64,000 nucleotides of DNA. Origin: Paramecium tetraurelia (taxonomy: Eukaryota). Both the position numbers and the translations under genes were made by a program. The notes under the pieces are model-generated. The model did no database searches. It saw nothing but the letters and a program-made list of their open reading frames with translations, and was not told the DNA's origin. Where the stretch lies: assembly GCA_000165425.1 (NCBI GenBank), contig CT868096.1:558001-622000 (forward strand), read 5' to 3'. Below are positions 1 through 64,000 of the stretch, piece by piece (the first letter of the stretch is position 1; every line of letters begins with the position of its first letter).

Positions 1-158
1 AAATTGTCATCATCCTCAACATGTCGAATAGCCGGGATATAATTTGTTGGTCCCATGTTATAAGTTGGGTTAAAATTGGCAACATTCCTAACCCTTCTTG
101 TTTAAGCAAATTGCAATAATTGAGCAATGTTATGAATCTGAAATATTCGTCCGCACAT
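1..158 (-). CDS. HMCES: SRAP-domain abasic-site-processing protein (HMCES/YedK family), 5' end only; runs off the window
   Basis: Code-6 translation MCGRIFQIHNIAQLLQFAQTRRVRNVANFNPTYNMGPTNYIPAIRH: diagnostic N-terminal MCGR and P-x-YN-x-x-P motif of SRAP proteins. Confidence 0.85.
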
Positions 159-264
159 TATCAGAATGTTAGTATTTTTATTAAATAATAAATAATTGCA
201 TTTCTTGCATTTGAATATTGAATTATATTTACAATACATTAGTTTTGATATTAAAAATATTAAA

Positions 265-2879
265 ATGGCATTATAACCCTGCAAAATTTTATCTATTCTC
301 TCTCCAAATCAATTTATGATCTAAACACAATAATAAAAGATTGCAATTGTAGGCGATGGAATTCCCAACTTTTTAACAAAAGATAATTTGATTGTGAAGT
401 AAAAGTCTCTCTAAAGGTTTTTGGAATAATTATCATATGTCAACAAGGATGCATTGTATTTATCTAAATCGAATCAAATCTAACTGAATGGAATTGATCT
501 CATTCAAAATATTGAGGATAGTGAAGAGATATAATTAAATCTAGTTGGTGTAAAGAATTAAGCACCCAAAGAATCTTCAGTGGTTAATGAGTTTATTAGA
601 GAAAAGAGAAGTAAGACACTTAAAGCTATTTTGGTATCTTTTGAATAGAATAGTTTAAACTTTCTTTACTAAAATGACACAATCATCTCTGTAGTACCAA
701 ATGCAATAACAATAGATGGTATCTATATTGTATACATTCAGATTTTGGAATTAAAGATCAAGAGTACACAAAATTGATATAGACTGAATGGCTAAACAAA
801 GAGTTTAATATCACTTTTAAAGGAACATCGATAATGAGTGTTCTCTAAAATGAAAATGTCATAAACATACCTGTTTTAAGAGCTGAATTACATTTCACAA
901 ACTAACCAAATATAGAATTAAGCAATGAATTTTATTCCTCTTTAGTTCAAAAAGGGTTTGCTTCTATTAGTGATTGGGGGTATTTATTTTAATAAAAACC
1001 TAGAAAATTAAACTTATCTCAAAACTCATTCTAGTTATTGTATTAGTGTTAAGAAGAAGCCAAACGATAAAATTTAGGAATGTGGAAAGCTGGAGAATTA
1101 GATAGGGGTATGCTAAACTCTGTCACTTCTTAATTATAAGGATAAGTAGTTGAAATTATTGAGGCAAATTAATTCTATATAAAAACTAATACAGAAAAGT
1201 TGAATATAAAGTTAGATAGGATTTTCATTGAAGGCTAAGAAGCAAAAGAATTTACAAGGAAATTATTGATTGGAAAATAAGTGTATGTTTTATAGGTTGG
1301 CGACAACACTCCTTTGTATTCTATTCAATTAATTGAAAACAATCTTGATATAGAGGAAGAACTTATTTCGAATGGATGGGCTACACCAAAAGAGAGCTAT
1401 CCTGGCCTATCCAAATTCAAATATTAATAATTTATATAAATTAATTAGATTGCAAAATAGAAAAAACTAGGATAATATAGTCAAGAATTAACTTGGAGAG
1501 TTGAAGATTAAACAGACTCCAAATCAGGAAAGTGTGTAAATGAAATAATTTGGTCAAACATTTAGAGAGACAAGTAAAGTGCCAAATAATCTGGAGTGAG
1601 CACTGGGATTAGTATAAAGGAGGATTATTTATTAGAAGTTTTGATCGATAAAATTCACCTCAATGGATCGTTATAAATGACTATCATTAAATATCATTCT
1701 ATGGTCAACTTTTAAATAAATGGAATTACTAATTTACATGAATTTGAAACAAGTTTTCCATCAATAGCCAAATATCAAGAACAAAGGTATAATTATACAT
1801 ACAATCTATTGATGTAAAGAAATGTTTGGGTGTATTTTGAACATTTCAACATTTAAGAAAACCATTTTTATGGTAGAATTTATCTCAAGAAGAATAACAA
1901 AGACAGTGATTTTACTATAAATTTATTATCAGAAGGATTAACATTTATAAAAAGCAATACAGATTATTATGATAGGTATGAGGAAGCCTAAAAATAAGCA
2001 GAAGAAGATAAAAAAGGATTTTGGGTTGAATCATACGCTCAATTCATTTTGGATTTTATCCACAATAAGTAGTCATTGAAAAAGTAAGTAAATGCAATAG
2101 AAAACATTTAGGAACACGATAATTAGTTAATAGAGTAAGTGATTGTTACTGTGGTTAATGATTCTAATGAATTTTATATCAGAAGACAAAACAATCCTGA
2201 ATTTGAAGAATTAGAAATTTAAATTGAAAATGCAGAGTTAATTGTAACTATATCTTTTAATATCTCTATTATAGCCTTTAAAAAAGCCAGTTAAAAAAGG
2301 AACACTTTGTTTGGCTAGATTTTCAGAAGACAACAGAGTCTATAGAGCCTAAGTCATCTAAGCATTCAAGAATGATAGATTTTTGGTTAAATTCATTGAT
2401 TATGGTAATAATGATGAAGTTGGATACCAGGAAATGGGAGCGCTTCCCTCTTAATTTACTAGTATCCCTTAATAAACAAGGATGTGTTCTTTGGCATATT
2501 TAAGATTTCCACCTCAAACGCATGAATTTTCAGAAGAAGCTGCTGATATTTTGAGAGAATTGATATTAGAACAGTCGTTTGATTGCAAAGTTAAATACAC
2601 TGAAAAAAGTGCAAATAGGCATTTTGTAACATTATAACATTAAGGGCAATTGGATGAATTATAGTTTACAATTAATAAAATTGCACTAGATAGAGGGTAA
2701 TAAATAGTGCTTATGATTTCAGTTTAGGGCGTATCGATCATAGACAACCTTATAATCCATTGAAACAATTCTAAAATTGTGAGTTAGATGCCAAAGCCAA
2801 TGGGATTGGTATTTGGGGATTTGATGATTGTTTGGAGGATGAAAAGTAATTTGAAGATGAGTATGACTTCTATTAGTGA
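265..2879 (+). CDS. SND1: Tudor staphylococcal nuclease (Tudor-SN) homolog
   Basis: Repeated SN-domain ends (EEAKRQNLGMW, EEAQKQAEEDKKGFW, ELDAKANGIGIWG) and a Tudor domain (GTLCLARFSEDNRVYRA...VKFIDYGNND...CSLAYL); tiny introns near 2244 and 2698. Confidence 0.9.
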
Positions 2880-2891
2880 TTTTATGTATAT

Positions 2892-3269
2892 TCATTATTA
2901 TTTGGTAAAATCTATATGTAAATTATCTCTACAATTATCAAATGGTATTTTGGATGTTTGGCAGTCTTTAAGGATATTCTTTACGCAATTTTTAAAATAC
3001 ATATTTCTAAGATGTAATCAAAGCTTATACTTTTTGTGATCTGTTTCTCCATCTTCTGGAATTTCTTCATAAGTGTTAAGGAAACATAAGGATGATACGC
3101 ACCAATTAATGCAATTGTCATTAAATCCCTTTGGTAAATGCAAACATTGTTAATTTTCACAAATCTTCTCTAATTTGCTTATGAATTTATCAGATAAAGA
3201 TTCGCCTTTCTGAAAAGCGTGTATAAAAAGTGTAATTAATATCAAAGTTTGCAGGCGTGATTAAATCAT
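2892..3269 (-). CDS. Small secreted Cys-rich protein, DUF4787-like
   Basis: MIQSRLQTLILITLFIHA signal-like start, then CENQQC...NCINWCVSSLCFLNTYEEIPEDGETD..F.NC; one 24-nt intron. Confidence 0.65.
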
Positions 3270-3284
3270 TAAATAATTATAGGT

Positions 3285-4449
3285 ATGGATTAATAATAGG
3301 AAATCCCTGCTGTTAAATCAACTAATTGGTAAATAAGCATTTTGATGATGCATTGCAAAAATTCATAGAGGAACTCAAGATTCCTAGTCAATCAAGGTTG
3401 TTTGACCCAGAATACTTGACAAATGGATTGTTGTTAAAAACATCATAAGAATTCAGAGATTATGTTTAGCAGCAAATTTAAAGAGTTTAAACTATATATT
3501 AATAATAATTAGACGCTAAAGTAGAGCTTCTATAAGATGAGGGATATTGCCCATTCTTATTTGTTGAAGTAGATGGATCCAAGGGTTAAACTGATGGTAC
3601 AGTCTTATTCTTCTGTCATATGGATAAACAGCCACCATTCAATGGTTGGAAAGAGGGCTTGAGTGCCTACGAACCAAATATAGTGGATGATAAATTATAT
3701 GCAAGAGGAGGGAGGAGCAGATGATCATTATTCAATCCTTGGAGCTGTAATAGCAGTGAAGACAATCTAGGAATTGGGTTTGAAGCATCCAATGATTGTT
3801 ATGACATTCGAAGCAGAGGAAGAAAGTGGATTTGTACACGTTGATCATTACTTGGCAAAATTAAAAGAAAAATAGGAGCAGTTGATTTGGCTATATGTCT
3901 AAATTCTGGATGTGGCAACTATGAATAATTATGGATTACTACAAGTTTGAGAGTTATGGTAGGTGCATGTGTCACTGTTAAGTCCTAGATGAAAGAGTGC
4001 ATTCAGGTGATGCCTCAGGTGTCGTACCATCATCTTTTAGAATTTAAAGACTCCTTTTAGATCGAATTGATAATCCTAATACTGGAGAAGTTGTTGAAGA
4101 CTTCCAAGTCAATATTCCAAGAGAAGATATTTACAAGCTTAAAAGGCAGCTGAAGTATTAGGTATGACTCAGGATTTAATGCCCCATAAAATTAACCATA
4201 TCTGGATTAACTCATCTAAAGTGCTTCCTAATTGTTCTACAAGAAAAATGCATAAACCTTAGTTCGATTCCCCTTATGAATACACTTAAATAATAATATC
4301 CAAAAGCTTAATTTATAGTAACTGGAATTTTGGGACCAAATTCCAATGCACATGGACTAAATGAATTCTTACACATTCCTTTCACAAAATCCTTGATTAG
4401 TTGCATAAGAAATTTTGTAACTAGGCTTCAAATCCATTTAAAGAAATGA
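3285..4449 (+). pseudogene. M20 family metallopeptidase pseudogene
   Basis: Motifs HMDKQPP, KLYARG/GADDHYS, EEESG, VHSGDASGVVPSSFR, SIP and NAHGLNE, broken by a 4-nt GGAG duplication (~3710), further frameshifts (~3870, ~3980) and internal deletions (~4165, ~4262). Confidence 0.85.
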
Positions 4450-4620
4450 ACAATTATTTAAACCATATTATATTTAGATGTGTATTGAGCTATATAGTTT
4501 TTGGGTTATGAGACTAATTATTTAATTAGATGTTCAAGTAAAGATACAAAAACTATTATTTCTTATTGTTTTATAAAACAAATATATATATAAAATTATT
4601 AATATATATCGAAAAAGTAC

Positions 4621-5125
4621 ATGGCAACTTGGAGAGCATTATTATCACCCAATAAAAATATATCTTTTTCAGTTTCTCATAAAGAGTCTTTGGATAATAG
4701 AATAGTCACATAAATCAAAGCGAGACATGCAAAAACAATTACCTAAAGCACGAATCTAACCTAAAACAAACCAACAATAAGGAGAGAGCATTCTGAATCC
4801 ATTGATGGCGATTAAGCATTTATTTAATCTTCTTCCAAAGACTTTTTTGCAGTAAGAATTATTATAATATTTTAAGAATTTTAATGTAAATAAGGACAAG
4901 ACTTAATTGACTGAAATCAAGCAAGTCTTAATGTAAAATTCGATGAATTTAAAATAATTGCATAAGAACATCGATAAATTTGATTATAATTAAAGACAAA
5001 TTTAAGCATTATAAAAATAAATACTTCATTAAAGAAGTAAGTACAGTTTATCTATAAACACAAAAATAAATCAATGCCAAAAAAAAATATAAGATATCTA
5101 ATTATTACTTTTGAGTAAAAAGTGA
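4621..5125 (+). CDS. Hypothetical protein with C-terminal coiled coil
   Basis: Open in code 6 (MATWRALLSPNKN...) with one 25-nt intron at ~4852. Confidence 0.55.
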
Positions 5126-5162
5126 ATTAATATTATGAAATATAAATATAATAATATAACCT

Positions 5163-5579
5163 ATGGGTGCTGTCTGTTGTACAGAGTTGTTTTAAAGAGG
5201 AGGTGAATTAGATCTGAAAATGGTTAAGTCAGAGGAGAATAATTAATAAATTCAAAATGGAACTCCTACTATATCAAAAGAGTTATATACTAGTAAGGAT
5301 AAATTATAAGGATAAATGGGAATTTGTTATTCATGTCAAGTGTTGAAAATTCATTGTGAATGCAAATCTGTATAAAAATTACTTGGGGATATGGATGATG
5401 AGCAAATATACATACATTCGTCTCGATCACTGGATAGCTCATCCTCGGAATCTCGTCCAGACGATACGAATACTAAAAAAACGATTTTAAAGCATCAATT
5501 ACATTATATGTCAAATACGTAATAATAGCAAATTCAAATAAAAAAGAAGGTTAGATTCGATTTAACTAAGAAATAGTGA
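5163..5579 (+). CDS. 138-aa protein with N-acylation motif (MGAVCC) and C-terminal ILK...KVRF motif
   Basis: Intronless code-6 ORF MGAVCCTELF...KKTILKH...IKKKVRFDLTKKQ*. Confidence 0.75.
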
Positions 5580-5625
5580 TGTTAACTAACTAATATTTTT
5601 TGTTTTACTTAATATAAGTATACAC

Positions 5626-6419
5626 TCATTCTGCTTTCTTTTTTTCCTTATTATCTGCTACTTCCTTAGAAGAACTTACCTCTTCTTCTAAATTTTCTTC
5701 CTCTTCTTTAGGTGACGATTTATTGTCGTCTTGCTCCTTTGATTTCACTTTGGTCTTCTCTTTTTTTTAGTTCTTCTTTTTTTCTGGAATGCAGCAAACT
5801 AAAAATCTAAGAAATTACATACTTATATATGAAAGTAAAATACCCACCAAAGCAAATGATGAGAGAATTATCAATTCTGTCACTTCGAAAATAGACATGT
5901 CAGGCAATTCTTATTATTTACCTTTATTACGCTGTCTCTTTCTTCCCGAATCTTATTGATCATTTCCATCATCCCCCCCTTCATTATCTCTTTTCTATTG
6001 ATTAGCCATTTCATCAATGGATTTAATTATTTTGAGAATTTCATTCTTTTTTGCACTCTTCTTTTTTGATCCGTACTTCTTTATATCAGCCTTTTCAACC
6101 AAATGTTAATGTGCCTCCAAATTTATTTTTTATGATTGCAATTATTGAATAATCTATTGAATATCGTAATCCTTACCTCCATTGTTTCCTAAGTAGAGAT
6201 GCTATCTAAACAGGATTCAACCAAGGATGCAATAGCAGAGTTAACTGCTTCTTCTTTTGATAATTATTATAAGTGAACCATTTCTCCAATTGCTCTTCCA
6301 GCTAACTCTTAATTAGATTGCAAGTAATATCTCGAAAATATAACACAAGCTGCATTTGTCAGTTATTTTTCATCCTGAATTTGAGCATAAGCAAATGCCA
6401 ACACTATCAATATTAACAT
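5626..6419 (-). CDS. Hypothetical type-I membrane protein
   Basis: Signal peptide MLILIVLAFAYA, lumenal helical region with two Cys, TM segment LIILSSFALVGILLSYI followed by CC, charged tail; tiny introns. Confidence 0.7.
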
Positions 6420-6876
6420 TAATTAATAATTAATATAGAAAAAATAATAATTAAATTTGAGTTTATCTCTTAAATTGATGTTTCCCCTACCTTTAGAGAA
6501 AAAGAAACACTTAATATAAGTAACCGTAAAGATATCAAAATTTAATAATAAATTTTAATTTAATACTAACATTATCTTTCAAAATTAATCGTTTAAAAAT
6601 TACATATATAAAATTCTATATTATATAAATTCTATATTATGACTATTATAGGAGGCTAAGGATAGTTTTTAAATTTACACAATTACAAAAAGTGCAACAA
6701 ATATGGCAAACACAAGTTCTATCTGAGAGTCTATTAACAGACCAAGTCTACCTAAATTTGAATGACAATTTCGCTTGAGAAAGTATATTAAGATTAAATA
6801 TCTTCTAGTTATTTGAGTCAGACAATTCTTTAAAATTTCATAATTTGTTTAAAAATGTCAATAATATAATATGCAA

Positions 6877-9606
6877 TCATCTTCTGTTAATTAACCTGAA
6901 CTTCATTATTTTATAAACTACATTTTAATTAAAAGTATAAAGGTAGGCGTTTATATCTGTTTTAGAAAATAGCTGAGAACCTCTTTTTTTCCTTAAATTC
7001 TCATAATTTCTTATAATGCTGTCTGCATTATCATGTTTTTTATAATATTGATAAAAACAAATTTTATCAATATCATTCTAATGAAATTGTAGCTCCAGTT
7101 AAAATTCATCTAAGAAACATTATTAATCAAAGCCCATCTAACCTGCTATTTCATGAATTGAGCAATTAACTGGAGTATCCCTTGATTAACTAACTAGTCC
7201 AATGGTTGGCTTATTTTTATACTCCACCTTTTTAGAAAATATTGTCTTTGCATTAGATTTCCTTCTTTCTGCATCTGTTCGCATGATAACCTCCTATAAA
7301 TTAATTATTTAATCTTCTTAATTGACATTAGAATCTTTGATGAGGAATTTAGGTTGGATAGTAAATTTTTTTTTCGTAGTTTATTTGCTAATTTACAAAA
7401 TATCTGGAGTATCAATTTTTACAGAAGAGCCATCAATTTATTCGTTAGCATAACTTTATTATTAATAAGATTTAATTGATCCTTATATGTCCTTATGCAT
7501 GATTCTAACATTTAGTTTTTAATTAAGCCTTTCAAAATTCGTATCTCTTTCTTAATATGAATGATATAAAGATTTTTTGATTCGTTGTTCTAAATTAGGT
7601 TTGTAGGTTAACAATGGACACTCAATTGTTAGATGGTTAAACTACTTACAAACTTTGCAATTTTTTAATAAGATTGAGAATGAATTATTAAAAACAATAG
7701 TATCCTTAATATTATGGAATTTTTCAAAATCCTTCTAATTATACCTAATTAAATTGATAAATTCAGATCTTTTAATTTAATATAAGGAGCAAAATCCAAC
7801 ACTTAAAGCTGAAAATTTAGGCTATAAACCAGTAAAAAATTGGTATTCACCAAAAGTTTCCCCCTTTTTAAAAGTTGCTAATACTTTTTTACTGTTCTCT
7901 TCTATCAAATCAATTTCTCCTTCATCAATATAATATCTAATTAAATAAGTTTTAATTACAAACATTAATCTTAGGTTTCACCTTTATGAAATACATAATC
8001 ATTTGGGGTTATTTTAACGATTTTTAATTCATCCTTAAGATTTTTCAGGGATTGCTTTGAAAATTGTTGATTTAATATTTTAATACTGGAAACAATTTTT
8101 GTTTGTAAATCTCTATTCAACTCTGATTTTAATCCATTTGGTAAATCATTGATTATTTATTATACATATTCACTATTTTCTTGAAATTCCTTATCAATTT
8201 GATATTTGATATAATTTCTAACTCTTGATTATATTGTTTCATCCAATTAGTATTTCCTCATATAATTGTTAATTACAATTAAAGATTTTCTAATAAAATA
8301 AAAATTTAGGTACGTTTATTTTTATTTTTAATCATTATAAGATTTTAATATAATGCCAATAGAGTTTAGAGAATATGCGTACATTACACTTGAGATTAGC
8401 ATCATAATATTTACAAAAGCCATCTCAACGTAATTTTAAGGTACGATATCTCCATATCCAACTGTTACCATTGTCATTGAAGCCCAATAAAATGACTAAT
8501 TGTATCTTATATAAAATCCTTCGTCTAACAGATTACGTTTAATTAACCATGTTGTGCCTATAGAGTCTGTGTTCACTCCTATATAGTGCCAAATGCATGC
8601 CATGTAATGGGCAAAATAATAGATTAATATTATTAAACTTATTATGTCTTTGACATTACTTGCTATTTCCTTAAGGTATAATTATTCAGTATATTTTTAG
8701 AAATTATTTGATATTTAAATAATTAGGATTGCAATTTACAAAATAAATATGAATTCTCTGGCAACGTTTATTTAATAAAATTGATTATAGCATAATATCC
8801 ATAAAATAATGCTACTAATATTTTTATAGATATGATTGATAATATATGTTTTTAATATTGTTCTCCTCTCTTCAATTATTTCCCCCTAATCAATTATTGC
8901 TCTATTTAAATTGATTGGTATATCAAAACACAAAAATAAGATGATTATTATTTCAAAGCTCTCGAATATTGATGAGTTTTCATTAAAAGCAAATAAAATA
9001 GGACATAACCATAAGCTAAATAGGTTAATAATAAGAGATAATTTATCCCAAATTATAATAGTTTTGTCACCTGGAAGAAAAAGTAACCTATTTGAGCTTT
9101 AACTATTAATTTCTAAAATTTATAAAATAAAATTACTTCTCTTTTTTTTAGATGCATCTTCTAATAAATACTACTCAGATTATAAGAGGTGTTTCATACT
9201 GGATGATAGTACATATGATTGTTATAATAGATTATTCTTAAACTTTTAAACTAAAGTATTCATAAAAAAGTTCTTTAACAATGTTGATTTTTCCTATCTC
9301 TTTATTGACACACTGTCAGTCTTTTGATGGTTTTTCTAATTAAATTAAATTACTAATTACTGTTTGATTTGGCAATCTACGACTAAAGCTTTTTGAGCCT
9401 TTATTAAGAAAACCAGCCTTTAGTAAATCAAATTATTAAGTCTTACTCTCATTTGCATTATTTTATGATATCTCAGATGGTGAAGACACATCAATTTCTT
9501 AACCTTTTTAGTAAGCCTCAAGTTGGAGATAATTCATTTCTAATGAAGGTCCCAAAATAGGTGATGAAATGTGCCCTCTATCACTGTTAATAATTTACAT
9601 TGACAT
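6877..9606 (-). CDS. Cyclic-nucleotide-binding-domain K+ channel (EAG/HCN-like, ciliate-expanded family), copy 1
   Basis: S5 AHYMACIWHYIG, pore SFYWASMTMVTVGYGDIVP, CNBD with FGEYQFFTG, then CCHC motif. Confidence 0.92.
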
Positions 9607-10048
9607 CTTTTAGAATTTGTAAAATTTAATTTTAGAATAATGAGTAAATATAAGTATATTTGAATCGTAAATATAAATTACACCCACAATCTATTTAATA
9701 TAAGAATTATCCTTCTATAAAAGTAATTTTTAATCAATAGTAAAATAAGTAAATAAAAGCTCTCAAAGAAAACAAAAAAATAAATCTATTTTTAAATCAC
9801 AAAGAGAAGCTAATTTAAAGAGAATAGACAATTTGTAGAACAATATTGAGATGAAACCTATTAATTTGGGGTGTTTCCAAAAGGTTATTTCCATTAATTA
9901 TATTTATTTATTATGGAAAGATATAAAAATACAATAATTTAGTATTTGAGTATAAGGATATTAATAAAAATTAGTCAAAATCGATTTGTTTTCATTTAAT
10001 AAAATAATTAATATAAATTATTATTTATTTGTAAAATTAATATAGAAA

Positions 10049-10273
10049 ATGGGATTATGCTCATCTAAGAAATTAGAGTCTAAACGAAATATTATTGTCA
10101 GATTAGAGGATCATGTCAAAAAGATAGATTAAAATAATGTTCACGATCAAGCTTTATTAATTTTATATAATAGCAGAAACTAAAGAGCATCACATTTGAA
10201 TGAACCTATAATGAGTGGATTTAGTAAACAATTTCAAAAAACATAAGAGCCTTCTCAAAAAAGCTCTGCTTGA
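10049..10273 (+). CDS. 74-aa microprotein with MGLCSS N-acylation motif
   Basis: Intronless ORF MGLCSSKKLESKRNIIVRLEDH...QKSSA*. Confidence 0.6.
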
Positions 10274-10391
10274 AATTCTTTTGAGGAGGTGATTTAAATG
10301 TGATTTGTAATTAATATTTTATGAAATGAAAATAGATAATATAATTTAGTAATAATTATAACAATATATAAGTATATCATCACAATTCGAA

Positions 10392-11241
10392 ATGAAAAGG
10401 CTAATATAGAGTACTGACTTTAATGTGGCAATTCCTATAAATAGCACAAAACATGCAATTAATGATGGTTTGTTAGTTTATATAATAATTGATAGATTAC
10501 TACATGTTCCAAAAATATAAATGCTCCTCGCCAGCAATTTTAGGGGATGTCCTTCGTTGTAACACACCAGTCTAATCCTAACTATCACCTAACGAAAACT
10601 AATAAAAAAGTTGCTTTTCACTTTTATCAGACAACTTTGATTTTTCTGTTAAAGATGTATCTCGAAAATATAATAACGGATCTCGATAATTAAGCATTTA
10701 AAAAGAAAATGAAGAAGAAACAGTTAAAATTTAGAGAATAATTCAGCAGGAATAAATTATTCTTGAAGAATAGGAGATTTTAAATAAAAAATTACAAAAC
10801 ATCAGATCGGATACTAACCAAAAATTAGAGGAACTTGATAAATGTATATCAAACTAATTTATTTTAGAATATCTTCAAAGGAGGTCAGAGATCATCAAAT
10901 AACTATAATTCTCTATTGGCTAATATAGTAGCAATATAAGAGATAGTTAAACTAAAGAGCCACCTTTAAAAAGCGCTCTAAAGAAAAAAGAAAATAAAAG
11001 ACAACACACATAAGATAAATATTAAAATGAATTAAATGATGAAGATTCTTAAGATGACTGGAACTTTATACATCAAGCTAAAATAAACCTTGAAAAATAA
11101 AGGACATATTAAAACACTGACGATGAACGAACTCCCTCTAAGGTTCGATTTGTTAGTACTAAAGACGCTAATTAGTAAAAGAAAATGCGAAAAAGCATCA
11201 ATATATCTGATTTAAACATGTTTTAAAAATTTAGGCATTGA
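10392..11241 (+). CDS. Hypothetical protein with coiled coil and SALK...KVRF motifs
   Basis: Code-6 ORF with one intron (~10468-10495); C-terminal KSALKKK and PSKVRFV. Confidence 0.65.
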
Positions 11242-11285
11242 CACAGTTAAAATTCTATTTATAAATACAAATTTGAACACTTTCA

Positions 11286-14285
11286 TCATTTTTCATGTGA
11301 TAAAGGTGGAGGTTGATAGAAGATACTAGTTTTTGCTTATTTGCTTCTTCTTGGTTAAAACTATATTACCTGTGAACTTCTTGCTACCTATTTCAATCTT
11401 TTTAATTTGTATTAGGTTTTGAACTTTTTGGCTTTATAGTAAATAGCATACTTTCCAATATTTTTTCTAGATAATATTTTTATATATCTTTAAGACTTCT
11501 AATAATCTTGAATAATTTATGGAAAATTCTAATGACTAAAGTAGTATTTAAATGATTCCATCCTGTCAATATCGCAGCATTAAAATTAAGGGACGATATC
11601 ATTGATTTTTAGTTCTCCTTGCTAATTTTAGATATCATTGTTAATTGCAGACAAATTACTATGGATATCTGTATTTTCTACACTTTTTTTGCCCTTTGTT
11701 CTGATCGTAGGTTCATAAGAGCTTTTCTCATATTCTGGCATTATTTTAGTAACAGATATTTAGAGACCATTTTTTTCACTATTACGAATTGTTTATTTCG
11801 ATTTTTCTTGTGACATTGCCCTATTATAAGTTTTATCCAAAAATTTTAAAGATATTTTCTATTCTTAATATTGTTGATGCTGTTATGATTAAGGCTTCTC
11901 TGAAGACATTGACTTAAATCTTGATCTATTTCTTGTATAAACCTTTTCCAGTGAACTCTCCTTCTCTTCAGGTTTATCTTCTGCTTGATTTGTTTCAGAT
12001 GAATCTGGAGAGGGAGGATGAAACAATTCAGATAATTCATCATTTTCAAATAGTTTTGATTCAGTAATAAATTTGACACACTAGTTACAATTTTCCTGTT
12101 TTCTAATTAATTCAATAATATACTTTTAATTTAAATAATGAATTTCCACTCTTTCGTTTGGTTCTTTTCTAATATTTCCTTTGCTAAAATAGAAAGCCTT
12201 CCTTCTTTATCAGTTTCTCTAAGTCTGGAATATATCTCACATATGGACAATCAGTTATGAAATGTGTAGATTTTTGACAGCAATTACATTTTAATCCTGA
12301 ATGTTGGCAAGGGATCTTCAATAATAGATGGTCTTTAATGCTAAAAAACTTTTCCTTGTCTTCTTAATTTGAATTTAGAATCTCTAAAGTTTAATTTCGA
12401 GAGATTTTATAGATTTGACTAAATGTCATACTTTTTGCTGTGCATTTTCTTTATTCGCCTGTAAAGAATTCATATTCACCAAAGCAGTCTCCTTTATGCA
12501 ATATACACAACGTTTAACCACTTTACTAATCTATTAGACTCACTTCTCCCTTTACTAATATATACAATGATAAGTCATCTTCAATGCAGTTTTTATTGTA
12601 GATTATTTCTTATGGATTCAAATGATGAGATTACAAAGAGAATGCTATCTGTTTTTAAATTTCTTAAGATAAATGATATTTAAAAAAATAGCAATTTTAC
12701 AAGGGTTTGCTCTATATATCATAAATTAATTCTTATCTTAAATTAGGAGTCAATTTTTAAATGATCGAAGAGATCTAATTTCATAAAAATCTTACAATAC
12801 TTCATCATCATTTTTGCCACTATCTTGCTCAAAATAAAATTTTAAATAATTTCTGATTTTGCTCTGCAATTATTAATTGACTTAATTCTAATTCATATAT
12901 CTATTCATTTATACTGAAAATTTTCTAAAATCAATATATAAATTACAACTTACTTATATTTTTAAACTTTGATACTAATATTTTATAGAATCATTCCTAT
13001 GGAATTAAGAGAATAGCCAAATATGGCACTTGAAACAATCATGGTTAAGTTACAAAATAGCATTTCAAAAGGATTTTGAGGAGTGATGTCACCGTACCCT
13101 ACTGTCACCATAGTCATAGTTGACCAATAAAAAGAATAATTGTATCTAATCCAAATAGTATCATTATGCATAGTCATCAAAGACATCCAAGTATTGTATC
13201 CGATTTCTTCAGTTAATAATGCTATCTTTTGCCAAATGCAAGCAGTTATATGAGCAAATATAAATACTATCAACAACACTTTCGTCAATTCAAAAAAGTT
13301 TTAATATTCATCAAAAGTTTCTTATAGTTTTTCTAGAAAATGTCTCAATCTTTTAATAGTTATGTAAACTTAGATTCCAGCCAGAATAAGGGAAATTAAT
13401 TCAATGCTATTCGAGTATTTAGAGTCATTAACAAATAGAATTATTATAGACATTAAATCAAATGTTAAATCAGTCTTTACGTAATATATTAGTATTAACT
13501 TTCTGTTTTCTAGAATTGATCCTTAAACAAGGAGACTTTTATTTGTTTTGATTAGGATATCTATTATACCGATATATCTTAAGAAGTTTTCAAAAACAAC
13601 TATGAATGTGCTTGTGTCTGGTTGGAAAGAAACCAAAAATGGCCCCCAAAAGGTTATTAACATGATTTGAAGAAATAAGACCAACTCCCAAACTAAAACA
13701 AATGTTCCTTGAGGTGGGATGATAGGAAGTTTATATAAGAAGCTTCTGCTATTATCTTCTCTATCTTTAGACTGAAGTTTTACGTCTTTCAAGTATCGTT
13801 CCTAGGTAATCAACATAAAATCTTTATTAAAGGATTTTGGAAAAATATAGGCTTTTTTTTTTAGCTATTCAACAAATGAATTAACTAAAGTCTTAATAAT
13901 AATAAACTAATGTAATTGTCTTTAATCATTGCTCTATTATTCAAATAATTCTTATTTTCCTCTTATTTATTCAGATGTAGGCTATGATTAATAAATGAAA
14001 TTTACTGTACACTCTTTCTGATTTAGAGATGGTACGATATGCTTTTATGAATCGATTTATGGTGAATTAATATATTCATTGCTCTATTCTTCAAAAGGGA
14101 TATCTTGTATTTCTTAAGGAGATAAATTTTTGGGAATGATTTATCCTGCAATTAAGTAAGTGTGAAAAGGATTACAAATTTCAGACATTCTACTTGAATC
14201 TAGCTATTGGTTATGTGTTACTTGACATAGATGAATGATTTCCTGGAAATTTATAATCGTTTAAATTGTTGTCGCTGAGGTTCAT
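11286..14285 (-). CDS. Cyclic-nucleotide-binding-domain K+ channel, copy 2
   Basis: AHITACIW, pore SFYWSTMTMVTVGYGDITPQN, CNBD FGEYEFFTGEQRKCTA, CCHC motif; start inferred through a 22-nt intron near 14200-14221. Confidence 0.92.
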
Positions 14286-14461
14286 GTGATGACAATAAAT
14301 TTAAATTAAAATCGAAATTTATAATCAATAAATTAGGAATCTCAATTGATATACAGAAATTTTCCTTTAATGAAGTCTGTTTAAAGTGTGTTCTTTGATT
14401 GTATTGTTGATAAGCATTGATATTTCCAAGGGTAATTAATTATTAAGTAATTAATATTATA

Positions 14462-16188
14462 ATGAAATTGACATCATTGTTATACTTTTAATTGCTCTTT
14501 CTGGTTGCTTTCACTTTAATGCCGATGCCTAAGCAATTTGAAAAGGGAGATAAGACAGTGAAAATTCTATAGAGATGTGCAATTAAGTTTTCATCTCAAT
14601 AAGATTTCCCTGATCATGTTCTGTAATTGTTACGTCATTATCATGAATTGATGACTTAAAATTCAAATTGTTAATTCGATGAGTCAATCAAGAAACAAAA
14701 TCTTTAAGTAGAAGGGTCATTGAAATTGAATATCAATCTCCAAAACGATGAGCAATTATATTGGGTTAATGATACAAAACAAGAGGCATACACTGTTGAA
14801 ATAGACGAGAAGCTAAATGTTGTTATCAATGCTCCCAATCACTGGGCTTTGGCAAGAGCTATCGATACAGTAAATCAACTCACAGAAAACAATGAAGTAG
14901 AAAATGTAATCTATCTTAAATATTTCGAAGCTTCCTCTAAAAATCTATGATGAACCTGCTTATGCGTACAGAGGAGTCATGGTTGACACTGCCAGACATT
15001 TCTTACCTCTAAAGATTTTAGAAAGAACTATAGATGCACTAGTAATAAACAAGATGAATGTTTTACATTGGCATATAACAGATGATGAAAGCTTTCCTCT
15101 CTTGTTGACTAATTATAGTTAGATAACAAACACATCCAAACATTGGGATACTGCTTATTTCACAAAATCAGATGTCTCATATATCATTGAATATGCATCC
15201 ATAAGAGGAGTGTAGATAATCCCTGAAATAGATTCTCCTGCTCATGCTCAATCTTGGGGAAGATCTCCAGAACTTGCAGAAATGATAATCACATGTGGCA
15301 GCACCATAAAGCAATATGGACAATTTGACCCAACGATGGAATTAACTTATGAAGTCTTGAAATCTGTGATGCAAGACTTCAATGACATGTTTGCCAAAGT
15401 ACAATTTATTCATTTTGGTGGAGATGAAGCTAGTAATTCCTGTTTTGATTAAAGACCATCAATAAAACAATTTATGAATGAACATGGAATTGCAACCTAC
15501 TTTGATCTTCAGGTTTATTATAGATAAAGATAAAAAGAAATTTGGAAAAATGTTGTCAAGTCTTCAAAGAGAGTTGCTTATTGGTATAATAAACAAGATC
15601 AACTCCCTGCTGAAGATGATGATATTATTCATTGGTGGGGATTAACATCCTAATTAGGAGATGTGAAAAATAGAAAGAATGATTTTATTCTAAGCGACTA
15701 TCATCCCTTATATTTGGATGTCGGAGTTGGAAATGCCTTTGGTAATTCCTATGATGCTTACTAAACATGGAAAGATGTCTATAAATGGTCTCCAGTACCA
15801 CCTGAAGGATTTTAAGGGAAGGTTTTAGGAGGAGAAGCTACATTATGGGGTGAAACCAACAATCAGAACACTCATTTTTAGAAAATGTTCTTGAGATCTT
15901 CAATATTAGGAGACACGTAATCTTTTTAATGTATCTCTTAGATTGTGGAATCCTAATTCAAAATAAACTGAATAATTTTGGCAATTTACCTAAAGATTGA
16001 GTGAAATGGAAGACAGAATGAATAAGTACGGATTTCCTGTATCACCATTTACTCATGACTATTGTAAAAGACACACTAAACTATGTTTCCCAACCCTTTA
16101 TTAAGAAGAATAGAATAATCAAGATGCTCCTGAGTCTTTGGTATAGCCATAACCCAATATCATTTTACAAAGTCAACAAAGTGAGTGA
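14462..16188 (+). CDS. Beta-N-acetylhexosaminidase (GH20)
   Basis: Signal peptide; YRGVMVDTARHF, KMNVLHWHITDDESFP, IPEIDSPAH, catalytic HFGGDE, GGEATLWGE; two tiny introns. Confidence 0.95.
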
Positions 16189-16282
16189 ATAACATTTAAG
16201 AATTATCAATAAGATTGTCTAATATTAATTTTATTTCTTTTTTCGAATAAATCCTTAATAAAGTATTATAATAATATATCAA

Positions 16283-18134
16283 TCAATGTTTTAAATTGAA
16301 CTCCGGGTTTCTAGTAGAAAATGATCTAATTCTAGTTTTGAATTAAGATTATTGAACACTTTTCTTGTTCGAAGTTTAATTCACTTGAAATATATTATGA
16401 TTATTACATTGGGATAAATCACACAAGGGTTTTAAAGGTTTTAATTTCGTTGCCAATATGGACTTCTTTGTTAAGGAAGTAGTCACAATTGATAAGTTAT
16501 TCTCATTGCCATGGTTTGTTGTGATCATTTTTTTTTTATTCAATTTCTTTTTGATTTGTTAAGTTTCATCACTGGATTCACAAGATTCAGAGGCTGAAAT
16601 ATCATAGCATTGATTCAATTTGATTGGTTGCATTTATTTATTTAATGTTAATAGAATTGCTTAGCATAAATTTTCACCGATGTTCTTCAACATAGAGATT
16701 GTGAAATCTTTTGAACCTTCAGCCTGATCCGAAATTCTAACTTAGTATATACAGTTCACATTAAGCAATTCACTAAAATAATTAAACATATCAAATACCC
16801 TAAAGAAAATGGCAGAGTTTTTTCCATTTTATTAGACCTACCAAATTTGCTTTGTTCTAAATTAGTATATTGACAGATTTAAGAAAATGCAGTAATAAAT
16901 TATGGATTCTCATCATATCTTCCTACAAATGAAATTCCATATCTAAATTGATAGTGCTGTTTTAATACTATTTATAAGTTTGGTGTAAATCTAGGGCTAA
17001 GTATAGATGGCCTGTCTTTTTTAAAATGGCTTTGACGTGTTGAGCACTGGGAACTTATTTATTGACTTTATGCCATTTTTAATTGATATCTATTCCTTAA
17101 AGATTGGTTTTGCTGTTTCCATGGATGACACCGTCTGGATTCATCATTGGCAAGATTTTAAAATAAAAGTTATCTCTTAGTTGTTTGCCTTCATCACTCA
17201 TTAGGAATGAAATCATTCCTTCGGCTACATAGGACGTAACAACTTCAGATGGATGTTATCTGGCAACTACAACAATCAATGGTTTGGTTGAGTTTCCCAT
17301 AGTTAATACTGGGTATTGGTTGCCTTAATTAACTGAGAGAGCCTTGAGTTTTAGAAGAGTTCTTGTGATTAGATATGATTATTACTGGTTGCTTAAAGGT
17401 TTTAGAAAGGATTAAAGTGAAGTGATTCCGTATGGAGGGAAAGGGGCGAAATAAATGGTCTCGTCCTTTTCGAATAGATAACTAAATGACAATGTGTAGT
17501 AATAATCCGTTCTCTTTTAGTATTGATTTTTGTAGTATTAGACATTCTCGCCTCCTCTGTACCAGCCACTTCTTGAAGTGTAGATGTAGGGATTAACGCT
17601 TAATTGGGATGCCTATTTACTGAGATTGATAATGTTCAATTGAAGCATCATTCTTTCAGGAGTTCTTACACTAAAGAAATACCATCTAGTGCAGCCATTG
17701 GTTTGAGTGTCATTATGCAGAATTAGATTATATTTTCTATCAGCAACTTTATATACTGTATAGAGATTGCCACATTCGAAGTTGGAGTTAAAATGAACAG
17801 GGCCTTTGGAAAACAATTGGGTTCCTTGATATTATGGAGATGCAAAATTCTAAGTCTTGGAGGATTAAGTTATGAATCTTTAATAAATGAGAGGGGAATT
17901 GGCATGTAATTCATGTAGGGTTTTAAAGTAGGTAGGTTCTTTGGAAAAGAAATCTATATCACAACATTCGAAGTTAAGGACATTCTTGGGAGGTTTGTAG
18001 TGATTATGAAAAAATGGCATGGGACTATTTAGATTTATATTATACGCAATTTCTCCAGGATAATCAAATTTGGGTTTGGTAAATTCAAAAGGGGTTTATA
18101 AAATGGGATTGGCAGTCGGTAGCAAATTATCCAT
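16283..18134 (-). CDS. Cytosolic carboxypeptidase (M14D, CCP/AGBL/Nna1)-like protein with degenerate active site
   Basis: FNSNFECGNL, WYFFSV, ARQHPSE, KILPMMNPDGVIHGN and DLH motifs. Confidence 0.9.
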
Positions 18135-18334
18135 TCAATTAGTTATTTATTTTTCTGTTAATTATAAATTTGCAACTTATTTTTGTATAATTGAAATATT
18201 AATAATATTTCTATGGACTGATAGACAATGCAAAATACTCTTGAATTGTTTAGAAGAAGAACATGCTTAATTGATGATGTCCGAAGAAGGAACTTATAAT
18301 ATAATTTGAATAAATAAATAAATTAATAATATAA

Positions 18335-19408
18335 ATGAGAAGGCCAAATGAAGTTGAGTATAGCAAAACTGCTTTAATGGGTATTATGGAAAGATAATCT
18401 AGCCAACTGGTATGAAGATAGATTGGCCCCCCAATAATTGCAGAGAGATCCCAATGCCACCAAATCAGTAATGGATTTTGATATATAATTTCAGTTACGA
18501 GGAGTTGAAGAAGGCATATCCATCCCAGGAGATAATGGATGCTTACTTCCTTTGCCAAGAGTGAATCGCAATCCACCATATATTACTAAAGAGATTATAG
18601 TGCCAGATGATGGATATGTATTATTATATAAACAAATTAAAAGAGAGAATTCAGAACTGAATTCCAGACAAAGTTTGATGCCAAAAACATTCAGAACATG
18701 TAATTAGGGGATTGTAGATCTTTGATAAAAACCAATGGCGATAAAGTTAGCTTCCCAGAATGCAATACAACCGTTGCATAAACTGCAGGAGCTAAATCAA
18801 TCAAATAATTGGATCAAACTAATATGCAATAAATATTGGTGGATCGAGCAGTGCATCAAAATTATACAGACTTTGGTTCCACATTTCGAAACCATCCTGA
18901 ATAACATAATAAATTCTATGCCATTACTACATACTAATAATCCTTTTAACAACCTGAAAACAATGTGGCAGAGATTCTGTCGGATAAAAAGAAGAAGCCA
19001 TAGGCAGCTGGGGGTCGAGAGAGAGATCCCTTTGATTAAGGCTTGAAGATGACTTCGGTTATCACAGGAGAAAAATACAGAAACTGTATCAATCCTATAT
19101 CTAATTGTAGCCATCGATCCAAAAGAGAATACTCAAGTATAAAGGTAATGGATTCATTGCGGAGATGCAGGATTGACAACTGCCTAAAATAACTTAAGAC
19201 AGAGCAGTATGGATAATTATAAAAAAAATGCTAGTTAAGTTCATCCATATGATATCGCTACCAGTTTGCCTTTAGGAGGTAATTCTATTTCTTATTCAAT
19301 CTAGATGGTGTTTATACATTGCATTCTAAATACACGGATCCTGGTCAATTCAGACACATTCGAAGCGATGTCACTAGAATTATGAATAAACCAATCACAC
19401 GGAAATGA
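18335..19408 (+). CDS. NWE-motif ciliary microtubule-inner-protein candidate (CFAP68/95/107-type N-terminus)
   Basis: After removing a 22-nt intron the N-terminus reads MRRPNEVEYSKTALMANWYEDRL; later T-T-Y-Q-Q-S-F-type short motifs; several tiny introns. Confidence 0.7.
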
Positions 19409-19668
19409 ACATCAATTTTATTAGATATCACCTATTTATGTTTATAAAAGCATTTAAACTTATTGCTCATAATATTATCAATTTTAATTCAACTATGAAT
19501 TATAAATACATATTTACTATTTATCCATGTTTTTCTTACTTTAAAAAGTAAACAAAAATTAAATCAATCCTATTATCAGTTCTTAATTGGGCTCAAATTA
19601 ATAAAGTAAGAATAAGTTTAATTAAACAGAATAATTAATTAAAAAAATATACTTGTTCTATATATTAA

Positions 19669-20043
19669 ATGTCATATAGCATGAAAACCTCAACCAATCT
19701 AGGTATGATGAAGAAAAGCAACAACATGAAAAAATCAGTCAACAACAGTTTGAATGCTCATTCTGATTCAACAAAAAGCTTAAAAACTGAACCATCCAAA
19801 GAGGACTTCTATATTTAAATATCTCCACGTTTGGAAACCAAAACGTTAACTTTTACCAATTAAATCAAAAAACTCAAAGTGATCTAACATGAAGAAGTTG
19901 AAGTGAACCAAGGAGTTAAATCACAAAGTCAACCTTCAAAAGAAAAAATAAGAAATATTGTTCAAAAACTAAGACAAGAGTAGCCAAAGAGCCATTTTTA
20001 TAATGACATGTAGGTTTCAAGGAGACTCAAAACCGAACAATGA
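19669..20043 (+). CDS. Hypothetical 124-aa basic protein
   Basis: Intronless code-6 ORF MSYSMKTSTNLG...RRLKTEQ*. Confidence 0.6.
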
Positions 20044-21802
20044 TTAATACATTCTATCTGTTTTTTTTTTTTTATAAATTCACTGGTTAAATTAAATATT
20101 GCTTTCTTTGACTTAATATTGGATTGATATATATTATTTATAGTTTATGTCACTTTTTTTCTTTTTGACTCAAACCTTTGCCATTAATGAGTTAAAAATA
20201 TGTATTAAAATAATAGCACATTAAAAATGTACAGAAATTTAAATTAATAAAGAATGAAACAGAATAACTAAAAGAAGTTTAGAAGACAGATTTATTTATT
20301 AAGACACTTAAACCTCTCGTCACCTCTATTATAATAAAGATACTTATAAGACAATAAAAAAATGGAGTCAATAAATTCTATGCTTAATAATGAATTATAT
20401 TTGTACTCATCAATTCAATCATAACTAATAATAGAGAAATAATAACTAAAAAATGAAAATCAATAGCTTAAATAGAATTCGTTGTTGATAATACAATCCA
20501 ATTGATATTTAGCACCAATTCTTGATATGATTAAATAGAAATAATTAGATGAAGGTACATAAGATAAATTATGAATTTATAAATGGACTTTATCGCATTA
20601 TAATAATTATTATAATAATGAAAAAATGGTATCTGTTAAGCTTAGTTTTTGATGAAATTTTTTCTTAATTCTTGATAGAATTAGGATCTAATGGATTTAC
20701 ACCATATTCCTTTTTGAAGAATTAATAATAAATGATTAAACAAATATATTAATAAAATGAGTATGCTAGTTTGGCTTTTGGGTTAAAAGTACCCTTTAAT
20801 GTGAACATTGAATTACTACAGATGTTTAGAATTTAATAATAATCAATAATTATTGATGGTAATTTAATTTTAGTAGGATAAATGAGCATGATCTTTAGGC
20901 CACTAGAATGAAAATTAAATCAAAACATTAATAATAATCAATCATTTATAAAGTAAATTGAAATTGATTTATATTAAATTGAACTATGAAGTTAAGATTA
21001 TTTAAGCACAGAAGTGATCTTTAATTAATGAACTTAAATTAATAGGTAGCTCTAGTTTTTCAACAAATTAGACACATAAATAATATTTCTTACATACTTA
21101 CAGTTTGTAATTAGAATTATAAAAGAAGTTTCAGGAGAATTGTGATTAATAGTATCCACTATATAATTAGTGAAATTATGATAAGATTAGAAATAATTCA
21201 AGAAGATTGAATTAGTATAGAAGCTTGAATAAATATTATCAAATTTTGAGTTATAAGTTAAAAATTATACTAAATTGTGTACATATTACTTTGAAAATGA
21301 TTATTTTTTATTCTCTATAGTTTTTAAAGAATTTACTTAAATTATCTTGAAATCAAAATCGGTTGTTTAAGAAAATTACCTTAAGAGAAAAGATTCAACA
21401 GCAAAATTCATAAGATGATTGAATTTAGGTTTCTTTCTGAGCTGAATGTAATAAGAAAAAAGTATATTTTAGTAATATAAAATATAAAAATTGCATTTCT
21501 CATTTTGCAATGTATTATTAATATACAAGCTAAGGCAGTATTGGGGATTGATAAAAACTGAATTAGTAAACGATCTTGTTATTTTTTTATATAGAATTGA
21601 AAGATTTCTGTTTGAAAAAGAATTTTACAAGTTTCATTATTATACAACAGGTCAATGGAAATAAATGCAGAGTTATTAAATTGAGTTATTAAAGAATTTA
21701 TAATGATTTAAAGTTTTTGTTTTAAATACTGGTTAATTATGATCAGGGAATGCTTAGAAGCACATTCTAAACAATTATATTAAAAATCCGATCAATTAAA
21801 TA

Positions 21803-24800
21803 ATGGAGCAAAATTAATTCTTCGCATTAAAGATTCCTTTTATTGAGTAAAGTCAAGATTAGTCGACAAAAAAAGGAGATAAGAAGGGAAAGGAAGGAAA
21901 TGCCATTTTAACAATTATTGGAGTAATTGATGCATCAGGCTCGATGAGTGGATGTTGGGAATGGCTATCTGATTTTTGGAATCAAAGCATACCCAAAGAG
22001 AACTTAATCACCATAACCTTTGATACAAGATAGAAGATTTCAGCAGAAGGAGTGTTATCAAAAAGAATCAAGGATCATGGAGGTGGTGGAACAGAGATTG
22101 TTCCTGCCTTTTAGACTATGGAGACTGAATTGTAGAAGGTTCCCATCTAAAATAACATTACTGTAATATTTATAAGTGATGGACAAGACAATAATGTAAG
22201 AACGATCGATGAAAGAATGAAGAAATTAGGTGGTAACACATAAAATCGAAATATTAATTTTATTTGTTTGGGAGTTGAATCAGGATTCCCAACCAACATT
22301 TCAATGAATTTAAGATAACTGTACCATAGAGGTGATCCATAGATTCCTGCAATCTATTTGATTGAGCATGCTTCACCATAAGCATTTTTCAACAAATTTG
22401 AGACCATGAAGAAATACTTTTATCCTTCTTAACAATTGAAATTGGACAGAATGATTAATCTTTTCCCCTATGATGAAGATGTGACTGACGAGGTTTATGA
22501 AGGATAATGGATCATAACAAAGAAGAACTAACTCTAAATTCTTTAAGAAGACAAAGATCCCATTGTATTACAACCAATTGCAGAATCTGATTTGTTGGTG
22601 GATGATGTAGTGGATCTATTCCGTTCTTGGGTGTAAAATCTATAAATCAGAGCAATGAGTGGTGCCTAAGGAATCAAGGACAAAGCTGCTGATGCCTTGG
22701 CAATTATGGAAAGAATAGCCAATAGATTAAGTGATCAATTCAATATGAATGTCTTGAATTTCAATTAAGCAGAAATTGTTGATCCTACATAGCCATTTAA
22801 TGTCAGAGCTTAAAGAAACTATGTCTATAAATATGGAAATAAATTGTTGTTCTTCATTGATGAAGCCAGATAATTAGCAAAAGGAGTTGATATCAAATAG
22901 TTGGGAGATTTTGAAGCAGCTAAAAAACTAAATATTGGTACAATCACTGGAAAGCATTAATAAAAGGCTTTGGCTTTAAAGGGTATTACTGTTGAAGAAT
23001 TTAGAAAAATGAGAGATGAATTTTAAGATATTGTCATCAACTGTGATTTCAAGAAGGAAAATGAATAAGGACAGGAAAGATCTGTTGTAAGTCTTGAAAC
23101 TCAAAGGGATATTGTATCAAACTCTAAACTCGTAGTTGAAGGATTAAAGTATATCAAATCTCAATATGATTTTGCTGAAACATTCCCTTTGGTTGGTCAT
23201 GGCTTAAAAGTTAAAAGAAATGATGGATGCTTTGTCAATCCTTGGTTGGTTCAAGTGGAGAATTTTGCTTAACAAAACAAAGTCATTGACTCTGCTTATT
23301 TAATCAAGAATAACTTTAAAGTAGAACTTAATACTGGAGGAGAAAAAAAAGAAGAAATTAATTGTATCTTACCTTTGTTCCCTCAATCAGATTAAGACCT
23401 CCAACCTATTTTAAGATCTAGAATCATTAAGTTATTACTCACATTCATGGTCTAGCAAAATGTGGATACATTCTATGAAGAAACCTATTTAGCTCTTTTG
23501 GCCAATGCTTTAATCTTTGTGTACAAGTAACCCAGATCCAAATGGTAAGAGGATACTATCAATTTGATCTACTCAACTACTTCCATTGTTTATAAAGGAA
23601 CAGAAAAGTTTGAAAACTATTTAAAAAAGCTTTTGGAGAATCCAACATCCGCCTATCTAGAAAAAGAGGAGTAATATGAAGATTATGTAGCTACTTCTAA
23701 GCCATTTATTTCCTTGTTCTATTTGATGATGACCAAAAATATTGTTTAAGATTTTGAATCTGAAATTGAAAAATTAATCTTATATCACTTCATCAGAGAG
23801 CAATATAAACATTAATAATAATTAACTTATTATCTAAAATTAAAATTAGAGAAATAAGATGAGGAAAGTTTGTAAACTTAATTAAAATCATCCTTTGAAA
23901 AACATGTTAGCATCAAACATTTCAGATAATCAATAACTTAAGAGATAGAATAAGTTATTTTGAGTAGATTTGAAAACGATAATACCACTGTTGATCTTTA
24001 TGAAGAGAAGGTATTTAATAGAGATATGAAACTTACCTTAGAAGTCATTGAAAATTTCTACGAATAATTTAAAGGAGTTAAGTTTGACTAAAAGAGATAC
24101 ATTCACTTAATTTATCATGTAATTAAGACCCCAGAAAATGAAGTCTTCACAACTAAAGTCAATTTCGGAAATATCAAAGATATCTAAAAGGAATTGATTT
24201 AATAAAATAAGGGAGATTTAACCAAAGGAACTTAATCAACTAAAGCTGCTTTAGAAAAAGAATACATAGTATGGTTTATTAAAAATCATATGATGGTTAA
24301 GCCTTTAACATATGAAGAATTACAATTGGAATGCCAAGCCAAAGGTATTGATGTAAACACAATTGCATATAATGTTAAATCAGGTTTAAGCAGTAATTGT
24401 TGTATGTCTAAATAATGTCCATTTTATTTAATTGTTAATGGTTTAGACTACAAGAGACATATCTAAACATGGGGAAGAAAGGTTCCATAAGGATTCCATT
24501 AATATGTTAGAGCTGAAATTTTGAAAGGCCAAACTTTGGAATAAATTATTTAATCTGCTACTCAAAAGTGGAAGAAATTCCCAAAGTTATATTTAGGAAA
24601 TGAAGATGTGGTTCATTAATACATTAAAATGATATCAGAATCATTACCATAAGAATACCAAATCAAGGATTTACCTAATCAACAACTTCTTCATCATTAG
24701 GTCAAGTTAACATTCCCCCAAAAACAAAAGGTTCATAAGTACGGAAACAAAAGAGGCCAACAAAGAGGAGGTAGAAGAGGTGGATAAAGAGGCAGAGGAG

Positions 24801-24850
24801 GTCCTAGAGGAAGAGGTAGAGGAGGAAGAGGATAAAAAAGAGGACCTTGA
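21803..24850 (+). CDS. 1015-aa VWA-domain protein with C-terminal Cys/His motif and RGG tail
   Basis: Intronless 3048-nt ORF; MIDAS motif IDASGSM...GGGT...FISDG; NCCMSKQCPFY...RH...FH; ends RGGRRGGQRGRGGPRGRGRGGRGQKRGP*. Confidence 0.9.
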
Positions 24851-25410
24851 ACATATAAAAGTTTATTTAATTATTTAAAACGAAAAATTGTTATACATTC
24901 ATAATTTTATTCGATGATATTTGTTCATTCTTCCAACCTATAACTAAATATTTAATAAAGGAAATATTTAGTTTTAGATTCAACAAAATTTACATTATGT
25001 ATTAAAACTCGAAAAACAGATCCTTATAAAGTAATTATAATAATTAGATATGATTATTCCTATTACAGTTTTATTTATATAACTTTTTTGAATGCCATAT
25101 TTGAATAGATCTTTAAAAATCATATAGAATTCTTGATGATTTATTATAAATTTTTTTCAAATTCTTTTTCTCAAATTCTATTGAAACCAAATATATTCAA
25201 CAAATTGGGTTGATTAGTTTTAATTTCTAAACTTCAATCCTTGATGATTAATATCGGAAAAATATTAATGTAGAATAAGATTTGTTTATAATTGATTGGT
25301 TATCCTTAAATAAATATTTATCTTAGTTCTAAATTTAGTTTTGTTGTTTTCATGGATTTTACTTAATCCTAGTGATAACTATTTAATATTTAATAATTTA
25401 TAAGAAGAAA

Positions 25411-26367
25411 ATGAGTTAAATCGAGATGCAATAGTTTGATCAAGACAGAGTACCTGATGATGAGAGGGAGGATGATTTTAAAAATCTGATAGCAATATTG
25501 GCTGGGAAAATTAGACTCAAAACAATAGAACCTGGGATTTTGGGTAGATTGGATCATTTAGAAAATTATTACGATCTTTTGCCTTTCAACGTCAGAGGAT
25601 TTAGGTTGATTAACAGAGCAAGTTTGCTTGATGGTGATTTCGCAAAGAGATACATAATCAAATAAATAATTGATTTGAATTTAGATCTTGAAAGTGTTTT
25701 TAAATTAATTACATAGATGATTTTAGAAAGCATTATTTGATAGATACAGCTGTAAACATGATAGAAGGAGTGCCAACTTGGTCATTCTTTGTTAGTTTAA
25801 TTTTGCTAACATTGTTTTTGTTATAGGTTTGTTTGGATTCGATGTTATATAACCTCTTGGTTTTGAAGCATGATTCTGTGTAGACTGAATACGATAATAC
25901 TACAGGACCTACTGCTAATGATGAGTATGAAACATCTAATTTACTTAAGATAAACTTTGCATGATTTGAAGGAAGAATTAATTGCCATTTGGTTCTTGTA
26001 CATACTGCTCCCTTTTAGATTGGGATTGTGGTTGATAGATTTGATCATTCGTTACACAGGTCTCAGATACTTCCGAAAAGAATACACAACCTTGGCAATG
26101 TTTTTTGATTTTCTATTGGGATTGGTGACTATAATAATAGTTGGTTTCTCAACGAGACTGGATTACAGTTTGAGATCAGACACTGCTTAAACTCAAATCG
26201 AATTAGTAATTTGAATAATTATTTGCAAGATCATAAGAAATCTAATCATCTTCTTGACCTTTTTGGCAGGCATGATTCAATCAAAGAAGGCTATGGACTT
26301 AACAAAGAGATTATGTTTATTGTTTAATTAGCGGAAAGTCTCATGTTGTAATTTTATTAGTTTTTGA
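25411..26367 (+). CDS. Four-TM membrane protein resembling a stand-alone voltage-sensor-like domain
   Basis: Hydrophobic segments WSFFVSLILLTLFLL, LGLWLIDLIIRYTGLRYF, FFDFLLGLVTIII and IIRNLIIFLTFLAG; three tiny introns; 3' end uncertain. Confidence 0.6.
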
Positions 26368-26400
26368 ATTGTATAAAATATATTAATAAATAAAATAAAA

Positions 26401-29241
26401 ATGGCTGACAACATTGAGAAGAATGAATCTATTCAAAGCTATATGAATTACTCAGAACAAAGACTGATGAATGAGGACTCTTTTTTAAAGTAGAAACAAA
26501 CACAAGAGGAGGATCCTCAAGCATTCGATTAGTCTGAAACTCAGTAAGTTATCATTTATGATTAAGTTCATAAAACAAATAGATTGATCCAATGTTGCAA
26601 CAAAATGATGAAGAATAAGAATAAGAGATTCAACCCATTGAATTGAATCCACTTTAAATATTCGAATCTAAGAAAATGGAAATCATATAAAATTGCTAAA
26701 AAAGCAAAACCCTCTACACTGATCCAGACTTCCCAATCAATAACAGTAGTTTGTATAAGGATCCTCAGAAACCTCCCGAATTTGCTAAGGATATCAAATC
26801 TGTTAAATGGGTCAGACCACATGAAATTTCAAAAGATGCTAAATTCGTTATTGATTTTGAGGGAGATTATAAATAAGGGGCTTTTGGAGAATCCTGGTTT
26901 GTAGGAGCAGTTGTCATTGTTGGACAAATGAAAAAATACAACGAAAAATAAAACAAATAAACCCAATAGTTATCTTAACAATAAATATCTTAACTTGAAA
27001 AACTGATTCTAGATTATGATCAATTTGATGAATGTGGTTTTGTGGCATTCCAATTCTTTAAAAATGGAGAATGGTAATAAGTCATAGTTGATACACTTCT
27101 GCCTTTTGATTAAGATAGTAAATAAATATTATTTACTCAATGTGCAAATCCCTCTGAATTTTGGTTGCCATTGATGGAAAAGGCTTACTGTAAATTACAC
27201 GGAAATTATGAAACTATATGTGATGGACATATTGGAGAAGGATTAGTTGATTTAACAGGAGGCATAGCTGAAATCAATTCATTAAGAGATCCATAATTAA
27301 GTAAAATGATTGAAAATGACTAATTATGGTAAGTGTTATTGTAGACACATAAATTATAATTTTTTATGGGATGCATGAATCACAATGAGACTAAAGGAAC
27401 AAAAAATGCAGATACAGGTACTCATGGTATATTGGAGAATCATCATTATGGAATTGTGGATGTAAGAGAATTTCCTAAGGAAAAACTGAGATTGATGAGA
27501 ATTAGAAATGTTTGGGGACCAGAGGGTGGATGGAATGGAGCATTTTCAGATGATTCTGAAGAATGGGATAAACATAGAAATCTAAGAGAAGAATTAAAAT
27601 TAGTATTTAAATCAAAGAAAAGTGATGGAACATGGTGGATGTCATATTAAGATTGGCATTAACATTTCAATAAGTTTTATATATGCAAGGTATTCCCAGA
27701 AAGTTGGTAATAATATGCAATCCAAGGAAATTGGTTTGCTAAAACACTAGGAGGTGTTTGTCCTTTGAAAATGCCATCTGAAGGCTTACCAGAATATGTG
27801 TAGGTAGACACTGATGAAAAGTGGTTTAACAATCCTTAATATAAAATTAAAGTACATAAAGAAACTAAACTATATCTATCATTGATGTTAGAAGATGAAA
27901 AAATAACATAATAACCTTATGTAGCTTGCAATCTAATGGTCATTGCTAATAAGGCAAGGCTGAGCAGAATCTGGGAGAGACCACCAAATTAAGACATAGT
28001 TATTGATATGAATCCTAAAGGAGACATGCAAGCTTAAAGAGAAATTACTCAGTATTTGATACTCAAAAATTTTGAGGGCAAAACCTTTGGTAATTACATG
28101 GTTGTTCCCAATATGATTGTAAACGAAATGAGAAAAGAGGAGAAAAGAAACTTCATCTTAAGAATTTTTAGTTCTGATAAAATTGATGTGGCCGAAATGC
28201 CTGAAACATTAGAAATTCAATAAGAAGGCAGTTGGAATGAGACATCTGCTGGTGGTAAAAGGAAATATGATAACGGCAAAGAAAATCCTAATTGGTGCAA
28301 GAATCCTCAATATTTCTTGAATTTATCTGTTAGCACTCATTTAAAGATCATCTTAAGAAGATAGGGACAAGTTAAAAGGGCTAAAGGTACTAAAATTGGA
28401 ATGACCATCTGTAGATTTGATAAAGCACCGACTAATTCATTAAATATCATCAAATAATAAAAAGGAGGAGGAACAAGTAATTTCATGTTATTAACTCTTA
28501 TTAGATTTAGTAAGGCTATTAAAACAGACTTAATAACAACTGGAAGCTCCTAAAATGATTGGAATTCAGAGAAAACTCTTAATAGGAACTAATGAGAAAT
28601 TTAAATAGTCTACATACTTTAATGAAGATGTGGCAGCCTTGTATTTCCATTTCAATCCAACAGAAGGCCCTTTCATTATAATCCCATCTTTAGATTAAGA
28701 GGATCGTTCTGCCAATTATAAATTAACTAGTACTTTTATTATTTAGCTTTTTTTAGTTTACTCTAATTAGGAAGTGGAATTAACTAAGCTAGATGAAACC
28801 AAGAATTAAGTTCATATTGGAAAATGGGAACAAGATATTTCAGATGGAGGGTGTCATCTTTATGAAGATCCTTATGAAAAAGACACAAGCAAAAGAACAT
28901 GGACAATGAATCCTAAATATTCTTTGTAATTTTTTGAGCCCATTCATATCACTATAACGCTTTGCATTGCAGAAAAGAATTGGAAGTCAAAAACAAAGAA
29001 TACAGTCGGAGGTATGATTGGAGTCTACTTGATTGAAAAGTCAGAGAACAAAATTACAACATAATAGATTGTGAGAGTTCCTAATTTCTTGCCAATCAAT
29101 GAAATTTAAGAAGAATTTGATCTCTAACCAACTAAGAATGGTTATTATATCATGCCAACAACTTATCAATCTAAAATACACGGATAATTTATTTTAGCAG
29201 TTTAAGGAGACAAAGAATTTACATTATAAGCATTAAAGTGA
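26401..29241 (+). CDS. Calpain-like protein (CysPc plus repeated calpain domain-III modules) with catalytic Cys replaced by Ser
   Basis: DPDFP, WVRP, QGAFGESW, EFWLPLMEKAYCKLHGNYE, DLTGG, NHHYG, IRNVWG, DGTWWMSY; three GG...W..NP.Y domain-III starts. Confidence 0.92.
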
Positions 29242-29330
29242 AATATATCAAATAAATTTTATCATAGATTAATTGTTTAATTAATTAATTTAAAACCAGA
29301 ATTAATAATATTATTATTCATGATTTGTTC

Positions 29331-30101
29331 TCACAATTTCTTTGATATCTCTCTCGCTTTCCAATAAACTACAAATTATAATGTGATTATTAAAACTAAA
29401 CCATTATCTAATATCGCCAAACACTATTATATTAAGAATATTATTATACATATAATAATTCATTGCTAGACTCTGCAAATATTGTTAATGCTCTTGGAAT
29501 TGCTCCAGCTTAATTCTATAAATGTGTTAAAAATGCAAGCTCTCCAGTTGATTATCTCTAGTAATTCATTTGTATTTATGGCCACTTCGATAAAAATACT
29601 AAAAATAATCATGCCTCTAATACATAAAATCATGTTAATATATATGCTATGCTTAAATATAATTGAAGGGACAATCTAAAATAAAAATAGCACACTAATT
29701 ATTCCTAAAAAACTCAACTTTCTTTGGTAATCGCTCTGCTTTTAACTGTAATATCTAAATTGAAGTATAACGACAATGTATCCAATGTATAAAATGACAT
29801 TTTCTCCGTAGAGTAAGAAACTGGTTCCTACATGCATATTATAAGCAATATTAAAAACTAACATAAGAGTCTATTTAAGTTTTTTTAATACTTCTGTATA
29901 GATAGATGAAAATGATATGCCTTAGATGCTTTTGCTTTTATATATCTTATAAATTTATGGCAACTGATTGAATATTGCACCAAATACAATACCATAACTT
30001 ATTAAATTATATATAAAAGTCATAAATAATAAATAATGAGTAACGAAGCAATCGCAGGATTTATAGTTACAAAAACTATATAACAAAATCCTTTAAGACA
30101 T
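29331..30101 (-). CDS. MPDU1: PQ-loop protein, mannose-P-dolichol utilization defect 1 homolog (start at 30101 or 30023)
   Basis: SYGIVFGAIFNQLPQIYKIYKSKSIQGIS...AYN...F..YGEN; second PQ loop with TGEL. Confidence 0.85.
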
Positions 30102-30162
30102 TATGATGCTAATTTCAATGATTATCGTGATAAAAACATGTGTATGTATATTTAGAAAAAAT

Positions 30163-31497
30163 ATGCAGATCTAAAAAGTAAAGTTTAAATTTCCTGTAGA
30201 GCGAACCGGAGTTAAAATACTACCCAAAAAAACATTGGCTAATACCTAATTGCAAGTGAAATTAAAGGCTTAAGAAGGTAATAAGGAATATTAAGGAAAT
30301 TATGAATTATAACCTGAAGTGGTAGAAATAATGTAAAGAGTTCTTGATAAAGAATAATTAGAGAACTTATTAAATTTTTAAGTGATTCCCAAAAGATCGA
30401 AGAATTGGAAGAAAAAACCTGTATCTGTTCAACAAAAATTGGCCATGATGATGAATGATAATATAGAGTAAGCATAGCTAGATGATCTCTATTAGAGTTA
30501 CAAACGATAAAATCTGAAGCAAAATGTATATATAGTGATTGATTTAGCTTAAAGAAGTAAAGTAATCTTTAAAAAATCCCAAGACTACCAGTTAAAGCAT
30601 TGGAAAACACAAGGGATATTAGAATATTGAGCTTGAAGACTAGGAGTAGGTTAACTTTTTTATGAAAAAACTTTGCGAAGATCAAAAAATGAATGCTTGT
30701 ACGGTTTTAGACATCTAAAATAGTAAATCAGAAATATAATTTTAGACGATTTGACGTTTAAGGAAGATTAATGTGATGAAAGAGAGAGATGGAGAAACAT
30801 TGTTTAGAAACGAATTACATAGGAATAATTATAGGAAATAATGCGAGAAGAAGAATTGAAATAAAATAAAGAATTAGTCAAGATATTTAAGGAAACAAGG
30901 ATTGATCAATTTGATCCTGACTTTTTTAAAAGCAAAGTCAAAATGACAACCATGAAAAGAGTTAATTAAGCATAGGATTCATAATATCACAAGTTTTTTG
31001 TGTCGACTGAAAATTTAGGAAATGGTTTCAAGTAAGAGGATTTTCGAAGGAAAAATTAACCGTATTAATCTCCAAGGAGTCAATTTATGGAAAACTCAAG
31101 TAAGGTTTCAAAGACTACAAGACCATAGACTAGTGTGAGTAGAACACTAAAAACTTAAACAAGTATAAAGACAGAAATAGAATTTAATAAATTCTTAAAG
31201 TAATGTGATGTGATTGACAATAATTTCAAGAAGGAGAAAAACCTTTTGAAGGAAAAGTTTAATTCTCTAGATGATATAATGGATAAAGCAAGTCAATATT
31301 TATCAATGGACAAACCTTAATTCGAGAGAGAACCTAATTAAGAGTTTGAGAAGTTTAAAAAGCAAAGATTATTTAAGAAAAAATTTGTTACTTATTTGAT
31401 CGACAAAGTGGAGAAACAATCTAATATGTTGAGCGAAAAAATAAAATAAACTTAATCTAAATAATTTATAGAGAGAATTTTGTCAGAAGAATAATGA
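30163..31497 (+). CDS. Hypothetical Lys/Gln-rich coiled-coil protein
   Basis: Long code-6 frame MQIQKVKFKFPVERTG...RILSEEQ* with tiny introns; start uncertain. Confidence 0.6.
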
Positions 31498-31539
31498 TGT
31501 TTGTAAATATAAACAATTTTTTATTAATATTCAAATTAA

Positions 31540-34500
31540 TCAGAAATTAAGCTTGATATATTTCTATAATAGATTGATATCTTCTTTAAGCAAATTTTTA
31601 AGACAGAATTTTAAATAATCTGGATCGTTCTTTACTAAATTTTAGAAAAAGTCCTTGAGAGCTTCCTAAGATTTATATATCTAAAGGAAATACCACTAAA
31701 TTGATATTTAAACAAGGATCTTTAAGATAAGTTAAATCTTCTTCAGTAGTTTCATCGCATTCTTCTCCAACTTCCTAATTGAAATCTAGGAATTCACTCA
31801 TATACAATGTTGAGCCTGTTTCAAGATCTGCTAATCCTTTGTCCTTCTTCTCCTTTGGATCCAATGACTTAATATTAAATAACTGAATACCGCAAATCTT
31901 TCTGCTATGTCCTATTCTTCATCATCCTTGATCTTTTCAATTTCAACATCAACTTGATCTTAAAATTAATCCTTTTTGATCACTTCATCGTCATCATCTT
32001 CAACCTCTAATCTTTCATCATCTTATTTGATATCATTGTTATTTTGAGTATGAGGAGTGATTTCATTATCTAAACATCTAATCAATAAGGACAATATCTT
32101 GAAAGGAGCATAAACGTCTAAATAAATAAATGCCATTACCACTATTTATATTTTGATGACTGGGATTGTAGCCTATAACTAATAGATTCTCTAGAGTCTT
32201 ATCCTTCAATAAAAATAGTTTCATTAGAGCAGTGAAGGTGGCATTCTTTGTGCCTTTTCCTCTAAACAAAGGTTATTGCAATAGCCATTTATCAATTAAG
32301 ACTTTAAGAGCCATTCTATTATCAATACTCCAAGAGGTCAAGAAATTGATGGATTCTTTTGGTTTTTCAATGATCATTCTGGCATACACCAAAACCAAGG
32401 ATTGGACAGTAGATGGCATTCTAGATCTATAGATCTTGAAGACAACAGATTTTAATAAATTGATATCTGGATTTCCATCTAATAAGTTGTTGATTGTTAT
32501 CATCACCAAATTTCCAGCAAATAATGATGCTGATTCATTAGCAGAGTTCTGAGGCACTTCCAATAATTTCAGATTTACCTTCATTACATCTTAGACAAGA
32601 TTCCTTAAAATGATTTATACACTTACATTTTCAGAATTTATCCAGTCTCAATAATAATGAAGTTTTTTAAGCACTAACTAGTGTGTACTTATAATTGTGG
32701 ATCTTCATTAATCAAAATTAGATTAACCATAGAAGGCAATAAATTAATGAATGCTTCTTAAGCCTTGTTGTCAGAACAGTATTTGATGAAAATGGAAGTC
32801 AGATGCATAATGGCACTCATTAATCCAATATCTGTTGGTTTCATCTTACTTTTATCCTAAATTTTATTCATATCCTCATAAAACACTTAGAAGCAATCCA
32901 TGATAAATGGACAGAATACCTTGTGATACTAGTAATATTTACATCAAAAATATGTGGATAAGCATCTTTACATTAGCAAATCCTCATTATTAATTCATTA
33001 AATTGTTTAATAACGATGGATTCAGTATGAAAGATACTAAAGAATGATAATAAAATTTTGGATCCATTTTTTGCTAAGGTGGTAGCCAGAATGCTTGAAA
33101 ATCTAACTAAATTAATGGTTGATTCTAAGACATAGATAATTTAATCTTGGCTAGCCTCTTGTAATACTTGCAATATTAAATCCATTATTTCTGCTTTATA
33201 CTGAAAAGCAATGTTGTATTTATTAATTTTTGTGGCATAACTAGTATTTGTTAAATGCTTTACTTTCCTAATGCTTTGACTGATACAATTTTCAAAGTGA
33301 TAGGATATTCAGATTTCAAATAATTGAGTACTGATTCGAAGAAGGGCACTAACAATTCTTTAAATTAATGACTAATCAACTCAGAGTATTTTGTTGTACT
33401 CCAAATGGCTCGAGCCTATAAACTACTTGAATCTAGATTGAAATAAATAGGGTGTGATACTTTATCTTTCCAACTCAATTAATATGTTCTGCATACATTT
33501 CTTAATATCGAAAGTGCTCTCATGTTTTTATTGGAAAACAATAATATCTTCAGAAAAACTACCCAACAATAGATATCCAGTCTCCTTTCGTTTTTAAATA
33601 AAGGATTTTAAGTAGAATGAATTAGTAACATAGATGGCAGACGTCTTCATGAATTACATTACACTATCCTAATCAAATTCTTTGGATTGTTGTCCTTTCA
33701 ATTCTTGGAAATTCAATTTTGATATAATTTATTGAGCCAATTCGATGAATTCTTTTTCATCGCGATTCAATATCAATTTCTCACCTACCATCAATATCTA
33801 CTGGACAAAGGTGTCTCCGTATTTTTCAATGATATCATTGATCAATCTCAAGGCAAGGGTTCTAACACTTTTCTACAGCAATTCTTCTTCGTCATTGAGA
33901 ATGAAATAACTGGGATCTTTAACCCATTATCTTTCCTAATCTTTGGTAGCAATCAGGAATGTTGCCAACGTATTCAGTAATGGGAAGGTACCAAACTTAA
34001 TTAGGTTATATAAAGCAGGCTTAGTAACTAAGATAGTTATCAACTCAATTGAATAGGCACAAAGACCCTCAATGTGATTATCATAATCATCATCTTCATT
34101 TAAATATTTGTATTCGATATCTAAATTCTATATTTTATAAATACCATTTTGCAGATTGATAATTCTCTAATTAGTCTGAGGCAATTCTTTGGATTCTTCA
34201 GAAAACAAACTGTCAATGTGTTCAATATCGATTTGGTAAACAATGTGACCAACATATAACTAGGTAATTGAATTGAAGAATTTCCAGACAGGAATCAATG
34301 ATAATGACAATGATTTTCTACTGTAGACTCCAAAGTCTCTAAAGACAACAATCAATATCTTTAACACTAACTTCTTGATGAAAATGTGTGATTTGGGGGA
34401 TGTTTATAATGCAGATAAAAATAATGACTAAATTATGCAAATAAGATCTTACCATCCATATTTAAAATGTCGAATCTAGACATTTGTTGACAAAAGAATT

Positions 34501-35131
34501 GTCAGTTCCATCAGCAAAGGATATTGATCTGAATACCAAGTAAACCAATAACAATATTTTCTCTCTTAGCTTCTCATTCAATTCTGGTTAGGCGAATATA
34601 CTGAAGCCTTTCTCGAGGACTGAGGGGACAATCTCTTTACATAAGGTTTGTTATTCACCATTGGTTTCACTTAGTTTTCCAAATAATTGCAAAAATAATT
34701 CCAAGCTTGATTCTATGGCATTAAAGTCGTCCATCCAATTTAACAATTCAATCAATGGATTTGGCCAAATATGACTTGGGTCAAGACATATTATTTACAC
34801 TATTATGGATGACTAAGATGTATTTTAATTAAATTACAATTAACTCAATAATTGGCATATTTGAAACATTCATTACAAGACCATTCAATAAGAGTTCGCG
34901 TATCACTTTTCGTGATGGCTATATTGATTCCCATTATTCAATCAATACACCCTTCAATAGTATCCCAATCTTCAATCTTATTTCCACTGGATATTCAGGA
35001 GACACCATCATTTTAGTACTCTCAACCATAAAATTGGGATAAGGTGTGTGGAGGATTTCATAAGCATTTTGTAAATTTTCTAATGCTTTTACATACACTT
35101 AAAGAGTTATTTCTGGCGTAGCTTCGGCCAT
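31540..35131 (-). CDS. IPO9: Importin-9-like karyopherin
   Basis: HEAT-like helical protein with IRLKIGILLK, WPNPL, VQSLVLVYARM, KVLIDKWL, acidic insert and terminal DPCLNINL; multiple tiny introns. Confidence 0.8.
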
Positions 35132-35328
35132 TTTAAATTTTATATAATATATAATATTTATTTCTTGATTTAACAATCACTAATATACGCTTTCTTGTTT
35201 CTCGCCTCTTCGATGCAACTCTTTCACCAGCTTTAAGAAAGGCTCGCTTTTTCTAATAATAATTAATAATCACTGTCTATTTCTTAAATATTTGTGTTTT
35301 TAATAATATTCTCAATAATATCATAATT

Positions 35329-36456
35329 ATGCAAGTGAATAGTACATTTGGGATAATGTAGGAATCCACTTGGGATTCTGTGTGTTTTGCACTCAAATGG
35401 CAAATAGCATACTTTATCTACATGTTTGCAGCCACAAAGCTCTTGCCAGGAAAAGAATTCAAAGGGTTTCCAGATCCAAAAGGGAAAGTTCTGATGTATA
35501 AAATCAATGGATTATATACCTTAATACTAACACTCGCACTCATATTTTTGGGTAAAGTGTTTTTTAACTTCACATTGATTCCATTGATAGAACACTTTTG
35601 GTCCTTTTTTATAGCCTCAAATATTTTGGCTTTTCTGTTTTCCTTCATTTTATTGATAAAAGGAAAATTGAGTCTACACTACAAACCCCATATTCAATCA
35701 TGGACACCTTAACTATTGAATGACTGGTGGTTTGGATCAGAATAGAATCCACGTATTTTAAACGTAGACCTCAAAATGTATTTTTACGAGCCATCATTGA
35801 TCGGATTACAAATATTCTTATTATCATTTGCTGAATACCAATACAATACTTATTCCATATTATCCATAAACATGATACTATTTTAAGTATTTTGGTTTAT
35901 GTGGCTTATCACACACTATATAAGAGAGGATTTTATGTTATCGACTTGGGATATTATCGCTGAAAATTTTGGATTTATGTTAGTTTGGGGAGACATCGTT
36001 TATTTACCTTACCTATATTGTATTGGTGGTTGGTACTTGGGCGACTTTGTTCAGAATAGTTCTACTGTCTATCTGATTTTCATCACGTTGTTGCACTTTG
36101 CTTCATTGTATATGTACAGAGATGCGAATTGGCAGAAGGATAGATATAGAAGACAAGGGGATAAAGCCATAATTTGGAAGAAAAAACCTTAGACCCTATA
36201 GAATAAGTTATTAATTAGTGGTTGGTGGGGTATAGGGAGACATCTCAATTACACAGGGGAAATTTTAGTTTATCTATCTATTGCCATGTGTGGGGAATTC
36301 AAAGCTTTTAACAATTATATCTTGCCTTTGAGTTTATTCTGTCTATTGACACACAGGGCAACAAGAGATGACAAGCGTTGTAGAGAAAAATATGGTAAGC
36401 TGTGGTAAGAATATTGTGAGATTGCCAAATTCAAGATTATTCCATTCATATTTTGA
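35329..36456 (+). CDS. ERG24: ERG4/ERG24-family sterol reductase (Delta14-sterol reductase-like)
   Basis: Intronless 375 aa; YKINGL, G.E.NPRI..VDLKM, STWDIIAENFGFMLVWGD, LLISGWWGIGRHLNYTGE, HRATRDDKRCREKYG..W..YC. Confidence 0.9.
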
Positions 36457-36461
36457 AATTA

Positions 36462-38957
36462 TCATTATTAATTATTATTAAATATTTCATATTTATTATC
36501 AATTTTATAAAATAAATTTTTTATTTATCCAATTGTAGTATCATTTTTATTTTTTTTTAAGCAATTTTTATAAACTTGATTTTTAAGACTTATTACTGAA
36601 GGTTTCTACCAAATTTCTGACAATTATTTGGTCATCTCACAATTGCTTAGTAATTTCAAGGCTCTGATAATCAATTATGGCTCTGAAACCTGATCTCTGC
36701 TCTGAATGATAGGTATATTCTCTCCATCTTAAATCTTTATCTTCTTAATTAGCAACTTACTCTCCACTTAGTCAGTTATTTCCACTTGATTCAATTACAT
36801 CTACGTAATGATATACTCCTATAATCTCTAATTCTTGTTAATCTAAAGACTGAACTTTTGTGTTTTATTTTTTATTCCCAAGAATAAGATTAATTCTGGT
36901 AAATACACTTCATTGTCAATTAAAGTAATTAATCCAGATAATATAAACACTTTCATTTCCTCCTTATCTAATTTCTAATTTTACGATGTCTACTATGATT
37001 TCTTAGAGCGATTCCTTAATTATTTAGTAAATAAAGAGGGCTTACACTTTTAAATTGAACTGATGAATAATTATAAATTATCTATAATTCTTATGATATT
37101 TTCTAATATTGGTTCATCATTAATTTAAGTCTTAGTGGTTCTTAGTTTAGGAAGCAACACTAATTTCTCCCTCAACTATTCTTTCACTTTCTCTATTTTC
37201 AAGTAATCACCCAGAACTTGAATTAACTGATTTTAAATGCTATCCTTCTTGGCGTTAACAACAATAAGTATCTTTTCTATTAAAACCACATCTCTCCCAT
37301 ATTTAGCATCGTAGGGGAATTATTATACAAAATTTTCAAAGTTGTCTAATTCTTTAGTAGCAGTATCAGGTAGATCCAAAAGAGTTTACAATTATACTTA
37401 TTCTTATTTGAGTTTCAATTGTTGTTCAGCTTGGAGTGAGGGAATCAATCGTTACTTTGAAGGTAATATTTGGACAGAATTTTAATTGATTATTTAACCT
37501 TCAACTATTTTCTCCTTATGTTTCTTAAACCATAAACATGTCAAAATTTCTGGAATTGGTATTTCTTTTTCCAAAGATTCAATCAATATCATTTTTACAA
37601 CTAATTTAAGCAACCTATAATATTTTTTTTAACCTTTTATAGGTTTATTTTCTTCTTCATTTTCACTTAAATTATCTGATTAAATTTGCCTTATCTTTTA
37701 TTGCTGGTTTTTGAATGGTTTCTATTTATCATTTTCATATTCATCATAGATAAGAAGAATTGTCTCTAATTTTTCTATAAATTGCTTAACAATCTTAAAA
37801 TGTGCATCAGCTTCTTAAACCCTTGACAATCTTTTAATTTAATTTTTTAATTAAGAATATTTCACCAATTAGATGATTTTCGGTTTAAGAGATTCTTTCT
37901 ATTGATCAACTAGATCTAACATTCTAATTAACAGATGATATTCAGTAATTTTAATCTTTTGTTTACCTATATTAAATTCCTAACAAGTTTTTACTTCTTC
38001 TGTATTTTCTTCTTTAATATTTTTAGCCTCTGATTAATTCTGCTAAGCCTCACAAAATAAGCCATAATAAAATGCACACCTATTCAACATTTGCTAATTA
38101 GGATTAAATGTTAAGTTCATTCCATTTCCTCTATTCTTTAATTCAGCACACAGTATGATTTCAGGAATTGCAATCTTCTCTTAAATCAACCAATGTATTA
38201 TCATCTTAATCTTTTCTTTATTTAAAGAACTTATAACTAAAGGTTAATCAACCTGAGTAACCTGGGCAACACCAAGATTCTCTTATTGAGTTTTATGGCC
38301 TGATAATTGTTAAGCAGTCTCGGAACATTCTAATTTAATAGATTTATTCCGAGTGTTCGGATAATTTGATTATAATTATTATAGTGTTTCAAACAGTTTG
38401 TATTTGATTTAATTTTCAGGTAGTTCAGAATGTTGAAAATCTAATTTAGATGGAAATTAAAACTATTTATCTTAAAATATGGATTAGAGTTCTTAATCAA
38501 CTTAAGGTTTTATTCTCTATTCTTGCAGTAACTCTAACTATCTTAAAAATATCTCTTAAGTTTAATTCAAATGAGATTTGAATATTTCCTCAATTAAGTG
38601 TTAATGGTAGTCTGAAAAATACTCAGGATCATTCTAATTATGATTTATGAGATCCTCAATTTACAGTTATTCAGCTATTTCTTTCAAAGCTGGGTTCACT
38701 GCCAGTTGTTCCACCAAGATATAGTTTGGTTGAAAGAGAAATGAGAAGGGTTCATCATTATTGAACTTTAAAGTAATATAATGGAGAGTGTTAGGACAAG
38801 TTATAAGGCTTAGGTTGGTATATTTGAGTAGAATACACCCCACTTCTCTATAAACAATATCAAATATTGATGGTTCTTCATCTTTTTAAAAAACCTCCGC
38901 ATCATCAAGAAAAATTTCATCTTAATATCTGTCCCCTTACCAATTTTATTAATACAT
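36462..38957 (-). CDS. Hypothetical ~830-aa helical protein
   Basis: Long code-6 frame MYQQNWQGDRYQDEIFLDD...; two similar internal segments (KMIIHWLIQEKIAIPEIILC / KMILIESLEKEIPIPEILTC). Confidence 0.65.
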
Positions 38958-39164
38958 TATATAATTTATGATTATAACTAATAATTTGCATCCAAATGAA
39001 CTAATAAATAACAGGAAATCTAAATCATTTTAATTATCTTTCTAATAAAATGAATTAGAATTTAGTTGTATTTCAAACATTCAACATATCTACTATAAAT
39101 AGATTGGCATCCATATTAGACATCTGTCTTTTATAATTCATAATAATATATAGGCATTTATAAT

Positions 39165-40628
39165 TCATTTTCCATTCTTACTTGACCATTATGTTGATGT
39201 CTAATTTCTATAATTGTAAGTCTCCTTTGGTGGGGTCGAAATGAATTAATTCGAATACATTGGGCCGAGACTCTCTTGACTATAGATACATCTATTAGAT
39301 CTCAATTGCATTCCAAAAGAGTTTTGTCTATCCTGAAATTGAAAGGAATTCCGATCATTTTAAAAAAAATTATCCTATTGAATTAGTTGATTCCCTTAAG
39401 ATACTAAGCCCTAATTGAATTATCTTGAAAATTAGTTGGAACCCAAGGGTTAACTTAGATATTGTTATTCATTTTATGACAATAACTAATTTTGATATTG
39501 GTGTGATGATTATAATTGTTATGATTATTAGGCTTCTATTTTTTATTAAGATTCTTGCTCTTGCTTCTTATTTGTTTCAAACTTCTTAGCCATCAACTTT
39601 TTTTATCTTTTCACTTTTTTAGAAACAGGCAAATCTTCATCTTTTTGATAAGCAGGAGCCATTTCAAGAATTTATTCAACAATAAAGTTGTAATTTTTTT
39701 CTTGCTAATTTAATTGTTACTCAAACTTTGTCAACTCAATGTATTTTTGGTTCACTGCAAACAATGTCAAGTTGTGAGATACATTAATAAAGGCTGGCTC
39801 TATTCTTCTGAAAAGTTCGCCAAATTTGTCCTCTTTGATAAACTCACCTATTTTTTCGAACTTTTAAATGTTTCTCAATAATTTGATTGTGTAGAAGGCT
39901 GATAATGTTAGGAATAACAACTCTCTTTTATAAAGTGCAATATCAGGAATGAACTCCGCCTGTATTTTGAGAAAATCTTTAAAATAATGAAAAGCACAAA
40001 TCCTAACTCGATTTAATAAGGTTACTTAATCTCTTGTGAATAATTGGGCTGTAACTTTTTGCCGTAATCAAATTGCAGATTCAATAAATGCCAATACACC
40101 AATTCCAATTCATTGAACTCCATCATCTTGCATAATCCTAAGTGAATTTTGTAGCGATAACTTTACTCGTCACTTGAGATTACTTTGAGGAGATGGTTTG
40201 ATACAAATGAGAATTCTAATAAGTTTGAATGCATTTCATATACATTTATATAAAACAGTATTTGCTAGTTCACCATAATCAAGTTATTTGATCTTTATGC
40301 CTAGCACTTCTTTTATTATCACAAATACCAATATTCGTAGCTTCCTAACTTTCTTCCACTTTTTAAGCTTATTTTGAAGGCTCCATTAAATTCAGAAATT
40401 AAAACTTGTTAATCGGGATGTAAATAAACACAATATTCTTTAATATTTAATATCAATTTGATTTTGTAATCGTTTGGATCCTTGGGGTTAAAATATTCTA
40501 TCAACTTATTATTTTAATTATAATAAAGGACTACATTCACATTCCATGCTGCTTTTCAAATCATTTTAATTTTGGCTAACATTTTACTATTTTCTCAATT
40601 TCATATAGTAATCCTGTAATCTAACCAT
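39165..40628 (-). CDS. Hypothetical protein with Gln/Asn/Ser-rich C-terminus
   Basis: Coding-like code-6 frames ending ...WSSKNGK*; exon structure of the 5' half is uncertain. Confidence 0.55.
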
Positions 40629-40705
40629 CAATATATTTGTACTTTGTAGTTTAAATCAATGCTAAGGAATTAATCAATTATTTTTATTAAATATTAATAT
40701 TATAG

Positions 40706-41295
40706 ATGAACCTCGATTACACTAAGATATAGGACAATGTCAATAAATATAGATATGGAGTGAAGATAGGTAACTACAATGAGGAAACTTTTGGGATGGA
40801 TGTGAAATAAGTACATTTCTATATCAACATAATATTAGAATGCTCATAAAATCCCCAATAGTACAATGAAAGATACATTCGGACTGTAAAACACTTTGCT
40901 CAATATGCCAAGACAATAAGAAACAGAAGCAGAGAAAGAATATTATGAATAAACAACCTTTAGTCATGGTGGGTTACAGAATCATTTATTACTTGGTCAT
41001 GGTTAATAATCTTATGTAAACAAATGAATTAAATAAATAGTTTGAAACAAGACAATTAACATCAACTTATGATCTATCACATAATTAGCAAGTCAGACCT
41101 TAAGTGTAAATATATTCAAAATATGAACCCGACAAAACTCAATTTTAATAACAATAAAAAAAAGTTGAAGTGACAGATAAAGTGCAACATGTAGTCCCAG
41201 ATTTGCAATAAGCTAATCAAGAAAGGCTGGTAAAAAAGAAAGAGTTCACAAATACATTTAACGATAATTATAAAAAAATTCCATTAAGAAAATGA
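40706..41295 (+). CDS. CFAP107: CFAP107-like ciliary microtubule inner protein
   Basis: YRYGVKIGNYNEETFG (NWE module with W to Y), then GGLQNHLLLGHG and LTSTYDLSHN, matching the CFAP107 GL..HL..H / ISTYD motifs. Confidence 0.7.
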
Positions 41296-41580
41296 ATTAT
41301 ATTAAAAGAATTTATCATTTACATATAAATTTTATATTCAATTGTTCAAATATATAAATTAAGTTAAACCTTAATTAATTAGTGCCGAAGATGCACATTT
41401 TAATTCAATTTTGAGTAGAAAATGATAAGTAATATTATTATGGATAGATATAAGTAAATTTAGAAAAATCAATGAAATGATTAGAAATTATACTTCCATT
41501 AAACTTAAAATAATGACACTAATATTAGAATGCAAACAGAGTAGATTTATAATATTGTACTTTATGCTAAAATATTATTC

Positions 41581-42196
41581 TCATTCTTCTTTGTTTGGCT
41601 TTACTCTCTTTGCATTCTTTCTCTTTCTTCTTCCTTCTCTGCCTTAACCAAATGGTGAGGTAACAGCAAAATCAACCAATTTTTCTGATTCTACTCTTAC
41701 CAAAAAGGATGGAGAATTGACTAATCTTTTTCCTACTCTAATAATAAATAAATTGGATTAAGTACCTAAAGTGTCGCTATCTAATCAAAGTTCTAGCATG
41801 ATGAATTGATGATGCTTGATTGCTTTTGAATACAAAGGTTTAAAGTCTTCTTTCCATCATTTTTTAAGTTGTCAAACCAAGGACATAATCCAACTTTCTC
41901 TCTTATTCAGACAACAAACCAAATCTAACCATTCTTCTGATTAATGCTTCTCCTTCAAATAATCTTCTTGGATCCTTTGGGTCAAGAGTCAACAATTCTC
42001 TTGCAGCCTTTCTAATTCTAGCCAAAGTAAGTTAGACTCTCCAGACTTCTCTTTTGTTCTTTAATCCATACTTACCAATAATTTACAATCTAAAAATGGA
42101 TGATTATTAAAATTACTCATTGTCAAGACGTTCCTTTTCGAAAGGCTTTCTTGGTGTAGCTGATGTCTTTGATCGATTTCTGTAATTCTTGCCCAT
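41581..42196 (-). CDS. RPS9: 40S ribosomal protein S9 (uS4)
   Basis: [39 protein letters not shown]...RRLQT...[13 protein letters not shown]; two introns. Confidence 0.98.
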
Positions 42197-42327
42197 AATA
42201 AAAAGATTTAAATATATTTAAATTTATTCACAATTAAATAAATCCCTCTGTTCATAATTGTTATATCACTTGAATACTCAAATATTTGATTTTGTGAATT
42301 ATTGCAAAAATACGATGATATTAATAA

Positions 42328-43329
42328 ATGTATATAATAATTGCATTAGGAATTATACTCTCATTGTGTTTCATCATTCAGCTAACGAAGATTAATCCTG
42401 GCAAAAAGTTCTTTCTAATAGATATATTTTTGGTAGTATTAGTAGGAATGATAATGTATGATGAGTCAATTTACAAATTTAATGATTTCGCAGAGTAATT
42501 GCAAATTGCATTCCAAAAACAATATCCTATTGAATATAAATTGGATGAACTGATACAGAAAAACAACTTACAAAATCACTCATTTCATTTATATTATGGG
42601 ATGCCTTCAGAGGGAATTTCAACCTTCTTCAAATTTGTGATCAATAAATCGTTAAAAGAAAAGAAGTAAGCCATCTATATAGACATTCAATCTGAAGTGC
42701 AAACATAAGAGCAGGCCTTGTAACTTTTTAAGGCTCCAAACTTGAATGAATTGATTCTATTCACAAAAATAAAACCAACGATAATTGCCATCGATAATCT
42801 AGATTTATCCCTAACTAAGAAATAATGCTATATTTGTCAAATCTTAAGCAGTCTACATTAATTTAATTCAACTACTATTATAGCAAGTGCCAAGAATCTA
42901 AAGAAACTTAATTTAATGCTAGATGATTATAATATTAATGTAATGGAGATCAAGTAATATCAACATGGGAGATAAAACAATTTCAGATTTGATTGGTATG
43001 AACAATCATTGAAAAACAATAAAAGATATGAAGGTAACTGATTGATTATATGATTTACAGACTTTGTGCTACAAAAACAAAGGGAATTTGTTTCAGAACT
43101 TAATGAGAATGAATTGCAATTGATGAAGACTATCAGAAATTAGATGTGCAAAGTTAAATGCGAAAATTAAGAAGTCAGATTGGATGATGTGTATATATGA
43201 GTATAAATTAATAGAACTTATCAATTTGGAGATTTAAAGAATTTGGTTGATAAAAATATTGTAATAGCTACTTTTGGATAGTTGAAATTTTATAATAGCT
43301 TTATATTTGATTCATTATCGAATTTATGA
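42328..43329 (+). CDS. Two-TM membrane-anchored P-loop NTPase-like protein with degenerate Walker A
   Basis: Two N-terminal hydrophobic helices, FHLYYGMPSEGISTFFK, KPTIIAIDNLD, IIASA, C-terminal DLKNLVDKNIV; tiny introns. Confidence 0.6.
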
Positions 43330-43339
43330 TAAACCATCA

Positions 43340-44102
43340 TCAATATATAACAAGAAAAACAAAAATCATAAATTCTATTATGATGGTTGTCCATAAACAA
43401 CAATCATTAGTGTATGATAACAGACTGTTAAGATTAGAATCAGTAACTTTGATTTCATGAGTGGCTTGTTCAACCTAAGGTTAAAATCACTTTTACATTT
43501 TCATTCAATCTTCTTAAAATAACTTGATCCTCCTATAAAGCATTATTAATATGTTTGGCATTAACTTACATTCTCCCTGTTGTGTCAATCATTTAGTCTA
43601 TGGTATTGTTTTGTTTTTCAACTAGCTATTTTTACATCTAAACCATTTCAACGTTAGACCTAGAACTAAAATCAATGTTTGCTTCTGGGGTATCCTAAAA
43701 TTAAGATTAAATATATATCATATATTACCATTTTGAAAACTTATTTGATATCCAGTGCTTTTCTATACTTTTCTGACTTATTTTATAATTCATCCAATAA
43801 ATCCTTTGATTTCTAGATATCAGTTTGAGAGCTAGTTGATTTAAATAGAATACAGATTCGATGATTTATTTAATAACATCCTTGCTTATTTAATCGAATC
43901 ATTAATGGCTTCAATCTATGTTGCCAGTTGCCTATCTACCTAAGAAAATCTAATTTCAAAATACCATTTGTACAGATTAATTAGTTTATAATTTTAGGTT
44001 TCTCTAATTAACAGCCTCAGAAATAGTCGCATCCATTTTTCTAACCTGTTCAATCAGATCTTAGACTTTTGAGCCTCCATCTAAAGAAGTATAATAATTC
44101 AT
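43340..44102 (-). CDS. Tail-anchored Qc-type SNARE (syntaxin-8/Use1-like)
   Basis: SNARE heptad QNNTIDQMIDTTGRMQVNAKHINNALQEDQVILRRLNENVEQATHEIK then CCLWTTIIIEFMIFVFLVIY*; three tiny introns. Confidence 0.75.
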
Positions 44103-44130
44103 AAATATAAAATATTTATTATAAATAGTA

Positions 44131-44564
44131 ATGCAATAACAGACAAAAATCTGTTTTTCGTAAGCATTATTCAAAGAATAACTTACAAAGTGGTGTTTAA
44201 TTAACAATGATTCTAAACTATACAACTTTTATTCAATCTGGAGACAGATATCAGTGGAATATACCCAAAAATAAAAAGAATTAGTTAGGTTGGATAAAGT
44301 TAATTTGAATATTTGAATGATGTTATTTATTATTTCTATTAATTAAGATCAGAATCTATGCTAGATCTTAATTAATATCTAGATTTTATTGGAAATTTAG
44401 GATAATTGAGCATTAATATTATAAACTATCTAAATGAAAATAAGTTTACTTAGTCTAAAATGTTATTTATGATAAGGGTACTTCGTTAGTTTATAAGTGG
44501 ATTGCTATTTAAATTTAAAATCGAGTACTCTCTTATTACCCATAAGTTTTAGATGTCAATGTGA
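44131..44564 (+). CDS. Possible small hypothetical gene or remnant
   Basis: Two coding-like code-6 frames that I could not join with a canonical-size intron. Confidence 0.3.
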
Positions 44565-44619
44565 ATATTATAATTATGTATTGATGTTATAATGATAAAA
44601 ATAAATTAATTTTATAAAA

Positions 44620-46530
44620 ATGATGAATTTAAAACCACCTAAAAGTTAAACTGATAGTGCATCGGATAATGGTAGTGTTAACAAAATCAGTGACAAACAA
44701 AAGATATCGACTCTCAGAAAGGCAGTATTGGATTTAAGGGAAGAGAAATCTCAATTAATGAAGCAGATAGCAGAATTAACACTAAAAAATAATGAACTAA
44801 TTAAGGAAAGAGAAGATATAGTATGATTAAAATTAATAATTGTAGGAAGAGAAGCATAATACTATGATGAGGGATTATTAACGTTAATCAACAATGGTAA
44901 TCATAAACTATTGCAATTTAGAATTCCTCTAGTTTAACGCAGTCTTTTCATCAAACAGAACCTATTCATACTAGTGGTGATTAATCTAAATAAATAACTA
45001 AATTCAAACAGTAAAGATTTTACATATTGCAAGAGAATTAGAGTCAACCATTGCTAATTATGAAGCTCGATTTTCTATTTTGTAAACTGCCTATAAGGAG
45101 ATAGAACGTGATTTGAAGAACAAAGAGATATAAAATTAGAAATTGATGAAGGATGCTGATGAAAAGACAGCATTAAATAATTAACTCAAAAAGAACATAG
45201 AAGATATTGAGAGAGATTTATTTAACAAAATTAAGGATTTAAAAGCTGAGAAGTTGGAAATTCAATTGAAATTGAAGACTTTAGATAAGGATATGCAATA
45301 GAAAGATGAAGAATTGAGAGTGTTACATAAAGGATTGGATGATTCTAGATTTACAGTGGCTCAACTATAAGGAGAACTTGAAGAAACGAGGGGCAAGTTT
45401 CTTCAATATAAACTCATTTTGCATAATTAATTTTTGGATATTGATTGTCTATTTATCTTAAGACAAAATCTGTTTAATGATTACATATTCGAAATAGAAA
45501 CAGCAGCTTAGAAATTCTAATATAAGGCTACTGACATTACAGATTTGAAGATTAAGGATGAATCCTCATTTCTTTTGACTGTTAAATCAAGAAGCAAAGA
45601 AGAAATCTTCAAAATTACACCCAATCAGGATTTAAAGAAGATTTGTAAATCAATTAAGTATCAATTAATTAATTTCTATTATAGAAACTTTCTATTAAAA
45701 GTTTAGCAATACTAAATCAATTAGTAGCAGACTCAAGTACAGAGTCCAAGAAACAATGGTCTCTTGGGTGGACTCATGTCTATTTTTGGAGGTAGTACAT
45801 CATCAAAAAGTGGAAGCAACACAAATAGTGAAATAAAACAAAAATGATATTTTTATAATCTAACATATTATATGAGTTAAGAAGAAGAAAACAATGACAT
45901 TGATGTTCAAGCTTTGTTAGCTAGCATTAATGCCAATTTTGAAAATGAGCAATTACTTAATGAGGCGAAAACCCAAGTATAAGAAGTGCATTAGCATATT
46001 GAGAATTTGTAATAAGGTCCCAGTGAATCCATTGTAATTGTTAGAGATCAACCAATTTAAAAAGAATAGGAATTAGTTGATCCAGTAATAGAATTATTGA
46101 ATAGAGTTGAAATTCAAAATAGTTTATTGACCAATCCTGAAATTAATTAGCATCAATTAGGTAAATTCTATTTTGATAAAAAGAGACTGGTCCATTACAA
46201 TCCATCATTTAGTAAATAAAGGAGAAATCTGATAAACAACAAGAAACTATCATTAAAAGGCAGAGAAACATATGTTGTCAAATAATTGATATAAGAAATT
46301 TGTCGAATTAATTAGTTAATGTTTAAATTAACAATCATGGAATTATGAAAATGAAATTGAATGATTTTAAAAACAAACAAAAAGCAATAGATTAGTTAGA
46401 TGTTTAAGTTTTTAAGACAAAAGGATATGTTTTATCGATTATTGAAAGATTGGAAATTATGGAACAGAATTTAGATTACAAGATAGATGCGTATGCTAAA
46501 TAGAAGGTGCAGTAACTAGCAATAAAATGA
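44620..46530 (+). CDS. Hypothetical long coiled-coil protein
   Basis: MMNLKPPKS...KISTLRKAVLDLREEK; extended heptads flanking a central beta-rich segment; tiny introns. Confidence 0.7.
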
Positions 46531-46635
46531 TGATAAAATAACTTATATTCACATTTTTTGTATTGGAGAAATATTTAACATTTTATAATTATTTCTTTTT
46601 TATTATAACTAATTCTCCTATATTTATTTAAAAAT

Positions 46636-47695
46636 ATGAATATAATTTCTAACAAAACCTACACAGATGTGAAAGTTGAAGAATATGAGCAGAATGGATG
46701 GAATTTCATCTTCACAAAAGCTGGTATGTATAACACTTCTGATCTGGATATGCTTCAAGATGCATTGACTCTACAAGGTATACCAGATATTACCAATGGG
46801 AATAATTGTGCTTTAATCTATAATAAATAATTCAATTTTGGTTTCTTTGTTAATCCCAAAGATTCACTCTATCTATGCAACTATTAACAAAGATAGCACA
46901 ATTACTTGGACATCAAGAGTCAATTCAGAACCAACAAAATCAATTACATATCTATCATACCCGAATAGACCCAACTCAAACATTCAAATGCTTGGAAATA
47001 GAAATAAAATGAAGAGATCAAAATTTTAAATAAAATATCTGATACTTTCTATTGTTCTCCTTACAAAGGTACTCTAGTAGACGGAGATCAAATTAAATAT
47101 CAATTCCAAAGATTCAAAACCATTGAAGGAGTGAAAGGAAAATCTATTTTTGAAAACCAATTGAACCAAAATGTAATTAAAACTGAATTAGATTACCTTA
47201 CTCATATTTTTTAAAATAAATCTTTATAATTTTATTGTGAACATACCGAAGAGGAAATACCTTTGAACAATTTGACTTAAGTATATATGTAAAAATAAGA
47301 AAGGAAAATCCCATCAAATGGGCATCCTTCATTACCCTATATGAGGATGAATTAGGAGATAATGGATTCGTCACTTGTGAATTCAGATTCAGAGTTATGG
47401 GAGATTGCTTTTTCGGCTTGATCAGGACCTACCTAAGAGTAGACGATGTTCTAATAAGAATTCTTGATACTCGCATCTATCATCAATTTGAGTGGGATTA
47501 CATTCTGAGAGACTTTACGCATAGAGAAGCAACTTGGGGTATTCATTTGTTTTCTAAGTTTAAGACAACATTTAGAAGAGTGGCTTTTGTTTCTCTCCTT
47601 AGTGGTCGACGGATTAGAATCAATCATTTCTTATCTAGAATTCTGTCCCTGTCTAGTTGCACATTAATGACAAAATTTTTTTTAAGGCTGGATGA
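46636..47695 (+). CDS. TIPRL: TIP41-like PP2A regulator
   Basis: LYEDELGDNG...RVMGDCFFGLIRTYLRVDDVLIRILDTRIYH; multiple tiny introns. Confidence 0.93.
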
Positions 47696-47741
47696 TTGTA
47701 TATTATATAATATAAACATAATATTTTATTTTATATTAAAA

Positions 47742-47957
47742 ATGTCTAAAGAAGGCAGCGCTTTATGGACACCATTCAAAACCACTAAAGAATTTATTGA
47801 AAAAGATTAAAAGATTACAAAAGGATTCATACAAGGGGCATTGTTTGCTGTTATTGGTTACGGAGTTGGATTTGCTTTATTCAAAGGTAAGACACTGAGA
47901 GGCTTTAGTGCTGGTACTGCAGCAACTTGGCGATTTAGAGATTAGATTGAATAATGA
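47742..47957 (+). CDS. 71-aa Gly-rich hairpin membrane protein, Mic10 (MICOS)-like
   Basis: GFIQGALFAVIGYGVGFALFKGKTLRGFSAGTAATW: two Gly-rich hydrophobic segments separated by a basic loop. Confidence 0.5.
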
Positions 47958-48034
47958 TTTAAATAATATATATATTATTAAGCTCAGCATTTGTTTTAGC
48001 ATGTTCATCTGAGCAATAGGAATGTGCAAATCAA

Positions 48035-48310
48035 ATGTATTCCTTTTAATTTGAAGTTCTTGGTAAAGTCTAAGGTGTCTACTTTAGAAAATACACTCAA
48101 CTCAAAGCCCAGGAGTTGGATTTGGTTGGCTGGGTACAAAACACAAAATAAGGCACAGTCATTGGAATAGCATAAGGAAGAAGAACTAATGAACTCAAGG
48201 AATGGCTGAAACATACAGGAAGTCCAAAAAGCGTCATAAAGAAAACAGATTTTAAAAACGATAAAATAATAGACGAATTAGAATATGACTAATTTGATAT
48301 CATTAAATGA
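48035..48310 (+). CDS. ACYP: Acylphosphatase
   Basis: FEVLGKVQGVYFRKYT...GWVQNTKQGTV...WL..TGSPKS; intronless 91 aa. Confidence 0.95.
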
Positions 48311-48317
48311 TAAATAT

Positions 48318-49369
<1,052 letters not shown>

Positions 49370-49589
49370 TGTTTTGATTTGGTAAAATAAAATTCTTTCC
49401 TAAAAGTTTAAGGGTTTCTCTCTTCAACAGAAGTGATTCAGTATGATCCTGCGAGATGTTCTAAGGAGTTCTGTTCGTAATTTGATATAGTTTAAATGAG
49501 CTGTTAACACATAAAAATAATCAAAAAAAAACAAGCCATTATTTGACAATCCTTTCAAATATTACTTAAGCTATTCATTATTTATATTA

Positions 49590-51110
49590 ATGGACAATTC
49601 TGAGTTATACGAGATACAATATATATTTGGCTCTCAAATATTGGATAACAAAATGCAATACTGTGTCAAGTGGAAAAATTATCCCAAATCTCAAAGAACT
49701 TGGGAGCCTATTGAGAATCTAGGAGCTCACAACATCTCCTCTGTTCGAAGATACTAAAGACATGCTGATTACTTTCTCTTTTATTAGTTCATTTACGAAG
49801 GATAAGTAGAAGGATATAGAGTACATTAAAAATAAAATACACTTGAAAAAATTAAAGTCATACCAGACCCACAGGAGGAAGACGAACAAATAGAATAAGC
49901 TAATACAGACAAACTGAACACAACTATCAAGGAGACACTTAACTAAGAGAATATCAAATCAGTATCTACACCCAAAGAAACTACGAAAAAGGTGACTCGA
50001 TCTGGTAGAAAGTAAATTTAACTTAAAGCAGAGGATGAGTCTCTTTCTGATTCTAAGGATTTTGACTTTGGTAAAAGAACCAAGAAATCTAAATCCAAGG
50101 CTAAATCTTCATAATCAAGAAAGAAATCTCCAACTTCAGGAGACAAGTCTAATTAAACCTAACCAAAGAAATCATAATTTGTAAAGTAGGAATAAGTTGA
50201 AACTGATGAAATCAATCATGTCCAACCAAAGTCTTAAGAAAGATAACTAGATTAAGATTAACCAAATGAGGAAAATCTAAGTGAAAAGTCTTAGTCCCAT
50301 AAAGAATAATAAAAAGTACAGACAAGATTAAGAAATACAAGGAATGAAAAATCAGTTGAATAGATCAAGTCTCCAGCTTATTTCAATTAAATTAGAAAAC
50401 TTATTTTATCTTTAAATGAAGATGAAAGATCACTTGTTGCATCCTATATCAATGATAAAATGAAGGACAATATCTTTGAACATCTAGGTGCCTTGTGTGT
50501 ATTGGATTATATGCAGAGAAGAGAAGAAGTTTTGAATGAAATTAAATAACAAGAATATATTTATCCTTTAAAGGGAGAACCTGCTGTTTAACCTAACAAA
50601 TAGAGCAAAAGGGCTAAGAAATTAGAGAAGACATCCATCAAAATGGAATCCTAAAGATCAACTGATATTGCTTGTCCTCCCCAATCTAAAAGGCTGATTA
50701 GACTGTCAGCATTTGAATAAAGGAAGAAATGCATGAAAAAGAAAGATGATCCTTGCAATATGGCAGATTTCTTGGCATCTATAAATTAATTCCCCTAATT
50801 CGGAGTTGTCTCGACTGAAGTTGATTCCAAAAACCTGTATGGATAGATTGGATTTTAAATTGGAGAAGAAATAACTGGACATTATTATGGTGTAAATGCT
50901 AATGAAACTGGTAAGGCTAATGTTTAGTTGTATTTTGTTATGAAATTCAGAAGAGAAGGAGATAAAACATTTTTATACAATCATGTCACCAGAGCTGAAT
51001 GCTAACTCTATGAAAAAGACTTACTCTATGATTATGTCTATAGGAATTAAGAACTACTACCAGAGATGTATAATGATCTTATTGTTAGAAGTGTTTATAA
51101 TTAATAGTGA
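49590..51110 (+). CDS. HP1-like protein: N-terminal chromodomain, long linker, putative chromoshadow-like C-terminus
   Basis: Intronless 506 aa; YEIQYIFG...YCVKWKNYPKSQRTWEPIENL; C-terminal GFQIGEE...LYFVMKFRR...VTRAECQLYEKDLLYDYVY. Confidence 0.85.
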
Positions 51111-51136
51111 CAATTTTAATTTTATTTATTTTTCAT

Positions 51137-51977
51137 ATGTTATCCTATAAATCCTTGTATGGAATTGCTAAATTCAACTAACTCAAAGACTACTATGCCA
51201 TATTAAATATATCTAAAACTAATGATCAACCAACAATCAAAAAAGCCTACTATGCATTAGCTAAGAAATTTCACCCAGATGTTAACCAAGGCAAGGAGGA
51301 TAAATTCAAAGAAGTTAATGAAGCATATGAAGTAATCAATACTCTATTCTCAGGTCTTATCTGATGAAAATACCAAAAAAGAATATGATTCTGCGAGAAC
51401 ACCATAATCCTAAAATAATAATTATAGTTCAACCTATTCATAGCAATAATATTAAGACTCCAGAAAATATTAATCAACTTCTTAGCAAAGATAAAGTTAG
51501 AATTATTAGTATGCTCATTGGTTTTATATATGATAGCCAAAATTCAAATGCCAAAAATCAATTTGACGAAGCAATAAGAAGAGCATAAGAGCATCTTAAT
51601 TAATAATAGAAGTATCAATAATACGAGAGAATGAAGGCTCAGTAAGAGTATGAAGAGAGAATCAGATAGGAAGAAATGTATGCAAGAGCAAAAGATTAAT
51701 AATATAAGGAGTTTGCACAAAGATATTACAATGAAAATAAAAGAAAAACATTTTATTCACATTAGGAAAAGTAGGCATATGAAGCATTCGTTCGACAAAG
51801 AGAGTTTGAAGAATCTATCAAAGAAAAGATTGTATTTAAATAAAATATACTTAGCAAGATTTTAAATAAAAGGGACAATAAGTTATGGGTGGATTTTAAA
51901 ATATTTCTAAGAACTTAGGTGATATAAAAGAAAATTTAGGCTCTATTTGGAATACTATTAAAGGAAAAAATAGATGA
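51137..51977 (+). CDS. DnaJ (J-domain) protein
   Basis: KDYYAILNI...[17 protein letters not shown]...[13 protein letters not shown]; two tiny introns. Confidence 0.93.
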
Positions 51978-52496
51978 ATTATTAATTATTTATATTTTGA
52001 ATTCATTTCTTATACTATATACATTTAATCAAAATTCTTTATTGTATCATCATACTCTGAAAGATTTCTAATATATTAAAAATAAAAATATCTAGTAAAT
52101 TTGATTATTTATGGATTATTAAGAATTTTATAAGAGAAGAAAAATGCTTTTATTTTTTTTAGATTGGAAAAGGTTTCAACATAAACTTTTGTATTTATTA
52201 TAGTTAGAATAATCTTCACTTATTTGGATAATATCATAAAATTACTGATAGACTCAAATATTTAATAAGGAAAATTTCTAATGACAAAAATAATTCTACT
52301 TTGAAAAATAAATGAAAGTGATTAAAATAACAAGTTTATCTATATTTACAAAAAATAAATTCAAGTATCTGATGAACCAAAAAATAAACCATTAAATGAA
52401 ATTTATAATGTGTTGTTTCTAAACTATAAGTTTTATTATTTCAATAGGACAGAATTTTGGTTAACATAATTTAAGATCAAATACATTTTATTCATA

Positions 52497-53344
52497 TCAT
52501 TCTTATTACAACCATTTTTTTCTTCTTTCCACTTCTGCCATTCCTTTAGTCAAATATAACGATTATATATCCTCTTTTGACTTTAACTTTTAATCCTCTT
52601 CAGGCTTCCAATAAATAAAGTAGTTTTAATTCTCTAGGAATTATCTTAAATTATTAAAGTTTCCTGAGCAGGCTTTGAGTAGAGTGATCATTTTCTCAAA
52701 TGGGATATCATACCATAAGCTTAAATCATGGAGAGCATTCTAAAATTATTCTTACTTTAATCTTTAGGATTATTAATAGTTAGGATTAGTAGGAAATCTT
52801 TATTCCTAATAGGCAGGTGCTGAGCAATATAGAATATATTTTTATAAGTCAGTAAGTTAATAATAATTTTAAGGTTATGGTTATACTTCTGGCTGAATGC
52901 GTCTTTTTTTCTTTAACAAAGGTTCTCCTATCTGTTTCATTTCCTTTTTCTTTTATATATCTTCTTTTTGTTTTTTAATTTCCTCGTTAATTTTACAAAT
53001 TTTTATTTCATTTTTCTCATAAATTAAGGTTCCCTCCAAACCATTATTTTTAATAAATTCAATAATTGATTTCAAATCGTCTTCTGTTAACTTCTTTATA
53101 CAGTTGATATATCTAAGTTTTAATTCATCAGGTGTCTTTTTATGACATTTTTGTGATAATTGCTCAAAATGTTAATAGGTTAATTTTTCATTTAACATTT
53201 TTTCTAATATCAGCAGATCTTCAAATAAAGAAAATTAACTTTAGTCTAAATGTTAAACTATAATTAATTAGAAACAATAATACCAATCTTTTTTTCTTTT
53301 GCTTAAGTGTGTTCTTAGATGTATTGTTATATCAATTAAAGCAT
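52497..53344 (-). CDS. Rap1/TERF2IP-like protein (Myb-like domain plus Rap1 C-terminal domain)
   Basis: FSLFEDLLIL...KTPDELKLRYINCIKKL; C-terminal LLKACSGNFNNLRQFL...WKPEEDQKL...LYLTKGMAEVERRKKWL. Confidence 0.75.
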
Positions 53345-53986
53345 AATATAAAAAACAAATTATTAATATTTTTTATCATCTTTATTATTTTAGAGAATAA
53401 TCCTTTTGTATTAAAAACTTTAGACTCTATATTTATATTATATTGATTCTGTTCAAAGGTCTATTCAGTATTGAATTCTTTATAAATATTTATCCACAAT
53501 TCTTGTGCATCTAATTTTCATTTTGACCTAGCATTTTGTAACTCATTTATGTCTTTTCATTTATTCTACAAAGGAGATGATTAGATTTTAATTTAACAAC
53601 TAAAATAATTGAGTTTATCTTCGATTCCACTTGTTGTTTATAAAAATTAAAAAAATGTCTTTTAAAATTTGAGTATCATTATAGTATTATAATTTTTCTG
53701 AAGTCTATGTTTTTGATTATTAACATATCATCCATTTCTTCACATCCAATATTGTTATTTAAGGTAAGAAGTATTATAATACCTTTTAGAGGTTTAAAGT
53801 ATCGTATTGTTTTTATTTCGATTACATTCTATTTAGGAAATTTGTGTAAATATTTTCAGCTTTGAAATCGATGAATATAAATCAGAATTGCATCAATTTT
53901 GATATATAATACTTTTTGTAATTCTATTAAAAATTGAGTTACCTTCTTAAATTAATTACAAAGAAGTCATTAATTAAATTTAAAAA

Positions 53987-55423
53987 ATGGCATTAGCACT
54001 AGCAAAGAATATTGATCTACATTTACCGTATTAATAGCTTCCAACTAAAAAATAAAAAAAAATTAAAATACATTGTTTAGAATATGGCCATCGTGATTAA
54101 AAAGTAGAATATTTAAACTTAACACCCGAAACTGATGTGATAAAATCAAGATTACAATGTATTAAGTGCATTAATGGTCCTTACTCAAATTTTAGGTAGT
54201 AAAATGCTGTGCTCGAAGAAGTAATAGAAAATATTATCTAAATATTTAGGTTTTAAGTGACGACATGAATGTTATGAAACATACACATTTTTAGGGAAAT
54301 CTTTACCAAGAATTTTCAAATCTTTATCATTCCTTAAATTTAGATATTAGCAAAGATGACATTAAATTTGTAATTGTATTTATTGATCATAGAGAATTGC
54401 AACAATTAAAAAATAGATTTTATACGATCTTTAAGTATTAGAATAAGATGTGCTTAGTAATTATGATAAGTATTAAGAAATATAAGATAAAATAAAATAA
54501 TAAGTTGACAATTTAAAACCTGTAATAGAAATTCTTATAATAGGATTTTGATTTTTCTGAGTTATAAGTGCATTTAGAGAATTACGCCAAAGAAGGTCCC
54601 AACCCCCCACCTAAGTCATAAAAGAAAATAAATGATTTACTTAATAAATATGTTTAAAACTTACATAACCCAAAAATAGCTCAAAAAAAAATCGACAGTT
54701 TAGAATAGCTTAAAACAAAGGTTAATGACTTTACTAAGAAATTATGGTAAAAATTGTTATTATTATAAAAGCTTTCATATTCATAAACTTGACTAAGGAA
54801 TGGAAAAAATTTAAAACATAATTGAGGAAATGAAAAAAACATTCTCTGAAAATAACTTTACCTAATCCTAATTGTCAAACGACTATATATCAATAGTCTT
54901 GGAAAGAATTGACAAAGATTATAAAGACACTACAAAAGTTGAACAAATAAAGAACTTATATACAAGTATTCATGAGGGACTTAAGTATGATACAATATTA
55001 AACCATCTAAAATAGGAAGAATCATCAAAATTGCTCTTTATTTTCAAAAGTTCTAATTCTTAAATATTTGGAGCATATACTTCACCTGCACTTGCACCTG
55101 CACCTGTACTTGCACCTGCACCTGCACCTGCACTTGCACCTGCCGTTTAAAATCCTAGTTTTATGTTTTCATTAAGCAAATAATAAATTTATCCTTTAAA
55201 TTCAAATACGAAACCTTTATAATATAATAAGGATGCTAATGACATTAATGAGCTATTTACTTTAGGAACTCAAGATCTAGTCATATAATCATCATTTGAA
55301 AAATGTAAATCAAAATTAGGCAGTAGCTTTGATTTAAGTGGTTACTAGATAACCAATTAAGATATGCATTTAGCAAATGCAGTAGAATTTGAAATAGTTG
55401 CCTTAGAGATATTCAAATTATGA
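53987..55423 (+). CDS. TLDc-domain protein with N-terminal Cys/His (B-box-like) motif
   Basis: C...GH......CIKC at the N-terminus; LY....EG, LLFIFKS...IFGAYT, SFMFSL, LG..DL.I, LEIF TLDc motifs. Confidence 0.8.
55082..55144 (+). repeat. (GCACCT)n hexamer repeat encoding a Pro-Ala run
   Basis: tcacctgcacttgcacctgcacctgtacttgcacctgcacctgcacctgcacttgcacctgcc. Confidence 0.95.
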
Positions 55424-55676
55424 TAATTATAAAATTTAATTGTATAATCAAAACAAAATATTTTATACAAAGTAGAGCATTATCCCAACAAACTTGCCTA
55501 AAATTATTCTATCTCCATTTAAAAAATAATAAATAACACTTATGATATATTATCTCATTTATAAGAATGTTATTATCCTGTAGGCTGCCTTAAAACTTAC
55601 TGATTTATTCATAATTTGTTAAATAGTATTATCAAATTTAACCGAATACATTAAATAAAAATAATTTAGTTAGAGA

Positions 55677-56661
55677 ATGAATTAATTAGTAGAGAGCCAA
55701 AATATTTTGAATGAATAGTAGATATTACAGAGTGAATAAAATAAAGATGTTTTTAAATAAAAACCTCTTCTAAAACCATAATCACCTTCTAATAAAGAAA
55801 ATAGATAAGAACAATATTGTATGTAAAAGTAATAGTTGACCTAAAAATCTGGTTAAGATAATTCAAGAACATTGAAAAATGTAAGATTGATCTATATTAA
55901 ATAGGAAAATGTTGAGTTAAAGAATTTAATCAATGTAAATAAATAATTAGTGAATTTTGGTCTCGTTTTACCTGGAAACATCTGTGAAGATGATATTTAA
56001 TTCCAAAACATCTCAAATGAAACAATTCTTATCGAAATTTAAGTTGTTTGCAATAACACAGAATTTGATGATTTAGATGAATATGTCTATTCTGCTAGAA
56101 AGCTTAATGGATATGATTATAAAGATCGATTTATGCTTGCTTGTCCAGGATAAAAACAATTCTCTATGAAAGTAGCTTTGAAAGTGCCAAATATAAAAGA
56201 TTAAAAAGGATTATTTGGATTAATAATAATAACAGCTTTAAACTAAAATCAATAAAAGATCCAAGGTTAAATTAACACTATTCTGCAAAGTTAAGTACTA
56301 CTACCATTAATTTAATGTTCTAAACAACTGATAAATAGTAATTTAATTAATTTCATTAATAGATCTATATAACCTACCAATAATATAAATGGCCTTTAAA
56401 TTAGGTAAGAAATTGGATTGTAAGATTTAATTTAGAAATAACAGTATAATTGGCTTGTCTTTGGAAATGGAAATTCTAGATAAAATTAATTGTGAAATAA
56501 TTGTTAATCCTTAAGCTATATCAGTTCAAAGTAATTCTTAATTTTTAGTTACAATGAATGTAAAAAATAAAGAAGTATAACAAATAAAAAATGTGCTAAT
56601 AATTAAAATAAAGAATTCAAATGTTCACTTTAGTTACCCATTCATTATTTAAGTTTATTGA
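55677..56661 (+). CDS. Hypothetical protein with ASH/MSP-like Ig-fold segments
   Basis: VNFGLVLPGNICEDDIQFQNIS.. (F-G...N-S pattern typical of ASH domains); tiny introns. Confidence 0.55.
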
Positions 56662-57541
56662 TAACAAAAATCTATTATAATCAATTAAAAATATATATTT
56701 TTAAATTATAAAAATGAAAGTACAAAGTAATCAAACTTCAAGAAATTGTTTTAGGTTAATTTATCTTCTGAAAGTGTATATGTTTATAACAAGTAATCAT
56801 TTCAACCACAATGACTAAATATTTTATTTAAAAGGTTGAAAAATTTGTTTTTTATATTTATATATTGTATTTAGATTAAAGATTGGAGATTCTTTTATAG
56901 TTTTAGAATTTTATCAATTTATCATTATTATTATAAAGAATATTAATAAAAATAAACTTTGCTAAACAGCATCCATATCTCAGGAGCGATGGGAAATGGA
57001 TTCAAGAATTAAATTATCAAGAAAACACTTAGTAAAATTGTAAATTAAGAACTATTGTTGAAAACCTCCAATTTAAACAAATTTTAAGTTTTTACATAAT
57101 TATTCCTTTAAGCAATTAAATATACTAGATTTAAATTGCTGGAGAAAGGAATAAAAATATTATAAGTTTAATAGAATTATAAATAAATAACAAATAAAGA
57201 AGTTTAATGTAATTTAGAAAAAGGATACATCAAAAAAAAAGTTCTATTTAATTTAGCACAAAGAATTATGAAAAAGAAGTTAAGATTGTAACTATTAAGC
57301 TTTGGTTAAAGCTATATGATTAAAGCATAAAAATTGATAATGATTAGGATTGATTATCTAATAATGAAAGTTGAAAATTTATCAATAAATATTGTATATA
57401 CACTATCTTATTAATAAAAATGCATAACATTGATTTTAAGCACACAGTTTATATTTATATTTACTATTCTAAAACTAATTAGAAATATCTAATTAATAGA
57501 AATTAAAATAACATAAATAATCTTTAGTTTGCTAAGATAAA

Positions 57542-60315
57542 ATGAGCTTAAAAAATTAAGAAATTGATCAATAATAAGATGAAAGACAACAAGTCTAACC
57601 ATATAATTGGAAAAAATAAATAATAGAAGAGAAAAATTTAGAATATTTTGATAATTACTAATTCTATAATAAAGGTAGGGAGTTTAATAAAAGAAATTAC
57701 GGAGTGACAGTTGATTACAAATTTGGGAAGGTAATATTATCACAAGATTTTTTGGAGAGCCAACAAATACAGTTTTATATGAATTTGTTCAAGAATGTAT
57801 ATAAAAATGTTAAAGTATGATATACTTTTATTTTATAGTTGGCTGCAGCATCTTGCCATTTTTTTTAAGAATTTTGGACCTAATAAGCGGAAGATATATA
57901 TTTAAGAATAAATCCTATTAATACCTAATTAATTTCGAATAATCAATATTAATAATAAAATACATAGTTGGATTACCAATTGAGATTGAATAATCAAAAT
58001 GAATTTGACAAAGGATCTGAAGTAATTAAGAATGAAAGCAAATAATAATGGAAGAATAATAATTCAGAAGGAAATATTGAATAAAAAAATGAAAAAATTT
58101 AAACTGAGAACTAATAATAGAAAGATAATAATAATTCAGAAGGAAATGTTTAGTAAACATCTGAAATAACCAAGAATGAAAACTAATAATAGAAAGATAA
58201 TAATAATTCAGAAGGAAATATTGAATACAAAAATGAAAAAATTTATACTGAAAACTAATAATAGAAAGATAATAATAATTCAGAAGGAAATGTTTAGTAA
58301 ACATCTGAAATAACCAAGAATGAAAACTAATCGTTAAAAGAGAATATTAATTTAGATGGAAATGGTGAATAAACAAATGAAAAAATTTAGAATGAAAACT
58401 TAGAATAGAAAGAGAATAATAATTCCGATGGAAATGTTTAGTAAACATCTGAAATAACCAAGAATGAAAACTGATCATAATAGAAAGATAATAATAATTC
58501 AGAAGGAAATGTTTAGTAAACATCTGAAATAACCAAGAATGAAAACTAATCGTTAAAAGAGAATATTAATTTAGATGGAAATGGTGAATAAACAAATGAA
58601 AGAAATTTAGAATGAAAATCTTAGACAACTAAGAAAGAGAACTAATAATTCCGATGAGAAACTGTTTCAGTAAACTATCTGAAATAGCCAAGAATGAAAA
58701 CTAATAATAGAAAGATAATACATAATTCAGTTAAGGAACATATTGACACCTAAAAAAATGAAATAAATTTAAATCTGAAAACTTAGAATAGAAAGAGAAT
58801 AATAATTCCGATGGATAATGTTATAGTAAACTATCTAAAATAACTCAAGAATGATAAACTAATAATAGAAAGATAATAATAATTCAGAAGGAAATATTGA
58901 ATAAAAAAATGAAAAAATTTAAACTGAAAACTAATAATAGAAAGATAATAATAATTCAGAAGGAAATGTTTAGTAAACATCTGAAATAACCAAGAATGAA
59001 AACTAATCGTTAAAAGAGAATATTAATTTAGATGGAAATGGTGAATAAAAAAATGAAAAAATTTAGAATGAAAACTAATAGTAGAAAGATAATAATAATT
59101 CAGAAGGAAATTTTGATTAAACAGAATAATCAATTTAAATTAAAAACTAATAATAATAATAAGAGAATAATAATTCAGAAGGAAATGTTGATTAAATAAA
59201 AGAACAAATTTAATTTGAAAATTAATAATAAGAGAATGATAATTCTAAAGGAAATTAGAATTATAATTCCGATAGAAATGTTGATTAAATATCTGAAACA
59301 ACTAAGAATGAAAACTTATAATAATAATAAGCAACTAATTCAGAAATTTATGTTGAATAACCAAGCCTATAATAATAATACAAAAACAATTCATAAATTA
59401 TTTAATAAACAAATGGACACCTCTAACCATAATATAAAAACAAATCAGAAATTCTAGCATAATAACAAACTAAAACCAAGCATGAATAATATTTATAAAA
59501 AACCAATTCAGGAATTCTTGTTTAATAAACAAATGAAAATTAATAATAATAAAATAACAATTTATAAGAATAAGTCAATAACATTTCAAAATAAAATGTT
59601 GAACAAACTTATGAAACAAGAGAGAATGATAAATAATAGTAAGAAAAAACGAATATTCCTGAAACTGCATCTGAATAAACTTCCGTAAGTGATGAGATCT
59701 ATCAATAGCCTCCAATCTAAAACTAGCCATAAAATCCACTGCCCGTACAAACCCCATAAAGAACATTTGTATTTAAAATTACTAGTATTACTTATGAAGA
59801 ACCGAAAAAAAAAGAAAAGTTTTAGATTAATAAATTATGTGATTTACTAAATTAAGTAGCTTAAATGAATGGACTAAACTCTCAAGAAGATTTAAAAGCT
59901 TAGGATTACTTATATTTTCCAATCAATCTCAGTCAAGCACATTGGATAAGCGTAGTAGTCAACTTAAAAAAAAAAATAATTTATTATTTTGACTCCTATT
60001 ATGAAAGCGTAGAGGATGATGTAAAAGAAGGCATATTTATAATATTAAAAAGCTTAAATTTTGACCGCTAAGATTTTAAATTTGAATGCAAATGGAATAA
60101 ATAATAAAATGGGTAAAAATTTATTTTTATATATTAGATATGATTGTGGTGTTTTTATTTTATTATCATTATTATATACATACCAAGAAGAGGATAACTA
60201 TTCCTATAATTAACAAAGGGCAACTGAGTTTAGAAATCGAATTTTATATGATTTAGCTATTGTGGGTTCTTAGACAAATTTAACAAAAGAACAATTTGAA
60301 TCCATTATAAATTGA
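57542..60315 (+). CDS. Ulp1/SENP-family (C48) cysteine protease with a large internal tandem repeat
   Basis: YFPINLSQAHW, IYYFDS, QQNG/YDCGVF catalytic H-D-C motifs; frame disrupted inside the repeat at ~58470-58860. Confidence 0.8.
58030..59330 (+). repeat. 72-bp (24-aa) coding minisatellite with alternating unit types
   Basis: Units NENQQQKDNNNSEGNVQQTSEITK and TENQQQKDNNNSEGNIEQKNEKIQ repeated roughly 17-18 times. Confidence 0.92.
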
Positions 60316-60918
60316 AAGATCCTATTTTAAGATTATATAGAATAATTATATTAATATTTTAATCTAAAAATTTATTAATGATAACATAGTCCATATATGA
60401 GGATGTCTAATTTTCTTAACTCAACTTAAAAACAGGTGTTAATCGTTTTATGAATCTAGAAATGAAAAATTTGTTTGTATTTTATTACTTTATACTGAGA
60501 TAATTATCGTTCGTAAATCAGTAAATGATAAAATTTGACTGATTATAATAAAGATGCAACTTGCAATTTATTTGAAATGATAGATTTTCTTATTTAAACA
60601 GATTGATTTTCAAACATTAAATATATTTAAAACATTTTACTAATTAGAAATAATTTGCAAAATAAATATTAATTTCAATTTAAAATATTTCCTTTATTAA
60701 TCATTTAGTGAAAATTAAAATTTATTAGATAATTTTTGTTATTTGTAATTAAGTAGAGACATTTCTTGGTAAATACTAGTCATAATGGTCCCTAAATTTT
60801 TAAGATAAATAAAAAATGAAACTTAAATAATTCTAATAAGATTAATTGGGAAAATATTATAATTAATTTGATTAATAATATTTTAACAGATTATTATAAT
60901 TTTTAACGTATAATTAAA

Positions 60919-61889
60919 ATGATTCAAGAATAGTATAGGTTCTTTGGTAAAGAATTAGTCAATTCTTCAGGCGAATTTTAAAAGGAAAAGACTGAAGGAA
61001 ATAAACCAAAGGATTTGACAGTTTAACCAAAATATTTAAAATTTAATTTAAAGTATGAAGAAAAGGAAAATTAGATAGAAGAAGTGCCTAATATTAGCTA
61101 ATCATATCAATTTGATTAATCAATAATAAAGAATCCCTAATTTACACCAATTTACAATTAAGAAATTTTTTAATATTTAATAAGCTAAGAATAGAAATTC
61201 TTAGTTAGTCATAATTATATGAATGAATAACGATAACCAGATTTAAATGGATGAAATTTTCTATATCACATCACAATTAATCGATAGATTTTTGAATATT
61301 TAAAAAACAACTAGATGCAATTGTAATTAGTAGGGGTTGCTTCATTATTTTTAGTTTGTAAATATGAAGAAATTTACCCTCCAGATATAAAACACTTTGT
61401 TTATATTGCTGATAATGCTTATACAAAATATGATGTTTTGGATATGGAAGGTCAAATTTTGTAGACTTTAGATTTCTCAATTACTTAACCATCAAGTTAT
61501 TGTTTACTGTAGAGATTTGGGAGAATTGCTGAATTAGATACAAAAAACTTGTTTCTAGCTCAATACTTATTAGAACTATCAATAATCGATATCAAATTTA
61601 TGAATTACAAGCCATCATTCTTAACTTGTGCTGCTATTTATCTAGTCCATAAAATAAGGTATCAGATCTATATTTTCATAGAAAGACTCCATAATCTTGG
61701 AATGAAGAGATGTAAAATATAACAGGATACAATGAATAGGAACTAAGATTTTGTGCAAAGGAAATGTGTTTGATTCTTTAATCATCAGACAAATCAAATC
61801 TTTAAGCAGTTTGAAAGAAGTTTGCTTAAACATAATATCTAGAAGTATCAAGAATCAGAGTTGAAAGACAAACTAAATCATAAAAATGA
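60919..61889 (+). pseudogene. A/B-type (mitotic) cyclin pseudogene
   Basis: LIDRFL, LQLVGV..L....KYEEIYPP, ME..IL..LDF, AQYLLEL; the MRAILVDW helix is deleted (~61249), with a frameshift (~61317) and a premature TGA (61812). Confidence 0.88.
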
Positions 61890-61993
61890 ATTTTTAATCC
61901 ATTCTAGTTAAATTTGTAATTACTTGGGGGGTGATTGTAAGAAAATCTATCTTGTTTTCGCAAAAAAATTAATAGTAAAATAATGGATTATTT

Positions 61994-63304
61994 TCATTCA
62001 AATTGTGAAGTCAGTTGATGAGATATGTTAGTTCTAGCAGCTTACGGATTGGCACTTTTTGTTCTTAGTCTGCAAGCATCAAAAGATCTTCTTGAAGCCA
62101 ATGTTATGATTCTATCTTTGTTAAATCTTTCATTAATATCTTATACACAATGCTTATTTATATTAACCCATCTATTCTCATTCGCTTATTTTTGCAAAAG
62201 ATGAGTGGCTTATTCACTTGCTACTTTTTACATAAATGCTGATATCTGACATGATTATCTTTTTTTTAAAACTTTTAACTTCCTTTTCACTTTAGATTTT
62301 AACTATAAAAATTAAGTTATTATTACAATCATCTCTTGCTATTTCTTTTCTAGGTATTCAAGCATATCAGCTTCTTCCTTCACTTTTTCAGCTTAAGAAA
62401 ATTCCTTTAATTTTAAAAGCTATTTTTGTTTTGACCTCATATCGAGAACTTTTTTAGAGACTTTAAAAACTTTTGGTTAAAGCTCTTCTTAAAATTATTT
62501 GCTCATCTCCTAAATGGTTTTTTTTTGTTGTTCCTTAAAGCATATATAAATTCTTACTAGAAGCATATTAAATTTATAAAATCTACTATTCTGAAAATCA
62601 ATAACAAACTCATTCCACTTTTTTTATTAATGATATTAATGTTCAAAAGCTGTTTTTTAAACCAAAGTTTCTTAATATTTTTGCAATTAGGTAATGTAAT
62701 TTTTCCATCTCTTTTACTACTTTACCTTTATTTCCTATATTCTGTTTTCTATTCTATGCATTTCTTTAACATCACCATTCTTACAACAAATTTTATAATA
62801 ATCTTTAAGCATTGTAATCAAATTATTAATGTAAGGATTATTTAAATAATCAACTCTTCTTTTATCTCGTTAACTCCCTTCTATTTAAGCTATCAGCATT
62901 TCACTTTAGATTTAATTTAAATTTTATTCTTGTTATTATTGCATCACTAATTGTCTAAGTTCTTCATAATAATCTATTTCTGTTATTATCATAATAATAT
63001 CTTCAATTGTAAACTCTTTAGCACCTTTGAGCAAGAGATTATCAAAGTAAATTTAGTCTAAGGTAATTGGAAATTATTTACATTCCTTATTGCATTCATA
63101 AATATTATTTAATATTTTATCAACCTGCTCTAGTGATATAAATCCAACTTACTATTCATCTTATTAATTGAAGTGCCTCAAAAGTGTTCCTAATTTCATA
63201 TTATTAATTATATTTTATATATGAGTCAGAAAATCAATAACATCATTTTTCAATTTCTCTCAGATGGATACCATTAACCTTTCCCAAGTCTTACTATTTT
63301 TCAT
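61994..63304 (-). pseudogene. EF-hand-like plus coiled-coil protein; 5' half apparently disrupted
   Basis: DEQQVGFISLEQVDKIL and KVSKKVLDMRSKQKQLLKLKEFSQAEKVKEEADMLE; in-frame TGA at codon 15 and frame changes not clearly explained by introns. Confidence 0.5.
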
Positions 63305-64000
63305 AGAAAGATTAGAAATAAATTTATAGTAAGATATATAATTATAAATTTTATATTTGAGTTTTGTGAAATATTGATAGAATTTGCTTGAATGAAAATC
63401 CTTGCTCAAAAAGTTTAAAGATTTATTCAAATAGGCATTGTAATTTATCCTATGATATTCATTCCCATTATTTGATGTATTTACTCAATTAACAGTTATC
63501 TTATAATAATTATTAAAATTTAGTGAATAGAAATTGTTATTTAAACCAATTTAATCCCCAATTAGAATTTTTATCATATTTTTGTTTAAAGTTAATAAAA
63601 TATCTCACTCTATCATTTATATAATTAATTGAACATTGTGGTAAATAAAGTATAAGATTAAAAGGTTTCTATTTTACTAAATTTAACTTGGAGACTGTAA
63701 ATCTTGATATATAGTTTATAAATAATTACCAAATACTGATTTTTATTTAATCTCAATTATATAATTATATGGGATAACCAAAAAATTTAACTCTAATAGT
63801 TAAATTGTTGAGTATTTGTTAATTAAATCTTTATTTTCTAAAACCATCCTTAAAATACCATTACCTTTTGAAAATCAAATATACTTAAATTTGAGATTTT
63901 AAACTAATGATTGATTTTTTATGAAAATAATATTAGATTCATAATGAATTTAACTCATCGCCTTAATTTGAACATCATTTTAATATTCTTGAAACGAGAA

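What the first reader, a model, noticed from the sequence alone, without database searches (positions are those of the whole stretch)
52497..53344. Rap1/TERF2IP-like protein (Myb + RCT) in a ciliate
Seen: the C-terminus reads LSLWYDIPFEKMITLLKACSGNFNNLRQFLENQNYFIYWKPEEDQKLKSKEDIQSLYLTKGMAEVERRKKWL, and the N-terminal part reads FSLFEDLLIL...KTPDELKLRY..CIKKL. Known: these follow the Rap1 C-terminal pattern (SG...L...W..EDD..L...L..K.G...V..R..F) and the Rap1-type Myb pattern (F...ED..IL...S...RY...L). The ciliate telomere proteins I know of are OB-fold ones (Pot1, Tpt1, Pat1/2, TEBP); I know of no characterised Rap1. Inference: this may be a shelterin-like duplex-telomere or chromatin factor in a genome with massive de novo telomere addition. 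No BRCT domain is evident.
Basis: partly seen in the sequence, partly recalled or inferred. Interest (0 to 1): 0.75.

Follow-up and report, generated by a model that had tools for sequence, protein, structure and literature searches.

The report
BRCT-less Rap1-like protein in ciliates
This unannotated Paramecium gene encodes a distant relative of the telomere protein Rap1 that keeps the C-terminal partner-binding domain and a Myb-like domain but has no BRCT domain, which gives a concrete candidate for the proteins on double-stranded ciliate telomeres, a role not yet tested.

Summary
Window 53344-52497 (minus strand, code 6, one 26-nt intron) encodes a 273-aa protein identical to P. tetraurelia GSPATT00000902001, labelled 'uncharacterized'. 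Alone it scores under the Pfam Rap1_C cut-off (20.1 of 24.2 bits). A 17-sequence family profile, collected without any Rap1 seed, ranks human TERF2IP first of 177,635 PDB sequences (E 4.4e-8), then human and yeast RCT domains. The AlphaFold model matches the human RCT at Z 12.1, rmsd 2.3, 88 residues. The N-terminal domain is Myb-like but not demonstrably Rap1-type. No BRCT was found in the protein, upstream, or in relatives. The genome holds at least four paralogues (two duplicate pairs, dN/dS 0.08 and 0.03); relatives occur in Nyctotherus and in peritrich-code contigs; none was found for Tetrahymena. Best reading: a BRCT-less Rap1-type adaptor, recruited through its RCT, probably to telomeric chromatin; localisation and partner are inferred only. 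Ten literature searches found no ciliate Rap1. The scan earlier noted a BRCT-bearing Rap1 in Perkinsus (other DNA, not checked here).

The parts
53284..53344 (-). Exon 1 (61 nt), start codon and N-terminal helices (residues 1-20)
   Evidence: helices H2-11 and H14-21 in model mee371a315bec
53258..53283 (-). 26-nt GT..AG intron
   Evidence: splicing gives P0034 exactly and the duplicate gene has an intron at the same offset; not bridged by RNA reads
52497..53257 (-). Exon 2, ending in TGA
   Evidence: minus-strand RNA reads over 52468-53204
53094..53237 (-). Three-helix Myb-like domain (residues 28-75); basic N-terminal-arm residue replaced by Gln
   Evidence: Pfam Myb E 0.07-0.14, under cut-off; model helices 31-43, 48-57, 63-72; Myb/homeodomain structural matches Z about 5.5-7.2
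52989..53093 (-). Family-specific extension of the Myb domain: fourth helix and beta hairpin (residues 76-110)
   Evidence: alignments A2, A8; model H79-92, E96-101, E104-109; included in the match to yeast Rap1 447-579
52899..52988 (-). Variable Lys-rich linker ending in a basic patch (KKKRR, residues 136-140), candidate nuclear localisation signal (inference)
   Evidence: low pLDDT 124-154; dN 0.24 between the duplicates
52764..52898 (-). Segment conserved in this paralogue clade only (residues 141-185) with a free helix 157-166; candidate partner-binding motif (inference)
   Evidence: nearly invariant in alignment A1; dN 0.065; absent from the second pair and the peritrich-code relatives
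52506..52763 (-). Rap1 C-terminal (RCT) domain, six helices (residues 186-271)
   Evidence: Pfam Rap1_C E 6.7e-4, 20.1 of 24.2 bits; profile E 5.4e-6 to 3k6g; structure Z 12.0-12.2, rmsd 1.8-2.3, 87-88 residues

Best explanation
The gene encodes a diverged Rap1/TERF2IP-related protein made of a single Myb-like domain with a ciliate-specific extension, a linker and a genuine RCT domain, without BRCT (shown at the level of sequence and predicted structure). It most likely works as an adaptor like human or fission-yeast Rap1: the RCT binds a short helix of a partner, which places it on telomeric or subtelomeric chromatin of the macronucleus, where it links a duplex-DNA binder to length-control or silencing factors (inferred). 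This paralogue probably does not bind DNA stably alone: it has one Myb domain and no basic N-terminal-arm residue (inferred). Lacking BRCT, it should not block LIG4 on Ku the way human RAP1 does (inferred from PMC12221994). Homology of the RCT I put at about 0.93; the telomeric adaptor role at about 0.55.
For: Family profile A2 (17 sequences gathered from the Paramecium profile, no Rap1 seed): the top 5 of 177,635 PDB sequences are all Rap1 (human full length E 4.4e-8 with Myb and RCT in the same order; human RCT 3.6e-4; yeast RCT 4-5e-4); next unrelated hit E 0.016. RCT-only profile: top 5 again Rap1, E 5.4e-6 to 1e-4. Structure: top 3 of 48,161 chains are Rap1 RCT entries, Z 12.1, 8.3, 8.2, repeated with a second model, Z 12.0, 7.5, 7.4, next row 5.7; Foldseek ranks 1-6 are Rap1 RCT chains. 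Closer to the human RCT than to the yeast one in both models. Purifying selection, dN/dS 0.08. Transcribed. RCT is described as a protein-interaction domain and single-Myb Rap1 proteins as recruited by partners (passages of PMC8653790; PMC10813129; PMC7857110). The residue aligned to human R133 is Gln/Glu in 8 of 8 proteins of this clade, Lys/Arg in 13 of 18 non-Paramecium-labelled relatives.
Against: The single protein and the five-Paramecium profile find no Rap1 in the PDB. Pfam Rap1_C stays under its cut-off for this protein; over the cut-off in 1 of 18 and 1 of 20 relatives; only 1 of 9 peritrich-code proteins match it at E 0.05. Foldseek E-values are 0.2-0.6; Z 12 lies just under the tool's caution level of about 13 for helical bundles, and identity to the human RCT is 15%. 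An unrelated family (haemagglutinin HA2) reaches E 0.0017 with the RCT profile over its first half. Myb-only profiles do not find Rap1. BRCT, stated to be in all known RAP1 homologues, is missing. No experiment or genomic context ties the gene to telomeres; neighbours are unrelated.
Confidence: 0.55

Rival explanations
1. The family is itself the direct binder of duplex ciliate telomeric repeats, in the manner of budding-yeast Rap1: the extended Myb domain (helix 4 plus hairpin) reads the repeat, perhaps as an oligomer, and the RCT recruits effectors. The second Paramecium pair or the peritrich-type proteins would be the better binders.
For: In the full-length model the best match to the N-terminal domain is the second Myb-like domain of yeast Rap1 on DNA (3ukg Z 5.9, rmsd 2.5, 75 residues; 6ldm 5.8; 1ign 5.6), and it runs through the extension. 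A basic arm residue is kept in 13 of 18 other relatives, and at the neighbouring position in 4 of 4 second-pair proteins. The recognition-helix motif R-[TS]-x3-[LI]-[RK]-x-R-Y is well conserved. Tetrahymena duplex binders were reported as unidentified in 2011 (PMC3204076, passage).
Against: Only one Myb domain; net charge of the Myb of this protein is +1; one Myb is described as insufficient for stable binding. This paralogue lacks the arm residue.
Confidence: 0.18
2. A Rap1-derived adaptor whose main job is off the telomere repeats: gene regulation or silencing, for example of subtelomeric surface-antigen genes, as trypanosome RAP1 silences VSG genes.
For: RAP1 homologues act in telomeric silencing and transcription (passages). 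BRCT, the module that blocks end joining, is missing. Two old paralogue clades in Paramecium suggest divided roles. That Paramecium surface-antigen genes are mutually exclusive and partly subtelomeric is recalled, not from a call.
Against: All characterised RCT-bearing proteins met in the PDB searches are telomere proteins. No test here of promoter binding.
Confidence: 0.2
3. Not related to Rap1: a Myb protein with a UBA/CUE-like three-helix bundle followed by a short helical tail, resembling the RCT by convergence.
For: The first half of the domain matches UBA/CUE folds at Z 4.3-5.7 over 40-64 residues; one ESM Atlas lead was a UBA cluster at 0.82; Pfam under cut-off.
Against: UBA matches cover about half of the domain, the RCT match covers all 87-88 residues with twice the Z; the S-G, W..ED..L, K-G and R motifs align with both human and yeast RCT; Myb and RCT stand in Rap1 order.
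Confidence: 0.05

Closest known systems
Human RAP1/TERF2IP (PDB 8rd4 chain D, 3k6g RCT-TRF2, 1fex Myb; Pfam PF11626)
   Same: Single Myb followed by C-terminal RCT in the same order; best sequence-profile hit (E 4.4e-8) and best structural hit (Z 12).
   Different: No BRCT; 273 instead of 399 residues; extra helix and hairpin after the Myb; arm residue R133 replaced by Gln in this clade; no TRF-like partner found; Myb match to 1fex only Z 5.7.
Saccharomyces cerevisiae Rap1 (RCT 3cz6, 3owt, 4bj5; DNA-binding domain 1ign, 3ukg, 6ldm)
   Same: RCT matches (E 5e-5 to 1e-4; Z 7.3-8.3); the N-terminal domain aligns with the second Myb-like domain over 69-75 residues.
   Different: One Myb-like domain instead of two, no BRCT, about a third of the length; the Myb match is of middling, tied score.
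Trypanosoma brucei RAP1 (from the review PMC10813129, passages only)
   Same: A diverged protist RAP1 with weak homology; a model for subtelomeric silencing.
Tetrahymena Pot1a-Tpt1-Pat1 overhang complex (PMC3204076, passages)
   Same: Ciliate telomere proteins; a POT1 domain gene is in this genome.
   Different: These bind the single-stranded overhang or bridge to it and are unrelated in fold; the duplex binders were unidentified in that paper.

Membership tests
RAP1/TERF2IP | C-terminal RCT domain (six-helix bundle) | tested here: met
   Profiles E 4.4e-8 and 5.4e-6; structure Z 12.0-12.2 over 87-88 residues. Pfam gathering score not reached.
RAP1/TERF2IP | Central Myb domain | tested here: met
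   Three-helix Myb/homeodomain fold, residues 28-75; aligned to human RAP1 126-189 at 11 bits within the combined profile.
RAP1/TERF2IP | Myb specifically of the Rap1 type (Pfam PF08914 Myb_Rap1) | tested here: inconclusive
   PF08914 not listed for 13 of 13 rows nor; Myb-only profiles find no Rap1; yeast Rap1 domain 2 is the best but tied structural match in one of two models.
RAP1/TERF2IP | N-terminal BRCT domain (in all known homologues according to PMC10813129) | tested here: not met
   Only 27 residues precede the Myb; no BRCT family in 18, 20 and 9 family proteins scanned nor in 9 of 9 upstream minus-strand open stretches; no upstream coding conservation with the duplicate; 0 of 8 BRCT_2 loci of the genome match the family profile.
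RAP1/TERF2IP | Recruitment by a TRF/Taz1-type partner through the RCT | tested here: inconclusive
   No PF08558 TRF or PF12231 Rif1_N match in the genome, but the controls did not ring either.
RAP1/TERF2IP | Telomere localisation and telomere phenotype | not testable with these tools
   Needs tagging, ChIP and knock-down.
Budding-yeast type Rap1 (direct DNA binder) | Two tandem Myb domains | tested here: not met
   One Myb-like domain in both models.
UBA/CUE domain proteins | Stand-alone three-helix bundle as best explanation of the C-terminus | tested here: not met
   UBA/CUE matches Z 5.7 or less over about half of the domain, against Z 12 over the whole for RCT.

The most novel reading that the evidence does not exclude
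Ciliates use a BRCT-less Rap1 family as the core of their long-missing duplex-telomere complex. One paralogue class binds the repeats or a binder, the other (this gene) is a pure adaptor, and loss of the Ku/LIG4-blocking BRCT is what lets telomere capping coexist with the Ku- and LIG4-dependent programmed DNA elimination of macronuclear development (that dependence is recalled, not from a call).
Probability: 0.25. Interest if true: 0.85.

Novelty: new variant of a known kind. Interest (0 to 1): 0.62.

Why it matters
Telomeres and telomerase were worked out in ciliates, yet the proteins on their double-stranded repeats were reported as unidentified (PMC3204076, 2011, passage), and ten searches of the held library found no ciliate Rap1. 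Four Paramecium genes that can be silenced by feeding give a direct test, and their RCT is a bait for the missing partner. A recent review states that all known RAP1 homologues have BRCT; a family without it across at least two or three ciliate groups would show which Rap1 function survives without the NHEJ-blocking module. [quoted passage not shown]

Tried and rejected
Single-sequence and five-Paramecium searches of PDB sequences: no Rap1; P0009 alone: none. Two Myb-only profiles: no Rap1 Myb. ESM Atlas: whole protein gave only leads under 0.9, RCT alone no usable hit. PF08914 search of the genome returned L004, an ordinary multi-repeat Myb protein that does not match the family profile; rejected. 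TRF and Rif1_N searches were blank with blank controls, so they say nothing. An upstream BRCT exon was looked for and not found. Homodimer prediction: no answer, score 0.00, alignment not used, controls not folded. No RNA holder was listed among indexed runs; raw runs were laid instead. Two 18-19-letter pieces of one contig at 53332-53349 and 53554-53572 were treated as chance matches. Telomeric repeats in the window: 1 match, 0.36 expected. Haemagglutinin HA2 hits to the RCT profile cover half the domain and have no structural support; rejected. P0038, clustered with a 40-aa fragment, is unrelated and was dropped. No homologue labelled Tetrahymena, Oxytricha or Stentor came up in three word-index searches (limited to 138-441, 76-1136 and 46-441 residues and to the 8000 best candidates) or among the 20 of the look-ups; this does not show absence. 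Six old gene identifiers occur in no main text; newer identifiers and supplementary tables were not searched and may list these genes. Chen et al. 2011 on the RCT was not held.

Full report
1. The gene. The window is a stretch of a 72-Mb genome in 697 contigs. Read with code 6, the minus strand has ATG at 53344, a 26-nt GT..AG intron at 53283-53258 and TGA at 52499-52497. The spliced 822-nt CDS translates exactly to P0034, which the sources name P. tetraurelia GSPATT00000902001 / A0CK72, 'uncharacterized protein'. In 3 of 3 raw RNA runs laid (one study, 33-42% of each read) reads cover 52468-53204 at depth 0-3.6, all with the first mate on +, the opposite of the plus-strand neighbour, so the gene is transcribed at low level from the minus strand. 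No joint across the intron was listed, and a few minus-strand reads lie at 53272-53606, upstream of and around the ATG (depth under 1). The life stage of the samples is unknown.

2. The family. The genome has a duplicate (C136) and a second, distant pair (C12, C502). A probe with a distant relative found these four genes and nothing else at E 0.1; this is a lower bound. dN/dS is 0.08 within the first pair and 0.03 within the second, where synonymous sites are near saturation. A profile of five Paramecium proteins over 1.84 billion representatives gave 19 hits at E 0.001; later searches added 7 and 36 hits, partly the same. Named relatives are from five Paramecium species and Nyctotherus ovalis. 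Ten metagenome loci (two identical over the gene) carry intronless full-length genes of 282-291 residues; at 42 of 45 in-frame TAA/TAG positions the other rows have Glu as majority residue, which is the peritrich code of NCBI table 30, and one contig ends in TTGGGG repeats. The origin of the longer relatives P0009 and P0022 is unknown. A profile of 24 relatives without this gene's clade scores it 123 bits from residue 6 to 271, against at most 10.2 for 1000 shuffles. The tree of 27 proteins separates the two Paramecium clades with long branches; deeper order is unreliable.

3. The C-terminal domain is an RCT. Alone the protein reaches Pfam Rap1_C at E 6.7e-4, 20.1 bits, under the cut-off of 24.2; 5 of 5 close homologues list it; 8 of 18 and 8 of 20 wider relatives, many of them fragments, list it, one in each set over the cut-off; only 1 of 9 peritrich-code proteins do. 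The protein alone and the five-Paramecium profile find no Rap1 among PDB sequences. The 17-sequence profile, gathered without a Rap1 seed, ranks human TERF2IP first of 177,635 (E 4.4e-8; Myb 126-189 at 11 bits and RCT, in order), then human RCT (3.6e-4) and three yeast RCT constructs (4-5e-4); the next hit is at 0.016. A 33-sequence profile repeats this (9.3e-8), and an RCT-only profile gives 5.4e-6 to 1e-4, with haemagglutinin HA2 at 0.0017 over half the domain as the noise floor. Two AlphaFold2 models (mean pLDDT 76.8, about 90 in the RCT) both return the three Rap1 RCT entries at the top of 48,161 chains: human 3k6g Z 12.1 and 12.0, rmsd 2.3, 88 residues, 15% identity; yeast Z 7.4-8.3. Foldseek ranks 1-6 are Rap1 RCT chains with probability 0.96-1.0 but E 0.2-0.6. 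Z 12 is just below the tool's caution level for helical bundles, but it covers the whole domain, stands well above UBA/CUE half-matches (5.7 or less) and agrees with the sequence profile. The models rest on the same alignments as the profiles, so the two lines are not fully independent.

4. The N-terminal domain. Residues 28-75 form a three-helix Myb/homeodomain fold, followed by a fourth helix and a beta hairpin that are conserved in most of the family, though not evident in the Nyctotherus-like rows. That it is of the Rap1 type is not shown: two Myb-only profiles find no Rap1 and PF08914 is listed for 0 of 13 rows. Human R133, which reaches into the minor groove and is needed to block LIG4 recruitment (PMC12221994, passages), lies three residues before the first aromatic of the Myb in the alignment. 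Of 31 proteins examined 30 had the motif; the position is Lys/Arg in 0 of 8 of this clade, 0 of 4 of the second pair (Lys one place earlier in 4 of 4) and 13 of 18 others, many of which are close kin.

5. No BRCT. Only 27 residues precede the Myb. No BRCT family appears in the proteins scanned or in 9 of 9 open minus-strand stretches upstream. DNA likeness with the duplicate ends about 70 nt upstream of the ATG, with one weak six-frame match at E 0.005 further up; in the second pair a conserved opposite-strand gene fills the upstream space. None of 8 BRCT_2 loci in the genome matches the family profile. A review states that all known RAP1 homologues have BRCT, Myb and RCT (PMC10813129, passage), so I do not file this as a canonical member; it is a BRCT-less variant.

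6. How it most likely works. Shown: architecture, RCT homology, selection, transcription. Inferred: the RCT binds a partner helix, as human RCT binds TRF2 through helices 1 and 2 (PMC8653790, passage); a single Myb is described as insufficient for stable DNA binding (PMC7857110, passage), and this clade lacks the arm residue, so it is probably recruited rather than bound directly. A 45-residue segment before the RCT is conserved only in this clade and may bind a second partner. Without BRCT it should not occlude LIG4 on Ku. No partner was found: TRF and Rif1 searches were uninformative; a POT1 gene is present. Rivals are direct duplex binding (0.18), a mainly gene-regulatory role (0.2) and convergence (0.05).

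7. Literature. Ten full-text searches listed no paper on a ciliate Rap1, and the six old identifiers of three of the genes occur in no main text. I read keyword passages, not whole texts, of PMC8653790, PMC4748036, PMC10813129, PMC9498494, PMC13685816, PMC3204076, PMC12221994, PMC7857110 and PMC5855555; other papers were seen as listings only; no supplements were read, and most subscription papers are not held.

8. Verdict. A real, expressed, conserved gene; RCT homology is well supported, the telomere role is a reasoned inference. New variant of a known kind, interest 0.62: it makes an open question testable, but Rap1 is widespread, no Tetrahymena homologue was recovered, and nothing here shows telomere association.

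Noticed in passing
G000:C12:161074-161834 (L005) and G000:C502:330567-331323 (L006): A second, distant pair of Myb-RCT genes (246 aa, about 24% identical to the window's protein, dN/dS 0.03), head to head with a conserved opposite-strand gene; GSPATT00029052001 is labelled uncharacterized.
   Followed up: yes
L025-L034: Metagenome contigs with intronless homologues read TAA/TAG as Glu (42 of 45 positions; peritrich code); standard-code gene calling had cut these proteins into fragments. L025 ends in TTGGGG repeats about 2.3 kb from the gene, L032 in a short similar run.
   Followed up: partly
window 49590-51110 (+): 506-aa open frame with an N-terminal chromodomain (Pfam Chromo E 1.5e-11) and a long charged linker; an HP1-like layout is possible.
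   Followed up: no
window 51137-52104 (+): DnaJ-domain gene converging on the Rap1-like gene; its region is conserved next to the duplicate gene.
   Followed up: no
window 54632-55423 (+) and 47954-48310 (+): TLDc-domain frame with an Ala-Pro repeat, and an acylphosphatase with a hydrophobic N-terminus.
   Followed up: no
window 53272-53606 (-): A few minus-strand RNA reads upstream of the ATG in two runs (depth under 1): a longer 5' end or a separate weak transcript; no coding domain found there.
   Followed up: partly
G000:C113:875977-876363 (L024): The only POT1-domain match listed in the genome lies on the same contig, about 265 kb away; probably chance.
   Followed up: no
window 48285-49369 and 57789-59460: Two long low-complexity repeat regions within open frames.
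   Followed up: no
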